Positions 1 through 64,000 of a DNA stretch of 64,000 nucleotides are shown here, in pieces. The DNA is from Coleofasciculus chthonoplastes F2-STO-03 (GTDB taxonomy: Bacteria; Cyanobacteriota; Cyanobacteriia; Cyanobacteriales; Coleofasciculaceae): positions 62,656-126,655 of the forward strand of contig JAVJWO010000216.1 in the NCBI GenBank assembly GCA_040222015.1. Reading direction: 5' to 3'. Within the stretch, counting starts at the first letter, position 1. Each line of letters opens with the position of its first letter. The translations under genes and the position numbers were made by a program. The notes beneath the pieces are model-generated. The model saw only the letters and a list, made by a program, of their open reading frames with translations. It was not told the DNA's origin and did not search any database.

Positions 1-833
1 CATAAAACACCGAACACAGAGGCAAGGAGATCACTGGTTCCAGCACTTCCGGCAACGTGGATCATATCAAACAGATTGTTGGCGACTTGTTGTTCATTTA
101 ACTGATACGACGCCCCGAACTCTAGATAATCTTGATACTTGGGAGATTTTTTGTAAGTGTCTACTAACCCTTGGCGATGCTGAATGTGCGATCGCGTCTT
201 ATTCCTCAACAGTGTATTATGAATAAGATTGGGAACAGTCGCTAATCCTAACCCTCCAATATAACCAACTGAGCCAGCAATTTCTTCCTCAGATAATTTG
301 AGGTCAAGAATCAGTTCGTGTAATAGGGCGACGATCATTTTGGGTAAGTCGATTTTAACATCGATTATTCCCTGCTTGGTCGCTGTAGCTAGTCTTGTAT
401 CGACTAGCTGTGCCAGTGTCTCTGTCGTTTCTTCGGGTTCCGGTAAGGCGTGAAAAAATAACGCTCGGATTCCTGTATGTTCATCACCATTGGTTCCTAA
501 ACATAAGGGATGACCGAGAAAATAACTGCGAGCATTGATTTTCAAGGGTCCCAAATAATTATCCCGTTGCTGAGGTGTGGTTTCAACCAGTCTTTTGGCG
601 TCAGCGTAGGAGGTATGGATGATTCCCTGATCCAAACCCAGAAATTTATCGGAGATCCGTTCCTTCCGCACATACAAATAATCTCGCCATTGCTTGGTTA
701 GTACCGGAAGGTCTAAAAAATAAGCCCTTAAACGAATGACTTTGCCAAGGGGATTGTTCTGACCAATTTTTGCCAAGAGGCGCGAGAACTTGAGTTGACG
801 CTCATGGACTTCGAGTATTTTTTGATTGTCCAT
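1..833 (-). CDS. Cytochrome P450, N-terminal ~277 aa (runs off the window edge); atypical, possibly CYP74-like
   Basis: Not in the ORF track. Manual translation from ATG 833 is open to position 1: MDNQKILEVHERQ...LGTNGDEHTGIRALF (C-helix-like)...VANNLFDMIHVAGSAGTSDLL (I-helix-like). The heme Cys would lie outside the window. Confidence 0.7.
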   Translation of the reverse strand, partial: MDNQKILEVHERQLKFSRLLAKIGQNNPLGKVIRLRAYFLDLPVLTKQWRDYLYVRKERISDKFLGLDQGIIHTSYADAKRLVETTPQQRDNYLGPLKINARSYFLGHPLCLGTNGDEHTGIRALFFHALPEPEETTETLAQLVDTRLATATKQGIIDVKIDLPKMIVALLHELILDLKLSEEEIAGSVGYIGGLGLATVPNLIHNTLLRNKTRSHIQHRQGLVDTYKKSPKYQDYLEFGASYQLNEQQVANNLFDMIHVAGSAGTSDLLASVFGVL

Positions 834-1036
834 CCTAATTCCTATGGGTTTGGGTTGCTGGAAAGGGTTAATTTATAACTTTATCATCATACGTGTTGAA
901 CTTTATTGTGTTCGGCTCAATTTTGGCAAATAATCTCAACATTTCTTAATAAAATGAAGTGAGACTAAACCGACTTGAAAGATGAATAAAAATAGTATAC
1001 AGTATAAATCTGTCCCAAAATGGAGCCAGTCGAGCC

Positions 1037-1222
1037 AGTTTAAATGAGTTGTGAACACCAATAGGGCTGAAAATATTGCCCAGCAAGGAGCGCTATTTCA
1101 CAACTGATTTAGAGGGAGCATCCAAATTTGGCACGTTGGCTCTTTAAATGGGGCTGAAACCCTTGCAATTGCTTTACTTGAGGTAATGCTTTGTCCAAAA
1201 CGGGATGCTCCCGATTTAGACT
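1037..1222. mobile_element. Outer MITE-like element with ~19-bp imperfect terminal inverted repeats
   Basis: AGTTTAAATGAGTTGTGAA ... TTCACAACTGATTTAGACT (2 mismatches); the right repeat is interrupted by the inner MITE. Confidence 0.55.
1114..1212. mobile_element. 99-bp MITE with 8-bp target-site duplication
   Basis: TIR GGGAGCATCC...GGATGCTCCC flanked by direct repeat GATTTAGA (1106-1113 and 1213-1220). Confidence 0.85.
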
Positions 1223-1453
1223 CATCATCAATCATTGAATTTTCTCTAGTCCATGTATTGACAAATCTATTGCTATTTGCTAAAAAAGCCGCTTGTTTGT
1301 TGGTTATTGACCAATTGCTAATGGGTCAACAACTCATCGCCCTGATCCGGCTTCAGCCTTGAGGCTATTTTATGAATAATTAGGGATTCCGGCATTATCC
1401 GAAACAAGACACCAATAAACTCGTAACCTTTCTTTTGACAAAAGGATATCAAC

Positions 1454-3418
1454 ATGACCAAGACGCAAACGATTGTTCAAGAACTCTTACAAGTTTTAAA
1501 GCTCAGGCTAATTAACACGTCTAGCGTTCAGCAAAAACTCAAGAAAAAAGCGGCAAAACAACGATCGCAGTTAAGTAAAGTTGTGGGTCAGCTTGTCTTC
1601 AGTGACACCCAAAACCCCTTACATAATATGGAAGTGGAATTGTGGGATCGAGACATTGGCACGCCCGAAGATTATCTAGGGAAAGGGATAACGGATCGCA
1701 ATGGGTATTTTGAGATTTACTATGATCCAGACCAAGCGGGGTTTAAGGACACCCCAGATTTAGAACTGAGAGTCATTGAAATTCGCAGCAGCTTCGATAC
1801 CAACAATGAACTGGTGCTTACCAAGCGTCTCGCCTATACGATTAAAGGTCCTGATAATGTTACGCAAAAAGAGTATGACTTCGGCACTTGCACTGTTCCC
1901 TACTGGCTTTACAACGCCACCAACCCCTTCCCCCGCATTCTGTTTACTGAGTTAGAGGGAACACCGGACGAAGATGCAATTGGTCGTAAACTACAAGGGT
2001 ATGAAGCGGCAAATCATTTAACCCCAATTAAAGCCAAGCACGTTATCAAAAATACGCTCAATCCGAATCAACCCTCTCTCCAGGAAATTCAAGCTGATTA
2101 TCCACCCAATTCAACGATTGAACTAGAGCGAAAAAATCCGCGCTACACCCGAAGTGATGAATTTTTTGGACTACGGGTTCTCAATGGGATGAATCCCTGC
2201 TTACCGAAAAAAAATAAGAGTAAGCCGAATGAGTACAAGGTTACGTTTAACTGGGATACTTACGAAAAAGATCAGATTCATGACCTGCACAACGTCGATG
2301 CGACGTTTGAGGTCAAAGATGGCAAGTTATTACCCACTTCGATTACCATTCAAAGCCGATATCCTGATTCCTACGCTCCATTTTCTCCCCTGAAAGAACC
2401 GATTACCTATACCCCCAATGACGGCGAGAAATGGTTGCAGGCAAAGCGAATTTTCCGCACCAACACTTTCTTCGCGGCTGAGCTGATTGAACATTATATT
2501 AAAGCTCATTTACAGATGGAGCAATATACAGTTGCGGCTTTCCGTAACTTGAGAAAAAATCCCCTCCGTCTGATGTTAATTCCTCATCTCAAGAGCTTGA
2601 TTAATATCAATCGACGGGCGGATACGGTATTGGTAGACCCAAATGAGGGCTATGTTGTCACGGCTGGTCCCTTGATTCCAGAAAGTGTGGTGCAGATTTG
2701 TCATGAGAGCATGTCGCAGTTGGATTGGAAAGGGTGGCAACCGCGTCAGCCGTTATGTGAAACGCATACCTTTGCTAAGATTGCTAATCTCTATTGGCAG
2801 CTTTTGACGGAATATATTGATGTCTTTTTCCAAACGTATCAGGATGAGATTGAACGCGAATGGATTGAAATTCATCGGTTATCGGATGACTTGGTTAACC
2901 ATAGTGTGGCGTATGAACCAGGAAAAGATGGTGGCGGCGACGATGGGTATGAATGGTATGATACCAATGAACTGACTCAGCCGAATAATTCCCGCCGCAC
3001 CATCAATGGCAGTCTGAAAGTGGTGAGTCCGGTGACGCTATCGGATAAACCCGATGCCAATGATATGGAATACTTAAAACAGTTCTGTCGGTTTGTGATT
3101 TTCCACGTAACCCTGTGGCATTCCTGGGTTAATGATTCCCAAACAGATGCTGGAGGAGAAGTCTTGTATAGTTCTCTCGGACTGCGGAATGGTAGTTTTG
3201 GGAATGAGGATGATCCGACAATTGCTCCAGATTCAGGAGAAGCGACGCAACTGCTTTATTTGGTGAATGTGTTAACGGCGATTAAGTATGGATACATCAT
3301 CAAGAATGAAGATGGGGATATTCCCGCCGAATTTCGCACAATTCTGTCAAATCACAAGCAAGATTTTGCCCAACTGGATTTTGATGTGAATAACATTAGA
3401 GCGCTGATTAATGTTTGA
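1454..3418 (+). CDS. Lipoxygenase with N-terminal transthyretin-like beta domain
   Basis: DEFFGLRVLNGMNP, EHYIKAHL (HxxxxH), RKNPLRLMLIPHL, WHSWVN and C-terminal INV correspond to LOX iron-ligand motifs; N-terminal VELWDRD..YLG.GITDRNGYFEI. Confidence 0.85.
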   Translation: MTKTQTIVQELLQVLKLRLINTSSVQQKLKKKAAKQRSQLSKVVGQLVFSDTQNPLHNMEVELWDRDIGTPEDYLGKGITDRNGYFEIYYDPDQAGFKDTPDLELRVIEIRSSFDTNNELVLTKRLAYTIKGPDNVTQKEYDFGTCTVPYWLYNATNPFPRILFTELEGTPDEDAIGRKLQGYEAANHLTPIKAKHVIKNTLNPNQPSLQEIQADYPPNSTIELERKNPRYTRSDEFFGLRVLNGMNPCLPKKNKSKPNEYKVTFNWDTYEKDQIHDLHNVDATFEVKDGKLLPTSITIQSRYPDSYAPFSPLKEPITYTPNDGEKWLQAKRIFRTNTFFAAELIEHYIKAHLQMEQYTVAAFRNLRKNPLRLMLIPHLKSLININRRADTVLVDPNEGYVVTAGPLIPESVVQICHESMSQLDWKGWQPRQPLCETHTFAKIANLYWQLLTEYIDVFFQTYQDEIEREWIEIHRLSDDLVNHSVAYEPGKDGGGDDGYEWYDTNELTQPNNSRRTINGSLKVVSPVTLSDKPDANDMEYLKQFCRFVIFHVTLWHSWVNDSQTDAGGEVLYSSLGLRNGSFGNEDDPTIAPDSGEATQLLYLVNVLTAIKYGYIIKNEDGDIPAEFRTILSNHKQDFAQLDFDVNNIRALINV

Positions 3419-3702
3419 TGGATATTGTATCCAGTCTGTGGGGGCGCAATGCATTGCGCCCTTTATTTAATTGCGCCGTTGACCCCAGCGAATTTCCAAA
3501 TTATGCCCAGCATTAATATCGGTGGGTTACGGCGGAGAGTTCATTGAATGGTTATCGCCTCAATTAAAGTCCCGCCTAACCCACCCTACGGTTATGGCGC
3601 ATTTTCAACCAGGATTTAGTTACCTAATGTTACGTTGGCAAAAAACTGAGTCCCAGGTCATGTACGGTTATAGATGAACCCCTACTCAGTTGGTGTTCGC
3701 CA

Positions 3703-4467
3703 ATGCCTTCCTCGATTTCTCCTCTATCCCAGCCAGAACCGGAAAATACATGTCCGGATTGCCTGTATATGACATTGGCAGGGATTCCGGTGCAACCTGT
3801 AGAACATCCTGACTATCTGGAGTTTCTGCAACCGTTTCACAATCCCCAAATTGACCTGTATTTAACACTCAGGTTTAGCCAGCAGTGGGAATCTTTACCT
3901 CAAGGGCGGATTCAATTTGGACTCAAAGGGGGAGCATTAAGACTGAGGGTAGAGGGGGGTGAGATTCCTTATGAGTCTCGGATTATGGGTTCTATGGAAT
4001 TGGTTCTGCCAACGGTTGAGACGGATTCCCCAGCCAATCGTCCTAGCCGCGATCGCACTTCACCTGAGTTCGATATGCCAACCTTTGATTCGCAGGAGAA
4101 TGGAGCAACCGAACCACAATTACAGAAGCGTCAAACCGATTATCATTCGATTTGTCACATTACTACAAAAGTAACCGAAGAAAACCCCGCCTGGATTTTT
4201 GAAGAAGAACGGGGACAGCCCGTTTTAAATGGCTGGCTGAACCAAGTCAAACTCGGCACATTGAATGTCTCTGCCCTTCCTTGTCGTTTGGACGCCACAT
4301 TTGAAGTATCGCGACGAGATATTTGTTTGACTCAAGTTGACCGATTGTGGAGTCCGGAGATTAGTCGCAATAAACAGGCGGTGCTAGACAGACTAATTAT
4401 TCAGCAGTTGTTGGAACGTAAATGTAAGCCCTATCTCAGTCGAGTTGAGTTGCACTATGATGGATGA
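3703..4467 (+). CDS. Conserved cyanobacterial hypothetical protein, coupled to the downstream pentapeptide gene
   Basis: 254-aa ORF; its stop overlaps ATGATGGATGA at the next start. Confidence 0.7.
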   Translation: MPSSISPLSQPEPENTCPDCLYMTLAGIPVQPVEHPDYLEFLQPFHNPQIDLYLTLRFSQQWESLPQGRIQFGLKGGALRLRVEGGEIPYESRIMGSMELVLPTVETDSPANRPSRDRTSPEFDMPTFDSQENGATEPQLQKRQTDYHSICHITTKVTEENPAWIFEEERGQPVLNGWLNQVKLGTLNVSALPCRLDATFEVSRRDICLTQVDRLWSPEISRNKQAVLDRLIIQQLLERKCKPYLSRVELHYDG

Positions 4468-5539
4468 ACGTTTTTTTAGCCAACTCCAAGCCCTAATTCA
4501 GAAGGTTGTCACCGCCAAAACTGAAAATTTAGCTCAACTGGCGGCAATGGTGGGTCTGAATTTGGCACGAGATTTCGCCGAGTCTAATCTCAGAGATACG
4601 AATCTGAGAGGGGCTAACTTGGTGAAAGCCAATCTTAGAGGTACTGATTTGCATGGCGCTAACCTGATGAAGGCGAGGCTGTGTGGGGCGGATTTGCGCG
4701 GGGCGGATTTGATTCAGGCTAATCTGTGTGGGGCGGATCTGAGACAGGCAAATCTGCGTGGTGCGGTGTTGTCGAATGCGGATCTAACTCAGGCAAACTT
4801 AGAGGGGGCGAACCTCACTGATGCTAATTTACAGGGGACAACGCTGAACTATGCCAATCTGAAAATGGTTGATTTGAGAGGTGCTCATCTCTACCAGGCT
4901 TATCTCTATGCCGCTAACTTGAGTGACGCGAAACTTAGGGGAGCTAATCTGGGAAAAACTGACCTGAGAGAGGCGAACCTGAAGCAGGCTTCGATTATTC
5001 GTGCTTATTTGGGAGAGGCTAATCTGCAAGGTGCTGATCTTGACGGCGCGAATCTGAGTGAATCGGATCTGAGTCAAGCGAAACTCAATCGTGCAAAATT
5101 GCGGAATACTCAGCTACGGAATACGGATTTTAGCCTCAGCGATTTAAATCAGGCAACTCTAATTCGCGCCAATGCGAGCCATGCTCACCTAATTCGCGCC
5201 AACTTACGGGGCGCAGATTTGATTCGCACGAATCTCACTGGGGCTGACTTACAAGGAGCAGATTTGAGTTTGGCTGATCTGAGTTTGGCGAACCTTTATC
5301 TGGCGAACTTAGGCAATGCAAACTTAATTGGCGCTAATTTGAGCATTGCTGAACTCGGCGGCGCGAATCTGAGTCGAGCCAACTTGAATCAGGCAGATTT
5401 GAGAGGGGCAAATGTAGAAAATGCCGAGTTTGCTGGCAATCCGGGATTATCTGATGAGATGAAACGGGTATTAAAACGGCGGGGTGCTATCTTGACCGAG
5501 GTAAAGAGCGATCGCGTGGGGGCGTTGGCGTCTCGGTAA
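4445..5539 (+). CDS. Pentapeptide repeat protein (true start probably ATG 4458 or 4461)
   Basis: Long run of A(D/N)LxG repeats. Confidence 0.9.
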   Translation: MSCTMMDERFFSQLQALIQKVVTAKTENLAQLAAMVGLNLARDFAESNLRDTNLRGANLVKANLRGTDLHGANLMKARLCGADLRGADLIQANLCGADLRQANLRGAVLSNADLTQANLEGANLTDANLQGTTLNYANLKMVDLRGAHLYQAYLYAANLSDAKLRGANLGKTDLREANLKQASIIRAYLGEANLQGADLDGANLSESDLSQAKLNRAKLRNTQLRNTDFSLSDLNQATLIRANASHAHLIRANLRGADLIRTNLTGADLQGADLSLADLSLANLYLANLGNANLIGANLSIAELGGANLSRANLNQADLRGANVENAEFAGNPGLSDEMKRVLKRRGAILTEVKSDRVGALASR

Positions 5540-5713
5540 CTGGATGCGAGGTACTCTTTTTTCCAGGTTGTGCGATCGCGAAGTTACGGCTACGTCTTCA
5601 TTGTCCCTACTGTTCTAGAGGGTCTATAGGAGCGCACATTTTCCCATGGTAAAAAAGTACCTGAACCAACCCAAAAAGTCAAGGGCTGACTCAATTTTTC
5701 CAAGGTGTATCGC

Positions 5714-8212
5714 TCAAACCTGAGAAGAGGGTTGACAACTCAGAGCCGCTTGAGGATAAGCAATCCGCTGGTGATTACACTGTTGCCAAACTTTGACAAA
5801 GACTTCCGCCGTAGTCAATAATTCTTCTTTGGTTAACCCCGAATCAACTAACTGATTATCTTGCCATCGGGCTTTGAGGATTTTCTTAACCGTGATTAAA
5901 GCCGTATCCGGGGTAACATCCTTAAGCGATCGCAGCGCCGCTTCACAGGCATCGGCTAACATGACAATCCCAGTTTCTCGCGACTGAGGAATCGGTCCAT
6001 CATAGCGAAAGTCTGCTTCTTGCACCGAATCTCCCCCCTTTTCCTGAGCGCGTTGCTTGGCTTGAAAGTAAAAATAGGAAATCAGCAGTTTACCTTGGTG
6101 TTCGGGAATAAAATCCCGAATGGCTTTCGGTAACTGATGTTTGCGAGCCATGACCAACCCTTCAGAGACATGCTTTTTAATAATCTCGGCACTCTTACGG
6201 GGGTTGTTAATTTGATCATGTTTATTAGGACCGCCCATTTGATTTTCAATAAATCCCAACGGATCATGCATTTTGCCAATATCGTGATACAAAGTACCTG
6301 CCCTCACCAGTTCCACATTACAGTGAAGTTCACGGGCGGCGGCTTCGGCTAACGAGGCAACAAACAAGGTATGTTGGAATGTTCCTGGCGCTTCCGTGGC
6401 TAACCGTTTGAGCAATGAACGGTTGGGATTGGACAACTCCGCTAAACGAATTGGCGTCACCAAATCAAACAAGCGTTCTAGATAAGGAGAGAGTCCCAGT
6501 GCCACAATACTCCAGGCTAACCCCGATACCCCGTAGAGAGCTGCACCCGGTAGCACCGCGTACCAAATTGTGCCAGCACTGGCACTCATAATCAGATTCA
6601 GGACGAGATGAACGCTGCCCTGGGTCAATCCCACGATACCGCCTAACAACGCCAATTCCTCCCGCGATCGCATCCGTCCGGCAACTAACGCCCCCACCAA
6701 ACCCCCGGTACCACCCGCGATTAAAAATTCCCAGCTCACCTCCATGCTAAATGTGACCAAGCCGGTCAACAGTGTCACCACAGTCGCACCCAAGCTTGAC
6801 CCATAGAAACTCCCCACTAACAACCCAATGGCGGGCAGGCTATTATATTGCCCCCCCAATAGTGCCAAGATGGGTGTACTTAAACTCAACAGCAGCACCA
6901 AAATATGGTCGCGTCGCCGCAGGGGGGGATGAACTTGACGTTCGACCAACCAAAAAATACCAACTCCCCCGGTAACCAAACCGCCAAATCCAATCAGCCC
7001 GATCCAGTTAATTTCGCGACGACTCAAGCCATAGTAATCCAGCAGAACAAAATCCGCCTGGGTAATTTCCTCGCCCGCTTCGACAATGACTTCTCCTGCT
7101 TGAGCCGTCACCATCACTGGATCTACCGATCGAGCGGCTTGTTCTGCCCGACGTTTGGTTTGTTCTGTATCTTCAATTAGATTGGGCTTTAAGTTAGAGG
7201 TCAGCAGTTCCAGGGCTAAGGGTTGTGCCTCAGCCGGAATCAGCGTACTCACCTGCACCGCTACCGCATTGTCTAATAGATCCGAGGGCAATCCCGGCGG
7301 AATTCCTTGGGTCAGAATGTGGCGAGTGGCATCCTGAATTCCCTGTCGAGTTTTCTGCCAAGCGGAATCAGGCAGATCGAGTACGGATGCATCGTAGGCA
7401 GGAGTTGAGTCCGGGGTTACACTTGATGACAGTTGAGCCACTGCCTTTTGGTAACCCTGACGAGCTTTACTGGCTGTCTGCATCAACTCAGAGAAGGCTG
7501 GAGTAGACGCTACTTGACGGTAACTTTGCAATTCGCTTACCGCTTGGATAAACTCCCGAGTCAACGGTTTTTTCTCTCGGTTCGGGATAACCACTCCAGG
7601 CTCAAAGGGGTTGACCGGAGCATTATCTTCGACGAAAGCAACAATAGCTTGCCATTCCCAGGCTTCACTCTGGCGCAGATACTGCTGGGTGGCGGCGGAC
7701 AAGACGGAGGTTGGCACAAACGGAAACGAACCACTCATTTCTCGCCATTGGTCTATTTTGTCCAATGATTGTTGTAGGTTTTGATCCATCTCTTGGGTCA
7801 AAGATTTGTCAATCATTAAAACGGGGAACGAACCCGTCTGAGCCTCTTTGCGTTTTTCTTCTGTGGTTTTTGTGTCCTCAACACTGGCGTCAAAGCGAGC
7901 GCGGATGGTATAGGGGGCGTCCCTACCAACATCGAGGGTTGGTTGATTGTAAAAACGGTTTCCCATCACGCTGGTGAGAGAAACGACGGCTAAGACAAAC
8001 ATGACGGGTGAACGTCCTTGCCGCTTTGCTGATGGTGGTAGATTGCCTTTTGTCCCCAGGAAGGAAAGGGTTTGTTTTAACGGATGACCTGGCTTTTTTT
8101 GCTCAGGGGAAAGATGACCATCAGATCCGAGGAATGGAAGGATGGTACGAAATTGCTCAGATTTTTGCCGCAGGTGGTTTAGCTGTTGCGTCAACGAGTG
8201 GAGCGTTTTCAT
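5714..8212 (-). CDS. 7TM-HD (HDIG) phosphohydrolase, PgpH-like putative c-di-AMP phosphodiesterase
   Basis: Extracellular region, multiple TM helices, APGTFQHT, LYHDIGK, EHQG, IVMLADACEAA. Confidence 0.85.
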   Translation of the reverse strand: MKTLHSLTQQLNHLRQKSEQFRTILPFLGSDGHLSPEQKKPGHPLKQTLSFLGTKGNLPPSAKRQGRSPVMFVLAVVSLTSVMGNRFYNQPTLDVGRDAPYTIRARFDASVEDTKTTEEKRKEAQTGSFPVLMIDKSLTQEMDQNLQQSLDKIDQWREMSGSFPFVPTSVLSAATQQYLRQSEAWEWQAIVAFVEDNAPVNPFEPGVVIPNREKKPLTREFIQAVSELQSYRQVASTPAFSELMQTASKARQGYQKAVAQLSSSVTPDSTPAYDASVLDLPDSAWQKTRQGIQDATRHILTQGIPPGLPSDLLDNAVAVQVSTLIPAEAQPLALELLTSNLKPNLIEDTEQTKRRAEQAARSVDPVMVTAQAGEVIVEAGEEITQADFVLLDYYGLSRREINWIGLIGFGGLVTGGVGIFWLVERQVHPPLRRRDHILVLLLSLSTPILALLGGQYNSLPAIGLLVGSFYGSSLGATVVTLLTGLVTFSMEVSWEFLIAGGTGGLVGALVAGRMRSREELALLGGIVGLTQGSVHLVLNLIMSASAGTIWYAVLPGAALYGVSGLAWSIVALGLSPYLERLFDLVTPIRLAELSNPNRSLLKRLATEAPGTFQHTLFVASLAEAAARELHCNVELVRAGTLYHDIGKMHDPLGFIENQMGGPNKHDQINNPRKSAEIIKKHVSEGLVMARKHQLPKAIRDFIPEHQGKLLISYFYFQAKQRAQEKGGDSVQEADFRYDGPIPQSRETGIVMLADACEAALRSLKDVTPDTALITVKKILKARWQDNQLVDSGLTKEELLTTAEVFVKVWQQCNHQRIAYPQAALSCQPSSQV

Positions 8213-8291
8213 AGCAGAAGAGTTGCCTTTTTAGGTGAGCGGTAGCGGTGAAACCGCGAGGCAGACAGGTGGGGATTTGCGGTCAGTTCAT

Positions 8292-8677
8292 CGAAAATTG
8301 GGGTTGGTAAGATTTGAAGTCCCTACCGCCTTGGGTCTACTCACTAGGCGTGACATTTTGCATTTGTATGCCAGCTTGGGCAGTTACAAGCTCAAAGCTT
8401 TCGACCTGTACGCATAAGGGTTGTTTGATTGGGCTTGCGCCCCTCCCGTTTCCGGGGTGATGTTTGCCTCGCCAATGTTAACGGTCGGTACTTTCCAAGT
8501 AGCACTGGCTTAACCCCTTAGACCTGTTTAACCACTTGGTTCTAGAGCTACAGACTGGCACGCATCCGTAGGTAGGACTTTTAACTCTTGCCGTTAACGT
8601 AGTGCGCTAAGCACTTAGGACTGGTCAGGTATAGGCTTTTTCAAGGCCCCGGAACTTATAGCCGTGGGGTTCCTGAC
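8292..8677 (-). mobile_element. Non-autonomous IS200/IS605 (OMEGA) element: HEARO/omega-RNA without IscB
   Basis: Minus strand starts GTCAGGAACCCC...GGGGCCTTG and contains GACCAG, CTACGTT, GGATGC-CCAGTC, TTAAACAG and AACATTGGCGAGG; only an ATGCGT stub follows; ends ...TTTTCG before ATGA. Confidence 0.75.
8420..8677 (-). ncRNA. Orphan omega-RNA (HEARO-like) scaffold
   Basis: Motif order matches my recollection of HEARO/IscB omega-RNA; boundaries are approximate. Confidence 0.7.
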
Positions 8678-8758
8678 TGGGTTTCAGTTAGTCGGCTGTA
8701 ATGTTTGAGTTTAGCTCTTTTTAGCTGACAAAACATGGCTTATCCACCTATCTATAAC

Positions 8759-9739
8759 TTATAAACGACGTTGAATGATATTTGGTGCAGCAACGGCTGC
8801 TTGTTTGTACCGACCATTGATTTGTTTTTGATCGTAAACCCCTAGCCAAACCGCTAGTAATTGGTCTGTTAATTTTTGCCTCTCTTTGAAGACCGGAATT
8901 TTTAGGGCAGCAACTCGCCAGCTAACTGGAATACCGTTGATACCGTTATAAACACCCGCTAATGCCCCTGTCAAAGCTGCCGTTACTGGGTTGTGGTAAC
9001 CACTACGAACGGCACGGATGACACAGAGACGAAAATCTTCGGGTGTATAGAGGAAAAAATAAAAGCTTAAAGCGATCGCCATATCTGATACATCCCCCCT
9101 ATTACCTAAATTTGCTGGTAGACGGCGCACCTTCCTCGTGGTGGTTTCTAAATCTGCACCTGCTTCTATGAGGGTTTGAACCTGTTGTAATCGGTAGGCT
9201 AAGAGGGTTTGCTCTGTCCCTAAGCATCTCAGGATGTGGGGAATCAGGGTTGTTCGGTTAAGGGTTTCGGTGAGAGTCAGAGCCATGGCGGTAGCGATTG
9301 CCAACACCCCAACCGAGGCGTTGGTTTCGAGTTGCCAAATTGCTGCCGCCTGAACCAGGTGTTGCCGTAACCACTCTTGATTTTCGTGAAAAAAAAGCGC
9401 CATTGGCAGAGTTGCCACCGCTGCTTCGCTGCTTTGTGCTTTCCCTTTCAATTCTAGGAGTGAGGGTTGGGTTTGGCTACAGCGAATGATCCAATCGTCT
9501 ATATCCAGCCTGCCTGTGTCAATTAAACTCTCGATTCCACAAGTGGCGATTTGACTCCAAGCGGAGAGTTTGGGAATACAGAGGTGGGACTGACTCGGTT
9601 TTGGTTGGCTTGTGGTGAACTGAAGCGATTCTCTGCCAACTGGATTACCAAGTCCTTGATCAAGCTGATGGCTGACCAGCTCACCGATCAAGCTACCCAA
9701 TAATGCTCCTTGAAATCGGCACAGAAGAGAATGCTGCAT
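8759..9739 (-). CDS. ADP-ribosylglycohydrolase family protein (divergent)
   Basis: RFQGALLGSLIGE N-terminus and AALTGALAGVYNGINGIP..W C-terminus; the usual TDD and DxD metal ligands are not evident. Confidence 0.75.
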   Translation of the reverse strand: MQHSLLCRFQGALLGSLIGELVSHQLDQGLGNPVGRESLQFTTSQPKPSQSHLCIPKLSAWSQIATCGIESLIDTGRLDIDDWIIRCSQTQPSLLELKGKAQSSEAAVATLPMALFFHENQEWLRQHLVQAAAIWQLETNASVGVLAIATAMALTLTETLNRTTLIPHILRCLGTEQTLLAYRLQQVQTLIEAGADLETTTRKVRRLPANLGNRGDVSDMAIALSFYFFLYTPEDFRLCVIRAVRSGYHNPVTAALTGALAGVYNGINGIPVSWRVAALKIPVFKERQKLTDQLLAVWLGVYDQKQINGRYKQAAVAAPNIIQRRL

Positions 9740-10212
9740 TAATTTGCTCTTGCCCCTGTTTTCAGGGTATGGACGAGAGCTAAGAGTCCCAAGCGATAAC
9801 TTTCGGCTCCAAAACCGCTGATCTGACCAACAGCTATGGGGGCGATGAATGAGTGATGTCGAAATGGTTCGCGCTGATAGATATTACTCAAGTGTACTTC
9901 CACTACAGGCAGAGCTACGGCGGCTAAGGCGTCGCGTATGGCTACACTGGTATGAGTATAAGCACCAGCATTAATTAATATCCCCTGATGCTGCGTTCTC
10001 GCTGCTTGTATGGCATCAACTAAAACACCTTCATGGTTGGATTGTAACGTCACAACTTTGCAGGATAATGACTTTGCCTCCTGTTGCAGGAGTTGGTCAA
10101 TTTCTGCCAAGGTTACAGACCCATAAATACCAGGCTCTCGGAGTCCTAGAAGATTCAAGTTTGGACCATGGAGGACGAGAATACTGAAAGAACTCCGAGC
10201 TTCATTCGGCAC
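9739..10212 (-). CDS. aroQ: Type II 3-dehydroquinate dehydratase
   Basis: [40 protein letters not shown]. Confidence 0.97.
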
Positions 10213-10221
10213 GTTAACTAA

Positions 10222-10362
10222 TTATCGAGAACGACGGCGTGGATTATTCACCGGAATGGGGATGAGTTCTGGTTCCGGCTGAGGTTCAGGACCCAAGAGG
10301 GTTCCAACCAGCTTGCGTGCCCATTCTTTCAGTTTTTCCAACACCTTTTCTATATAATCCAT
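10222..10362 (-). CDS. Small cyanobacterial protein (46 aa)
   Basis: MDYIEKVLEKLKEWARKL...PEPELIPIPV; the ATG at 10362 is more plausible than the track start. Confidence 0.65.
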   Translation of the reverse strand: MDYIEKVLEKLKEWARKLVGTLLGPEPQPEPELIPIPVNNPRRRSR

Positions 10363-10718
10363 TAAACTGAATGCTCCTGTGAGACAACTTAATAGGTTTT
10401 TGACCGTCTTAACAACAGGACGAGTGCTAGAAGCCTTTTTCAGCACTACTTTGGGAACTCTTGGGCGCTTTGTTTATTAGGCGCTTTGGTGAAAACCTTG
10501 CCCCAGTTAAGACTATGACGCTGATATTAAACTGAGCGGTTTTCCTATTCCTATACACCGTCTGGATCGTTTTAACCCATCTGTTGCATTTCTTAACGTT
10601 CAGCATAACACACAACCCCACAGCCTAGCTATCCCCTAAATGGAATATGAAGTCGATCCTGCGATCGCAACGGTTTTAGCTTCCCTACTTTCAGTTATAA
10701 CTCAAGTTAGATGTGAGC

Positions 10719-11975
10719 CTAATGATATTGCTGCAATAATCGGCGTCGCAGTTGGTCGAGGGCATAACAGGCACTCCAATGACGAACCGAAGCCCGATCG
10801 CGATCGCGACCAAAGTTATATTTAAAACACTCAACTCGATCATCTGGCGTCGCCAAACCGATATATACCAACCCCACTGGCTTAGATTCATTCCCACCGC
10901 CGGGTCCAGCAATACCCGTAATACTCACACCCCAATCCGTTGCCAGCCGCGATCGCACACCCAATGCCATTTGCTGGGCAACCTGTTTACTCACCGCTCC
11001 CCATTTATCCAGATCTGATGACTTAACGCCGAGTAATGATACTTTTACGTCATTGCTATAAGAAATTATCCCACCATTAAAATAGTCAGAACTTCCGGGA
11101 ACTGCTGTCAATAAACTACCCACACCCCCTCCCGTACAAGATTCGGCTACACTCACGGTTTGATGCGCCTCCCCCAATTGCTGACCAACCACCGACGCTA
11201 GGGTATCTGCGTCTGACCCAAAATAGTCTGCTCCGGCAATCTGTTTTAATTGCTTGACAACGGGGTCAATTTGGTGTAATGCCTCATCTTGAGATGACGC
11301 ACGGGCGCTCACTCGTAACCGGACTTCTCCCTGAGAGGCGTAGGGGGCGACGGTGGGGTTGGTTAAGTCCAAAAACGACGCGATTTTTTCGGCTAACGCG
11401 GATTCCCCAATCCCCCAGAATCGTAAGGTTTGACTGTAGATAATTTGCTGTCCCCAACCTTGACCTTTGAGATAGGGAACCGCTGTTTCTCGCCACATCC
11501 CCTGCATTTCACTGGGAACACCGGGAAAAGTAAGAATCGTCAAACCGGGACGCGGTTGCCAGATTATACCCGGTGCGGTTCCCTTAGGGTTTGGTAAAAC
11601 CTTCGCCCCTTCCGGAATTAGGGCTTGCTTGCGATTACTGGGGGTCATTTGACGCCCCCGTTCAGCAAATTTGCGAGCAATATCCTCAATGATGTCAAAT
11701 TGCTCAATCAGGGGAACACCGAAAAAATCCGCTAAGGTTTCCGTGGTCAAGTCATCTGGCGTCGGTCCAAGTCCACCCGTAAAAATCAGAATCGCTGAGC
11801 GATCGCACGCTATTGCCAAGACTTGCTTTAACCGAGACGGATTATCTCCCACAACGGTTTGATAGTAGTGAGGAATACCCAGATTTGCCAGTTCGAGGGC
11901 TAAAAACTGGGCATTCGTGTTAAGAATATCCCCCAGTAGTAACTCTGTACCAACACAAATGATTTCTGCGCTCAT
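10719..11975 (-). CDS. cinA: Competence/damage-inducible protein A (MoCF-like + NMN deamidase)
   Basis: VGTELLLG, GGLGPTPDDLT, AESCTGG, SITGIAGPGGG. Confidence 0.95.
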   Translation of the reverse strand: MSAEIICVGTELLLGDILNTNAQFLALELANLGIPHYYQTVVGDNPSRLKQVLAIACDRSAILIFTGGLGPTPDDLTTETLADFFGVPLIEQFDIIEDIARKFAERGRQMTPSNRKQALIPEGAKVLPNPKGTAPGIIWQPRPGLTILTFPGVPSEMQGMWRETAVPYLKGQGWGQQIIYSQTLRFWGIGESALAEKIASFLDLTNPTVAPYASQGEVRLRVSARASSQDEALHQIDPVVKQLKQIAGADYFGSDADTLASVVGQQLGEAHQTVSVAESCTGGGVGSLLTAVPGSSDYFNGGIISYSNDVKVSLLGVKSSDLDKWGAVSKQVAQQMALGVRSRLATDWGVSITGIAGPGGGNESKPVGLVYIGLATPDDRVECFKYNFGRDRDRASVRHWSACYALDQLRRRLLQQYH

Positions 11976-12110
11976 TGGTTTGTCCTTTGTCCTTGGTCAT
12001 TTGTCCTTGGGCAAAATAGAGAATAGCAAACAGCCGACTTGACGCTCCCTCATATTACAAATGACAAATGACAAATGACGAATGACGAATGACGAATGAC
12101 GAATGACCAA
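11975..12110. repeat. Heptamer short tandem repeats (STRR-like TTTGTCC / AATGACG)
   Basis: Visible tandem heptamers between cinA and glyA. Confidence 0.85.
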
Positions 12111-12111
12111 A

Positions 12112-13404
12112 TTACACCAATGTAGGTACAGGAATATTGAGATGGGGATATAAGGGGAAGCGATCGCACAATTGTGCCACACGACGCCGACAATCAGCGG
12201 CGATGGTTTCATCCTCTGGATTGAGTAAGCGATCGGCAATAATATCACCAATCTCGATAAATTCAGCCACTCCCATTCCCCGTGTCGTCATCGCCGGGGA
12301 ACCTAGACGTAAGCCACTGGTGACAAAGGGAGACTCTGGATCAAAGGGAACCGTATTTTTATTCGCGGTAATATTCACACCACTCACCAGTTGATCTGCC
12401 CGTTTCCCGGTCATGGAAATACAGCGTAAATCCACGAGCATTAAATGATTATCCGTCCCGCCAGAGACAATTTTCAGACCCCGTTTTTGCAGTTGACTGG
12501 CGAGGGCTTGGGCATTTTCAATCACATTCGCCGAATAGTCTTTGAATGAGGGTTGTAACGCTTCACCAAACGCCACAGCTTTCGCCGCGATCGCATGTTC
12601 TAATGGACCGCCCTGAGTTCCTGGGAACACCGCTTTATCCAGCTTTTTCCCTAGTTCCGGATCACGGGTGAGAATTAAACCGCCTCGGGTTCCTCGCAGG
12701 GTTTTATGGGTGGTTGTCGTAACCACATCACAATGAGGAATAGGGTTGGGATGATGACCCGTCGCCACTAACCCGGCGATATGGGCAATATCCGCCAACA
12801 GATAAGCGCCCACTTCATCAGCAATGCTGCGGAATTTTTCAAAGTCGATAATACGCGGATAAGCCGAATAGCCACAAATCAGCATCTGGGGGCGTTCTTT
12901 GAGGGCAAGTTCGCGCACCTGATCATAATCCAGTTGCTCGGTTTCCGGATTAACACCATAGTGACAAACCTTAAACCACTTCCCCGACACATTCACAGGC
13001 GAACCATGGGTGAGGTGTCCCCCATGGGATAAATCCATCCCCATAATCCTGTCTCCCGGCTTGAGCAGCGCCAGGAATACGGCAAAATTGGCTTGAGCGC
13101 CGGAATGGGGTTGGACATTCGCATGAGCTGCACCAAAGAGCCGTTTAGCCCGGTCAATGGCAAGCTGTTCTACCTTATCGATGAATTCACAACCGCCATA
13201 GTAGCGCTTTCCGGGTAAGCCTTCGGCGTACTTATTGGTTAAGACTGAGCCTTGAGCCGCCAGTACAGCCGGGGAGGTAAAGTTTTCACTAGCAATCAGT
13301 TCCAGATGGTCACGCTGGCGTTGGAGTTCTTGGCTGATTCCCTCAGCGACTTCTGGGTCTGTTTGGGCGAGAAAATCTAAGTTCGTTTGAGTCACGTCCG
13401 TCAA
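12112..13404 (-). CDS. glyA: Serine hydroxymethyltransferase
   Basis: [31 protein letters not shown]. Confidence 0.98.
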
Positions 13405-13623
13405 TCCCTTACGATGCTATTGCCGTGCAGTTGGGTTCATAAACGTTTTACCACATTGCCCGTTGCCGTTGCTTTGCTCAAACTCTCACCCCTCTCCCCT
13501 GCGTTTCTCAGAGGTAAGTATCCAATGGATGAAAGTTAAGCTCTGTGTTGATCGAGAGCCTCTAGCTATAGACGTAAATTAAGATGGGATCAGCGCTCTA
13601 GTGGAATTGACCGGAGGCGTTCT

Positions 13624-13821
13624 ATGTTAGTTATCCTTACCGAAGAGCAAATTTTGTCCCCGACTCAAGTTTGTCAAAGCTGTTTGCTGGCTGACAGCAA
13701 GGGTCAACCCCGTTGGCGTCGGGGTAAGCTGGGATGTGGTCATGCCATTCGTAAACTCACACCCCATCAACCGGAGCAATATGAGTGCGAAATGGGTTTC
13801 CGCATCGCTAACCTTGAATAG
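13624..13821 (+). CDS. Small Cys-containing cyanobacterial hypothetical protein
   Basis: 65 aa, VCQSC..C..C; SD GGAGG upstream. Confidence 0.75.
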   Translation: MLVILTEEQILSPTQVCQSCLLADSKGQPRWRRGKLGCGHAIRKLTPHQPEQYECEMGFRIANLE

Positions 13822-13990
13822 TTGATCATCTGGGACAAGAAACTGAACTATTGTCCGAGTCGGAAATAATTCATAAATCCTGACATAAAACCCATAACAA
13901 GCGATGACCGCGTTCATCGAAACGGGTCACCTACGTTATCCTGAAAATAGCTAGATAGCGATTTGAACCACCCGAAAAGGAGAAGCAACG

Positions 13991-14467
13991 ATGACTTGGC
14001 GCGGCTCAACAACAGTTAAAGACCGAATTTTTGCAGCGCTGCCCTATCTGCTGCCTTTATTGTACGCACTGCCGTTTGGTGTTTTTCTACTCAGACAGTT
14101 TCCTGTCCTAAATATTATTCGTGTACCGCTCTCTCCTTTAATTTTCATTCAAAGAACAATTCCATTTGCGGGACTGATTCTTTTCTTTGTCTTATTTTTA
14201 GCCGTTGTCAGGAATGAAAGAATTGCCCACTTTATTCGTTTTAATACGATGCAGGCGATTCTTTTAGATATTCTACTGGTTCTATGTAGTTTTGCCATGA
14301 GCATTCTCGGACGAGGATTGGGAGCGAACTTTTTCATCGAAACCCTATCCAATGTGATCTTTTTAGGTACGCTTGCGGCTTGCGGCTATGGGATAGTTCA
14401 GTCATTGCTGGGGCGCTACGCCGAAATTCCCACACTTTCGGAAGCGGTTTACGCCCAAGTTCGATGA
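13991..14467 (+). CDS. Tic20/Ycf60 family membrane protein
   Basis: RIFAALPYLLPL, FIRFNTMQAILLDI, YAEIPTLSEAV. Confidence 0.9.
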   Translation: MTWRGSTTVKDRIFAALPYLLPLLYALPFGVFLLRQFPVLNIIRVPLSPLIFIQRTIPFAGLILFFVLFLAVVRNERIAHFIRFNTMQAILLDILLVLCSFAMSILGRGLGANFFIETLSNVIFLGTLAACGYGIVQSLLGRYAEIPTLSEAVYAQVR

Positions 14468-14600
14468 TTGGTCTATTCGTCATTGGTCATTCGTCATTGG
14501 TCATTCGTCATTCGTCATTCGTCATTGGTCATTCGTCATTCGTCATTGGTCATTCGTCATTGGTCATTCGTCATTGGTCATTCGTCATTCGTCATTCGTT
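14466..14600. repeat. STRR heptamer array (CATTCGT/CATTGGT)
   Basis: Long tandem heptamer run between convergent genes. Confidence 0.9.
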
Positions 14601-14643
14601 TATGTAAGGGTTTGAGGATTATTGAAAAACCGTTTAACCCAGC

Positions 14644-15471
14644 TTAAAGGGTGACGGGTGCAGAACGGGGAACAACGGTGTTCTCTAAATGACCAATCCC
14701 TTCAATTTCCACACGGACGCGATCGCCGATTTCCATTGGACCAATCCCTCGTGGCGTACCGGTAAGGATTACGTCTCCAGGAAGCAGGGTCATAATCTGA
14801 GAAATATAGGAAACTAAGACATCCGGGGCAAATACCATTTGATCAATGGATGCCGATTGTACCGGTTCCGGCGCATCGTTTAAAAACGTCTGCAACTTCG
14901 CCCCAGCACTCACCTCCCGCACAATCCAAGGACCTAGGGGACAAAAGGTATTAAAACCCTTTGCCCTCGTCCATTGACCGTCTTGTTTTTGTAAGTCGCG
15001 AGCGGTGACATCGTTGGCGATGGTGTACCCCCAAATTTTTCCTTGGGCTTGTTCGGGCGTACAGTCTACACAGAGTTCACCAATCACCAGCGCCAACTCT
15101 CCCTCATAGTCCACCCGTTTTGACTGAGGCGGAAACTGGATGTCTCGATCCGCCGCCGTTATGGTTGTCGGTGGTTTGAGAAACAACAAGGGTTCCTGGG
15201 GAACAGGTGTTCCCATTTCAACGGCGTGATCCATATAGTTTTTTCCAACGGCGACAATCTTGGATGGCGCACAGGGAGCCAACAATGTATAACTATCCGG
15301 TGCTAACTCCAGATCAGTCGGTTGACCCTGTAGCCACGGCGGTGCATCTAAAACTTGGATACTGCGGTTGAGTTGCAGCAAGCCATAGTAGGTTTGCCCT
15401 TGAGCCGTTTTAATTCGGACGTAGCGCTGCGCCATGATATTAGAGATTCCTTGGTAATTGAATGAGAGCAT
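14644..15471 (-). CDS. Fumarylacetoacetate hydrolase family protein (start probably MAQRY)
   Basis: VGKNY, DYEGEL, NDVTARD, AKGF, TGTP. Confidence 0.92.
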   Translation of the reverse strand: MLSFNYQGISNIMAQRYVRIKTAQGQTYYGLLQLNRSIQVLDAPPWLQGQPTDLELAPDSYTLLAPCAPSKIVAVGKNYMDHAVEMGTPVPQEPLLFLKPPTTITAADRDIQFPPQSKRVDYEGELALVIGELCVDCTPEQAQGKIWGYTIANDVTARDLQKQDGQWTRAKGFNTFCPLGPWIVREVSAGAKLQTFLNDAPEPVQSASIDQMVFAPDVLVSYISQIMTLLPGDVILTGTPRGIGPMEIGDRVRVEIEGIGHLENTVVPRSAPVTL

Positions 15472-15905
15472 TCTACTGGTATGGGATTTTGATTGACCGG
15501 AAATAATGGGTCACAAGCCGCGTCCTTGTCTTGTCGGACGGCTTTTAAAATTTTTCGGATAGTCTATACTGCTGTAGTATAGGAAACAAACAGTTAACGA
15601 AAACCAAGTGCTGCCTAAGTCGCGGGAGGGCATTCCGAGACTATAATAAGACCGTTCCGAAAAACCTATACAGAACTATGCATATTTAGGCATACAAAAA
15701 ATAGTAAAATTGCAAGAGTATAATCTGGGTGGATTGTCTGCACTCAAGCCTAGAGGTAGGAAAGAACCCAGATTTGCCATAGAGTAAAGCAGTCAAATCT
15801 GCTCCTATCCTTGCTTCTTTGAGCGGGATAGCTTCTTGGTGCAAACGCTGTGGCTATCTCGAATCAGCAAAAGAAGCCCAATTGTCCATAAGGAGAAGAC
15901 CATTT

Positions 15906-16235
15906 GTGAGCGATAGTTACGAAATGATGTACATCCTGCGTCCTGATTTGTCAGAGGAGCAGGTTAACCAAGCGGTGACCAAGTATAAAGATCTCCTGCA
16001 AGAGCAAGGCGGTGAGGAGGTTGAAATCCAACATCGTGGTAAGCGTCGTTTGGCTTATCCCATCGAAAGACACCGTGAAGGCGTCTACATCCAAATGAAC
16101 TATAAAGCGCCCCCAACTCATGTGGCTCAGCTTCAGCGAGCGATGCGCTATGGAGATGAGGTGATTCGTTATCTGACGCTGAAACAGGAACTTCCCCCCG
16201 AACCCCAACCCGAACCGGTTGAGGTAGAAGCTTAA
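15906..16235 (+). CDS. rpsF: 30S ribosomal protein S6
   Basis: YEMMYILRPDL, GKRRLAYPI, VIRYL; GTG 15906 preceded by AAGGAG. Confidence 0.96.
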   Translation: MSDSYEMMYILRPDLSEEQVNQAVTKYKDLLQEQGGEEVEIQHRGKRRLAYPIERHREGVYIQMNYKAPPTHVAQLQRAMRYGDEVIRYLTLKQELPPEPQPEPVEVEA

Positions 16236-16455
16236 CCAGGTATAGCAATCGCCATAGCGGTTAGGACGCATCTTATGGTAGAGACGTTGCCGGCAACGTC
16301 TCTATGGTGATGGCATAGAACACCTTTAATCCATGAGCAGCCCAATAAGTCCTGACTTAGGCAACAATAATAGGAAGAGTCATATTAAGATTACGATCTA
16401 GTCTTCCCCCTAAATCTAGTCCTATTGTTGCCCGACGCTCCTGGACCCTGCCAGC

Positions 16456-18558
16456 ATGACTGTAACGGATACTGTTGCCCATAAAATTTCGAGCTGGAAT
16501 CGGCAAATCTATAAACGCTTGAAACTTGTTCTCAGTCTCGGACTACGGCGTCAAATTTTGGTGGCGATTTGTGATGATCTGAGTCTGCGGAATCGTCTGG
16601 CGGACAAACTTCATGGGGAGTTGGGGACAACCTCTGCGATCGCGCCTACTAATGGTTCAGGCTCTACTAATTTAGTCAGCCTGAACATTAATGTCAATGA
16701 TCCCCATCCCTTTGCCCAAGTAGCTGCCTGGTTAGCTCAAAATCGCCATTCTTCTATCACTACATCCCCTCCCAGTTTCCAACTCCTGGGTGTTGAACGC
16801 TTAACCCGTCAATCCCCAACGGTACAGCAACTGTTTCTCCGGCGTTTACAGTCCATTGAGCGCTATTTGCCCCAGTTAGACGCCAATGTGATACTCTGGC
16901 TACCCCGCCCTTGGTTCCATTCCATTGTCCAGTCTGTACCGGAATTTTGGCGGTGGCATACTGGGGTATTCGAGTTTGAAGGAGAACCCACACCACTCCC
17001 CCCGGTTGGTGCAACCCAACCCGAAGCTTCTCCCACGGCGGTGATGACTCAGGAGACAGAGGAGACAGAGGAGACAGAGGAGACAAAGGCTTCGTTCCAA
17101 GAAACCTTGCAGACGGTGCTAACCCAGGAAGTGGACGAAAATCTGGATTGGCAGTTGTTCCAGAATAGTGTGGGCAACAATGGACACTCTCGCGAGGAGG
17201 TTGAACCCCTGATTGTCCCGACTAACGGGAAGTCTAATGCTAATCCGAATGGCAAAGGGAAGCTGGGGGCGGTGGACTTTGAGATGGAGGAAACACCAGT
17301 ACCGCCGCAAAATCCGCCGACATCCCAACATCCTGCTGATACATCAACGGAATCCCCAGATCTTCCCCAAACCGCGTCGCCCGCTGAGGCGTATTTACAA
17401 CTGGGGAATCATTACCGTCATGCGATTGAACAAGGAGACACCTCAGAAGAAAATTTAGCGATCGCGATTCAGGCGTATGAGCAGGCGTTGCAATGGTTAG
17501 ATGATACCTCGCCTTACGTGGCGGATGTTCTTAATGATTTGGGGAATCTTTACTGGATGCTCTCCCGGTGTCCCCAGGATACAGGGATGCGTCTATCTTA
17601 TCTGGAACAGGGGATTCAAGCTTATCAATTGGCATTAACCAAATTAACGGCTCAAGACGCGCCCCACACCTATGCCATGATCCAAAATAATTTAGGGGCA
17701 GCCTATGGGGATTTGGCTCGCTATAACGATGTCGCGGATAACTTAGAACTCTCGATTCGAGCCTACGAAGAAGCATTACACTATCGTAATCCAGAAAATG
17801 ACCCGCTTAAATATGCCTCTACCCAAAATAACTTAGGTACGGCGTATTGGCATCTAGCACAACATCACTCTCCTGTCAATAACTTACAGGCAGCAATTGG
17901 GGCGTATGCGGAAGCCCTGTGTTATTACAATAGTCGCTCGAATGCCACGAATTGGGCGATGATTCAAAATAATTTAGGCACAGCTTATTGGAATCTGGCA
18001 CAGTATGAACAACCCGAAACCTGGCTGGAGTTAGCGGTGATAGCCTATAAAGATGCGTTAACCTATCGTACCCCAGAGATGTCTCCGGCTGCCTGTGCCG
18101 CGACTCAGAATAATTTGGGTACGGCGTATTGGCATCTGGCGGATCGCTGTGTGGAAGACTCTCAGAGACGGGCAGACTATTTACGCCATTGTATCGCGGC
18201 TTACGAGGTCGCGATCGCGTTAGCCGAGAAATTGGCGCAGAATCATCCGCCGACATCGGTTAATTTTGATGTGATCGCCACTCGGAATAATTTGGGACTT
18301 GCCCATTACCAGTTTGCCACTCAACCGTCTTTGGGTGGGGTAAAAGAGGATCAATCCCACCATCTACAAACCGCCCTGCATCAGCATGTTCAAGCTTGTA
18401 TGGGAGTAGCGGCGCGATCGGATGTTTACCAAACCTCTTTGGACTATATCATTAAAACCATTCGCACGTTCTACCAGGAACAAGGAATCAGTGGGCAGAA
18501 TCTGGCACTTTCTCAGGTACCGGGTCAACTTTTACCGGAAATTTTGCCACGGCTGTAG
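16456..18558 (+). CDS. Tetratricopeptide repeat protein
   Basis: Repeated (M/T)QNNLGTAYW.LA...AI.AY.EAL units. Confidence 0.88.
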   Translation: MTVTDTVAHKISSWNRQIYKRLKLVLSLGLRRQILVAICDDLSLRNRLADKLHGELGTTSAIAPTNGSGSTNLVSLNINVNDPHPFAQVAAWLAQNRHSSITTSPPSFQLLGVERLTRQSPTVQQLFLRRLQSIERYLPQLDANVILWLPRPWFHSIVQSVPEFWRWHTGVFEFEGEPTPLPPVGATQPEASPTAVMTQETEETEETEETKASFQETLQTVLTQEVDENLDWQLFQNSVGNNGHSREEVEPLIVPTNGKSNANPNGKGKLGAVDFEMEETPVPPQNPPTSQHPADTSTESPDLPQTASPAEAYLQLGNHYRHAIEQGDTSEENLAIAIQAYEQALQWLDDTSPYVADVLNDLGNLYWMLSRCPQDTGMRLSYLEQGIQAYQLALTKLTAQDAPHTYAMIQNNLGAAYGDLARYNDVADNLELSIRAYEEALHYRNPENDPLKYASTQNNLGTAYWHLAQHHSPVNNLQAAIGAYAEALCYYNSRSNATNWAMIQNNLGTAYWNLAQYEQPETWLELAVIAYKDALTYRTPEMSPAACAATQNNLGTAYWHLADRCVEDSQRRADYLRHCIAAYEVAIALAEKLAQNHPPTSVNFDVIATRNNLGLAHYQFATQPSLGGVKEDQSHHLQTALHQHVQACMGVAARSDVYQTSLDYIIKTIRTFYQEQGISGQNLALSQVPGQLLPEILPRL

Positions 18559-18764
18559 AGGAGGGTGTGGGGTGTGGGGTGTAGGGGTGTAGGGGTGCAG
18601 GGGTGCAGGGGTGCAGGGGTGTTTCTTGAAGGGGTGCAGGGGTGTTTCTTGAACTCAGTCAGGGCGGGTTTTGTACAAACGTTACCATTAATAGCCAAAC
18701 GAAAATTCCTAAACCCGCCCCTACAAACCAGATTCTATTTGCAAGCGTATTGGGTGAATAGTTT

Positions 18765-19126
18765 TTGACACTCCTCAGCCTGAAGGCGTGAGTAGCGCTT
18801 CTTTCATCGAGCGCTCTTACTATGAAACAGGGGTCCTATTTCATATTAGAGGAGCATCTCTCCAGAAGCGTTTTGCTCCATTACAGAAGCTAGTTTCGAT
18901 ATGCCCTATCGTAAAGCGAGAAAACAAGAAAAAATGTGTTTTGGGCGTGCTTGTTGCTTAGACTTTTTACCTGTACAAGCTTTCCTGTACAGAACCCTCT
19001 AAGCCTAGTTTTCAAGGTGCGATGCCTATCGGGCCCAGGTTTTTATAGAGGTTTAATACCCTTTCCTCTAAGCTAATTCTAAAACAAATTCGTCCTAAAG
19101 GACAAGGCTTTATACCCAATTTTTCG
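18765..19126 (-). mobile_element. Non-autonomous IS200/IS605 element (left end + TnpB-type right end, no tnpA/tnpB)
   Basis: Minus strand TTAC|CGAAAAATTGGGTATAAAGCCTTGTCCTTTAGGACG ... ACGCTTCTGGAG...CGATGAAAGAAG...CTTCAGGCTGAGGAGTGTCAA. Confidence 0.75.
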
Positions 19127-19231
19127 GTAAAAGTATAGTCAAATATAGATAGACTGAATTTCATTTCAGAAATTCCCTCTTGCCTGGGTATAGCATAATC
19201 TGCGTCGGCTACGATATGACCTTTGAGACGT

Positions 19232-19552
19232 TTATCTTGAGAATTCAATGGCGACAATTCGACCATACGCCACCCACACGTCGGTTCCGGGTTCTAATCG
19301 ACCCAATTTCCAACGGGCGACGGCAATTGTTTTGTGTTCACCATTGTCCATTTCAATTGTGGCAAAGTTAGAGACGCGGCTGACAACTTCTCCGTGTTTG
19401 GGTTGCACGGGTTCAGCTTCTGTTGTATTAGGAGTATTGGGATTGAGTGAACCTTCGCCCAGGGGACGTGCGATCGCAGAGGTTCCCGCAACAGCACAGA
19501 GTACGGCACTTAGTATTGTACCTGTTAGGAGTTTTGGTGTGAAAATTCGCAT
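19232..19552 (-). CDS. Small secreted hypothetical protein
   Basis: Signal-peptide-like N-terminus followed by a short beta-rich domain. Confidence 0.65.
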   Translation of the reverse strand: MRIFTPKLLTGTILSAVLCAVAGTSAIARPLGEGSLNPNTPNTTEAEPVQPKHGEVVSRVSNFATIEMDNGEHKTIAVARWKLGRLEPGTDVWVAYGRIVAIEFSR

Positions 19553-19793
19553 ATAAACTTGTTAATTCGGCAACAGGTTAATTTTTTTCTGGAATTAAAC
19601 CTACTTTTAGCTTAGTGCTTTTAGCTTAGAAGTTCAACTGTGATGGAATCATGACTCGAATGATAGACTTTTGCTCTGATGCGTAAGTGGTAGAGAAAAG
19701 AGACGGATATCTATCTTTTGGGGGTTGACTCTATCAAATAGGGTTTTGAAGCAACGGATCTGCTTCAGCATTCCCATCGACTGGATGTAATAA

Positions 19794-20288
19794 TTAGCTG
19801 CGTTCATACCTGATGATATTGAATCGTTCTGTATCTTTTGGAGGCTGAAAGTATTTTGTTATCGCCTCAAATTCGATATCGCTGGTAAATGCGGCTCCGT
19901 CTGGTTTATCCTGGCTGCGTTTCTTGAGCTGTTGTTTACACAGATCGTTGGTTGCATCGATAAAATGAAGCTCGTGAGTAGCATTAGTTCTCTCGATAAG
20001 CTGACGGAACCACTGACGTTGATTTTGGGTATTGGCGGGAAAATCTAGAACAACTGAGATTCCCTTTAATAAAAGCGTACAGATGTGATCAGAAATGGCA
20101 GTTTTGAGACGCCCAGAATATTTAATGTAACTGGGAATATCACTGATTTCTTCGGGATAGAGTTGGGAGAGTAGGTCATCTTCAACTAGCAGGATGGCAT
20201 TATGGTCATTGGCTAGCTGTTTGGCTAAGGTTGATTTTCCGGCTGCCATTTTTCCACAAAAGAAATAGAGGGTGGCTGGGTTATTCAT
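19794..20288 (-). CDS. P-loop kinase-like ATP-binding protein (AAA_33-like)
   Basis: CGKMAAGKST, VVLDF. Confidence 0.85.
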   Translation of the reverse strand: MNNPATLYFFCGKMAAGKSTLAKQLANDHNAILLVEDDLLSQLYPEEISDIPSYIKYSGRLKTAISDHICTLLLKGISVVLDFPANTQNQRQWFRQLIERTNATHELHFIDATNDLCKQQLKKRSQDKPDGAAFTSDIEFEAITKYFQPPKDTERFNIIRYERS

Positions 20289-20314
20289 TTAGGAGTGTCT
20301 CTCTGTTTAGGTAC

Positions 20315-21076
20315 TTATTGGTTGACGTAAGGATTAACATTTTTAGCCCAGTTGAGGTATCCTTTGCCGTTTAAATGCACGCCGTCAATGGTGTATACGG
20401 GGTCAAGTTGTTTCTGATCGTTGGTAAAGTGTTGATGTAAATCAATGTAAGTATAGGAAAATTCGTTGGCTAGCTCTTGCAGGTGGCGGTTGACGGCAAT
20501 AATATCAGAGTTTTTGACGCTGATGGAATAGTGGATGGTGTTCATGGGTAATAGGCTTTGAATAAAGACTTGGGTTTCTGGGGTTTGCTGTTGAATTTGT
20601 TCCAGGATGAGGCGATAGTTTTGGGCAATTTCCCTGGGGGGTTTGTGTTCATTCCATAGGTCATTTGCGCCGATCATTATAAAGAGTTTTTGGGGGTGGG
20701 ATGCGGTGATTTTATTGAGGCGATTGAGAACGCCGTAGGTGGTATCTCCAGATATGCCACGATTGCGGATATTGGCGTTTCCGAGGAGTTCTGCCCATTC
20801 ACCTTGATCGGTGAGACTATCGCCGATGAAGATAATTTCGGTTTCGGAGTTGGGCATTTGCTCAAACATTTGTTTTCGCATTTGGTGATAGGTTGATTGA
20901 TAGGTGTTGCGACGACGGGCTATTTTTATGGTTTGTTCGACTTGTTGATGGAAGGGGAGTTTACTGATCAGGTAGGGAATGCCGCCTCTGCGAATGATTA
21001 AGATGGTGAAGAGGAGGATAAAGAGTAGGTTTAGGCTGAGGGATGTCCAAAGGATTAGGGAATTTTTGGTAGTCAT
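20315..21076 (-). CDS. GDSL/SGNH lipase-esterase
   Basis: GDSLT, NRGISG, GAND, DGVH. Confidence 0.92.
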   Translation of the reverse strand: MTTKNSLILWTSLSLNLLFILLFTILIIRRGGIPYLISKLPFHQQVEQTIKIARRRNTYQSTYHQMRKQMFEQMPNSETEIIFIGDSLTDQGEWAELLGNANIRNRGISGDTTYGVLNRLNKITASHPQKLFIMIGANDLWNEHKPPREIAQNYRLILEQIQQQTPETQVFIQSLLPMNTIHYSISVKNSDIIAVNRHLQELANEFSYTYIDLHQHFTNDQKQLDPVYTIDGVHLNGKGYLNWAKNVNPYVNQ

Positions 21077-21085
21077 GGGGAATTT

Positions 21086-21297
21086 GTCGGGGTGGGTTGA
21101 GATAATGTCGGTGTGGGTTGAGATAATGTAGGGGCGGGTTGAGATAATGTCGGTGTGGGTTGAGATAATGTAGGGGCGGGTTGAGATAATGTAGGGGCGG
21201 GTTGAGATAATGTAGGGGCGGGTTGAGATAATGTAGGGGCGGGTTTAGGGACTAAATTTTGCTAGTTAGAACTAACGGAACAACGAAACCCGCCCTG
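21086..21297. repeat. 7 x 21-bp tandem repeat running into a REP-like inverted repeat
   Basis: GT(A/C)GG(G/T)G(C/T)GGGTTGAGATAAT at 21086, 21107, 21128, 21149, 21170, 21191 and 21212, then GTAGGGGCGGGTTT...AAACCCGCCC. Confidence 0.9.
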
Positions 21298-21442
21298 CCT
21301 CACCGATATAGCAACCGCCACAACGGTTAGGACACTAAACGTGCATCGACGCAATAAGCGGCATTTATCTGATGTCCTAATGACTCTGCATAACCGATAA
21401 TTGAACAAGGAAATATGCCGTATTTTACCAATAAATGAACAA

Positions 21443-21570
21443 TAAGCTGTTATGCATTTTAATTGGGTATTAGTAGCGAGCAAGATGCAAAGCCTGCGGC
21501 ATGGCTTCGCTTAACGCACTACAAGGATTTCGTCATTGTTGACATTAATGTTTGAATGCCGAACAGCTTA
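21443..21570. mobile_element. MITE, TAAGCTGT...ACAGCTTA family, copy 1 (carries a small insertion)
   Basis: Terminal inverted repeats; homologous to the reverse complement of 25686-25790. Confidence 0.8.
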
Positions 21571-21643
21571 GGCTCGCATCCATTACTACAAACTACCAAC
21601 TACGGACGAGGATATAATATTTTAGGTGCTTTGAGGGGGAAAG

Positions 21644-22945
21644 TTGATGAGTGTGATTCCATCAAAACCGCGCTATTGGCTGAAAAATGCTCGTGTGCCA
21701 CTCTCAATGTTACAGGTTGAGGATAAATCGATTTGGGAGAATCGCACCTCTGAGGGGTTGTGTTTAGTGGATATTCAGGTGGCTGCGGGAAAAGTGGCGC
21801 AAATTGTGCGGGCGAATTCTCAGCCGATCGCAGATATGGTGGTGGATGTGCAGGGGGGACAGGTTTGGGCTGGGTTTGTGGATATGCATACTCATCTGGA
21901 TAAGGGGCATATTTGGGAACGCACGCCGAATCTGGATGGAACGTTTGATAGTGCGTTGGCGAGGGTGCAACAGGATAGTTTGCAGTATTGGCAAGCGGAG
22001 GATGTGTATCGCCGCATGGGGTTTGGGTTGAGGTGTAGTTATGCCCATGGTACTCAGGCGATTCGCACTCATATTGATGCGTTTGGGGAACAGGCGAGGA
22101 TTAGTTTTGGCGTGTTTCAGCAGTTACAGCAGGAGTGGGCGAATCGATTGGTGTTGCAGGCGGTGGCTTTGGTGTCGCTGGATTATTATTTGACGCCGGA
22201 AGGGGTAAAGTTGGCGGATTTGGTGGCGGAGGTGGGGGGAGTTTTAGGGGGGGTGGCGTATATGAATCCGGAGTTGGAGGCGCAGTTGAATCAAGTGTTT
22301 CGGCTGGCGCAGGAACGGGATTTGGCGCTGGATTTTCATGTGGATGAGACGGATGATCCGGAGTCGATGTGTTTGAGGAAGGTGGCGGAAGCGGCGCTAC
22401 GGTGTGGGTTTGGGCGACAAATTGTTTGTGGACATTGTTGTAGTTTGGCGGTGCAGTCGCCGGAGGTGGTGGCGGAGACGTTGGCGCTGGTGAAGGAGGC
22501 GGGAATTGGGGTGGTGAGTTTACCGTTATCGAATTTGTATTTACAGGATCGGAAGTCGGGGAGAACACCGCGTTGGCGTGGGGTGACGCTGATTCAGGAG
22601 TTACAGGAGTATGGGATTGAGGTGACGTTGGCGAGTGATAATTGTCGTGATCCGTTTTTTGGGTTTGGGGATCATGATGTGTTGGAGGTGTTTAATCAAG
22701 GGGTGAGAGTTGCCCATTTGGATGGGTTGTATGGGGAGTCTCCGGCGATGGTGACGAAAACGGCGGCGGATTTGATGGGGTTGACGGATGTGGGGCGAAT
22801 TAGTGTGGAGTTGGCGGCGAATTTGGTTTGGTTTAAGGGACGCAGTTACAGTGAATTGTTATCACGTCCTCAGTGCGATCGCGTGGTGATTCGCGACGGA
22901 ATAGCGATTGATACGACGTTACCGGATTACCGGGAATTGGATTAG
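21644..22945 (+). CDS. codA: Cytosine deaminase
   Basis: DMHTHLDK, RTHID, DFHVDE, GHCCSL, ASDNCRDPF. Confidence 0.9.
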   Translation: MMSVIPSKPRYWLKNARVPLSMLQVEDKSIWENRTSEGLCLVDIQVAAGKVAQIVRANSQPIADMVVDVQGGQVWAGFVDMHTHLDKGHIWERTPNLDGTFDSALARVQQDSLQYWQAEDVYRRMGFGLRCSYAHGTQAIRTHIDAFGEQARISFGVFQQLQQEWANRLVLQAVALVSLDYYLTPEGVKLADLVAEVGGVLGGVAYMNPELEAQLNQVFRLAQERDLALDFHVDETDDPESMCLRKVAEAALRCGFGRQIVCGHCCSLAVQSPEVVAETLALVKEAGIGVVSLPLSNLYLQDRKSGRTPRWRGVTLIQELQEYGIEVTLASDNCRDPFFGFGDHDVLEVFNQGVRVAHLDGLYGESPAMVTKTAADLMGLTDVGRISVELAANLVWFKGRSYSELLSRPQCDRVVIRDGIAIDTTLPDYRELD

Positions 22946-22987
22946 TCATTCGTCATTCGTCATTCGTCATTTGTTATTCGTCATTTG

Positions 22988-23182
22988 TCAATAAAGTAAA
23001 CAAGCTTGTACATCTTCCGGTTCTAGCCAGGGATAACCAACTAGCAATGTCTCGACTGTATCACCTGCTGCCAGCATTCCTAGAACGTGTTCAACGGCTA
23101 AACGGCGTCCTCGAATAATTGGCTTTCCACTAAAAATTTTTGGATTGACTGTAATTCTTGCTAAAATTTTTTTCTCGTCCAT
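22988..23182 (-). CDS. DUF433 antitoxin-like protein, possibly C-terminally truncated, no partner toxin
   Basis: RITVNPKIFSGKPIIRGRRLAVEHVL..YPWL.PEDV.ACL; stops at the edge of a heptamer repeat array. Confidence 0.8.
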   Translation of the reverse strand: MDEKKILARITVNPKIFSGKPIIRGRRLAVEHVLGMLAAGDTVETLLVGYPWLEPEDVQACLLY

Positions 23183-23269
23183 AATCAACCGTCCTAATCC
23201 TCTAAAAAAATAAGTAAAATACCTTTGTCATTGTAGAACAAAACCAAAGTGTCGTTTTCCGCTTGGTGA

Positions 23270-24124
23270 TTATCTTAGCATTCCCCCTTGGGATATCCGT
23301 CGCACCATCCCCATTCCCATTGTGGTTTTCCGCCCGACGCCAGAATAGAGGGTAAAATCGGCTAAAGCGTTAATTTGCTGAATCGCCTCTGCTTCAGGTT
23401 TTCCCATAATCCGAAAATTGAGTGCGCCAACACAGCCAATAAATTTACTGCGAGAATCGGCAACTAATTCGGTGTGAATCTCAAAGAAACTGGGGAAAAC
23501 ATGATCGACTAATGTTTTCGAGAATTCTATGCCACTGTATTGATTCCAGCGCTTAATTAAACTGTTAAAGACTAATTCCCTTGTGGGTAAGGCACAATCA
23601 TATTTACTCTGACGAAATGCGGTGGGGGTAGAGAAGGCGAAATTCAGAGTGCGATCGCGCGTCGAGGCTTGGTCGTATAATTGTTGATAACTGAGAGCAT
23701 TTGCCCAACATCCAGGCATCCCTTTTTGGGGTGTTCCTAGAATACTGGTAATCTGCAAGTTAGCTGGACCTAAATGCCAGGGTTGTTCCGGATTCAGGTT
23801 TAGCCACAGGTGGGTTAATTGACTGAATAAGGTATCATCAAGTAGGGAAATTCGCCACCAACAGGGAGTTCCTTGGGGAATTGGTTTATGGTGTTGCCAG
23901 TGGAGGTTTGCTGATGCTGAATCACTACGATGCTGAATTTGTAGGGGACTCAGGGTAAAGGCTTTATCGGATTTGGCTTCGTGGAGATAATCGCCTAGGT
24001 TTCTATCGACAGAACTTACCAGGTTGAGAAATAGGGCGTGTAAGTGGCGTCCACTGAGAAACTGTGGTGGAATTGGCGATTGGGGAAGTAGGTTGAGAAT
24101 TAGACTATGGGGCATAGTTTGCAT
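23270..24124 (-). CDS. cas6: CRISPR-associated endoribonuclease Cas6 (type I-D-like)
   Basis: MPHSLILNL N-terminus (ATG 24115; alternative ATG 24124), GRHLHALF, TPTAFRQ, G-rich loop YSGVGRKTTMGMG. Confidence 0.95.
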   Translation of the reverse strand: MQTMPHSLILNLLPQSPIPPQFLSGRHLHALFLNLVSSVDRNLGDYLHEAKSDKAFTLSPLQIQHRSDSASANLHWQHHKPIPQGTPCWWRISLLDDTLFSQLTHLWLNLNPEQPWHLGPANLQITSILGTPQKGMPGCWANALSYQQLYDQASTRDRTLNFAFSTPTAFRQSKYDCALPTRELVFNSLIKRWNQYSGIEFSKTLVDHVFPSFFEIHTELVADSRSKFIGCVGALNFRIMGKPEAEAIQQINALADFTLYSGVGRKTTMGMGMVRRISQGGMLR

Positions 24125-24961
24125 CCCTGATAGGGATTATAGAGGATTTCGACTATATTCCTGCACTCCATTCTTATAAACAGGAGTGGTTTCAATCCCT
24201 GATAGGGATTATAGAGGATTTTGACGTTCAATGGCTTCCTAGTTCCCCGGAATCTATGAAGATTCCGTTTCAATCCCTGATAGGGATTATAGAGGATTTT
24301 GACCAAGAATCATGATCTAGATCCAGCTGGATAATTTGTTTCAATCCCTAGTAGGGATTATAGAGGATTTTGACGCGGATTCCTACGTTCCCTGAATGGA
24401 AGGACAATGTACTGTTTCAATCCCTAGTAGGGATTATAGAGGATTTTGACCGTAATTAGTGCTGTCGGTATTCACTCCGGAGAAAGTTTCAATCCCTAGT
24501 AGGGATTATAGAGGATTTTGACCTTATTATTGATTCCCCCAAGTGTACTATTGAAATGCCGTTTCAATCCCTAGTAGGGATTATAGAGGATTTTGACTGG
24601 GGGTGTCCTCCCCTACTATTTCCAGGTGGCTGTTTCAATCCCTAGTAGGGATTATAGAGGATTTTGACCTGTGCGTTGATTCTCTTCTCAAGTTCAAGCC
24701 AGATGTTTCAATCCCTAGTAGGGATTATAGAGGATTTTGACGGTATATGCCTGGTTTCTAGGATTCGCCTGTGGAGTTTCAATCCCTAGTAGGGATTATA
24801 GAGGATTTTGACCTCGTTTGGTTAGGTTTTCGCTAAATCCTTTGAGTCGTTTCAATCCCTAGTAGGGATTATAGAGGATTTTGACCGGCTCCCCCGCTCT
24901 TGCCCCATACGGTATCTATCTTTAGTTTCAATCCCTAGTAGGGATTATAGAGGATTTTGAC
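24117..24961 (-). CRISPR. CRISPR array, 12 repeats of 37 bp and 11 spacers of 34-41 bp
   Basis: Repeat (minus strand) GTCAAAATCCTCTATAATCCCTACTAGGGATTGAAAC; + strand starts at 24117, 24189, 24267, 24338, 24414, 24486, 24561, 24632, 24705, 24776, 24849, 24925. Confidence 0.98.
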
Positions 24962-25210
24962 CGCCGACCTCTGAAACGCTTACTGTATTTGATTTTCAAG
25001 GTTCGATTGCGACAACCTCCTCTAACTATAGCATTTCAGCCCTCGGTTTTGACAACCCCCGCGAACAAAAAAGTCTCAAACCCTTTCTGAATCAGCTTTT
25101 CAGCCATTGCGACAACCTCCTCATTCGCGAAAAAGGCTGTATCCCTGACTCAATAAGGAATACAGCCTCAAATTTTGACTCCCCGAAAAAAACACCTACT
25201 GGTTGTCGCA
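24962..25210 (-). promoter_or_regulatory. CRISPR leader
   Basis: Non-coding stretch between cas2 remnant and the non-degenerate end of the array; repeated GCGACAACCTCC motif. Confidence 0.75.
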
Positions 25211-25468
25211 TCAGACAAAGAAAATCGAATTATCCCTTATGGGTTCGCCGCCGATGCGTTCAACCTTCCCTTGACAACAGCCACAGAGGAAATAGAAGCG
25301 AATGCTGTCCTGGTCTGGCTTAATCACCTTAGAAAGACGCGATCGCAATTTGGCATATTAGGTATCCGTCAAACTGCACTCAAACACACTATACTGCATC
25401 CACTGCCCATAAGACTTAAGAATACTGTGTATCTTCGTCCGACGCTTATCTTCGGGGACAGCATAAAT
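25211..25468 (-). pseudogene. cas2: cas2 pseudogene
   Basis: IYAVPEDKRRTKIHSILKSYGQWMQYSVFECSLTDT*YAKLRSRL...DSIRFYFLCGCCQGKVERIGG; in-frame TAA at 25358-25360, no start codon, YD changed to YA. Confidence 0.92.
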
Positions 25469-25685
25469 TTTTAAGTTTGTTCGTAGTGAGGACTTTAGTC
25501 CTCTTCGTTAGCGGCGCTAAAGCGCCGACTACAAGCAAGCTATCCACTTTGATAATAATTTGGTCAGATATTGCGGGCGAATTTACGATTTGACCTCTCC
25601 CCCAGCCCCTCTCCTGCAAGGAGAGGGGAGTCCGGTTCCCCCTTCCATTCAACAAAAGCGAAGCATCCTTTGACTTCCCTCCTTG

Positions 25686-25790
25686 TAAGCTGTTCGGCAT
25701 TTAAACCTTAACGTCAATAATTGCTCTCATCCTTGTAGTGCGAGCCAGAAAGCTCGCTACTAATACCCAATTTAAATGTATGACAGCTTA
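25686..25790. mobile_element. MITE, TAAGCTGT...ACAGCTTA family, copy 2
   Basis: 105 bp with TIRs and an internal GTAG-type hairpin; inverted copy of 21443-21570. Confidence 0.8.
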
Positions 25791-25880
25791 GGCTATGCAT
25801 TACTCACATCTTTCTTAACATAAATTCCCTTGACTTTAGCAGTAGTTTTGGGAGAAAGTAAAAGCCAAGTCTGGGCAATG

Positions 25881-26069
25881 TCAAGCACCAAGCAAGTTTT
25901 TGTAATCTAATTGTAAATCTGGATAAATACTCTGGGGTTGCCAATGCTCAATCTTCATAGTGTCGTGAGCTATACGTTGCATACAGTAACAACAAATATA
26001 TCCTTGTTCAGTCAGTAATGATTGGCGTAGATCATCTTTTTGCGGATAGTTATCATAATCAGCGTAAGG
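25881..26069 (-). pseudogene. Fragment of TIGR02646/PtuB-like HNH endonuclease
   Basis: PYADYDNYPQKDDLRQSLLTEQGYICCYCMQRIAHDTMKIEHWQPQSIYPDLQLDYKNLLGA*; stop codons on both sides. Confidence 0.8.
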
Positions 26070-26134
26070 CTAGCCATCCTATAGCATCAATCTAGGAATC
26101 ACAGTTAACAGCTACAAGACGTAATCAGTCAATT

Positions 26135-26197
26135 GTAGGGGCGGGTTTAGCCACTAATCTAGCTTGTCACAGATAACTGAGCAACAAAACCCGCCCT
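26135..26197. repeat. REP-like dispersed inverted repeat GTAGGGGCGGGTTT-N-AAACCCGCCC (family)
   Basis: Further copies near 18661, 21233, 42642, 49988, 53185, 56893 and 59849; all intergenic. Confidence 0.85.
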
Positions 26198-26291
26198 TAT
26201 GCTTAAATCTGGATAATAGTTCTAGTCCATTTTAATGGACAATAACCCTGAGCCAGTAGTTTGAACTCCGGGCGGGCGTGTCACACTCGCG

Positions 26292-27572
26292 TTATCCAGA
26301 ATCCTCCTTTTCCAGCAAAGCCAATAAATTCAATTCTTTATTCGCTACATACCTCACCGGATTCTTCTGCTTAATCACTTTCCCCTCTTGCACCGCTCGT
26401 TTTAACCAATCTTCCATCTGTCCTTTTCGTATATCCAACGATTCAGCCAGAGATTTCGCATCTTGAGGTTGCTCTAACTGGTTAAGTATAAAGGGTAAAA
26501 CCGCTTCATAGATATCTTTGGCGGGTAAATTAATGGAAATCGTTTTATCCCCACCTAAACCATCTCCGGCTGATAATTTTTCTGACTCGATTCTTCCCCC
26601 ATCAGCTTGGCTTTCTTCAACCTCAGCGATAGCAGCATCTAAAAGTGTACGCAACAGTTTATTCCAAGGGGCTTCAGGAAAAACAATCCCTCCCTTTTCC
26701 AGCAATTTCTGATTACCTTCAGGAACAGTTCCCTGCATTCGCACAAAAACGGGGACATCTTTTACCTTTCTCAACACCTCAGTCGCCCCCGCCCAGGTTC
26801 CACCTTTGCCAACAGCAGAACTAATCACTAACGCATAATCAGCTAACGCATAAATATACTTATTTCGCCCCATAGCATTACCCGTGCTGAAACTCGCGTC
26901 GGGGTCATACGCAGACACTAATGTTAGTCTACCTTCTTTAATTCCCGCACGATACTTACTCGCCACAGCCACTTTCGTCAAACTATCCGCAAGTACACCC
27001 ACAGCATTCCCGCCTGCTGCTAATATACCTAACATTGACGCTTGATCTACTCCACGCGCCCCACCAGAAATCACATTGATTCCTTGTTCAGCGCATGTCT
27101 GAACAACTCTTTCGGTATAATTAAGTCCGTCTTGATCAACATCACGAGAACCAACGATAGCCAACCCACCTTGAGCAAGCAATTCTCTATTACCAATTCC
27201 ATAGAGAATCGCGGGTGCATTATGTTTCAATCTCTGCTTCAAACATTGAGGATAGCCTGCGTCACCTCGCCCCACTATCCATAACCCCTGATTCGTCCAC
27301 TTTTCCACCGCCAAACTGAGCATTACACCGCGTTCAAGTAACGCGACTAACCGCTGAGAATCAAGCTTGTCAATGGTAATTTGAGATAAGCGATTTTTCA
27401 GGGTTTGATCAAGCAAATCCTCCGGAATCATGTCATTTTCTACCAACCAACTCGCTACCGTATTATACTCGCTCAGGGTTAAAGGTTTGGGTTCAGTTTG
27501 GCGATTTTGTCCAAAGCTGGCACACAATAATAAAATGGCTTGGGTATTGGGTGACAGCAGATGGTAATCCAT
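26292..27572 (-). CDS. DprA/Smf-family protein (RqlI-like)
   Basis: LAIVGSR, VISGGARGVD, AMGRNKYIYALA, GGTW; C-terminal HTH-like segment. Confidence 0.88.
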   Translation of the reverse strand: MDYHLLSPNTQAILLLCASFGQNRQTEPKPLTLSEYNTVASWLVENDMIPEDLLDQTLKNRLSQITIDKLDSQRLVALLERGVMLSLAVEKWTNQGLWIVGRGDAGYPQCLKQRLKHNAPAILYGIGNRELLAQGGLAIVGSRDVDQDGLNYTERVVQTCAEQGINVISGGARGVDQASMLGILAAGGNAVGVLADSLTKVAVASKYRAGIKEGRLTLVSAYDPDASFSTGNAMGRNKYIYALADYALVISSAVGKGGTWAGATEVLRKVKDVPVFVRMQGTVPEGNQKLLEKGGIVFPEAPWNKLLRTLLDAAIAEVEESQADGGRIESEKLSAGDGLGGDKTISINLPAKDIYEAVLPFILNQLEQPQDAKSLAESLDIRKGQMEDWLKRAVQEGKVIKQKNPVRYVANKELNLLALLEKEDSG

Positions 27573-27587
27573 AATCTTCTAATTTGC

Positions 27588-29678
27588 TTACGTTAACGAA
27601 TTAAGTGCCAATGCTAACGGAAAAACTGGACCACTTCCAGCCCGACGTAACAGTGCAGCAATAACAGTGAATGTCCAACGTGAATCTACCATATCATCAA
27701 TTAAGAATACTGCCCCCTTCATCCCTTGCCAAGGTTTCACGGCAAAGACACCATCGAGGTTATGGGCTTGTTGGTAACTATTTCCCATCTGTTTTTGTGG
27801 CTGAGTATGGCGAACTTTCTGCACAATTGGCTGAAAGGTTAATTGTAATTGATGGGCGAGTCGTTGGGCAAAATTTGGCACAAGTTGGGGATGATGTAAG
27901 GAAGGGACACAGGTTACCCAAGTTGGAAAAGGTTGGGGGTGCCAACGTTGAATCATCTCAAATGCACCCTGCACCAAGGCGTCGTCAAAATCATGATTAT
28001 GGTATTTCCCTTGTTTGACTAATTCGCCCCAACCCGCATCCCCCCAAAGTGATAATGCTCGTCCGGGTTCAGCGCGTAAATTGTCGCGAATTTTCCCAGA
28101 AAACCCATAACTAGGGAGTGCTTTAGATGCCCATTGTTTACGAAGTTCGATAATTTGGTCACTACGACGGAGATACTGAATTGCTTGATTAACTCGGTTT
28201 AGTGAATAGGTTTCGGGTAATAACGGTCTACCCAAGCATACCGCACATTTCCCGCAAGGTGTGGGCTGGGGATCATCTAATTCTCTGGCGAGAAATGTCA
28301 TCAAGCATTCTTGACTATTCATATAGTCAAACATACGAGTTTGTTCTTGGCGGCGAATTTGGGTTAACCGTTCAATTTTCTCCGTATCCGGTTGATAAAA
28401 TACGGGCGTCGCATACCATTTAGATCCTTGCTTGGTTATGGGTGCAGGAGACTCTAAGGATAACAGTTTCAATACCTTCTTGATTTGCCCATTAGAAAGA
28501 TTGAGATGCTGCTCAATTTGGGTAATTGATAATCCATCTTCGGCTTGTTCTAACGCATTTAAAACCTCCTGAACATGAGCCTCTGGTGGAAAGGCAGTTT
28601 GAATAAAATAATCCGTAATTTCCTGATCTTCTTCTCCACCGAGCAGAATTCCATAAGCTTGCTCTACCGCTCTCCCGGCTCGTCCGACTTGTTGGTAATA
28701 ATGAACCACAGAACCCGGACGCTGATAGTGGATGACAAATCCTAAATCCGGCTTATCAAACCCCATTCCTAAAGCAGTTGTCGCGACTAAAGCCTTAATT
28801 TCATTGTTAAGCAGTTGGTCTTCTAAGGTTAAACGCTGTTCATGAGTTAGCTTAGCATGGTAGGCTTGAGCATGAATCCCTTGCTGATTTAACCAATCGG
28901 CAACTCGTTCGGTATCTTTGGTAGTTAATGCGTAAATAATCCCACTTCCGGGTAAGTTGGGCAAGTGCTCAGCTAACCACGCCATACGTGCGGCGGAGCT
29001 CGGTAATTTAAGGGTTTGTAATTGTAAGCTTTTTCGGGTTAGAGTACCTCTGGATACCAGTAAATTTGCACCTAGTTGCGTAATAATATCGTTAACCACG
29101 CGGTTATTTGCCGTGGCGGTTGTGGCGAGGGCGGGAATGGTTTGAGGAAGCGCTTGTAAAACCCGGACAATGCGCCGATAGTCTGGGCGAAAATCATGTC
29201 CCCAATCAGAGATACAATGGGCTTCATCGACAACAAATAAGCCAATTCGTTGGGAGATGGGTAACAGAATGGTTTGGCGAAAGTCTTCATTGGCGAGTCG
29301 TTCGGGGGAAATCAGGAGAATATCAATGATTCCCGCTTGTAATTGAGCGTTAATCTGTTCCCACTCTTCGGGATTACTGGAGTTAATCGTGGCGGCGTTA
29401 ATATTAATCCGTTTAGCAGCGACAATTTGATTTCGCATTAACGCCAGGAGGGGTGAAATCAGCAGAGTGGAACCCCCATGATTATCACGCAGCAAACGAG
29501 TAGCGAGAAAGTAGACAATGCTTTTCCCCCAGCCTGTGCGTTGTACAACTAGAAGCCGCGATCGCTCTAAAATTATGCTAGCGATGGCTTCCCATTGTCC
29601 ATCCCGAAATTGAGCGGTTGGGTTGTTGAGGGCTTGGCGCAGCAGCGATAGTGCTTGGGCTTTCAGTTGGGTTGTCAT
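27588..29678 (-). CDS. RecQ-like helicase with C-terminal phosphoribosyltransferase domain (RqlH-like)
   Basis: RTGWGKS, DEAHCISDWGHDFRPDY, QQVGRAGR, CGKCAVC, C-terminal FLIDDMVDSRWT. Confidence 0.9.
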   Translation of the reverse strand: MTTQLKAQALSLLRQALNNPTAQFRDGQWEAIASIILERSRLLVVQRTGWGKSIVYFLATRLLRDNHGGSTLLISPLLALMRNQIVAAKRININAATINSSNPEEWEQINAQLQAGIIDILLISPERLANEDFRQTILLPISQRIGLFVVDEAHCISDWGHDFRPDYRRIVRVLQALPQTIPALATTATANNRVVNDIITQLGANLLVSRGTLTRKSLQLQTLKLPSSAARMAWLAEHLPNLPGSGIIYALTTKDTERVADWLNQQGIHAQAYHAKLTHEQRLTLEDQLLNNEIKALVATTALGMGFDKPDLGFVIHYQRPGSVVHYYQQVGRAGRAVEQAYGILLGGEEDQEITDYFIQTAFPPEAHVQEVLNALEQAEDGLSITQIEQHLNLSNGQIKKVLKLLSLESPAPITKQGSKWYATPVFYQPDTEKIERLTQIRRQEQTRMFDYMNSQECLMTFLARELDDPQPTPCGKCAVCLGRPLLPETYSLNRVNQAIQYLRRSDQIIELRKQWASKALPSYGFSGKIRDNLRAEPGRALSLWGDAGWGELVKQGKYHNHDFDDALVQGAFEMIQRWHPQPFPTWVTCVPSLHHPQLVPNFAQRLAHQLQLTFQPIVQKVRHTQPQKQMGNSYQQAHNLDGVFAVKPWQGMKGAVFLIDDMVDSRWTFTVIAALLRRAGSGPVFPLALALNSLT

Positions 29679-30025
29679 ATCGATACGCTGTGTTGAGTGA
29701 AGTTAAGGGTTTTCTGAAGCAATGGTATTGGTAAAACCCGCCTCGACTGTCCTTAAATTCTAGCTAGTCTAGCATCAAGAGCCAAGAACTAAATCTTTGC
29801 TTATATACTGAGTTTATCCAGAAACTGGATGACTACTCTTTCAAGCTACACAAACAAAGAGGAGGCGATTGAAATCGCAGCTACACAAACAAAGTCCGCC
29901 TGCGCGGACTAAATTATCACGGGGGCAGCTAACCTGGATTTTGCGTAAGTTCTGTAAGTTATGACTTATGGCGGATGATTTCTCTCACAGGAAGCCGCTA
30001 AAGTCCTCTAAAGACGACTGGATAA

Positions 30026-30904
30026 GCGCGATCGCAAGATCCCACCAACGTCAAATCCGTTTGGCGAACCACATCTAGTCAAGGAATTGCCCAATTTGCG
30101 ATCGCCCAACTTCTCGCTGGTCCTACCTCCTCAGAGAAACAGCAGGGACTTGCTACCGTTCCCCCGCTAAGTGGAGAGTCTAATTGTGGTCAAGACTTTA
30201 CAATTTCGATCAATAATGGCGTGGCTCAATTGCAATTTTGCCGAAACATGATTCACGACGGTATTGCCGATTCAGTGCGAACTAAAACTGCCATTGAGAA
30301 AACGCTTAAACAATTTTCTACGGTTAATCATGTAATAATACTTAACCGAAATGGAAACTGTTTGGGTGATGAAAGTGGGGAGAACCTTTGTCTAGGAAAA
30401 GGCTCGAATCCAGTGAAGCTAACTCCCCTCTCTCAAATTGCGATTAATGGTTTTGGTCCCGTAAATATAGGCATGACTGTTGATCAGGCATCACAAGCGG
30501 CAGGATTTGATTTAATTCCTGTTAGCTCAAACCCTAATCCGGTTTGTATTTACTATAAGCCCACTCCACTGTCCGAAGGACTTAATGCTAATTTTATGGT
30601 GAGGAACGGACGTATTGCCCGAATTGATATTAAAGATTCTCGCCCGACAACAATCAGTGGAGCAAGGGTTGGCGATACAGAAAACCAGGTTCAATCTCTT
30701 TATGGGGAACGGCTTCAAGTGAATCCCTTACCCAATTCTGAACAGGGTCATTTCCTGACGTTTGTTCCCCAAAGCCAAAGAGACCAGAATTTACGCCTTA
30801 AGTTTGCCACAGATGGAACCAAGGTGACTCAAATTATTATCGGGAAACGTCCCGAAGTCGATTATATCGAAGGCTGTCTGGATATCGTCCCTGGTGGAGT
30901 CTAA
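30026..30904 (+). CDS. GerMN-like domain protein, apparently 5'-truncated
   Basis: Frame is open from 30026 (..AIAQLLAGPTSSEKQQGL..CGQDFTISI..TLKQFSTV) with no start codon before GTG 30221. Confidence 0.55.
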   Translation, partial: ARSQDPTNVKSVWRTTSSQGIAQFAIAQLLAGPTSSEKQQGLATVPPLSGESNCGQDFTISINNGVAQLQFCRNMIHDGIADSVRTKTAIEKTLKQFSTVNHVIILNRNGNCLGDESGENLCLGKGSNPVKLTPLSQIAINGFGPVNIGMTVDQASQAAGFDLIPVSSNPNPVCIYYKPTPLSEGLNANFMVRNGRIARIDIKDSRPTTISGARVGDTENQVQSLYGERLQVNPLPNSEQGHFLTFVPQSQRDQNLRLKFATDGTKVTQIIIGKRPEVDYIEGCLDIVPGGV

Positions 30905-30915
30905 TTAAGTTTTAA

Positions 30916-31332
30916 TTGATGATGAAAAAAATTAGCGCAATTGCCCTAATAATGGCGGTCTGGATACTCGGTAACTGTAGATTGGGGGTTACTCAAGCTG
31001 CCTCATCCAGTCAACGTCGTTCGTTTAAACAATGGTGTATTCAACAAGATAGTTTGTCCGATGAAGCGAAAAAAACAGTGGCGGTACTGTTAAACAAAGC
31101 AGGTACAAATAATTGTGAACAAGCTGATCATAATCTGTCAAGCCGCACTCAGCTTAACCTCAGAATCCAAAACATAACGGATATCCGCTTTAACCAAATC
31201 ACCGATATTAGCTCTCTTTCTGGATTAACGAATCTGATGAGGCTTTACCTTGAAGGCAATCCGATTATACCACCGACTTGTCCATCAACTTACTCATATA
31301 TTTGCTTTTGGGGAAATAGTGATGAGGAGTAA
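30916..31332 (+). CDS. Small secreted leucine-rich-repeat protein
   Basis: Signal peptide, SFKQWC cap, NQITDISSLSGLTNL.RLYL.GNPI. Confidence 0.75.
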   Translation: MMMKKISAIALIMAVWILGNCRLGVTQAASSSQRRSFKQWCIQQDSLSDEAKKTVAVLLNKAGTNNCEQADHNLSSRTQLNLRIQNITDIRFNQITDISSLSGLTNLMRLYLEGNPIIPPTCPSTYSYICFWGNSDEE

Positions 31333-31371
31333 ACTTGCCCTGCACCTTGTTTAATGACTCTCATGAAAGGC

Positions 31372-32367
31372 TTAATCACTGTTATCATTTCTCACTCTAC
31401 CATCTGGCATGATAGTATTGCAGAAATTCACTTCGGTTAAATTGGCATTTCGCAGGTTAGTATCTCGTAAATTTGCATAGCTTAAATCGGCATAAGACAA
31501 GTCAGCCTCTTCTAAATTGGCATGACATAGTTGGGCATCAGTCAAATCAGCACCATTGAGGTTGGCACTAGCTAAATTCGCATAACTAAAGTTAGCTGAT
31601 GTCAATTCTTCATCACTTAAATCGATACCCTTCAAGTTGGCATGACTAAAGTTAACTTCACTGAGTCCCCCAATAACGCTGAGGCGGAAATTATTTGGAA
31701 AATGACTGATGTAATAACTTAGATCAAAACCACTCAAATCAGCCCCAGACTCAATCAGTATTGCTCCCTTTTGAGTCAGGTCAACGTCAACTACAGCATT
31801 AATACAAGGTCCATAGAGAGTGCGTGTGAGTGTGGCGTCACTCAAATTGACTTTGATAAAACTACAAACCCCCGTTAAATTAGCACCCGTTAAGTTAGCC
31901 TTGCTCAGGTTGACATCATTTAACTTAACACTTACGGAGAAGCAAGCGTGAGTCAGAGAAGCTTGGCTGAGATTAGAACCCGACAGATTGACTTCCTCAA
32001 AATCAATGTTACTCAAATCTGCACCACTTAGGTCGCAGTTGTTCCAAGATGATTGAAGTGCAGACATACAATTTAGAGTTGCCCCAGTTAGAGAGGAATT
32101 TTTAATCAGAGTGTGATCGAAACAGACATTACTCAAATTAGCATAACTAAGATTGACCTGATCAAACTCTGCTCCCCCCATAAAATTTGCATGGCTTAAA
32201 TTGGCATAACTGAGATTTACCCTATGCAAGTTAACTCCCCCCAAATTGGTATGGCTTAAGTTTATGGCACTCAAGTCAACATTGCTGATGACCACGCCGT
32301 TTAAATCCACACCCGAAAAATCTCTTTTACCCGCTTGATAACATCTAATCAGTTCATCCTTGTTCAT
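31372..32367 (-). CDS. Pentapeptide repeat protein
   Basis: YQAGKRDFSGVDL start, A(N/D)LS repeats, TIMPDG end. Confidence 0.9.
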   Translation of the reverse strand: MNKDELIRCYQAGKRDFSGVDLNGVVISNVDLSAINLSHTNLGGVNLHRVNLSYANLSHANFMGGAEFDQVNLSYANLSNVCFDHTLIKNSSLTGATLNCMSALQSSWNNCDLSGADLSNIDFEEVNLSGSNLSQASLTHACFSVSVKLNDVNLSKANLTGANLTGVCSFIKVNLSDATLTRTLYGPCINAVVDVDLTQKGAILIESGADLSGFDLSYYISHFPNNFRLSVIGGLSEVNFSHANLKGIDLSDEELTSANFSYANLASANLNGADLTDAQLCHANLEEADLSYADLSYANLRDTNLRNANLTEVNFCNTIMPDGRVRNDNSD

Positions 32368-32646
32368 ATCATGCTCCCAGAATCGGAATGATTATACAAA
32401 ATCTAACAATTTATAATTTGCTCTTCACCTCACGTTACGTCAGGTTATCGGACGAATCCATTCCCATTGTTTTTACGTGTTTATCAGTTGGTATAGCCTG
32501 CTCATTTTAGCTGAATATTAGGGTGGCTTAATTCACCCGATACGTTCACCCAATCGGGTGAAGGTTAGCGAAATTGCTTTAGTTACGTTTATAAAAGTCC
32601 GATGAATCAGGATTTCATTGGTTCTAGTTAACCCAAGCATTTTGAA

Positions 32647-34365
32647 ATGCACAAAATAGGAATTTTGTCTAATTCAAACTTACTATTTAGCTTAGGAATT
32701 GGTGTAACAGCATCTTTAGCTGTGCTGACCCCGGCTCAAGCTCAGACAACTGCGTTCACGGATGTCTCATCGGAGCATTGGGCGCATGACTACATTGAGG
32801 TGCTAGCAGACCTCGATATCATCAAGGGATTTCCTGATGGAACATTTCGTCCAGGAGCGCAAATCACTCGGGCGCAGTTTGCGGCTATTTTGCGGCAGGC
32901 TTTCCTCGCGACAGAACCTGTTTCTGCCGTAAAATTCAGCGATGTTCCTCAGAATTATTGGGGATTTGCAGCCATTAATAAAGCTCGTGCTGCTGGCTTT
33001 TTGTCAGGTTATCCCGGCAACATCTTTAAACCTGAGCAACCTATTGCCCGGGTGCAAGCCTTGGTTTCTCTGGCAAACGGCTTAGGCTATACAAGCGATA
33101 GACCCGAATATCTGTTTTACTATACTGATGCCGATAGGATTCCAGATTACGCCCGCTCCAGCATCGTGGCAGCAACTCAAGCTCAACTGGTTGTCAACTA
33201 TCCGTCGTCGGCTAAGCTCACGCCTAATCGCTATGCCTCCCGTGCAGAAGTTGCAGCGTTTGTCCATCAGGCTCTGGTTCAGGAAAACCAAATTGAACCC
33301 CTGTCTTCAGCCCCCTACGTGATCAATCCTGCGGCTTTGCCAAGAATGCAGATTTCAACGATTCCGGCACAGGGAATGGTTAAATCTCTGGGCTTAAGTG
33401 CCTCCGGTGAGCGTTTAGTCATACTCAGCCCAGCCGCAGACATGATTCAAGTCTGGGAAACCCACAGCGCAGAGCGAGTCACCGAAATCGTCACCGACGG
33501 ACAAACCCGCTTCGAGACGGTGGCTATCAGTGGCGATGGCACTCAAGTGGCGGCTATCTTACAAACTCTACCCTCAAATGCGCTGGAACTGTGGTTGTGG
33601 AATGCAGACACAGGCGAGCAGCTATGGCAGAAATCCTTGGGCATTGCTCAAGGTCAACAACGCGATCAAAGCGGGTTTATCCGTGTTCCTGGGGCTAACT
33701 TGGTCTTTCGTCCCGGAGATGACGCCATCCTCAGCCAGGTCAGTTTGGGAGTTGATTCGGGGCAACCGATTGACGCTCAACTCCAGCTCTACAGCACAGC
33801 TACTGGCGAGGTATTGAAGTCTATAGGACAGACTCAGTGGTACAGGCAGATCGAGTTGAGTCCCGATGGAAAATTGCTAGCTGGAATACCATTCTCCGGG
33901 GAGATGATCGATATCTGGCAGTTAGACAGTGGCAGTCGCCTGCGTACTTTCACCTCTGAGAGCGATTACCACAGGTTTAGGAGGATGGTTTTCACGTCAA
34001 ATAGTCGCTTAAATGTACTGTCTACAAAACTTGAACCTCTTAAGAAACCGACTGTAAATCCCTCCGATAGAGTACAGCTTGATACTTGGAATGTCCTCAC
34101 AGGAGAATCCGTCCGGCAGATCACCGATTTGTCATGGGTCGATAAGTATCATAGCCTCAGCCGTCTCAGTCCTGATGGTGATCATTATCTAATGTTCAGT
34201 GTGCTATTGCCTAGGGTTCAGATGTACGGGTATGAGATCCAAAACCCCCACTCACCCATTCCTTTCAACGTCCGGGGTGGCTATCGAGCTGTCTTTAACG
34301 CTACAGGAGACTATGTAGCGGTTGCGACTTCTGAGGGGGTCAAGTTCTTTAGGTTTGATCTCTAA
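32647..34365 (+). CDS. S-layer homology (SLH) + WD40-like domain protein
   Basis: FTDV..HWA, GFPDGTFRP, ITRAQFAA; C-terminal SPDG..LA repeats. Confidence 0.88.
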   Translation: MHKIGILSNSNLLFSLGIGVTASLAVLTPAQAQTTAFTDVSSEHWAHDYIEVLADLDIIKGFPDGTFRPGAQITRAQFAAILRQAFLATEPVSAVKFSDVPQNYWGFAAINKARAAGFLSGYPGNIFKPEQPIARVQALVSLANGLGYTSDRPEYLFYYTDADRIPDYARSSIVAATQAQLVVNYPSSAKLTPNRYASRAEVAAFVHQALVQENQIEPLSSAPYVINPAALPRMQISTIPAQGMVKSLGLSASGERLVILSPAADMIQVWETHSAERVTEIVTDGQTRFETVAISGDGTQVAAILQTLPSNALELWLWNADTGEQLWQKSLGIAQGQQRDQSGFIRVPGANLVFRPGDDAILSQVSLGVDSGQPIDAQLQLYSTATGEVLKSIGQTQWYRQIELSPDGKLLAGIPFSGEMIDIWQLDSGSRLRTFTSESDYHRFRRMVFTSNSRLNVLSTKLEPLKKPTVNPSDRVQLDTWNVLTGESVRQITDLSWVDKYHSLSRLSPDGDHYLMFSVLLPRVQMYGYEIQNPHSPIPFNVRGGYRAVFNATGDYVAVATSEGVKFFRFDL

Positions 34366-34507
34366 AATTAGCCAAAAAACACTTACGATAGATAGCCTCC
34401 CATGATTTGCGATCGCTCTTGCATTCCTCGCATAGGCGCTGCTATCGACTGTATTTGACGCTCTGGCAAAGGCGCGATCGCGTTGTTATAGTAAAAGTAA
34501 AAAATGA

Positions 34508-34759
34508 GTGCTATTCGGATCAGGAGGTAATCCTATGGAATCAAAACCACGCACATTTAAAGAAACAACTCTACTGTTTCTAGGGGGCGCTGCTGCTGGA
34601 CTAATTATTTTTGCCCTATTCGGCGGTGTATGGCACGTCACTCACTTTTGGTGGGTGATGGCAGCAACTACACTATTCTGTGGTTTATTAGCCGTAGTGT
34701 TCCGTCAAAACTTCCAGAAAATGTTAAATGCTGTGATGGATAATGCTCCTTGGATTTAG
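34508..34759 (+). CDS. Small membrane protein
   Basis: Two hydrophobic helices; AGGAGG precedes the internal MESK ATG. Confidence 0.65.
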   Translation: MLFGSGGNPMESKPRTFKETTLLFLGGAAAGLIIFALFGGVWHVTHFWWVMAATTLFCGLLAVVFRQNFQKMLNAVMDNAPWI

Positions 34760-34777
34760 GAACATAAATAATAAAAT

Positions 34778-35191
34778 TTATGGTAATTTATAACTAGCCA
34801 CCCGTACCTTTAAGTCTCCCTCTTGGGGAGGGTGGCTAAAAATAAAGGCTCCTTCTTGAATTTCACCACTGGACAAAAAGTTAATCGTTTGTTCCCCTGA
34901 TTCTTGAACTCCTGCTGCTGTTGTGAGTTCCGCCATTACCTGAACAGATTCTGCTGTTCTTCCCCCGCTATTGGTGACGGTAAAGGGAACATAATATTGC
35001 ATTTCTACTTGGCGAATGTCTGTTTGTTTAACAGTTACACAGAGGATAGGGGGTTGACTGTCTCTACCCAGTCCTCTAAATGTGACCAGTCCCACAATTG
35101 TGATTAAGATGAACAGGGCTATTGTAAAGCTGACCCACTCCGCCGGGGAACGATGAGAGGAGTTCGCTTGATCGGAAGACTGATCACTCAT
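34778..35191 (-). CDS. TIGR02588-like protein
   Basis: AEWVSF, YYVPF.V.N.GG.TAE.VQV, VASY; paired with the adjacent membrane gene. Confidence 0.8.
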   Translation of the reverse strand: MSDQSSDQANSSHRSPAEWVSFTIALFILITIVGLVTFRGLGRDSQPPILCVTVKQTDIRQVEMQYYVPFTVTNSGGRTAESVQVMAELTTAAGVQESGEQTINFLSSGEIQEGAFIFSHPPQEGDLKVRVASYKLP

Positions 35192-35192
35192 A

Positions 35193-36137
35193 TCATATCG
35201 CTAAACGTCCAGCAGCACCGCCAATAGTGGCAGGTAGCCCTAATAACAGCGTATACCGTAACCACAAAAACCACGGATCACTCAAGCTAAGACGGTTGAA
35301 GAACCACAACATTAAAGCCGAAGCCAGCAGTGAAATCAAGTAGGAGAGAATAGTTTTCCCGATAGGCGTTGGCAAAATCCCTTGGAAGAGGCGGTGTTGG
35401 TGTTGGTTAGCAAAGCCAGCAGCAAAAACAATCCCGTAGGAAATGAATAGGGATGCGGCAATAATTATCAGTAGCCAAGGGGGTGAAGCTGAAGCCGCCA
35501 GGGTGGGAATTTCGTCAGTCGGAGCAATACTAAAGGCGACAATGATTGCACCGATTAAGGTGGCACTAATATCAGCTATCATCGTCCGAAAACCCAGTTT
35601 TTTGATCGGTTGTAAGTATTGACTGGATTCAGATTCAGCCGATTGTTCCGGCAGTAGCGATCGCGCCATGGCGACACCCAAGGAAAATGGTACACTCTCA
35701 AAAATTACTTTTCCCAATGCTTCATCAATGGGAGTTTCCCCGGTAATGCGACGCAGCAAAATTAGAATAAGTGTGGCACAAACAATGCCAATTGCCAAGG
35801 CTTCTACGCTTTCCATTGCCGCATGCACCATTCCGTCACGCCTGCTTTTGCGAAAGCCTTCACTGCGATTAAATAAAAATACTACCAGATAAGTAACACT
35901 GAGAATTCCTAGTAATACGATGGGTTCAATATAGGAACCAATCCACCAAACTTCCATTGTGTATAGCAGGGGAATGCCAAACAAAAATCCGCCCAAAATT
36001 CCTCGAACAATCTGATGTATTTCTTTTGACCAAGCCTGCGATTGCTGTCGTGTTTTGATCAGGTTTACCATGTTAATGCTATTAGCTCTATAAAAAATAG
36101 AGGGTCGCGAAGGGTCACCCCTTCCGCTTCTCCCCAA
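35193..36137 (-). CDS. TIGR02587-like membrane protein (start probably ATG 36071)
   Basis: GGFLFGIPLLYTMEVWWIG, IAPTDEI, IGGAAGRLA. Confidence 0.82.
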   Translation of the reverse strand: MGRSGRGDPSRPSIFYRANSINMVNLIKTRQQSQAWSKEIHQIVRGILGGFLFGIPLLYTMEVWWIGSYIEPIVLLGILSVTYLVVFLFNRSEGFRKSRRDGMVHAAMESVEALAIGIVCATLILILLRRITGETPIDEALGKVIFESVPFSLGVAMARSLLPEQSAESESSQYLQPIKKLGFRTMIADISATLIGAIIVAFSIAPTDEIPTLAASASPPWLLIIIAASLFISYGIVFAAGFANQHQHRLFQGILPTPIGKTILSYLISLLASALMLWFFNRLSLSDPWFLWLRYTLLLGLPATIGGAAGRLAI

Positions 36138-36330
36138 TCACAAATCACGAATTACCTGTCCTCAACTCTTCTTAAATGGGCAAAATACTGAGAATGATTT
36201 AGCGATGATAGAAGAAATTTTATTGGGTGAACCATGCATCAATCAACCTTCTTTCGATAGAGATACGATTACACTACTTATTAATAGAGCAAGGGTGTTC
36301 TTTTGAGAAAAACATTAGGGGAGGTAAAAC

Positions 36331-36849
36331 TTGGCTGCACTGGTTTCACTGTTGACTGTGGTAAGCTTATCGCTATTGATTACTCGCATTGCTACTGTGG
36401 CGCTGGCACTAACCGGACTGTCGCGGGAAGCGGCAAAGTTCCAGGCTCGTTCAGCGTTGACAGGGGTAGGCTTTACCACCAACGAAGCGGAACAAGTGGT
36501 TAGCCATCCGGTACGGCGTCGCATCTTGATGCTGTTGATGCTGCTAGGGAATGTGGGCGTGATCACCACGATTTCATCCCTAATCATGACATTTTTAAAC
36601 ACAGCGAGTAACCAGCAATGGCTAGTGCGATCGCTGATATTGGGGATAGGATTAGCGGTGCTGTGGATTTTAGCCACGAGTAAATGGGTTGACCGTTATT
36701 TGTCACGACTGATTAATTGGGCATTGCAGCGCTGGACGACGCTGAATGTGCAAGATTACGCCAGTTTGCTACATCTGTCTGGTGATTACACGGTAATGGA
36801 GATGGAAGTCCGCAATGCTACAATCAGAGGGGGTAAGGGGGAAAACTAG
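36331..36849 (+). CDS. Membrane protein of the TrkA-C-associated family, probably truncated
   Basis: TGLSREAAKFQARSALTGVGFTT.EAE, HPVRRRI; ends soon after EMEV. Confidence 0.65.
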   Translation: MAALVSLLTVVSLSLLITRIATVALALTGLSREAAKFQARSALTGVGFTTNEAEQVVSHPVRRRILMLLMLLGNVGVITTISSLIMTFLNTASNQQWLVRSLILGIGLAVLWILATSKWVDRYLSRLINWALQRWTTLNVQDYASLLHLSGDYTVMEMEVRNATIRGGKGEN

Positions 36850-36984
36850 GTTTGATTCGCCATAAATTAAGGTCAATCCGAAATAGATTAGCTACATTAA
36901 AAAAACTATTGATGGTAAACCTTAATCGAGCGCTGTACCGAATCAGGGCAGTTAGGGAAGCAAAATACCCCACATTACTAAGCG

Positions 36985-39900
36985 TTGAGGGACATGGCTA
37001 TGCAGTCGGAACAACAACAGCGAATCATGGGCTACTTTATGGAGGAGGCACAAGACCACCTCAATACCATAGAGCAAGGTTTGCTAAATCTGCAAAGCAC
37101 CATCGAAGACCCTGAGACGCTGAACGAAATGTTCCGCGCTGCTCATTCGGTCAAGGGCGGAGCAGCTATGTTGGGACTCAATAGCATTCATCAAACTGCC
37201 CATCGCCTAGAAGATTACTTCAAAGTCCTTCAAGACGTTCCACTTAAAGCAGATACTCAGTTAGAATCCCTGTTGCTGCGGGTTTTTGATACGCTCAGCG
37301 CTCTGTTAAACCAGCTTCAATCTTATGGCTTGACCGACGAAACGGCTAGCACCATTATGTCTGATGCTGAGCCTGTTTTTGAGCAACTCAATAGCTATCT
37401 ACAACAGTTAGCCCAAAACACCCAAACGGCTGGCGAGACTCCAACGGTCGCCAACTCATCTCCATCCTCTAGTAAAGGAACAAAAACCTTGCCTGCCACC
37501 TTTAAGCGAGATGTCCTGGTAGAACTGCGGGAGATGTTGCAACTGTATAAGCAGTCGGATACTTCCGAACATCGCCGCGCCCTGCAAGACCATTGCCAAC
37601 GGTTAATCGAATTAGGCGACCCATTAAACTTACCGGGGTGGGGTGAACTACTAGAGATATCAAAACGTGCGATCGCGAATCTCGAAAATTCCTATCGCTT
37701 ACTCGCTAGCGTCACCATTAAGGAAATTAAACAAGCTCAAGAATTAGTTCTGACTGGGCGATCCGCTGAGATTGTACCCAGTGAACAACTCAAAGCCCTT
37801 GCACCAGACGCGACAACAGTCGAATCAACGAGAGCATCTGATTCTAGCACCCATTCTTCCCCTCAACCAACTCCTGCAACCGAGGAATCTAACCAAAACC
37901 ACAAAGAAACCACCCATCTCCCTGATAGTCGAGATACCTATATCCAAGCCGAGGATACCTATATCCAAGACAAAAACGGCACCGGCAGGTTCAGACGCGA
38001 TCAACTCCAATTCTCGACGGTTCAATCCTCAAACTCTATCTCTCCCCTCTCTGATCAGGGCGAACCCGAAGTGGGTATTGCCGAACTCAATAGCTTAGCC
38101 GATATTTTTGAAACTCAAACACCTGATTTAGATCAAACTTGGCAAGAAGAAGAAGACGTTATCAACCTAAACGATAAATCCTTAAACTCGGATTCAGATG
38201 ATTTTCTGGATCTTGAAGACTCGAATGATTTTTCGGATTCAGATGATTTTCTGGATCTTGAAGACTCGAATGATTTTTCGGATCTAATTGGGGAGAGTGA
38301 GGATTTAGAGAATTCAACAGCCGATGATGCGTTAATGCAAGGGTTAGGCGATGACTTCGCCCCAGACGCGATCGCAAATCCTCAAGCCTCAAAAGAATCA
38401 TCGGATTCCCTTGATTTCTCATCCAGCTTGACCGATGACTTTTCTGATCTACTATTTGAGTCAGATAGCTCAGAGGATTCAGACCAGATGAGTCACTCTG
38501 GCGATGACTTGAATAGTTTATTTGGTGATGGTGAGAGTTTCTTTGACGAGGAAGGAGAAGCTTCGTCAGCGGAAATTCTCAGTCATTCCGAACTTGAGGA
38601 CTTGGATGTAGAGGAGAACTTGCCTCAATCCTCCCTTCAGGGCGATGAAACAGTCTCAGAGTCAGACTTTGACTTTGATGACCTGCTAGAAATTTCCAGC
38701 ACTGAGGAAAATCCCAGACCCCTGGGAGAATCAGTCAATCAGGACGATTTAGAGCTGGAAGACTATCTAGAAAGTAATGATTTAGATCGAGAAAACCAGT
38801 TAGACAATAACAATCAAGCTGAAACAATCGACATCGAATCAGCAACACCAGAAGCGGGGGATGTATCAAATCCATTTGAAGAAACATCTCTCGACGATTT
38901 TGATCAAGAAGCTTGGGAAGACTCAGAAGACCTCCCCGATTTTGAGGCGCTCAATGACTTCTTTGATTCAGAACCTGGAGTTGAATCAACACCAGTCGAT
39001 AGCTTGACTGAGCCAGAAAACGATTCTATCATTGAACTGCCTACATCCACGGATGAAGTGTTATTGAATGAAAGCACAAGTTCAGCCCAAAAGGATGGAG
39101 ATAGTTCGGAGTCATTGTTTGAGGAAGAAGGCGACGAAATCCTGCCAGAAGTAACAGAAGATGTCACCGAAATTTTTGCTGAAGAGGGTGAAGAGTCACA
39201 AGGCTCAACGGCACAGGTAGAAGATTTTGATATCGATTGGTTAACGGATGAATCTCAAGGGACACAACAACCGTGGACATCGGAAACTGAATCAGCAGCT
39301 AATCTATTTGGCGATTGGGAAACACCACAGGCTCCATCTAACGAAGATTTAGACGATTTATTTTTATTTGCCGAAGAGGAGGCAGAAGCCACCCCAAGTA
39401 CCCAGTCAGAGGATTTAGATGAAGATTGGTTAACGGATGAATCTGTAGAGACACCGCAACCGGAAACATCGGACAGCGCCGCCGATATATTCGGAGATGA
39501 GGAAATCCCCGAAACAGCATCGAGGGAAGACTTAGACGACTTATTTGCCGAAGAGGAGGCAGAAGCCGCCCCAAGTACCCAGCCAGAGGATTTAGAGGCA
39601 GATTGGTTAACCGATGAGTCTCAAGAGATAGAACAACCGGAAACATCGGGCAGCGCCGCCGATCTATTTGGGGATTGGGACATCCCAGAAACATCATCGA
39701 GGGAAGACTTAGACGACTTTTTTGCCGAAGAGGAGGCAGAAGCATCTCCAAGTACCCAGCCAGAGGATTTAGATGAAGATTGGTTAACCGATGAGTCTCA
39801 AGAGATAGAACAACCGGAAACATCGGACACCCAAGCAGATGTATGGGAGGAGTGGGAAACCCCAGAAAAAACACCGAGGGAAGACTTAGACGACTTATTT

Positions 39901-42621
39901 GCCGAAGAGGAGGCAGAAGCATCTCCAAGCGCCGATCTAGAGGATTTAGATGAAGATTGGTTAACGGATGAATCTGTAGAGACACCGCAACCGGAAACAT
40001 CGGACAGTGCTGCCGATCTATTTGGGGATTGGGACATCCCAGAAACACCATCGGACGAAGATCTAGACGAACTTTTTAGTCTGGAAGAAGCGACTGTTGA
40101 TGATGATTTTTCATTAGCAACTCTGGCAGAAACCGAATGGGATTTGGATTCACCCCGAGAAGGCGCTGACGAGTTTGCGGATTTAGAAACCATGCTGGAT
40201 GGGGAGACTTCAGCAGCATTGACCAGTGAAAGTGATAATGAGTTTGCGGATTTAGAAACCATGCTGGATGGGGAGACTTCAGCAGCATTGATCAGTGAAA
40301 GTGATAATGAGTTTGCTGAATTAGACGCCATGCTGGATGGGGAGACTTCAGCAGCATTGACCAGTGAAAGCGGCAATGAGTTTGCTGATTTAGAAGCAAT
40401 GCTAGTTGATACTCCCTCACAGACAGATTCGTGTGAGGATTTAGAAATATTCTTAGGCGAACAGGAATCAACTCAAGACAATCGAGCATCTGTAGCTCAA
40501 ACTCCCCCATCTCAAGATAAAGATGACCTAGATAAAGAGTTGGAAGCCCTCCTTCAGGACGCTGAATCGAGAGGAGGTCCAGCTACAACAACAAATACAG
40601 GTTCGCGACAAACCGCTCCTTTGCCCAGTCGGAGACCGCCTCGGATATTTGAACAAACGATGCGAGTTCCGGTTAAGCACCTCGATAGTCTCAATAACTT
40701 GGTGGGAGAATTGGTAGTCAGCCGTAATAGCTTAGAACAGGATCAAGAGCGTCTACGGCAATTCTTGGATAATTTACAGCATCAAGTCTCAGCGTTGAGT
40801 GATGTCGGGGCGCGGATGCGGGATTTGTATGAGCGATCGCTTCTGGAAAGTTCTTTGTTAGCCAGTTCCAGTAGTCAAAATCAACCGCGCGATCGTTCTT
40901 TATTTGGGTCAGAAAATGGGGCATCTGCATCCACGGATTCTGAGTCGGCTGAGGATTATCATCCGTTGGAAATGGATCGCTTTACCGGCTTCCATTTACT
41001 TTCCCAAGAGATGATCGAGTTAATTGTGCAAGTACGGGAGTCAGCGTCAGACGTGGAATTCTTGGTGGATGAAACGGATCAGGTGGCTCGCAACTTACGA
41101 CAGGTGACAACTCAACTTCAAGAAGGACTGACGCGATCGCGCATGGTTCCGTTTGCTAATGCTGCTGACCGTTTGACTCGCCCGGTGCGGGAAATTTCCC
41201 GCAAGTTAAGCAAGGAAGCCCAATTGCAAGTGGAAGGTCGAGAAACCTTGCTCGACAAAATGATCCTGGAACACCTTTATGATCCCTTAACCCACTTGGT
41301 CAATAATGCGATTACCCATGGCATTGAATCCCCAGAAGAACGGCAAGAGATGGGTAAACCTGCTGTGGGTCAAATTATTCTGCGAGCGTTCCACCAAGGG
41401 AACCAAACGGTGATTGCCATTTCCGACGATGGCGCGGGTATTGATCCCGAACAGATTAAACGAAAGGCAATTGAGAAGAAACTGATCACCCCAGCCGAGG
41501 CGAAAGACCTAACCAATACAGAGTTGTATGACTTTCTCTTCCACCCTGGTTTTAGTACCAAAGACGAAGCCAGTGAATTCGCCGGACGGGGTGTGGGGAT
41601 GGATGTTGTCCGCACCAGTTTGAGCGAAATTCGGGGCGCAATCTACATTGATTCGACATTAGGAAAAGGCACAACCTTTACCATTCGGCTACCCTTAACC
41701 CTGAGTATTTGTAAAGCCCTATGCTGTTTGAGTACTCGCGCTCGCATTGCCTTTCCCATGGATGGGGTGGAAGATATGTTTGATGTGCCTAAAGATCGCT
41801 TACAAAAAGATGCCAACGGTCAAGTCGGTGTCTCCTGGCGGGACACGTTAGTCTCTGTGCAACCCCTGAGTGAATTGCTATCTTACAACCGTTCAATTAG
41901 TCGGGGTAATGTTTATGGGGGTAAGCGAGAAGACGACCTAGTCTCAATTGTTGTGCTACGCAGTTCTGGGACATTCATTGCCATCGAAGTGGATCAGGTC
42001 TTAGGTGAACAGGAAATCGTGATTAAACAACTCGAAGGTCCTCCGCCTAAACCCATTGGTATTGCTGGGGCGACAGTCTTAGGGGATGGTCGAATCATGC
42101 CCATTGCCGATGTGTTAGAACTGATTGATCTCGCCAGCGGACGGCTGCGGAAAGACAGCGTGACGATTTGGTCGAGAGGGGACAGCGAAGGTGCAGGAAT
42201 TGAGGAAGCCCCAGAAACTCCCCATGAGCCACTCGTTTTGATTGTGGATGACTCGATTACAGTCCGTGAACTCCTCTCAATGACCTTTGCCAAAGCGGGC
42301 TATCGGGTGGAACAATCCCGCGATGGTCAAGAAGCCTGGGATAAACTTCGGTCAGGCTTACCCTGTGATATTGTATTCTGCGATATCGAAATGCCGAGAA
42401 TGGATGGATTAGAACTACTCTCTCGACTCCAGAAAGATGAGAATCTCAGCCAGTTACCCATTGCCATGCTCACCTCTCGTGGGGCAAAACGACATCGGCA
42501 AATGGCAGCACAGCTTGGCGCGAGTGGTTACTTTACCAAACCCTATCTGGAAGAAGTGCTGCTCGATGCAGCTCAGCGGATGATTCAGGGTGAAGTCCTG
42601 TTTAGTGCTAGTGAGGCTTGA
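36985..42621 (+). CDS. CheA-like hybrid histidine kinase (Hpt - acidic repeats - HATPase - CheW - REC), PilL/HmpE-type
   Basis: FRAAHSVKGGA, RVPVKHLD.L.NLVGELV, SDDGAGI, GRGVGMDVV, IVDDS..CDIEMPRMDG; start probably ATG 36994 or 37000. Confidence 0.93.
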   Translation: MRDMAMQSEQQQRIMGYFMEEAQDHLNTIEQGLLNLQSTIEDPETLNEMFRAAHSVKGGAAMLGLNSIHQTAHRLEDYFKVLQDVPLKADTQLESLLLRVFDTLSALLNQLQSYGLTDETASTIMSDAEPVFEQLNSYLQQLAQNTQTAGETPTVANSSPSSSKGTKTLPATFKRDVLVELREMLQLYKQSDTSEHRRALQDHCQRLIELGDPLNLPGWGELLEISKRAIANLENSYRLLASVTIKEIKQAQELVLTGRSAEIVPSEQLKALAPDATTVESTRASDSSTHSSPQPTPATEESNQNHKETTHLPDSRDTYIQAEDTYIQDKNGTGRFRRDQLQFSTVQSSNSISPLSDQGEPEVGIAELNSLADIFETQTPDLDQTWQEEEDVINLNDKSLNSDSDDFLDLEDSNDFSDSDDFLDLEDSNDFSDLIGESEDLENSTADDALMQGLGDDFAPDAIANPQASKESSDSLDFSSSLTDDFSDLLFESDSSEDSDQMSHSGDDLNSLFGDGESFFDEEGEASSAEILSHSELEDLDVEENLPQSSLQGDETVSESDFDFDDLLEISSTEENPRPLGESVNQDDLELEDYLESNDLDRENQLDNNNQAETIDIESATPEAGDVSNPFEETSLDDFDQEAWEDSEDLPDFEALNDFFDSEPGVESTPVDSLTEPENDSIIELPTSTDEVLLNESTSSAQKDGDSSESLFEEEGDEILPEVTEDVTEIFAEEGEESQGSTAQVEDFDIDWLTDESQGTQQPWTSETESAANLFGDWETPQAPSNEDLDDLFLFAEEEAEATPSTQSEDLDEDWLTDESVETPQPETSDSAADIFGDEEIPETASREDLDDLFAEEEAEAAPSTQPEDLEADWLTDESQEIEQPETSGSAADLFGDWDIPETSSREDLDDFFAEEEAEASPSTQPEDLDEDWLTDESQEIEQPETSDTQADVWEEWETPEKTPREDLDDLFAEEEAEASPSADLEDLDEDWLTDESVETPQPETSDSAADLFGDWDIPETPSDEDLDELFSLEEATVDDDFSLATLAETEWDLDSPREGADEFADLETMLDGETSAALTSESDNEFADLETMLDGETSAALISESDNEFAELDAMLDGETSAALTSESGNEFADLEAMLVDTPSQTDSCEDLEIFLGEQESTQDNRASVAQTPPSQDKDDLDKELEALLQDAESRGGPATTTNTGSRQTAPLPSRRPPRIFEQTMRVPVKHLDSLNNLVGELVVSRNSLEQDQERLRQFLDNLQHQVSALSDVGARMRDLYERSLLESSLLASSSSQNQPRDRSLFGSENGASASTDSESAEDYHPLEMDRFTGFHLLSQEMIELIVQVRESASDVEFLVDETDQVARNLRQVTTQLQEGLTRSRMVPFANAADRLTRPVREISRKLSKEAQLQVEGRETLLDKMILEHLYDPLTHLVNNAITHGIESPEERQEMGKPAVGQIILRAFHQGNQTVIAISDDGAGIDPEQIKRKAIEKKLITPAEAKDLTNTELYDFLFHPGFSTKDEASEFAGRGVGMDVVRTSLSEIRGAIYIDSTLGKGTTFTIRLPLTLSICKALCCLSTRARIAFPMDGVEDMFDVPKDRLQKDANGQVGVSWRDTLVSVQPLSELLSYNRSISRGNVYGGKREDDLVSIVVLRSSGTFIAIEVDQVLGEQEIVIKQLEGPPPKPIGIAGATVLGDGRIMPIADVLELIDLASGRLRKDSVTIWSRGDSEGAGIEEAPETPHEPLVLIVDDSITVRELLSMTFAKAGYRVEQSRDGQEAWDKLRSGLPCDIVFCDIEMPRMDGLELLSRLQKDENLSQLPIAMLTSRGAKRHRQMAAQLGASGYFTKPYLEEVLLDAAQRMIQGEVLFSASEA
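39215..40405 (+). repeat. Intragenic tandem repeats in the CheA linker
   Basis: About five ~180-bp units (EDLDDLFAEEEAE...DWLTDES) and 69-bp units at 40171, 40240, 40309 and 40378. Confidence 0.9.
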
Positions 42622-42819
42622 TTAATTTGAGTGTTGAGTATGTAGGGGCGGGTTTCACTACTATCATTTCTGTTGCACCCCAATGTAACTAAACCTGCCC
42701 CGACTGAGTGTCAACCTCGATATGGCTCGCCGGGAGGACTAATTTCAATGTTTCTCCCAGACGTTCCACCAGAATGTCTCTACAGGCTCCCCCTACCGGA
42801 CTTGATATAACGTGGTATC

Positions 42820-44469
42820 ATGCAGACCAAAAACTCTTCCCTAATCCCTAATCACCAATCCCCAATCCCCAATGTTCTGAAAGCCTGCGCGATCGCGTTA
42901 TGTTTTTGGGGACTCTCTGGAAGTAAACCAGCTCAAGCGGAGGATGTAAATCTGAAAGTGGGTGTGGTGCAGCGTTTTGGCTCAGAACCCACCGACGAAC
43001 TGACCTTAAAAGCGACACCTGGGGATAGCTTGAGTTTGCGGTTCTTGGCAGGGGATATGCAACCCCAAACTCTGGAAACCGATCAGGTGACACTGGAGGT
43101 GGCGACGCAACCCTTATCCCAACCTGTTTTAGCTGAACATTTAGTCCTCAGCGATCACGCCACCTTTGAAACCGCCGAAGATGCGGCGAATCAGTGGCGT
43201 TCACGGGGGATTCAGGTGGAAGTGGCGCAGCCGGAACGCTGGCAAGTTTGGGCAAAACGGGATGTCTATCAGACGCCCCTGCTGCGACGCCTGTTGCTGC
43301 AAAGTATCCAAGCTCAAGGGGATGGCACAGTCCGACTAGAAAGTCAAGTCCTGCCCCAAGTGCCGCGAGTGTCGTTTGTGGTGGATGGCTATCGGTATAA
43401 TCGCCAATGGATAGAGATTGACTCGGAGAATGATTTAATCCAGGTGATTCGCGGTGAAGATAAGCGCAACCCACGTCTGTATGCAGGAAGTCTGAAAATC
43501 CAGCCCAATGCTTACGGGAATTACACCCTGGTTAATGACGTTCCCTTAGAAACCTATCTGCGTGGTGTTGTCCCCCATGAAATTGGACCAGGGGCACCAT
43601 ACGCAGCAGTAGAAGCCCAAACCATTATTGCTCGCACCTACGCCCTCCGCAATCTGCGTCGATTTACAGCAGACAATTACCAACTCTGTGCCAATACCCA
43701 TTGCCAAGTCTATCGCGGACTCACAGGAACAGTTCCCACGGCGGATCGCGCGATCGCGAAAACTCAGGGGCTAGTGTTAACTTATAATAATCAGCTCGTA
43801 GACGCCTTATATTCCTCCACCTCTGGCGGTGTCACCGCGCCCTTTAGTGATTCCTGGAACGGGTCAGAACGTCCTTATTTAAAAGCCGTGATTGACTCGC
43901 CCAAGCCGATTTGGGATTTATCTGAGAAGCCATTAGGAAATGAACAAAACTTCCGCGAATTCATTAACTTGAAAGAAGGATTCAATGAAAGTGGCAGATC
44001 TCCCTTCCGGTGGCGGGTAGAAAACTCCCTGGAACAAATTCAGAAAGATTTGCGGCGCTACTTGGAAAAAATCAAACATCCCCTAGCCGAGTTTACCACC
44101 ATACAACAGATGCAAGTCGTCAAGCGATCGCCCGCCGGACGCATCCTCAAACTGGATGTGCAAACAGATAAGGGTGTGGTTGAACTACAGAAAAATGAAA
44201 TCCGTAGCGCCTTTTATCCACCTCGCAGTACCCTCTTTTACCTTGAACCACTTTACGGTAGCAATAAAGAGGATAAAACCCTCAAAGGCTATGCTTATGT
44301 CGGCGGCGGCTTTGGACATGGCGTTGGTTTGAGCCAATATGGTTCGTATAACTTAGCGAATCTAGGTTGGTCAGGGGAGGACATTCTCACCTTTTACTAT
44401 CCGGGAACCCAAGTTCAACCCTTAAGTGATTCCATTGTTTTTTGGCAAGAACCAGGGAATAGTAAATAA
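42820..44469 (+). CDS. SpoIID/LytB domain protein
   Basis: LETYLRGVVPHE, ARTYA, CQVYRG, GFGHGVGLSQYG. Confidence 0.92.
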   Translation: MQTKNSSLIPNHQSPIPNVLKACAIALCFWGLSGSKPAQAEDVNLKVGVVQRFGSEPTDELTLKATPGDSLSLRFLAGDMQPQTLETDQVTLEVATQPLSQPVLAEHLVLSDHATFETAEDAANQWRSRGIQVEVAQPERWQVWAKRDVYQTPLLRRLLLQSIQAQGDGTVRLESQVLPQVPRVSFVVDGYRYNRQWIEIDSENDLIQVIRGEDKRNPRLYAGSLKIQPNAYGNYTLVNDVPLETYLRGVVPHEIGPGAPYAAVEAQTIIARTYALRNLRRFTADNYQLCANTHCQVYRGLTGTVPTADRAIAKTQGLVLTYNNQLVDALYSSTSGGVTAPFSDSWNGSERPYLKAVIDSPKPIWDLSEKPLGNEQNFREFINLKEGFNESGRSPFRWRVENSLEQIQKDLRRYLEKIKHPLAEFTTIQQMQVVKRSPAGRILKLDVQTDKGVVELQKNEIRSAFYPPRSTLFYLEPLYGSNKEDKTLKGYAYVGGGFGHGVGLSQYGSYNLANLGWSGEDILTFYYPGTQVQPLSDSIVFWQEPGNSK

Positions 44470-44650
44470 ATAACCTATCCGGTTGGATAATTACACGTTG
44501 GTACTGTTATCAGCGATAATTTCAATCCGGTTTTCCTCCTGCAAGCGATCGCGGACTAACAGATAGAGAATGATAAATATTGTAGGGGCTAGTCGCTGCA
44601 CAAATATGGCGGTGTGAGAATTAACCTGTCTCGACTCGCCCTTTTCTTGT

Positions 44651-45034
44651 ATGTACTTAACTAGATTCAGAGATAAACCCGGATTAGCCCCCACAATCAT
44701 TGCCCAACCTGTTGATAAAATACAGGCGCATCTCGTCCACAATGCATCAGGTGCGACATTCAATTTATCCGGGAACATCTGCACGATTGGACGAGAACCG
44801 AGTAATACGTTGGTTCTCGATGATGGGTTAAGTTCCCGCTATCATGCTCAGATTACTCAATCCAGAGACACTCAGGGTCAACTCCAATACCAGTTAATTG
44901 ATGTGGGTAGTTCTAATGGTACCTTTGTCAACGGACAACGCCTTACCCCCCATCAACCTTGCACCCTAACTCCGGGGAATAGTATCCGCATTGGCAATCA
45001 GGAATGGACGTTTCGCCCTCACCCCCCAGCCTGA
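44651..45034 (+). CDS. FHA domain protein
   Basis: IGR, SRYHA, D.GSSNGTFVNG. Confidence 0.88.
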   Translation: MYLTRFRDKPGLAPTIIAQPVDKIQAHLVHNASGATFNLSGNICTIGREPSNTLVLDDGLSSRYHAQITQSRDTQGQLQYQLIDVGSSNGTFVNGQRLTPHQPCTLTPGNSIRIGNQEWTFRPHPPA

Positions 45035-45317
45035 CAGGTGTAGGTTTTTTATTTTAGGGTTGCGACAAGACAAGGGAGACAAGGTGACAAGAAGACAAGG
45101 GAGGAAAACTGTACAGAATTTTGTTCGGTCAAACTAACTGTAAAAAGCCGAAACGCGATGTTTAAATGCCTGGGGTACGAAGAGAACTGTCATCAGAACA
45201 CTGAGGTTTTAAGTAGGTTTGTGGCAATAAACTCAACACGATTAAGTCATGTCAATAGCCCTCAAACTCTTACGAATGACAAATGACGATCACCACCTAC
45301 TCATTTTGTCAATCCAT

Positions 45318-47000
45318 TCAACTTGACAATAGAGGAAACTTTTTTCCCGTACTCAGCAACTTGGCAAAGGCTTCAGCCGATAAGGGTGGACTAAACCAAT
45401 ACCCCTGAATTTCATCACAGTGATGTCCTTTGAGAAAATTCAATTGACTGAGCGTCTCCACTCCTTCGGCGACAACCTTTAACTTGAGACTCTGAGCCAT
45501 TTGTAAAATTGCTGTGGTAATCGCTTCATCACGGCTATCTTCAGTCAGTTTACAAACAAAAGAACGGTCAATTTTTAGGACATCAAAAGGGAATTGTTTT
45601 AACTGACTTAATGCCGAATATCCGGTACCAAAATCATCGATAGAAATACGAATCCCTAAAGACTTAAATTGCTTTAACGTCGCAATCGCGGTGTCTGGAT
45701 TTTGGACTAATGTACTTTCGGTCAGTTCTAACTCTAAATAATTGGGCTTTAATCCCGTTTCCTGGAGGATGTCCACGACAAAGTTGGTTAAATTAGACTG
45801 ATTAAACTGACGGGGCGATAAATTCACGGCAATTCGTAAGGGAAAAATTCCCTGATCTTGCCAGACTCGCGCTTGCTGACAGGCTTGTCTAAGTACCCAT
45901 TCGCCCAATGGCACAATTAACCCGGTTTTTTCAGCTAAGGGAATAAATTCAACGGGCGAAATAATCCCGCGTTGGGGATGATTCCAGCGCACTAAGGCTT
46001 CCGCCCCCTCAATCTGTCCGGTGAGCAGATTGACTTTCGGTTGATAATAAAGCTGAAATTCCTGCCGTTCTAAGGCTTGACGCATTTGGGTTTCTAGCTC
46101 AAACGCTTCTTGAGATTTTGCGCCAATGGAGGCAATGTAAAACTGATAGCGACGATTTCCCGGTTGTTTGGCTTCTTCTCTGGCAACACTAGCATGTCTA
46201 ATTAGGGTGTCGAGATCTCGACCATCACGTCCTAAAATGGCAATACCAATGTAGGCAGATAGGAAGATTTGATGAGAGTCTACCTGAAACGGCAAATCAA
46301 ACGCCTTTAACAAGGTTTCGACAATTTGAATACTCTCAGGTTTGTGATAACTTCGACTCAAGAGAATGATAAAATGATCACTACCAATTTGAGCGATCGC
46401 ATCCTGTTGTCCTAAGTGATGGTGTAAGCGTTCGACAACGGCTTGGAGTAATTGATCACCAATGGCAAGTCCTAGGGTATTGTTGAGTTGGTTGAGTTGT
46501 TCAATTTCCAGCGATAAGAGGAAAATCTGGAGTTTACCCTGATTTCCTGGTTTCTCTAGCTGATTAAAACGTTTCTGGAGTAACCGACGATTGGGCAGAT
46601 TGGGATTGAGGATAGACTGCTGTTGGCGTAATTTTACTTTTTGTAATCGCGCCGCGATCGCACTGAGGATTTGGGCGCGAGTAAAGGGCTTTGTCACGTA
46701 ATCATCTGCCCCCAATGTCATCCCCTGGCGCATATCCGTCTGTTTTGTTTTGGCGGTGAGGAAGATAAAAGGAATCGTCGCCGTTGAGGGGTCTTGTTGT
46801 AGGATATGGAGTACACCATAACCATCCAATCCCGGCATCAGGATATCACAGATAATCAAATCAGGTTGTTTGGTTTGAGCCAATTGCACTCCTGTGCTAC
46901 CATTATCGGCACTGAGCGTCTCGAACCCTTCCGCATTCAATAGTTTAAGTAAATTCCTGTGGATGGCTTTTTCGTCTTCAATTACTAAAATCGTCGTCAT
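45318..47000 (-). CDS. Response regulator REC - degenerate GGDEF - EAL phosphodiesterase
   Basis: IICDILMP; GSDHF in place of GGDEF; EALVRW, DDFGTGYS. Confidence 0.92.
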   Translation of the reverse strand: MTTILVIEDEKAIHRNLLKLLNAEGFETLSADNGSTGVQLAQTKQPDLIICDILMPGLDGYGVLHILQQDPSTATIPFIFLTAKTKQTDMRQGMTLGADDYVTKPFTRAQILSAIAARLQKVKLRQQQSILNPNLPNRRLLQKRFNQLEKPGNQGKLQIFLLSLEIEQLNQLNNTLGLAIGDQLLQAVVERLHHHLGQQDAIAQIGSDHFIILLSRSYHKPESIQIVETLLKAFDLPFQVDSHQIFLSAYIGIAILGRDGRDLDTLIRHASVAREEAKQPGNRRYQFYIASIGAKSQEAFELETQMRQALERQEFQLYYQPKVNLLTGQIEGAEALVRWNHPQRGIISPVEFIPLAEKTGLIVPLGEWVLRQACQQARVWQDQGIFPLRIAVNLSPRQFNQSNLTNFVVDILQETGLKPNYLELELTESTLVQNPDTAIATLKQFKSLGIRISIDDFGTGYSALSQLKQFPFDVLKIDRSFVCKLTEDSRDEAITTAILQMAQSLKLKVVAEGVETLSQLNFLKGHHCDEIQGYWFSPPLSAEAFAKLLSTGKKFPLLSS

Positions 47001-47347
47001 GACTATAGCTCGCTGGATATCTCGCCCAATGGGAGCAAGTCGGAAAACGAGGCGAGTATTATCGCTTTCCTGTTAAACACGTTAGCAATTAGGGGGTATA
47101 ACCCAATCCTAGTAAAAGTTTGGGCTTGTCGAAGCCAGGAAAAATGATGACTTAGATGTTCGTTGATGGTTATGTACAGTATTTTAAAATTAAACAGTTA
47201 AAACCCATAGAAATTCATTGATATTTGTTACTTTATTTTCTTTTTCTAGAGAAAATAATTGAGTGTTGATTGTAATTATTTACGACCCCAGATGTGGATA
47301 GTTGCCGCCGTTTTTTAGGGAAAAGGCGCGAGTCTCAATTCTCATCT

Positions 47348-48379
47348 CTACTCCCAGTCTGCTGACTCTGGCATTTTTCCCTGGCGATCGCTGATCAAGG
47401 GTAAGCGAACCGTAAACGTTGTACCCACGCCAACGTCACTGGTTACATCAATTTGACCCTGGTGCAGATCAACACATTGTTTAACAATAGCTAACCCCAA
47501 TCCTGTCCCCGCGATCGCACCCACATTGTTTCCCCGATAGAAAAAATCAAACAGGTGAGGTATATCCTCTAACGGAATACCAATTCCCTGATCCTGAATC
47601 TCAAAGCAAGCATTCTCTCCCTCACGGGCTAGGTTGAATCGAATCGTACCGCCCACCGGAGAGTATTTAATCGCATTGGATAGCAAGTTAGACAGGAGTT
47701 GGCGCAATAGTTTTTCATCCATCATCGCGGGTAAACAAGTAACTTGACTCACGAAGGCGAGGGTATAGGCTTGATTCTGATCATCGGTTAAGTGTTTGAC
47801 GGTTAAACCTTGCTGAATCTGAGTCACTAACCGTTGGCAAAAGTCATGGAGTTCCACAGGGGCGGGAGTAAAAGGGAGTTGTTCCCCATCAGCCGTACCG
47901 ACAAACTGCATATTTTCCAACAGTTGCAGCATCTGTTGCACCGTTTCCTGAATCAGATGCAACTGTTCCACTTGTTCTGCTTTTGTCCATTGGTAATGTT
48001 CCAACAATTCAGCCGTAGACAGAATCGTTGTCAGAGGTGTACGGAATTCATGAGCCGTGATGGATAGAACCTGAGATTTTAAGTCTCCCCGTTGTTTTTC
48101 TTGAGCTAAAGCATTAAGAATTTCGGCGTCTGTTGGCTGAGATTGGTCCATTGCTGACTTGAGTTGAAAGTATTCTGAGAGACTCTCTTGTGGCTGTTGT
48201 GCTGACGCTGATGGTGAAGATGGCGAATGGGTGAGAATCTGTTCAACACCCATCACAATCAAAGTTTCAGAAGAAATATCCAGGCGAGTTGCGATATCCT
48301 GCAACTTCACCCAATCGTCATCGTATATCTCGTGAGACTCCGGGTTCAGCGAAGCAACCCGGAGAGGGATAGAGGTCAA
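47348..48379 (-). CDS. Sensor histidine kinase, 3' part of a gene interrupted by the IsrB element
   Basis: HEFRTPLT, NLLSNAIKYS, DQGIGI, GTGLGL; native sequence resumes at 48321. Confidence 0.88.
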   Translation of the reverse strand: MTSIPLRVASLNPESHEIYDDDWVKLQDIATRLDISSETLIVMGVEQILTHSPSSPSASAQQPQESLSEYFQLKSAMDQSQPTDAEILNALAQEKQRGDLKSQVLSITAHEFRTPLTTILSTAELLEHYQWTKAEQVEQLHLIQETVQQMLQLLENMQFVGTADGEQLPFTPAPVELHDFCQRLVTQIQQGLTVKHLTDDQNQAYTLAFVSQVTCLPAMMDEKLLRQLLSNLLSNAIKYSPVGGTIRFNLAREGENACFEIQDQGIGIPLEDIPHLFDFFYRGNNVGAIAGTGLGLAIVKQCVDLHQGQIDVTSDVGVGTTFTVRLPLISDRQGKMPESADWE

Positions 48380-49581
48380 ATCGACCCTTCCAACAAGGGA
48401 AGATTTGACAATCCAGTCGCAGGCACGACATTTCGACTTCGCTCAATGCGAACGATTAACCCCGTGCTTCGCTGCAACAACCGGACTTTCTTGGTAGTAA
48501 ACTGCCCAAGTCTTTTCCAGCTAGCATCGCTAACTGAAACCTGCTTCTCAGTGTCTCCAGAACACCAACCTGTGTAAGTCTTTCCGGCTTTTTCGGCTAT
48601 AACCTTGTCTCCTTTTCTGAAGTTATGACGAGTAACTGTACCGCCATACTTGCGTCGCTTGCTGCCCTTGGATGGAACACACAGGTGTAATTGTCTACGA
48701 CTAACGGGCGGTCTACGGACTATGGCAAATGACGCAGGTGTGACTTGAACATCGCCGCACCAACTTCCATGTTTGGTATTATTCGAGTGCCATTCTCTCC
48801 ATTGTATAAATTCAAACGCAGCTATGGTCACACCATCGACAGCATGGGTTGCAGGTGTCTGATTAGCTTTGTTTTTCTTGTCTTTGGCTAATCCCAACCA
48901 CTGTCTAAGTTGACTGGTTCCGTTTCCATCCTTTTGCCATCCCTGATGAGTTTTAACCGGGGCTAATTCAGATAGCCAATTAAGCATTTGTCGCTGTCCC
49001 ACCATGACTGGAGAAAATCCGACACCAGACCGAGCCGATTTCCGTCCACTGGTTCTGTCTATGTCAGCCATAACCAACTCATAGTGAATGGAACTAATGG
49101 GAAACAGCTTAAATAGCTCTTTAACTACCCGTAACTCTAGCTGTTTGTTAGCTCGAATTGAGGGCGGCAATTTGCCTTGCCTACGGTTATTAAACCTTTT
49201 TTGACGATGACAACGCTTGTTGTAAGACAATTTCCGGTTAATTCGTCTACCTCTTCTTGCTCGACGCATGACCCGCCGTAATTCCATCCGCTCTTTAACT
49301 GTTTTGAACGGTAGAACTAGATGAGCCATCCAGAGGGTAGCAAGACTCGATTGAACGGCGGCGCCTGAGTAGCATTTGCCTGGATCTATTCCTATGGCTA
49401 TCGACTGAGTATTCTCCCCTGTTTCAAAGGTTAACTGAATGGCAAAACATTCTAAATCGTTATGCACAACTTTAGCTTTACCTTCTTTTAACCAACGTCT
49501 AGCACGGCTAGGTTTCGTTGGCATTAAGGGTTTACCTGACTTTGATAGAACTGGTACTCGTAACATGGAGATAATCCTCAC
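48376..49581 (-). CDS. isrB: IsrB RNA-guided nickase (PLMP/RRXRR, split RuvC, no HNH); start probably ATG 49566
   Basis: KPLMPTKPSRAR, GIDPG, Arg-rich bridge helix, HYELV, THAVDG; no HNH motif. Confidence 0.88.
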   Translation of the reverse strand: MRIISMLRVPVLSKSGKPLMPTKPSRARRWLKEGKAKVVHNDLECFAIQLTFETGENTQSIAIGIDPGKCYSGAAVQSSLATLWMAHLVLPFKTVKERMELRRVMRRARRGRRINRKLSYNKRCHRQKRFNNRRQGKLPPSIRANKQLELRVVKELFKLFPISSIHYELVMADIDRTSGRKSARSGVGFSPVMVGQRQMLNWLSELAPVKTHQGWQKDGNGTSQLRQWLGLAKDKKNKANQTPATHAVDGVTIAAFEFIQWREWHSNNTKHGSWCGDVQVTPASFAIVRRPPVSRRQLHLCVPSKGSKRRKYGGTVTRHNFRKGDKVIAEKAGKTYTGWCSGDTEKQVSVSDASWKRLGQFTTKKVRLLQRSTGLIVRIERSRNVVPATGLSNLPLLEGSI

Positions 49582-49879
49582 GAGTGAGTGTGTTTACATT
49601 GAGCGACTTGTACCGAGCGACAGTTCGACAAGCTCACTGACCGTCGAGGTAAGTCGAAATGTAGTCCCTTCCCGCCATCTCGGTTAAGATGTCTTGTACA
49701 GACGTGCCATGGCGCGTCTCTACCAACAGCCCGACAAAAGGCTTTAGATTTAATCCGGACTAGGGAAACATCCGGGTGTCTGTACCAAACTGAGACTCCA
49801 TGCGGTATTCAACGGTTTAAAGGGTCCGTTTGTCCGGCAATCCCTGACTTCAAGCGTTAGCTAAGTCAGGGTTGTTGAA
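49580..49879 (-). ncRNA. IsrB omega-RNA scaffold
   Basis: About 300 structured nt directly upstream of isrB: CCCTGACTT...AAGTCAGGG and CCGGA...TCCGG stems. Confidence 0.78.
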
Positions 49880-49907
49880 CGGTAAGAGTAATCGCGATCG
49901 TTTGCAT
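49880..49907 (-). pseudogene. Displaced 5' end (MQTIAITLT) of the histidine kinase gene
   Basis: In frame with DDDWVKLQ after removal of the element. Confidence 0.8.
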
Positions 49908-50270
49908 CTCAGGTTAGTGATTGAGATGTTACCAGTTTAACTTTGAGGATGGGGAGATGGGGGAGATGGGGAAGAATTAGAACAGTTGTAGGGGCGGGTT
50001 TTACTATTATCGTTGGAAATGGTGCGTTACGCTTCGCTCTCCTCACCCTACACCCGCCCCGACACACCCTAATCTAACGAATGACAAATGACCAATGACA
50101 AAGGACAAATAACAGACTTTTCCTGATGTCACTCACCCCAAAACTGACAAAACCTGATACGAGCCTCAGCTAACCCTCCGACTTTTTCCCATTGAAGTCA
50201 TCTAAAGGGCGTTCGATACTGTCAGCAAGCTATTAAACCACCTTGTTTCCAGTATAACTACACCCCACCC

Positions 50271-50924
50271 ATGAACGAACTCAACGTCCGCCTAAAACAA
50301 CTGGCTCTCACCGCCCAGCAATCTCCGGCGAAAAGCCACAACAGACGACTGGCTCTAGCTCAATTGATCAAAGAAATTTTACAATCGGGTAGGCTTTGCC
50401 GTCCGCATAAAGGTAAATTTAGAGGCTTCTATGACGATATCTATGCCGAAGCCCAGCAAAAACTATTCTGTTACATCTGCGAAAACATTGATAGATATAA
50501 TCCGCAGTATGATGTTTTACCCTGGGTCAATTTTCTATTCGCGAAACGGTTTTTTATCGAAGCCAGTCGTGAAGTGATGCCCAAGGGGTTTCAGCGGGCA
50601 TACCAGCGTCAAGTGACCCGATTAACGCTGGAACAACTGGAACAAAAAACGTCACTGCAATTCACTCATTCATTAACGCCTTCAATTTTACAAGAAGTTA
50701 TTGATGTTTTGCAAGAAGATCCAGAAGGGATTTTCCAAAGTACCCATATTGTGAATCAGCCTGTCGCTAATTTTAAGTTTTTAGCCCTCAAGGTGATGGC
50801 TGGCTACTCTTGGAAAGAAATTTCCAACGAGCTGGGAATTAAAATATCAACGCTAAATAGTTTTTATCAGCGTTGTTTGGTTCGCTTTCGCCCTAAGTTT
50901 AGAGAATATGTAATTGTCAGTTAA
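50271..50924 (+). CDS. Divergent sigma-70-family (ECF-like) factor
   Basis: YICENIDRYNP..V..WVNF; C-terminal HTH SWKEISNELGIKISTLNSFYQRC. Confidence 0.7.
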   Translation: MNELNVRLKQLALTAQQSPAKSHNRRLALAQLIKEILQSGRLCRPHKGKFRGFYDDIYAEAQQKLFCYICENIDRYNPQYDVLPWVNFLFAKRFFIEASREVMPKGFQRAYQRQVTRLTLEQLEQKTSLQFTHSLTPSILQEVIDVLQEDPEGIFQSTHIVNQPVANFKFLALKVMAGYSWKEISNELGIKISTLNSFYQRCLVRFRPKFREYVIVS

Positions 50925-51468
50925 GACTAACAGTATTAGTTCTTCAATAGGGGCAAAAACCTGTAGAATCGGTGTAGGGGCGACCCGCCTGCACCAATTA
51001 ACAACACCAGTCCACTCAATTTGATCGGGTCGCCCTGTCTCGTTCAAATCGTTTCTATTATTTAATTCGACTTCCGGAAAAGTCTAACAAGTCACCCTTT
51101 AGGAGTCTCTCTCTGAGCCAATGCTACACCCTTGGCATTGTAGGGGTAGACGAAAACATCCGGATTTCAGAGATCCCCCTGCACCCTAACCCATCAAATC
51201 TTATAGGGCATCGGTCGAGCCACTGGATAAGCAATAATACTTAAATCGCGTTAAAATAGAGGTAAAGTCCGTGGGACTCTCCAGGTAGAGCAACAAGAGA
51301 CAACCTTAATCAAAAATGCTCCACGATAGACGTCCCTACAGGTCAATGACCCTAATCTCCCAGAGTTCGGGGCTTGGAAGAATCAGCTTCCAACGTAAGC
51401 ATTGTCTGAGGACTGATTGACTTCCCTGTCACATCATAAAGGCAGATCAACGTCCAGGAGAAACTGAC

Positions 51469-52086
51469 ATGATGATGAAGGCTCAAGACATCATGACCAC
51501 TGATGTGGTCACCATTCGCGGTTCAGCTACTGTAGCTGATGCTGTGGATTTGATGAACGATATGGGTCTACGGGCTTTAATTGTAGATCGCCGCCATGAC
51601 CAAGATGCTTATGGCATCGTCACGGAAACGGATATTGTTTATAAAGTGATTGCCTATGGCAAAGATCCCAAAAAAGTGCGGGTTTATGAAATTATGAATA
51701 AGCCCTGCATTGTGGTCAATCCTGACCTCGGTGTAGAGTACGTGGCGCGATTGTTTGCTAATACAGGTATTCGCCGCGCTCCGGTGATCAAGGACAAACT
51801 CCTGGGTATTATCTCTATTACCGATATTCTGGCTAAAGGAGACTTTCTCGATAAACCCAAGAGCGTACTTCTTGAAGATGAAATCCGCAAAGCTGTAGAA
51901 GAAGCACGGGCTGTCTGCGCCCAAAAAGGACCAACGTCTAAAGAATGTGCCGCCGCCTGGGATATTGTGGAAGAACTGCAAGCGGAAGCGGCACACCAAC
52001 GGGCAGAGAAACCCTCCCAAACAGCGTTTGAGGAATATTGCGAAGAGTATCCGGAAGCCCTGGAATCTCGAATGTATGACAGTTAA
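51469..52086 (+). CDS. CBS-CP12 fusion protein
   Basis: CBS pair followed by CAAAWDIVEEL and FEEYCEEYPEA...YD. Confidence 0.92.
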   Translation: MMMKAQDIMTTDVVTIRGSATVADAVDLMNDMGLRALIVDRRHDQDAYGIVTETDIVYKVIAYGKDPKKVRVYEIMNKPCIVVNPDLGVEYVARLFANTGIRRAPVIKDKLLGIISITDILAKGDFLDKPKSVLLEDEIRKAVEEARAVCAQKGPTSKECAAAWDIVEELQAEAAHQRAEKPSQTAFEEYCEEYPEALESRMYDS

Positions 52087-52148
52087 TCTGACTTGAGACT
52101 GTACCGGGCTAGCCGGAAAACAAAACACAATCTGCTCGTGATCTTCTT

Positions 52149-52185
52149 CACCACCCTAATTCTTAATGGGGTGGTGAGTTTTTTG
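52149..52185 (+). terminator. Rho-independent terminator
   Basis: TCACCACCC...GGGTGGTGA hairpin followed by GTTTTTT after the CBS-CP12 gene. Confidence 0.7.
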
Positions 52186-52271
52186 AGCATTTGTTCTAGC
52201 GGGTACATTTTTGGGGGATAATTTTGCTGTTGGATAATTGAACCACTGTTTTCGCCATGGGGTCAGGATAA

Positions 52272-53102
52272 TTGAGCAGAATGAAAAAAAGAGTTATATC
52301 ATCTTTGGTTGTCGCTGTTATCACGACAAGTTTTATTCCTAGTCCCGGTAGGACAGAAAATATAAGTAACGACTTAACGCCCGATACTCGTCAAATTAGT
52401 CAGTTATTTTATCCGCCACCCAGCGAAGAACCGACGTTTCGGGTGATTGGCAAAGGTCAAGCCAGCCAACCTGCTGATCGAGCCAGTCTCCTGTTTAAAT
52501 TTGCCAGAAACTATCCGTCGCCGCCAGAGGGAGTCTTGTCTCAATTTGAATCCTCAGAAGAGAACGTAACCCTAGAGATGTTGCAACCGATTCTGGATGC
52601 ACTCCAAGCCATTGGCGTTTCTGATCAAGCGATTGACTTAGACATTATTCAACCCAGTGGCAGCTTTTTGCCTTTTCCTTTTCCCTCCACCGCTACAGAA
52701 GGAGGAGCGCAGCTGGTTGTCACCGTGGACAATCCTAACCGCGATCGCTTGGAGGAAATTGTCAATACTGCAACAGATGCAGCTAGCCCGATTGAAGCGA
52801 TTCTACTGAGTACAGTTAACGTAGAATATGCGGTGAATAACTGTCAAGCCCTAGTCCAAGCCGCTTATCAATCAGCCGTTCAAGATGCTCAAAACCGAGC
52901 CAACAGTCTGGCGGCGGCGATGGGAACTCAACTAAGGCTAGTCCCCTCAGTCGCTGAACCCTTCTATGCGGTTTTCTTACCCGGATGTGACTCAGAGGGA
53001 AATTTACCCTTCGGCAATACTACCTCATCGGTGTACGATCCTGATGCTCCTGTAGAAGTTACCGTAAACAAGGATATCTTTGTCACCTATACTGGACGCT
53101 AA
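52272..53102 (+). CDS. SIMPL (DUF541) domain protein
   Basis: V.GKG....PAD.A; AYQSAVQDAQNRA..LA.A.G. Confidence 0.8.
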   Translation: MSRMKKRVISSLVVAVITTSFIPSPGRTENISNDLTPDTRQISQLFYPPPSEEPTFRVIGKGQASQPADRASLLFKFARNYPSPPEGVLSQFESSEENVTLEMLQPILDALQAIGVSDQAIDLDIIQPSGSFLPFPFPSTATEGGAQLVVTVDNPNRDRLEEIVNTATDAASPIEAILLSTVNVEYAVNNCQALVQAAYQSAVQDAQNRANSLAAAMGTQLRLVPSVAEPFYAVFLPGCDSEGNLPFGNTTSSVYDPDAPVEVTVNKDIFVTYTGR

Positions 53103-53271
53103 GTCGGGAAATCTGTGGAGGTAGGGAGCAGAGGGAGCTGGGAAGCTGGGGAAGTTGGGAAATTTGAGCATAAATCAGTCAATTGTAGGGGCGGGTTTAG
53201 GGACTAAATTCAGATATCCACCAATAATTCATCAACAAAACCCGCCCTCTTATAAGGTTCTAAGAATACCC

Positions 53272-54657
53272 TTATCTTCCTAGCAAACGAGACAACAGCA
53301 AATACATCAACCGAAATAAAGCCGTTATCGCGATCGCACTCGCTGCAGCAATCCCTCCAGTAATGACTAATTCTAGGATAGACCAGCCGAGCATCAGTAA
53401 AGGGATGAGCAATACAGCCAAACTTATTCCGCTGATTGTTAGCAATTTATTGGTCTTCAAGCGATGATAATATTGTCCATAAACTAAACCGCCAATAGCC
53501 ATACCTAACAATCCCACAGTTATCCCTGAAAAACCCAGAAACTGTTTTAAAAGCATAAACAGTAATCCGCATTCAAAGCCAATAAATGCCGCTTCAGCAA
53601 AAATTTCTGATAGTGAACGGGGTTGAATCGCTGAACTCTTAGAAATCGGGGGACTTGGTGAAATTGGGGAATGGGGTGGTGGTGAAGTTTGAGTTGGAGG
53701 TGATACAGATGGTGAGTTCAGAGCATCTATCACCTCTTGAGCCGATTGAAACCGTTCACTCGGCGTTTCTAAGAGCATTTGGTCTAATACATTAGTGAGA
53801 GTATCACTAACTTGGGTATACTGTCTCCAGTGCCAAATATTGCTATGGAAATCGCGCAGATCTTGCGGTTCTTTACCCGTCAATAAGACAATTAAGGTTA
53901 CCGCTAAAGCATACAAGTCAGAAGACTGGAAAACTTTTTGTCCTTGCATCTGTTCACGAGGAGCATATCCAGGGGTATAAATACCTGTAGAAGATGTCTT
54001 CTTGGCGGCTGTGGCGACTTGCTTAACTGCTCCAAAATCCAACAGATATAAACGTCCATTCCGATGACGCATAATATTGGAAGGTTTAATATCCCGATGG
54101 ATCGAATTATGCTTATGGACAAACTTGAGAACTTCTAGCATTTCCCTGAAAACTTCCATGACTTCAGTTTCAGATAATGTTCCTTTTGTTTTTAGTTCTT
54201 CGGCTAAGTCTTGCCCATCAATAAATTCCTGTACTAAGTAAAAAAACTTATCTTGGGTATCCGGTTGGATTAAATTGGTAACACTTAAGGGGAAAAAAGC
54301 ATAGAGATTAGGAACTTGAAGATGATTATTACCCAGTGTTTCTAAAACTTCTGCCTCCTGCTCAAACAACTCTTGCGCTTTAGCGAGTTCAACAGGACTT
54401 AATTGATCAGAAGGCTGGAATTGCTTAACGACGCAATAGCGCATCAAAGGGGTGTGGCGATCGCGTGCCAAAAATGTTGTACTAAACCCTCCCTGATTCA
54501 GTAATTGGGTGGGAATATAACGCCCGCCTAAAATGAGTTGCATTCCACAGGCTGTACAATATCTTTGTTCTACTGTTGTTAATGTGTCTTTGTGATCCAA
54601 CTCCGGGAAAATGTTTTGGGGACGAGGGCAATGGGGGCGAGTGCAGTGGATTTCCAT
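53272..54657 (-). CDS. Ser/Thr protein kinase with 4-Cys N-terminus and C-terminal TM helices (paralog 2)
   Basis: CTRP.C..C..CG, VVKQ, HRDIKPSN, DFG. Confidence 0.93.
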   Translation of the reverse strand: MEIHCTRPHCPRPQNIFPELDHKDTLTTVEQRYCTACGMQLILGGRYIPTQLLNQGGFSTTFLARDRHTPLMRYCVVKQFQPSDQLSPVELAKAQELFEQEAEVLETLGNNHLQVPNLYAFFPLSVTNLIQPDTQDKFFYLVQEFIDGQDLAEELKTKGTLSETEVMEVFREMLEVLKFVHKHNSIHRDIKPSNIMRHRNGRLYLLDFGAVKQVATAAKKTSSTGIYTPGYAPREQMQGQKVFQSSDLYALAVTLIVLLTGKEPQDLRDFHSNIWHWRQYTQVSDTLTNVLDQMLLETPSERFQSAQEVIDALNSPSVSPPTQTSPPPHSPISPSPPISKSSAIQPRSLSEIFAEAAFIGFECGLLFMLLKQFLGFSGITVGLLGMAIGGLVYGQYYHRLKTNKLLTISGISLAVLLIPLLMLGWSILELVITGGIAAASAIAITALFRLMYLLLSRLLGR

Positions 54658-54838
54658 TGTTCATATCCAAAGAAGGCATAGGGCAGAAGCGATAAGTTAT
54701 AGAATGAAGTATTTCCTAGTTTGAGTTACAGTTTTTCGTCAATTTTAGATCTATTTTATGACTAAACTGGTAGTCTATAGTACCAAGACAGTCATCAAAT
54801 CGTTTGAGGTGCGATCGCGCCTTGTATCACTCTTATCT

Positions 54839-56284
54839 TCATAGCAAACGAGACAGTAGTAAATAAATCAAGCGAAATAGAGCAGTAATGGCGATCGCAC
54901 CTGTGCCAACCAACACTCCAGCCAAGATGACGTTGGGAATTGGCGATCCACCCCGTAATGCTGGTATTAACAGTAATACCAACGTTATTCCAGCCAAAAT
55001 TAGCAAATCTGTGCCTTCAATAATCCGGCGGTATTGTGTATAAATTAAACCCCCGACAATCATTCCCACTAATCCCACACTAATCTGTTGGATTCCCAGA
55101 ATACTGTCCAGAGCAATAAACAGTAACGCCCCTTCAAAGCCAGTAAACCCTGCCCCGATTAAGGTTTCCAATAGGGTAAAATGGGGCGTTTGTCGCTGAA
55201 TTGCTGGTTGTGGTTGAATTGCTGGTTGTGGCTGAACTGGGGGTTGTGGTTGAACTGGGGGGTGTTGAACGGCTGGTTTGGGCTTGGAAGTAGGGGGAGG
55301 TGGAGGCGGCGGTGCAGGGGGAGTTCGACGCGGTTTCAGAGCGTCCATCACCTCTTGAGCCGATTGAAAGCGTTTATTTGGGGTGGGCAGAAGCATACGG
55401 TTTAAGACGTCTGCTAGGGTATCACTAACCTGGGTATAGGGTTTCCAGTTCCAAGCGTTATTGTAGGAATCATATAACTCTTGTGGCTCTTTCCCCGTCA
55501 GCAACATAATCAACGTTACCGCCAACGCATACAAATCTGTTGAAGGATAAACTTGCGCCCCTGACATCTGTTCGGGTGGCGCAAATCCCATGGAATAAAT
55601 TCCCGTGGATTTGCCAGAGGGGGTTCCTGCTGCGCCTTTGGTGACTTGTTTAACCGCACCAAAATCCAACAGGTACAAGCGTCCATTTTGGTGACGCATG
55701 ATATTAGAGGGTTTAATATCCCGATGGATTGAACCATTATCATGGACAAACTGGAGTACCTTCAGCATTGCCTGTAACACTTCTAGGACTTCAGATTCAG
55801 AGAATGTCCCTTTGGTTTGCAGTTCCTCCTCCAAGTCTTGTCCATCAATAAATTCCTGGACGAGGTAGAAAAACTGGTCTTCTTTTCCCGATTGGTTCAA
55901 ATTACCAACACTCAACGGGAAAAAAGCATAGAGATTGGGAATTTGGGGATGATCATTACCGAGTTGTTCTAATACCTCCGCTTCCCGTTCAAATAAACCT
56001 TGGGCAATGGCGATTTGTTGGGGGCTTAAATCACCAGACGGCTGGAACTGCTTCACGACACAATCACGCATCGTTGGCGTATAGCGATCGCGTGCCAGAA
56101 ATGCGGTACCAAAGCCGCCTTGACCCAGTAACTTGGTAGGAAGATAGCGACCCACTAAAATCAGGGGCATCCCACAAGCCGTACAATACTTCTGTTGTGC
56201 CGTTTGCAGTGTCGCCTTGTCATCGAGATCGGCAAAAAAGTTTTGGGGACGAGGACAGGTGGGACGAGTGCAGTAAATTTCCAT
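54839..56284 (-). CDS. Ser/Thr protein kinase with 4-Cys N-terminus and C-terminal TM helices (paralog 1)
   Basis: GQGGFG, VVKQ, HRDIKPSN, DFG, APPE. Confidence 0.94.
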   Translation of the reverse strand: MEIYCTRPTCPRPQNFFADLDDKATLQTAQQKYCTACGMPLILVGRYLPTKLLGQGGFGTAFLARDRYTPTMRDCVVKQFQPSGDLSPQQIAIAQGLFEREAEVLEQLGNDHPQIPNLYAFFPLSVGNLNQSGKEDQFFYLVQEFIDGQDLEEELQTKGTFSESEVLEVLQAMLKVLQFVHDNGSIHRDIKPSNIMRHQNGRLYLLDFGAVKQVTKGAAGTPSGKSTGIYSMGFAPPEQMSGAQVYPSTDLYALAVTLIMLLTGKEPQELYDSYNNAWNWKPYTQVSDTLADVLNRMLLPTPNKRFQSAQEVMDALKPRRTPPAPPPPPPPTSKPKPAVQHPPVQPQPPVQPQPAIQPQPAIQRQTPHFTLLETLIGAGFTGFEGALLFIALDSILGIQQISVGLVGMIVGGLIYTQYRRIIEGTDLLILAGITLVLLLIPALRGGSPIPNVILAGVLVGTGAIAITALFRLIYLLLSRLL

Positions 56285-56560
56285 GTTTCCAAAAGCATTG
56301 GCACTACTAATTGTATCGCCCTCTTCGTTGGGGTTTTCCCTGGAAGGGCGGGTTTAGTGGAAATGGTACGATGATATCCGTTCTTGAGTAACATTCTATT
56401 TAACGTAGTCGCGAAAGTCCTCACCCTCAGCACCCCCCGATCTCAAATAAGTAGTCGGGCATAACTCTAGTTAATTGTATTAAGTTTTATTAAAATATCC
56501 GATCATTGCGCTGTCAGTGGAGACTTATTTTTACAAGATTTCATAAAATGACGTTTACTG

Positions 56561-56788
56561 TTGTCTAACTACTTATCATTTACTATGTCAAAAATGGATC
56601 ACAAAAATGATAATACTCTTTTAGACCAATGGCGTCAGAAAATCGAAATCGCCAATCATAACAATATTTTTTGTCATTGTCGTTATTGCGATGATGAATG
56701 GGTAGACTCATCGTTAAATAGTGCCTGTAATCACTGCGGTAGCCACGATATTGAACGGATTCCCTGTTGGCAGTTTCCAGATGGCTAA
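56561..56788 (+). CDS. Small zinc-ribbon-like cyanobacterial protein
   Basis: HCRYC..EWV..CNHCGS..ERI.CWQFPD. Confidence 0.7.
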   Translation: MSNYLSFTMSKMDHKNDNTLLDQWRQKIEIANHNNIFCHCRYCDDEWVDSSLNSACNHCGSHDIERIPCWQFPDG

Positions 56789-57036
56789 ATTAAGGAGGTG
56801 GGAATAATTTAGATTGTCATTTGTCATACTCGTGCGAGCAAGAAGGAAGCTACGTTATTTGCTATTTATCGAAGAATTATTGCACTCTATCCGGGCGGGT
56901 TTAGTGATATCAGGGTGACAACCCAATGTTAATGGTAAAACCCGCCCCTACAACTTCCCCAGCTCCCAGACGTAGCATGCTACGTCTCTACATTGCTTTC
57001 CCAGCTCCCCCAGCTCCCCCTGCTCCCCCTGCCTTC

Positions 57037-58443
57037 TTAAGGCGATCGCAGAGTCCGAATCGTTAAAACCTGGGGTGGTGTTGCATCCGCCGGATAGATA
57101 AAGTCAACTTCGACAAAACGGCGATCGCCTGGAGGCATTTTTAGGGTTAACAATGGTTCTCCAGCTTGACCCCGGTGTTGCACCAGATGAACTGAACGGG
57201 TGCGGGCTAATCCCCGGTCATCGGTATAACGTAGTTGTACAGTACCCCGAAAGAAGACCTGGGAATCGGGAGGATTCAAAAAGTGCAGTCTGTCAGTTTC
57301 TTCTTCTTCGTCGGGTTTCAGCGGGGTTTGAATCGCCAAGGTTACGGTTTGTGAAGCATCTGTCCGGTTAACTAAAGGCAAAGTAAGGTGATACTGCACT
57401 CCATAATTGCCATGGGCGCGATGAGCAGTATCCGGATAACGGACTTTTAGAGGCGCACTCTGTACCTGATCAGTACCTAAGGTGATAAACGGTACTGTAC
57501 TTAAGGGATAGGAAAACGCTTGACCCGGTTGAGGAATACTCAGATTCGATGCACCCGGACGATCAACGACCTCAGTACGCCATTGAGAACCGACCGCCAC
57601 ACCTGCGACCCGACCATAGACAATCTTACCGTCCGTTTGGTTGGGTGGTGTCGGGATGCGATCGCGTGGTCCGGCTAAATTGCCTTTAAAGAGTAAGTAA
57701 CGCCATTCGTCGAGAGTAGGTGGACGATAGGGAAGTGCAGACGCCTCCGAAGATTCTCGATTCACTTTGCGATCGGAATTCAGGGGTGCATACATGGCTA
57801 AACTTGCCAGATAAACAGGTCGATTGGTTCGCAGACGCATCAACGTAGACCGGGAATTGCCTAACGCGATCGGTAAATTGAATACCATTTCGCTCTGTCG
57901 CGGCGGAATAACAACTTGAGCAGGAAACGAGGATTGATGCACACCACGCAGGATATCGGTGGCTACCCGTGAACCGGGACCCGAATAGACTAAGCCAAAG
58001 GGATTATCCATATAAGGCGGTAAATCGATAAACGGAGCATCCGGATTGGTTACATAACTTACCGCTTGCAAAATATCTAAGGTTACAGGTTGACTCCCCG
58101 CATTGTGAACCAGAACCCCTTGGTACATGGGTCGCCATTCCTCTGGCGTATTGGAGCGGGCGATATGATGAGCAAAGATATCAAAGCGTCCAGAAAGCGG
58201 AAAATTTAAATGAGCGCCAGGACTCGCTTTTCCGTAAGGGGGGAAGGTTGACAGTAAAATCCCCTCGGTTTGGATCACTTCGGGACTATTGCTATTAAAG
58301 ACAGGTATCTGATCCAGTTGTCCGGGTAACGGTCGTATTTGCTGGGGTTGCACCACCAATTCCTGGGCGGGAGGAGGAGTTGGGGTTGTCGGGGGGATAG
58401 GGATAACTTGAGCCAGCGAGAAATTGGCGAATAAAAGCAGCAT
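57037..58443 (-). CDS. DUF3370-like secreted protein
   Basis: VFNSNSPE..EGILLSTFP, AHGNYGV.Y, YPADATPPQVLT. Confidence 0.82.
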   Translation of the reverse strand: MLLLFANFSLAQVIPIPPTTPTPPPAQELVVQPQQIRPLPGQLDQIPVFNSNSPEVIQTEGILLSTFPPYGKASPGAHLNFPLSGRFDIFAHHIARSNTPEEWRPMYQGVLVHNAGSQPVTLDILQAVSYVTNPDAPFIDLPPYMDNPFGLVYSGPGSRVATDILRGVHQSSFPAQVVIPPRQSEMVFNLPIALGNSRSTLMRLRTNRPVYLASLAMYAPLNSDRKVNRESSEASALPYRPPTLDEWRYLLFKGNLAGPRDRIPTPPNQTDGKIVYGRVAGVAVGSQWRTEVVDRPGASNLSIPQPGQAFSYPLSTVPFITLGTDQVQSAPLKVRYPDTAHRAHGNYGVQYHLTLPLVNRTDASQTVTLAIQTPLKPDEEEETDRLHFLNPPDSQVFFRGTVQLRYTDDRGLARTRSVHLVQHRGQAGEPLLTLKMPPGDRRFVEVDFIYPADATPPQVLTIRTLRSP

Positions 58444-58715
58444 GAACGCAGGGGTTTTCCAACCTCACACACAACAACAGTTCTCAGTTTCAGCGTTTCA
58501 CTCCCGTCATCAGCAATAAACTGGCAACAAGGGCAGAGTGATTAAGTATAGACCGATACTAAGAACTGTAGATTTATCATCCTACCGCTTGTTATTGGTT
58601 ATTGGTTATTGGTCATTTGTTAGGGAACAGGGAACAGGGAACAGGGAATTCAACCTGCATAAGCTGACACTACCGAGATATACTTCCCAGCGACGGCATA
58701 ATTTGGATATGAACG

Positions 58716-59808
58716 ATGACTTCCAGCTTCTACCCTAAACTGAATCGCCTGGTTCTCAGCGGAACCACAACCATAATCCTAGCCACCACCTCCCTAACCA
58801 GTTTTATCCTCACCGCCTCACGTCCCGCACAAGCTAACCCGGAAGTTGACCTTTACACCTTATGCACGAAATTCCCCTTAAATTCGCGCTGTGAAGGCTA
58901 CGAACCCCCCGTCTCGCTCAAACAGCGTTCGGGTCATCTAATCTTTGGCGTGGAGACCCTCGGTTTTACCGATGGGAGGAAACGCCGCGATTTGTTGACA
59001 AGTAGCTCCCAAAAAGCGAAGATAAAAGTGGTCAATGACCCACCCGAGACGAAGGAGACATAAAGCCTAACACCAAAGTTTGCTGATTACAGCAACGGCG
59101 AGGAAAATTCGGTAGACCGGGAAAAGAGGACAGGGCAATGGTACAAATAAGTCCACCCCTAGAATCAAAGCTAAAGAAATTCTGGGCTGAATTTCGACAC
59201 GTATGTATAACCGCAGGGCTTGCGGGGCTAGTCTGTGGAGCGAACATAAGACCTAAGAATCTTCGGGTTTAAGGGCGGTTGCAATGAAGCAGAAACCTAA
59301 ATCGTGAGGTTTAGGAATCCCGCGCTTTTAGCGCTGGGAGGATGTCAACACCGCTTATATTGAACAAGGCGATCGCCTCGCGGTTTTGGATGATGAAAGA
59401 CCAACCCAGGAAATTACTGTTGCGGCAAGTAATGTTGATACCCTAACCTATCAAGAAGGCAAAAAAGCTAACGTGGGTCGGCTTATTGGTAATACCTTGC
59501 TGTTTGGCGTTCTGGGTGCCGTTTTCACCAAACCGGATAAGATTGCCCAAATAGAGGTAGGTTTCACCGGAGAATCTGATCCCGCAACGACACAGGTTTT
59601 GACCTTGGTAACCGAACGGGAATTGGGACTGACGTTAAGAAGCAATTTGGAACGATTAACGGGAATTTTCGCGGAAATTCCTGCTGAAGAGGAACCGGAA
59701 CCTCAAGAAACAACAGTCGATAATTCCGATACTTATTCAACAGATCTAGATGAATTCTGTGAGTCTTATCCACACAATTCTCGTTGTCAGAATTCCACAG
59801 ATGAATAG
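58716..59808 (+). pseudogene. Secreted hypothetical gene split by a non-autonomous IS605-type element
   Basis: Joining 58942 to 59349 restores the frame (..RSGHLITAYIEQGDRL..); C..FP.NSRC motif at both ends of the joined protein. Confidence 0.75.
58943..59348 (+). mobile_element. Non-autonomous IS605/IS1341-type element with TnpB reRNA-like right end
   Basis: Left hairpin GGCGT...ACGCC; right end GTCTGTGGAG...ATGAAGCAGAAA...GGAATCCCGCGCTTTTAGCGCTGGGAGGATGTCAA. Confidence 0.82.
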
Positions 59809-59953
59809 AGAAGCGAGCGACTCAACAACCTCTTTTTTATCGTAAGTAAGGGCGGGTTTTGTTGTTCCGTTATCAGTAATAAGCAGATTGAGTGGCTAAA
59901 CCCGCCCCTACAAATATGTGGTTTCAGTTATCATTCTTTTTACCGTATCTCAA

Positions 59954-60958
59954 TCATCCCATTCCTCCCCAAATCAGCCGCGCTACCCAAAACGGAGCTA
60001 AAGTCGCGATCGCGATCCAGTCTCCCCAGTGTAAACGCAGTTGATGCCATTGGACTCGATGCTGGTTGGGACTGGTAAAACCACGCACTGTCATGGCTTT
60101 GGCAATTTGATCGGCTCGCATGAGTAGGTTTTCTAATAACCGTTCAGTCACCATAATCCAAACTTGAGCGCTGCGGCGAACCCCTAGCTTTTTCCAGTTA
60201 ATCGCCCGAGTCCGAATCGAACGAACTAAATTTTGCACTTCCTCCAAAACTAAGGGAATAAAACGCAAGGATAAGGTTAATGTCAGAGCAATTTCTGTAA
60301 CTGGAATATTCAGACGCCGTAAGGGAAGCATTAGACTTTCTAACCCGGCGGTAATTTCTTCTGGGGCGGTGGTGAGCAAGTAAAGATTGGTACTATAAAT
60401 TAGTGTAAAAATTACGGTACTGACCCGAACCGCTAGATCCAATGAGCGACGGGTAATCTTAACTGGACCGGCTTCCAGGAGAATATATCTGTAGTCCGTC
60501 GGTTGGGGTAAATTGGTCAGGATAACGGTTTCACTCTCAGAAGCCTCTGGAACCGATTCACGTCCGATGCCAAAGGGATTATACCAGGGTCTAGGTTGAG
60601 GCGATTCCTGTGCTGAGGTTTCAGCAGACTCAACCATGAGAATGTCCGCCTGCGGAAGCCGAGGCTGATGATCAACCGCCAATCCATCGGGTGCGATCGC
60701 GGTGAGAATAAAGACAAATACCGCTAGCATCAGCAGCCAACCCATTTGCTGACGCCAAACCCGTAACGGAATACGGGCTGACAGGGTGAACAAAATCAAT
60801 ACCACAACAACTGCCAAACGGCAATAGGGATTGGCTAATAAAGGTACTGCCAAAAAGCTCATTAACCAGATAAGTTTTACCCGAGAATCCAGGTAATGGA
60901 GCCAAGTTACAGGTTGTTCCAGGTATAGCCCTAACGGGAGCGATCGCAGTAAGTCCAT
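59954..60958 (-). CDS. ECF transporter transmembrane component T (CbiQ family)
   Basis: LDSRVKL, LRFIPLVLEE, AMTVRGF. Confidence 0.9.
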   Translation of the reverse strand: MDLLRSLPLGLYLEQPVTWLHYLDSRVKLIWLMSFLAVPLLANPYCRLAVVVVLILFTLSARIPLRVWRQQMGWLLMLAVFVFILTAIAPDGLAVDHQPRLPQADILMVESAETSAQESPQPRPWYNPFGIGRESVPEASESETVILTNLPQPTDYRYILLEAGPVKITRRSLDLAVRVSTVIFTLIYSTNLYLLTTAPEEITAGLESLMLPLRRLNIPVTEIALTLTLSLRFIPLVLEEVQNLVRSIRTRAINWKKLGVRRSAQVWIMVTERLLENLLMRADQIAKAMTVRGFTSPNQHRVQWHQLRLHWGDWIAIATLAPFWVARLIWGGMG

Positions 60959-61166
60959 GGTTTGTCATTCGTCATTCGTCATTCGTCATTCGTCATTCGT
61001 CATACTCGCTTTCATCAAGAAGCAAGCTACGTCATTCGTTATTCGGCAAAAGGGAATGGGGAATAGGCAAAAATATGCCCTCGAAGGTTGTCAAGAATCA
61101 ATGTATCCCATCTCACTATTGTTTTGACCATTGACAAAGGACATAAGACCAAGGACAAAGGACAAA

Positions 61167-62552
61167 TTAAACCCGAACGGCTCGATTAGCATTGCTGCTT
61201 TCAACATCGCGGACTTTCTTCCCACGCCATAATAGACGCAATGGTGTCCCGGTAAAACCCAGTTGTTGGCGAAATTGACGCTCAATATAGCGGCGATAGT
61301 TTTCATTAAATCGTTTCGGATCATTGACAAACAGGACAATCGTTGGGGGTTTAGTTTTAACCTGGGTGCCGTAGTAAATTTTGCCTTGGCGTCCTTGGCG
61401 GTTGGTGGGCGGGGAATGCCAGTTAATGGCTTCTGCAAGCACTTCATTAATCACAGACGTACTGACACGGCGCTGGTGTTCTGCGGCAACAGTATCGACT
61501 AAATCGAGAATTTTGTCTACTCGTTTTCCGGTTAAGGCGCTGACAAAAATCATCGGCGCCCATTCAATAAAATAGAGGCGATTTTTCAGCAGTTTTTCGT
61601 ATTCATAGATCGTATAGGTATCTTTTTCAATTGCATCCCATTTGTTGACCAAGATAACCGCCGCCCGTCCATCTTCAGCAATGCGTCCAGCAAGTTTTTG
61701 GTCTTGTTCGGTAACACCATCTAGGGCATCAACCACGAAGAGAACCACATCAGCACGGCGAATAGCTTTGAAGGCGCGATTAATGCCAAAAAATTCCGGT
61801 CCATATTCGACATTTTTCTTCCGGCGAATGCCTGCGGTATCAATAAGACGATAGAGTTGAGATTCACTCTCAGTTTCTGGGTTTCCGGGGCGTTCGACAA
61901 TCATATCAATGGCATCGCGGGTAGTACCAGAAACGGAACTGACGATCGCACGTTTTTCTCCCGTCAGGGCATTTAATAGACTAGATTTACCCACATTCGG
62001 ACGTCCGACAATCGCCACGTTGATTTCTAAGGTGTCGGGGAGTATTCCCACCGTGGGCAAATGAGTAATCAGTTGATCCAGGAGTTCTCCTGTTCCTGCA
62101 CCGTGAATCCCAGAGACAGGAAAGGGTTCACCTAAACCGAGTCCCCAAAACTCAGCCGCTTGGATCAGTCCTTGTTGGGGGGATTCGCACTTGTTTACAG
62201 CCAGAACAACCGGGACAGGGTGCTGGCGTAGCCAATCTGCGATCGCCTGATCAGCCGCCGTGGGACCCATTTGACCATCAACCACTAATATAGCGGCGCT
62301 GGCTTCGCTGAGGGCTGCCATTGCCTGTTCTCGAATCAGGGGCAGAAATTCGGTATCATCATCAAAAACCAAACCCCCGGTGTCTACAATCGAGTAATCT
62401 CGGTCTTGCCAGAACGCGGGTCGATAAGTGCGATCGCGGGTAACTCCCGGTTGATCATGGACAATCGCATCCATCACCCCGGCTAACCGATTAACAAGCG
62501 TTGATTTGCCCACATTCGGGCGTCCGATTACAGCAACTATTGGCAAACCCAT
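61167..62552 (-). CDS. der: Ribosome biogenesis GTPase Der
   Basis: Two GRPNVGKS G-domains, DTGG and DTAG, NKWD. Confidence 0.97.
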
Positions 62553-62768
62553 CCTCTTTATCCCCCTTACAGATATGAAGCGTTACGCTCCAGTCTTCTA
62601 TTGTAGCGAGGTGAGAGGTAGTGGCGGATTACTCTATCATTTGTCATGGGATTAGAAAAGACCTTTGAAGTTTGACGTTCTCATCCTATCGCCTCCCCTT
62701 CTGCTCAAACCGCCAGAAGTGCAGGTTCTGCGTTAATCGAATGCTTTTGGGAGTGCGATCGCTCTCAA

Positions 62769-63143
62769 TTACAAAATCTGCACTGACTGAGTGTTAATTT
62801 CTGTCAAATTAGTTAATTTTACATCATTAGTAAACAATGTTGCATTTAAAACTTGTGCAGTTGCAGCAATTATTGCATCAGGAAGTCTCAGTTTGTATTG
62901 TTTCCGAAATGTAATTGCTAAATCTTTGATATTACTCTCAAGTTCCACCACTATAAGCTTGGCTAAGAAATCCCGAATCTGTACTTCTTCATCTGAACTG
63001 AGACTGGGATAGGATAACAATTCAATTTCAGTAATCACTGACACAAAATACTGTTCTGACAGTAACGGGTTAGTTAAACGCCCCCCTAAGAAGTACAAAA
63101 CTACATTCGTATCCAATACAATTAAATTCTGCGTCAATGCCAC
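62769..63143 (-). CDS. PIN-domain VapC toxin
   Basis: LDTNV, ITEIEL, LPDAIIAATA, TND. Confidence 0.9.
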   Translation of the reverse strand: MALTQNLIVLDTNVVLYFLGGRLTNPLLSEQYFVSVITEIELLSYPSLSSDEEVQIRDFLAKLIVVELESNIKDLAITFRKQYKLRLPDAIIAATAQVLNATLFTNDVKLTNLTEINTQSVQIL

Positions 63144-63364
63144 TCATCCCTCATTTGCTGCTGATACTCCAAAGGATCTTGAGTTAATTGAATCACACCT
63201 GCATACTGGTTTAAATTAAATTCTTGTTTTTGTTGTAATTGATAAGCCTCTAATAGTTGCTCAATTTTCTGCCAGTCCTGATAATCAATCAACACCGCAA
63301 CAGGACGCATCGCTTCATCAGTCACAATTTTTTTATTAAAACTGAGCATAATAGTCTGCTTCAT
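63134..63364 (-). CDS. Putative antitoxin of the VapC toxin
   Basis: Overlaps the toxin start; ends DPLEYQQQMRDEW. Confidence 0.75.
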   Translation of the reverse strand: MKQTIMLSFNKKIVTDEAMRPVAVLIDYQDWQKIEQLLEAYQLQQKQEFNLNQYAGVIQLTQDPLEYQQQMRDEWH

Positions 63365-63457
63365 AACAACGTCTAACTTTTCTATCGTAGCTCCAAAGCC
63401 AAAACATTGTAGAGACGTTGCATGCAACGTCTGGAACAATCTGGACATAACTTCCGT

Positions 63458-63703
63458 TCAACCTTCCTGATCACTCTTGAGGAAATCACCCACGTACAAT
63501 CGGATAAATTCTGCTGCTGCATCAGGATTGAGGCTATGAAGTGCCTCAGCAATCTGCACCACGGTTTCGGCTGAGGGATCTCGATTTTCGTGAAACCAGT
63601 GAAATACAACTGAACGATCAACCTTCAAAGTTACGGCTAGCTTGTTTTGACTGATGCCGTATGTCTCCAATGCTTGTCTGAGAGCTTTTCCCGCTTTTCC
63701 CAT
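63458..63703 (-). CDS. XRE-family helix-turn-helix regulator
   Basis: ISQNKLAV.L.V.RS.V..W....RDP. Confidence 0.88.
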   Translation of the reverse strand: MGKAGKALRQALETYGISQNKLAVTLKVDRSVVFHWFHENRDPSAETVVQIAEALHSLNPDAAAEFIRLYVGDFLKSDQEG

Positions 63704-63738
63704 ACCTCTAATCGTGTCAGAGGATGATCCGCAAGTAA

Positions 63739-63800
63739 ATGTTGTTGTAACTCACAACATCTGCCAGAATTGATCTAGATGTTGTTGGTTACAACAACAT
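63739..63800. promoter_or_regulatory. Pair of 22-bp palindromic operators
   Basis: ATGTTGT-N8-ACAACAT at 63739-63760 and 63779-63800, between divergent genes. Confidence 0.75.
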
Positions 63801-63827
63801 CGTTAGGTATAAATCAGGTGAACTCAA

Positions 63828-64000
63828 ATGCAAGCGTACTTTCTACCTAATGCCAGCGGATTGCCCTCTGCTGAGGTTTCTATCCAGGCTTCCACTGATC
63901 CGGTTTCCAGGAAAGAATTTATTAAGGTGATGGTTATCGGTTCCCGTAAAGGGATCAACAGCATTATCAAAACCCTGCATCGCTTACGGTTTGCGGAGGT
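63828..64000 (+). CDS. Small cyanobacterial hypothetical protein divergent from the XRE gene (partial)
   Basis: MQAYFL...IKVMVIGSRKGINSIIKTLHRLRFAE, open to the window end. Confidence 0.65.
   Translation, partial: MQAYFLPNASGLPSAEVSIQASTDPVSRKEFIKVMVIGSRKGINSIIKTLHRLRFAE

Follow-up and report, generated by a model that had tools for sequence, protein, structure and literature searches.

How is a CRISPR RNA-processing enzyme expressed when its gene begins directly behind a repeat that the enzyme would be expected to cut? This question is raised by a locus of the cyanobacterium Coleofasciculus chthonoplastes F2-STO-03, in which a cas6 gene follows a type I-D CRISPR array. We analyzed the 64,000-nucleotide (nt) stretch of DNA that carries this locus (here, the window), along with the remainder of the draft genome, related genomes, and metagenome contigs.

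RESULTS

A cas6 gene begins one base past the terminal repeat of a type I-D array

The array (24117..24961) and cas6 (23270..24115; 281 aa plus stop, a type I-D-type Cas6) both lie on the minus strand, separated only by a T at 24116. This confirms an earlier note on this DNA, which had placed cas6 downstream of the array, on the same strand and 1 nt past the terminal repeat. Its 37-nt repeat occurs 12 times, with 11 spacers in between and a start-to-start spacing of 71 to 78 nt, and the array has the regular direct repeats, unique spacers, leader, and repeat hairpin that mark a CRISPR array. Its orientation follows from repeats that end in ATTGAAAC, from the shared leader at 24962-25213, and from a cas2 remnant upstream on the same strand. 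In alignments, this leader (minus strand, approximately 250 nt) matches those of arrays C47a, C47b, and C77 and, in part, that of C108; one leader type is common to the five arrays of the genome (the window array and four others).

The terminal, leader-distal repeat (24117..24153, minus strand) reads GTCGAAATCCTCTATAATCCCTATCAGGGATGCAAAC from 24153 to 24117 and has three mismatches to the consensus, with a hairpin at 24123-24137. After the single T (24116..24116), which is identical at 15 of 15 junctions, the cas6 frame begins with ATG CCC CAT at 24115, so that neither a terminator nor a conventional promoter would fit between array and gene. The last eight bases of the repeat (24124 to 24117) are ATGCAAAC, the consensus octamer being ATTGAAAC. 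This variant creates an in-frame ATG at 24122..24124, a feature that the earlier note had pointed out and that is indeed seen in the sequence. The longest cas6 open reading frame (23270-24124) opens at this codon, which would add MQT to the protein; it occurs in this genome only, G019 having a different variant. The cas6 start is most likely ATG 24115 and not ATG 24124, because two comparisons place the N terminus there: position 1 of the Pfam Cas6_N profile matches residue 4 of the long frame, and residue 1 of MPHSL aligns with MPQAV of Thermus Cas6B (4c98). A small hairpin over the start codon (ACUAUG-CCC-CAUAGU) was also considered but, at -3.6 kcal/mol, is too weak to build on.

Synechocystis I-D Cas6-1 is described as cleaving the 37-nt I-D repeat between G29 and A30 (PMC5741207), and by analogy the predicted cleavage site here falls at 24124..24125 on the minus strand (G29 at 24125, A30 at 24124). 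A candidate cis site for autoregulation, that is, the terminal repeat with its hairpin and this predicted site, is thus present upstream of cas6. The predicted accuracy of the terminal-repeat hairpin in its context is 0.81, versus 0.63 to 0.97 for the internal repeats, and reaches 0.89 to 0.96 in six relatives. By this measure, a criterion found to predict cleavage in the work described in PMC5741207, the terminal repeat looks like a Cas6 substrate.

The relocated gene encodes a conserved Cas6 protein

Profile searches and alignment to a structural homolog identify the gene product as a predicted Cas6 endoribonuclease that would cleave repeats 8 nt from their 3' end. The N- and C-terminal Pfam profiles both match (CRISPR_Cas6_N, 9.7e-76, PF19308, 253.4 bits against a cut-off of 23.9; CRISPR_Cas6, 1.1e-20, PF10040, 74.6 bits against a cut-off of 25), as does TIGR01877 (78.8 bits; cutoff, 58.65). 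The protein aligns end to end with Thermus Cas6B 4c98 (E 2.4e-15, residues 1-271), including the glycine-rich loop near the C terminus, where GVGRKTTMGMG pairs with GVGAKTPYGMG. Because dN/dS is 0.06 to 0.14 (pairs with dS>0.1; dS reaches 0.30 among junction-bearing genomes), we judge cas6 to be functional and under purifying selection. It may not be the sole processing enzyme, since contig C108 encodes a second, type III-linked Cas6 with 30% identity.

The repeat-T-ATG junction is conserved within Coleofasciculus

The earlier note had called for a search for repeats directly before cas6 in other genomes. Such junctions were found in 7 of 8 cas6-bearing Coleofasciculus genomes, so the arrangement is not unique to F2-STO-03. 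Of the 29 orthologous cas6 loci whose upstream sequence could be read, 7 have the same junction, every one of them in Coleofasciculus, as do 8/8 metagenome contigs, and on this count the adjacency of array and cas6 exceeds chance. The junction is absent from 22 of 22 loci outside the junction clade, of which 21 belong to other genera and one to the canonical congener G017. When 185,579 species genomes were scanned with a pattern that demanded the 3' end of this repeat and a protein start of MP[HY]S, 16 matches came up, of which 3 are real (all Coleofasciculus) and 13 are chance occurrences in spacers or unrelated DNA; being tied to this repeat end and protein start, the scan would overlook fusions that involve other families of repeats or of Cas6.

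The terminal repeat is full-length in six of the seven junction genomes. The exception, G018, has lost the 5' 13 nt and kept the 3' 24 nt, which include a TATAAT, the hairpin, and the tag. Eleven different terminal spacers are found among the 14 full-repeat junctions, which indicates turnover of the arrays next to a persistent junction. As evidence for selection on the junction itself, this persistence is weak, because recombination between repeats cannot remove a terminal repeat and because the genomes are closely related (dS <= 0.30).

The terminal-repeat octamer is ATTGAAAC at 12 of the 15 junctions, ATTCAAAC at one, and ATG-creating at two, those of this genome and of G019, whose junction carries ATGGAAAC with the ATG likewise in frame. 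We do not claim a convergent origin of the junction ATG, as the tree of this genome, G019, and G020 has bootstrap values of 47 to 48 and the pairings share 3, 4, and 1 derived sites.

Relocation of cas6 and complementary decay of two I-D loci

A single genome of the genus, G017, has the canonical gene order (csc1-cas6-cas4-cas1-cas2-array), and G022 retains cas6 codons 1-39 at the canonical site in addition to a full cas6 after its array. Because one congener keeps the ancestral arrangement and another this 39-codon stump, the comparison indicates that cas6 left its site between csc1/cas5 and cas4 and came to lie at the array's trailer end. In G019, only 77 nt separate csc1 from cas4, and in G020 and G016 a 3' remnant of cas4 lies behind the relocated cas6. 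The gene follows the array in 7 genomes, and in the relatives the array-cas6 pair terminates a complete operon.

The genome of F2-STO-03 contains the signature genes of type I-D (cas10d/csc3, csc2, csc1, cas3', and cas1d). The corresponding profiles (TIGR03174, TIGR03157, TIGR03159, TIGR03158, and TIGR04093) score above cut-off on contig C47 and none does so in the window. The C47 operon is arranged as cas3'-cas10d-csc2-csc1-cas4-cas1-cas2-leader-array and lacks cas6: the 315-nt gap between csc1 and cas4 holds none, a departure from the canonical I-D order, and only a 202-nt cas6 remnant (92% nt identity) follows the array. Upstream of the leader in the window are, on the minus strand, a cas2 remnant without a start codon (25214..25465; aa 7-90, 96% identical to C47 cas2 by tblastn and alignment) and a cas1 remnant (25479..25538; matching codons 1-20 of the C47 cas1 open reading frame by tblastn). 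Judged by this gene content, the window module (cas1 and cas2 remnants, leader, array, and intact cas6) duplicates the 3' end of a complete I-D locus and has since decayed; it is not the minimal self-processing module that had been proposed. The two locus copies have, on the same comparison, decayed in a complementary manner, the window keeping cas6 and C47 the rest of the operon. Since the C47 operon has no cas6, the window gene must supply Cas6 in trans, which bears out the earlier suggestion of such a role.

One thought on the origin of the junction is that a self-derived spacer over the cas6 start provided 35 bp of homology for unequal crossing-over, which would account for the exact placement of the breakpoint between repeat and spacer. 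The type I-D PAM is GTN. The nucleotides before the canonical cas6 start are ttt or ttc, which do not fit this PAM and speak against a self-derived spacer.

Cas6 probably excises its own message from the guide-RNA precursor

Because cas6 starts one base past the last repeat, Cas6 probably cuts its own mRNA out of the guide-RNA precursor. The reading that we favor on balance is that the pre-crRNA carries cas6 as its last cistron, which Cas6 cuts out at G29/A30 of the terminal repeat, in a relocated variant of the I-D system. The leader promoter would drive cas6 as the final cistron, Cas6 would cut the terminal repeat as it would all other repeats, and the freed cas6 mRNA would have a 5' untranslated region (UTR) of 9 nt (the 8-nt crRNA tag plus U). 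The released 5' end would be AUGCAAACUAUG in this genome and AUUGAAACUAUG in most relatives. Carriage on the pre-crRNA would tie Cas6 synthesis to transcription of the array, and in this genome the decayed duplicate would provide Cas6 in trans to the cas6-less C47 operon. We count against this reading that crRNA-tag positions 3-4 of the terminal repeat are mutated in this genome, G019, and G020.

A predicted leader promoter on the minus strand, identified by eye, consists of TTGTCA (25055 to 25050), a 19-nt spacer, and an extended -10 element, TGCTATAGT (25033 to 25025); the promoter scan misses it because of the spacer length. That two-hexamer scan gave 5 promoter-like sites against 5.4 expected. 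The terminator scan gave 3 terminator-like sites against 3.2 expected, all on the plus strand and overlapping at 24599-24613, within the array and antisense to it. Eight metatranscriptome runs each contained 0.10 to 0.14 of the sampled words, and four were compared. The contigs come from relatives (most pieces are <99% alike) and therefore cannot reveal 5' ends. One of 110 nt (24035-24144; X1, X2, and X6) enters 29 nt into the terminal repeat, short of the 31-letter threshold for bridging, and may derive from DNA in the library; another, of 921 nt, represents a relative with canonical sequence upstream of cas6.

If array and cas6 are cotranscribed, the consequence of the cut could take several forms. 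A reduction in translation or stability, amounting to negative feedback, and a cut without effect seem to us equally plausible, each somewhat short of an even chance; activation of translation seems considerably less so. Output could be lowered because the released message would have no Shine-Dalgarno (SD) sequence, would carry a 5'-OH end, and would display a tag that Csc1/Csc2 could bind. More tentatively still, and with the balance clearly against it, the terminal repeat may be a natural Cas6 homeostat. When Cas6 is scarce, uncut pre-crRNA-cas6 transcripts would be translated; when it is plentiful, the G29/A30 cut would yield a 5'-OH, SD-less cas6 mRNA that starts with the crRNA tag. Ribosomes would use this RNA inefficiently, or else Csc1/Csc2 would capture it and trim it into a pseudo-crRNA, with the start region of cas6 in the place of the "spacer." Such a loop, if true, would match processing capacity to repeat supply over five arrays, and the tag mutations in the three variant genomes would represent its tuning.

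Alternative explanations for the junction

The alternative that survives best, although we think it unlikely, is that duplication and deletion put cas6 behind the array, where it is read through and perhaps cut with no regulatory effect, and that the junction persists merely by being hard to lose. The close relationship of the genomes fits this account, as do the remnants of a messy history (the cas6 stump, the cas4, cas2, and cas1 remnants, and filler DNA). Moreover, cas6 has no SD in any arrangement, so that no special initiation signal was lost in the move. A neutral origin fits less well with a breakpoint that coincides exactly with the edge between repeat and spacer and lies a single nucleotide from the ATG, and with the deletion or insertion in G018, which ended before the hairpin and tag. 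Further, the canonical copy has been lost in 7/7 junction genomes, which implies that the gene is expressed sufficiently from its new position.

Transcription of cas6 might also begin within the terminal repeat, since every repeat contains a perfect TATAAT. The copy in the terminal repeat (24136..24141, minus strand), 20 nt 5' of the ATG, could serve as a -10 box and make cas6 expression independent of the leader. The mRNA would then begin at about repeat positions 23-26, in the hairpin loop or 3' arm, and lacking the 5' arm it would not be cut by Cas6. Promoters in repeats and spacers have been reported, according to PMC8616872, and in G018, where the 5' 13 nt of the repeat are missing, cTTATAAT is still present, the new flank having regenerated the box. 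Yet no -35 element is recognizable (CAGGAA by eye), and the two-hexamer scan did not call the site. The TATAAT is present in all repeats and also in the canonical-order congener G017, so it predates the fusion and is no adaptation to it; G018, moreover, retains hairpin and tag as well and is compatible with both models. We consider a repeat-borne promoter improbable.

The earlier note had offered a different reading, in which the Cas6 cut removes an SD and leaves a leaderless mRNA that starts at AUG 24124, so that processing either switches on translation or is how translation was meant to be achieved. Cleavage between G29 and A30 would here indeed give 5'-AUG CAA ACU AUG CCC, in frame, and the G019 variant is in frame too. 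Tag positions 3-4 have changed at least 3 times, or recombined, within a subclade with dS < 0.1. Across the junctions, however, only 2/15 create the ATG while 12 keep the consensus octamer, which speaks against a leaderless start as a conserved design, and the MPHSL N terminus is conserved as far as the solved Thermus Cas6B. The AGGGA read in that note as an SD-like signal does form the 3' arm of the repeat hairpin, as stated, but it is unlikely to be a functional SD: an SD core occurs upstream of cas6 in 0/29 orthologs, leaving none for Cas6 to remove. Nor can an independent origin of the ATG be claimed in support, given the low bootstrap values and conflicting shared sites among the three variant genomes. 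We also count against a leaderless AUG that Cas6 products bear a 5'-OH and that leaderless translation in Escherichia coli reportedly needs a 5' phosphate, a finding attributed to Giliberti (2012). We regard this reading as very doubtful.

The draft genome is in 219 contigs, and a collapsed repeat misjoined to cas6 might be suspected, but the junction recurs in seven separate assemblies and eight metagenome contigs with differing terminal spacers, which leaves an assembly artifact with a negligible chance.

DISCUSSION

The locus shares much with the canonical cyanobacterial I-D systems, namely, CRISPR1/Cas6-1 of Synechocystis PCC 6803 and Alr1566 of Anabaena PCC 7120. Like them, it has cas3', cas10d, csc2, csc1, cas4, cas1d, cas2, and cas6; 37-nt repeats that form a short hairpin and finish with an 8-nt 3' tag whose last bases are GAAAC; and a cut predicted at the site reported for Cas6-1. 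In a study on Anabaena (bioRxiv 10.1101/2020.04.14.041012), crRNAs in vivo begin with 8-nt tags, and Alr1566 is shown to be a Cas6 serving remote arrays. Unlike in these systems, cas6 here lies behind the array instead of between csc1 and cas4, and in this genome the effector genes are found on another contig.

In filamentous cyanobacteria, orphan arrays and the fragmentation of arrays are said to have been described by Hou and colleagues in 2019. As with the five arrays here, the fragmented systems covered in Reimann et al. (2020) consist of scattered arrays with the same repeat and leader and one Cas6. In contrast to those, the "orphan" array here bears a cas6 fused to its last repeat, and it is the main locus that lost its cas6. 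The complementary decay of two locus copies would explain how "orphan" arrays and split systems originate in filamentous cyanobacteria, and the genus records the relocation of a cas gene stepwise, from intact ancestor through stump to clean loss.

A search of the open-access literature, confined to the full text of the papers themselves, returned no description of an array-then-cas6 arrangement, including cas6 immediately downstream of arrays. To our knowledge, how the amount of a crRNA-processing enzyme is matched to that of its precursor has been little studied. The known self-control of CRISPR systems, as reviewed in PMC8616872, works on transcription, as with DevTRS and tracr-L. The junction offers a natural, clade-wide case in which the Cas6 frame begins one base past a predicted Cas6 substrate, a simple and testable example of an RNA enzyme coupled to its own mRNA.

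Synthetic Csy4/Cas6f sites in 5' UTRs reportedly insulate or control translation (work ascribed to Qi and colleagues, 2012, and Borchardt and colleagues, 2015), and the junction is a natural counterpart to these devices. In both, a Cas6-type hairpin stands directly 5' of an open reading frame and cleavage sets, or here would set, the 5' end of the mRNA. The Coleofasciculus arrangement differs in being natural, in that Cas6 would be cleaving the message from which it is made, and in having no ribosome-binding site downstream of the cut. TnpB is likewise said to process its own transcript to omega RNA (Nety and colleagues, 2023). In Pectobacterium, Cas6f cuts cotranscripts of the cas operon and CRISPR. 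As proposed here, an RNA-processing protein and its guide substrate share a transcript in those systems. There, the guide lies 3' of the open reading frame, whereas in Coleofasciculus the guides lie 5' of it and the cut would fall in the translation-initiation region.

The last repeat of a CRISPR array abuts cas6

On the minus strand of the window, a leader of about 250 nt (24962-25213) is followed by a CRISPR array with 12 copies of a 37-nt repeat (24117-24961) and then by a 284-codon cas6 open reading frame (23270-24124). We read the array on this strand because its repeat, GTCAAAATCCTCTATAATCCCTACTAGGGATTGAAAC, there ends in the cyanobacterial tag ATTGAAAC, because the flank at 24962-25213 is conserved with those of arrays C47a, C47b, C77 and, in part, C108 on other contigs of this genome, and because a cas2 remnant lies upstream in the same orientation. 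After the leader-distal, or terminal, repeat (24153->24117) come a single T and ATG CCC CAT, and the final octamer of that repeat, ATGCAAAC, creates an in-frame ATG at 24124. The order of array and cas6, the junction and its variant octamer are as the earlier note described them. Within the array, the nine leader-proximal repeats carry the loop variant ACT (region 24267-24961 compared with 24117-24239), the three oldest (24267, 24189 and 24117) have the loop ATC, and the terminal repeat alone starts with GTCG; both of the latter features recur in the C47a and C77 arrays. The repeat sequence therefore changed within the array as it grew.

The reading frame encodes Cas6 (PF19308, 9.7e-76; PF10040, 1.1e-20; TIGR01877, above cut-off). 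Its translation most probably begins at the ATG of 24115, since position 1 of the Cas6_N profile aligns with residue 4 of the long frame, MPHSL aligns with the N-terminal MPQAV of Thermus Cas6B (4c98), and ATGCC opens all 29 orthologues with readable starts. Judged by its sequence, the gene is alive: among the seven junction-bearing genomes, where dS reaches 0.30, every pair with dS > 0.1 has a dN/dS of 0.06-0.14. The ratio is higher, at 0.23 and 0.34 from small counts, between the window's genome and its two nearest relatives, and the Cas6 of this genome ends in RRISQGGMLR, as against RRMKS in relatives.

The junction is retained across most of the genus

A family search of 52 genomes found cas6 orthologues (E <= 1e-30) in 34; among the 30 loci listed, 29 have readable upstream sequence and one runs off its contig. 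Seven of the 29 have the repeat-T-ATG junction, all in the window's genus. The terminal repeat is complete in the window's genome and five others; G018 retains only the 3' 24 nt, preceded by unrelated DNA. No repeat was found upstream of cas6 in the eighth cas6-bearing congener (G017) or in any of the 21 listed loci of other genera, where csc1 or another gene precedes cas6.

We also scanned 185,579 species, one genome each, for ATGCCNYAYAG no more than 12 nt from the 3' end of the repeat. Three of the 16 matches were real, in records titled Coleofasciculus, and the other 13 were chance matches. When the pattern was relaxed to accept any 8-nt tag, it recovered eight contigs from a metagenome collection, every one reading ...CAGGGATTGAAAC-T-ATGCCCCATAG. 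The earlier note had suggested looking elsewhere for a repeat directly before cas6, and its presence in seven genomes and eight metagenome contigs leads us to reject an accident of a single assembly. The 14 full-repeat junctions carry 11 distinct terminal spacers; array turnover is thus complete, yet the junction persists. In one congener (G019, locus L047), 20 of 28 repeats have the tag ATTGGAAC in place of ATTGAAAC, which means that congeners differ even in their crRNA tag.

Predicted expression and cleavage of the array-cas6 transcript

Neither a terminator nor a two-hexamer promoter would fit between array and cas6, and we therefore regard cas6 as the probable final cistron of the pre-crRNA, with which it would be co-transcribed. 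A promoter and terminator scan of the region gave results at chance level. Alignment of the leaders reveals a conserved TTGTCA separated by a 19-nt spacer from TGCTATAGT, a predicted promoter that the scan did not call. A start within the array is a further possibility: a perfect TATAAT, present in every repeat (24141->24136 in the terminal one) and retained in the shortened repeat of G018, could act as a -10 box and place the cas6 start inside the hairpin. However, the same repeat occurs in G017, where cas6 is in its canonical position, which means that the box did not arise to serve the cas6 start.

The I-D Cas6-1 of Synechocystis cuts a 37-nt repeat between G29 and A30, and according to the study's abstract this depends on a hairpin that forms stably in its sequence context (PMC5741207). 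On that study's measure, with base-pair probabilities computed at a span of 80 and no lonely pairs, the window's terminal repeat scores 0.81, within the range of its 11 internal repeats (0.63-0.97), so the substrate is predicted to be undisturbed by the cas6 coding sequence; terminal repeats of six relatives score 0.89-0.96. Cas6 would probably cut the terminal repeat, leaving 5'-AUGCAAACU-AUG in the window's genome and 5'-AUUGAAACU-AUG in most relatives.

We think it more likely that this cut damps cas6 or has no effect than that it activates it. Possible causes of damping are a leader that is short and structured, a 5'-OH end and a crRNA tag that Csc1/Csc2 might bind on the cut mRNA. The earlier note had instead proposed that cleavage removes the Shine-Dalgarno (SD) sequence and yields an mRNA with the AUG of 24124 at its 5' end, in a feedback loop or as a leaderless message dependent on processing. 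Activation through such a leaderless AUG fits poorly: positions -20 to -4 lack an SD core in all 29 orthologues, an ATG is created at the cut in only 2 of 15 junctions, and the three tag variants all fall in one subclade, whose branching the tree does not settle. Moreover, Cas6 products carry 5'-OH ends, whereas leaderless translation in E. coli reportedly, in one account, requires a 5' phosphate.

Relocation of cas6 and a split type I-D system

Using the I-D proteins encoded by the window's genome, we compared wider flanking regions in six congeners. G017 has the textbook order cas3'-cas10d-csc2-csc1-cas6-cas4-cas1-cas2-array. G022 shares this operon, but the cas6 after csc1 is reduced to codons 1-39, with upstream sequence identical to that of G017, and a complete cas6 lies 3' of the array. 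In G019, the csc1-cas4 gap is 77 nt and cas6 is again 3' of the array; in G020 and G016, a cas4 3' remnant lies behind the relocated gene. The breakpoint falls exactly at the repeat/spacer boundary, 1 nt 5' of the ATG. In the simplest history, duplication of the I-D locus or its 3' part would have brought another copy of cas6(-cas4...) into position immediately after a repeat of an array, and the canonical copy would then have been lost. The DNA in its place, common to the window's genome and G022 (L012 12956-13269, L048 8094-8364), carries the motifs GGGGCGGGTTTAGGGACT and AAAACCCGCCCTC; it could represent a small mobile insert.

Elsewhere in the window's genome, contig C47 carries cas3', cas10d, csc2, csc1, cas4, cas1d and cas2, all exceeding NCBIfam cut-offs, then a leader and a 20-repeat array. 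No cas6 lies within its 315-nt csc1-cas4 gap, and a 202-nt cas6 remnant (92% nucleotide identity, amino acids 152-232) sits about 650 nt behind the array's degenerate last repeat. The window has the reverse pattern, with leader, array and intact cas6 behind remnants (25214-25538, minus strand) of cas1 (first 20 codons, a 60-nt match to the beginning of the C47 cas1 frame) and cas2 (codons 7-90, no start codon). Both loci thus derive from one duplicated unit and have decayed in complementary ways. By sequence, the remnants amount to a defunct adaptation module, and spacer acquisition by the window array would need the C47 Cas1-Cas2. The effector genes on C47, like at least three other arrays, must rely on the window's cas6 acting in trans; a trans-acting I-D Cas6 is known from Anabaena (bioRxiv 10.1101/2020.04.14.041012). 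A second Cas6, on C108 (374 aa, 30% identical), lies beside type III genes (cas10/cmr2, csx3).

All components are ordinary type I-D parts. What is new is where cas6 sits, that it is fused to the last repeat, that a clade has retained this fusion, and that the system found here is split and complementary. A search of freely accessible main texts turned up no description of cas6 starting at an array end or of Cas6 acting on the initiation region of its own mRNA. The junction anatomy is solid; the regulatory reading is a hypothesis, and an easily testable one.

Several neighboring features were also observed. C47b, the second array on C47, has a leader of its own and lies 5' of cas3', and a gene for a WYL/WCX-domain protein, likely a transcriptional regulator of the I-D system, is divergent from cas3' (L013 4770-5624, plus strand). 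Just 5' of the CRISPR remnant in the window, two neighboring genes (26292-29678, minus strand) encode a DprA/SLOG-domain protein of 426 aa and a RecQ-like DEAD-box helicase of 696 aa, and could be a defence-island pair. An antitoxin-like DUF433 gene (22988-23188, minus strand) lies 81 nt 3' of cas6 in the same orientation, and the two may share a transcript. A tandem run of ATTCGTC-like heptamers at 22941-22990 (three overlapping 22-nt copies) has similar runs, by blast, on at least seven other contigs, and a heptamer-like run also occurs in the G018 DNA that took over part of the terminal repeat.
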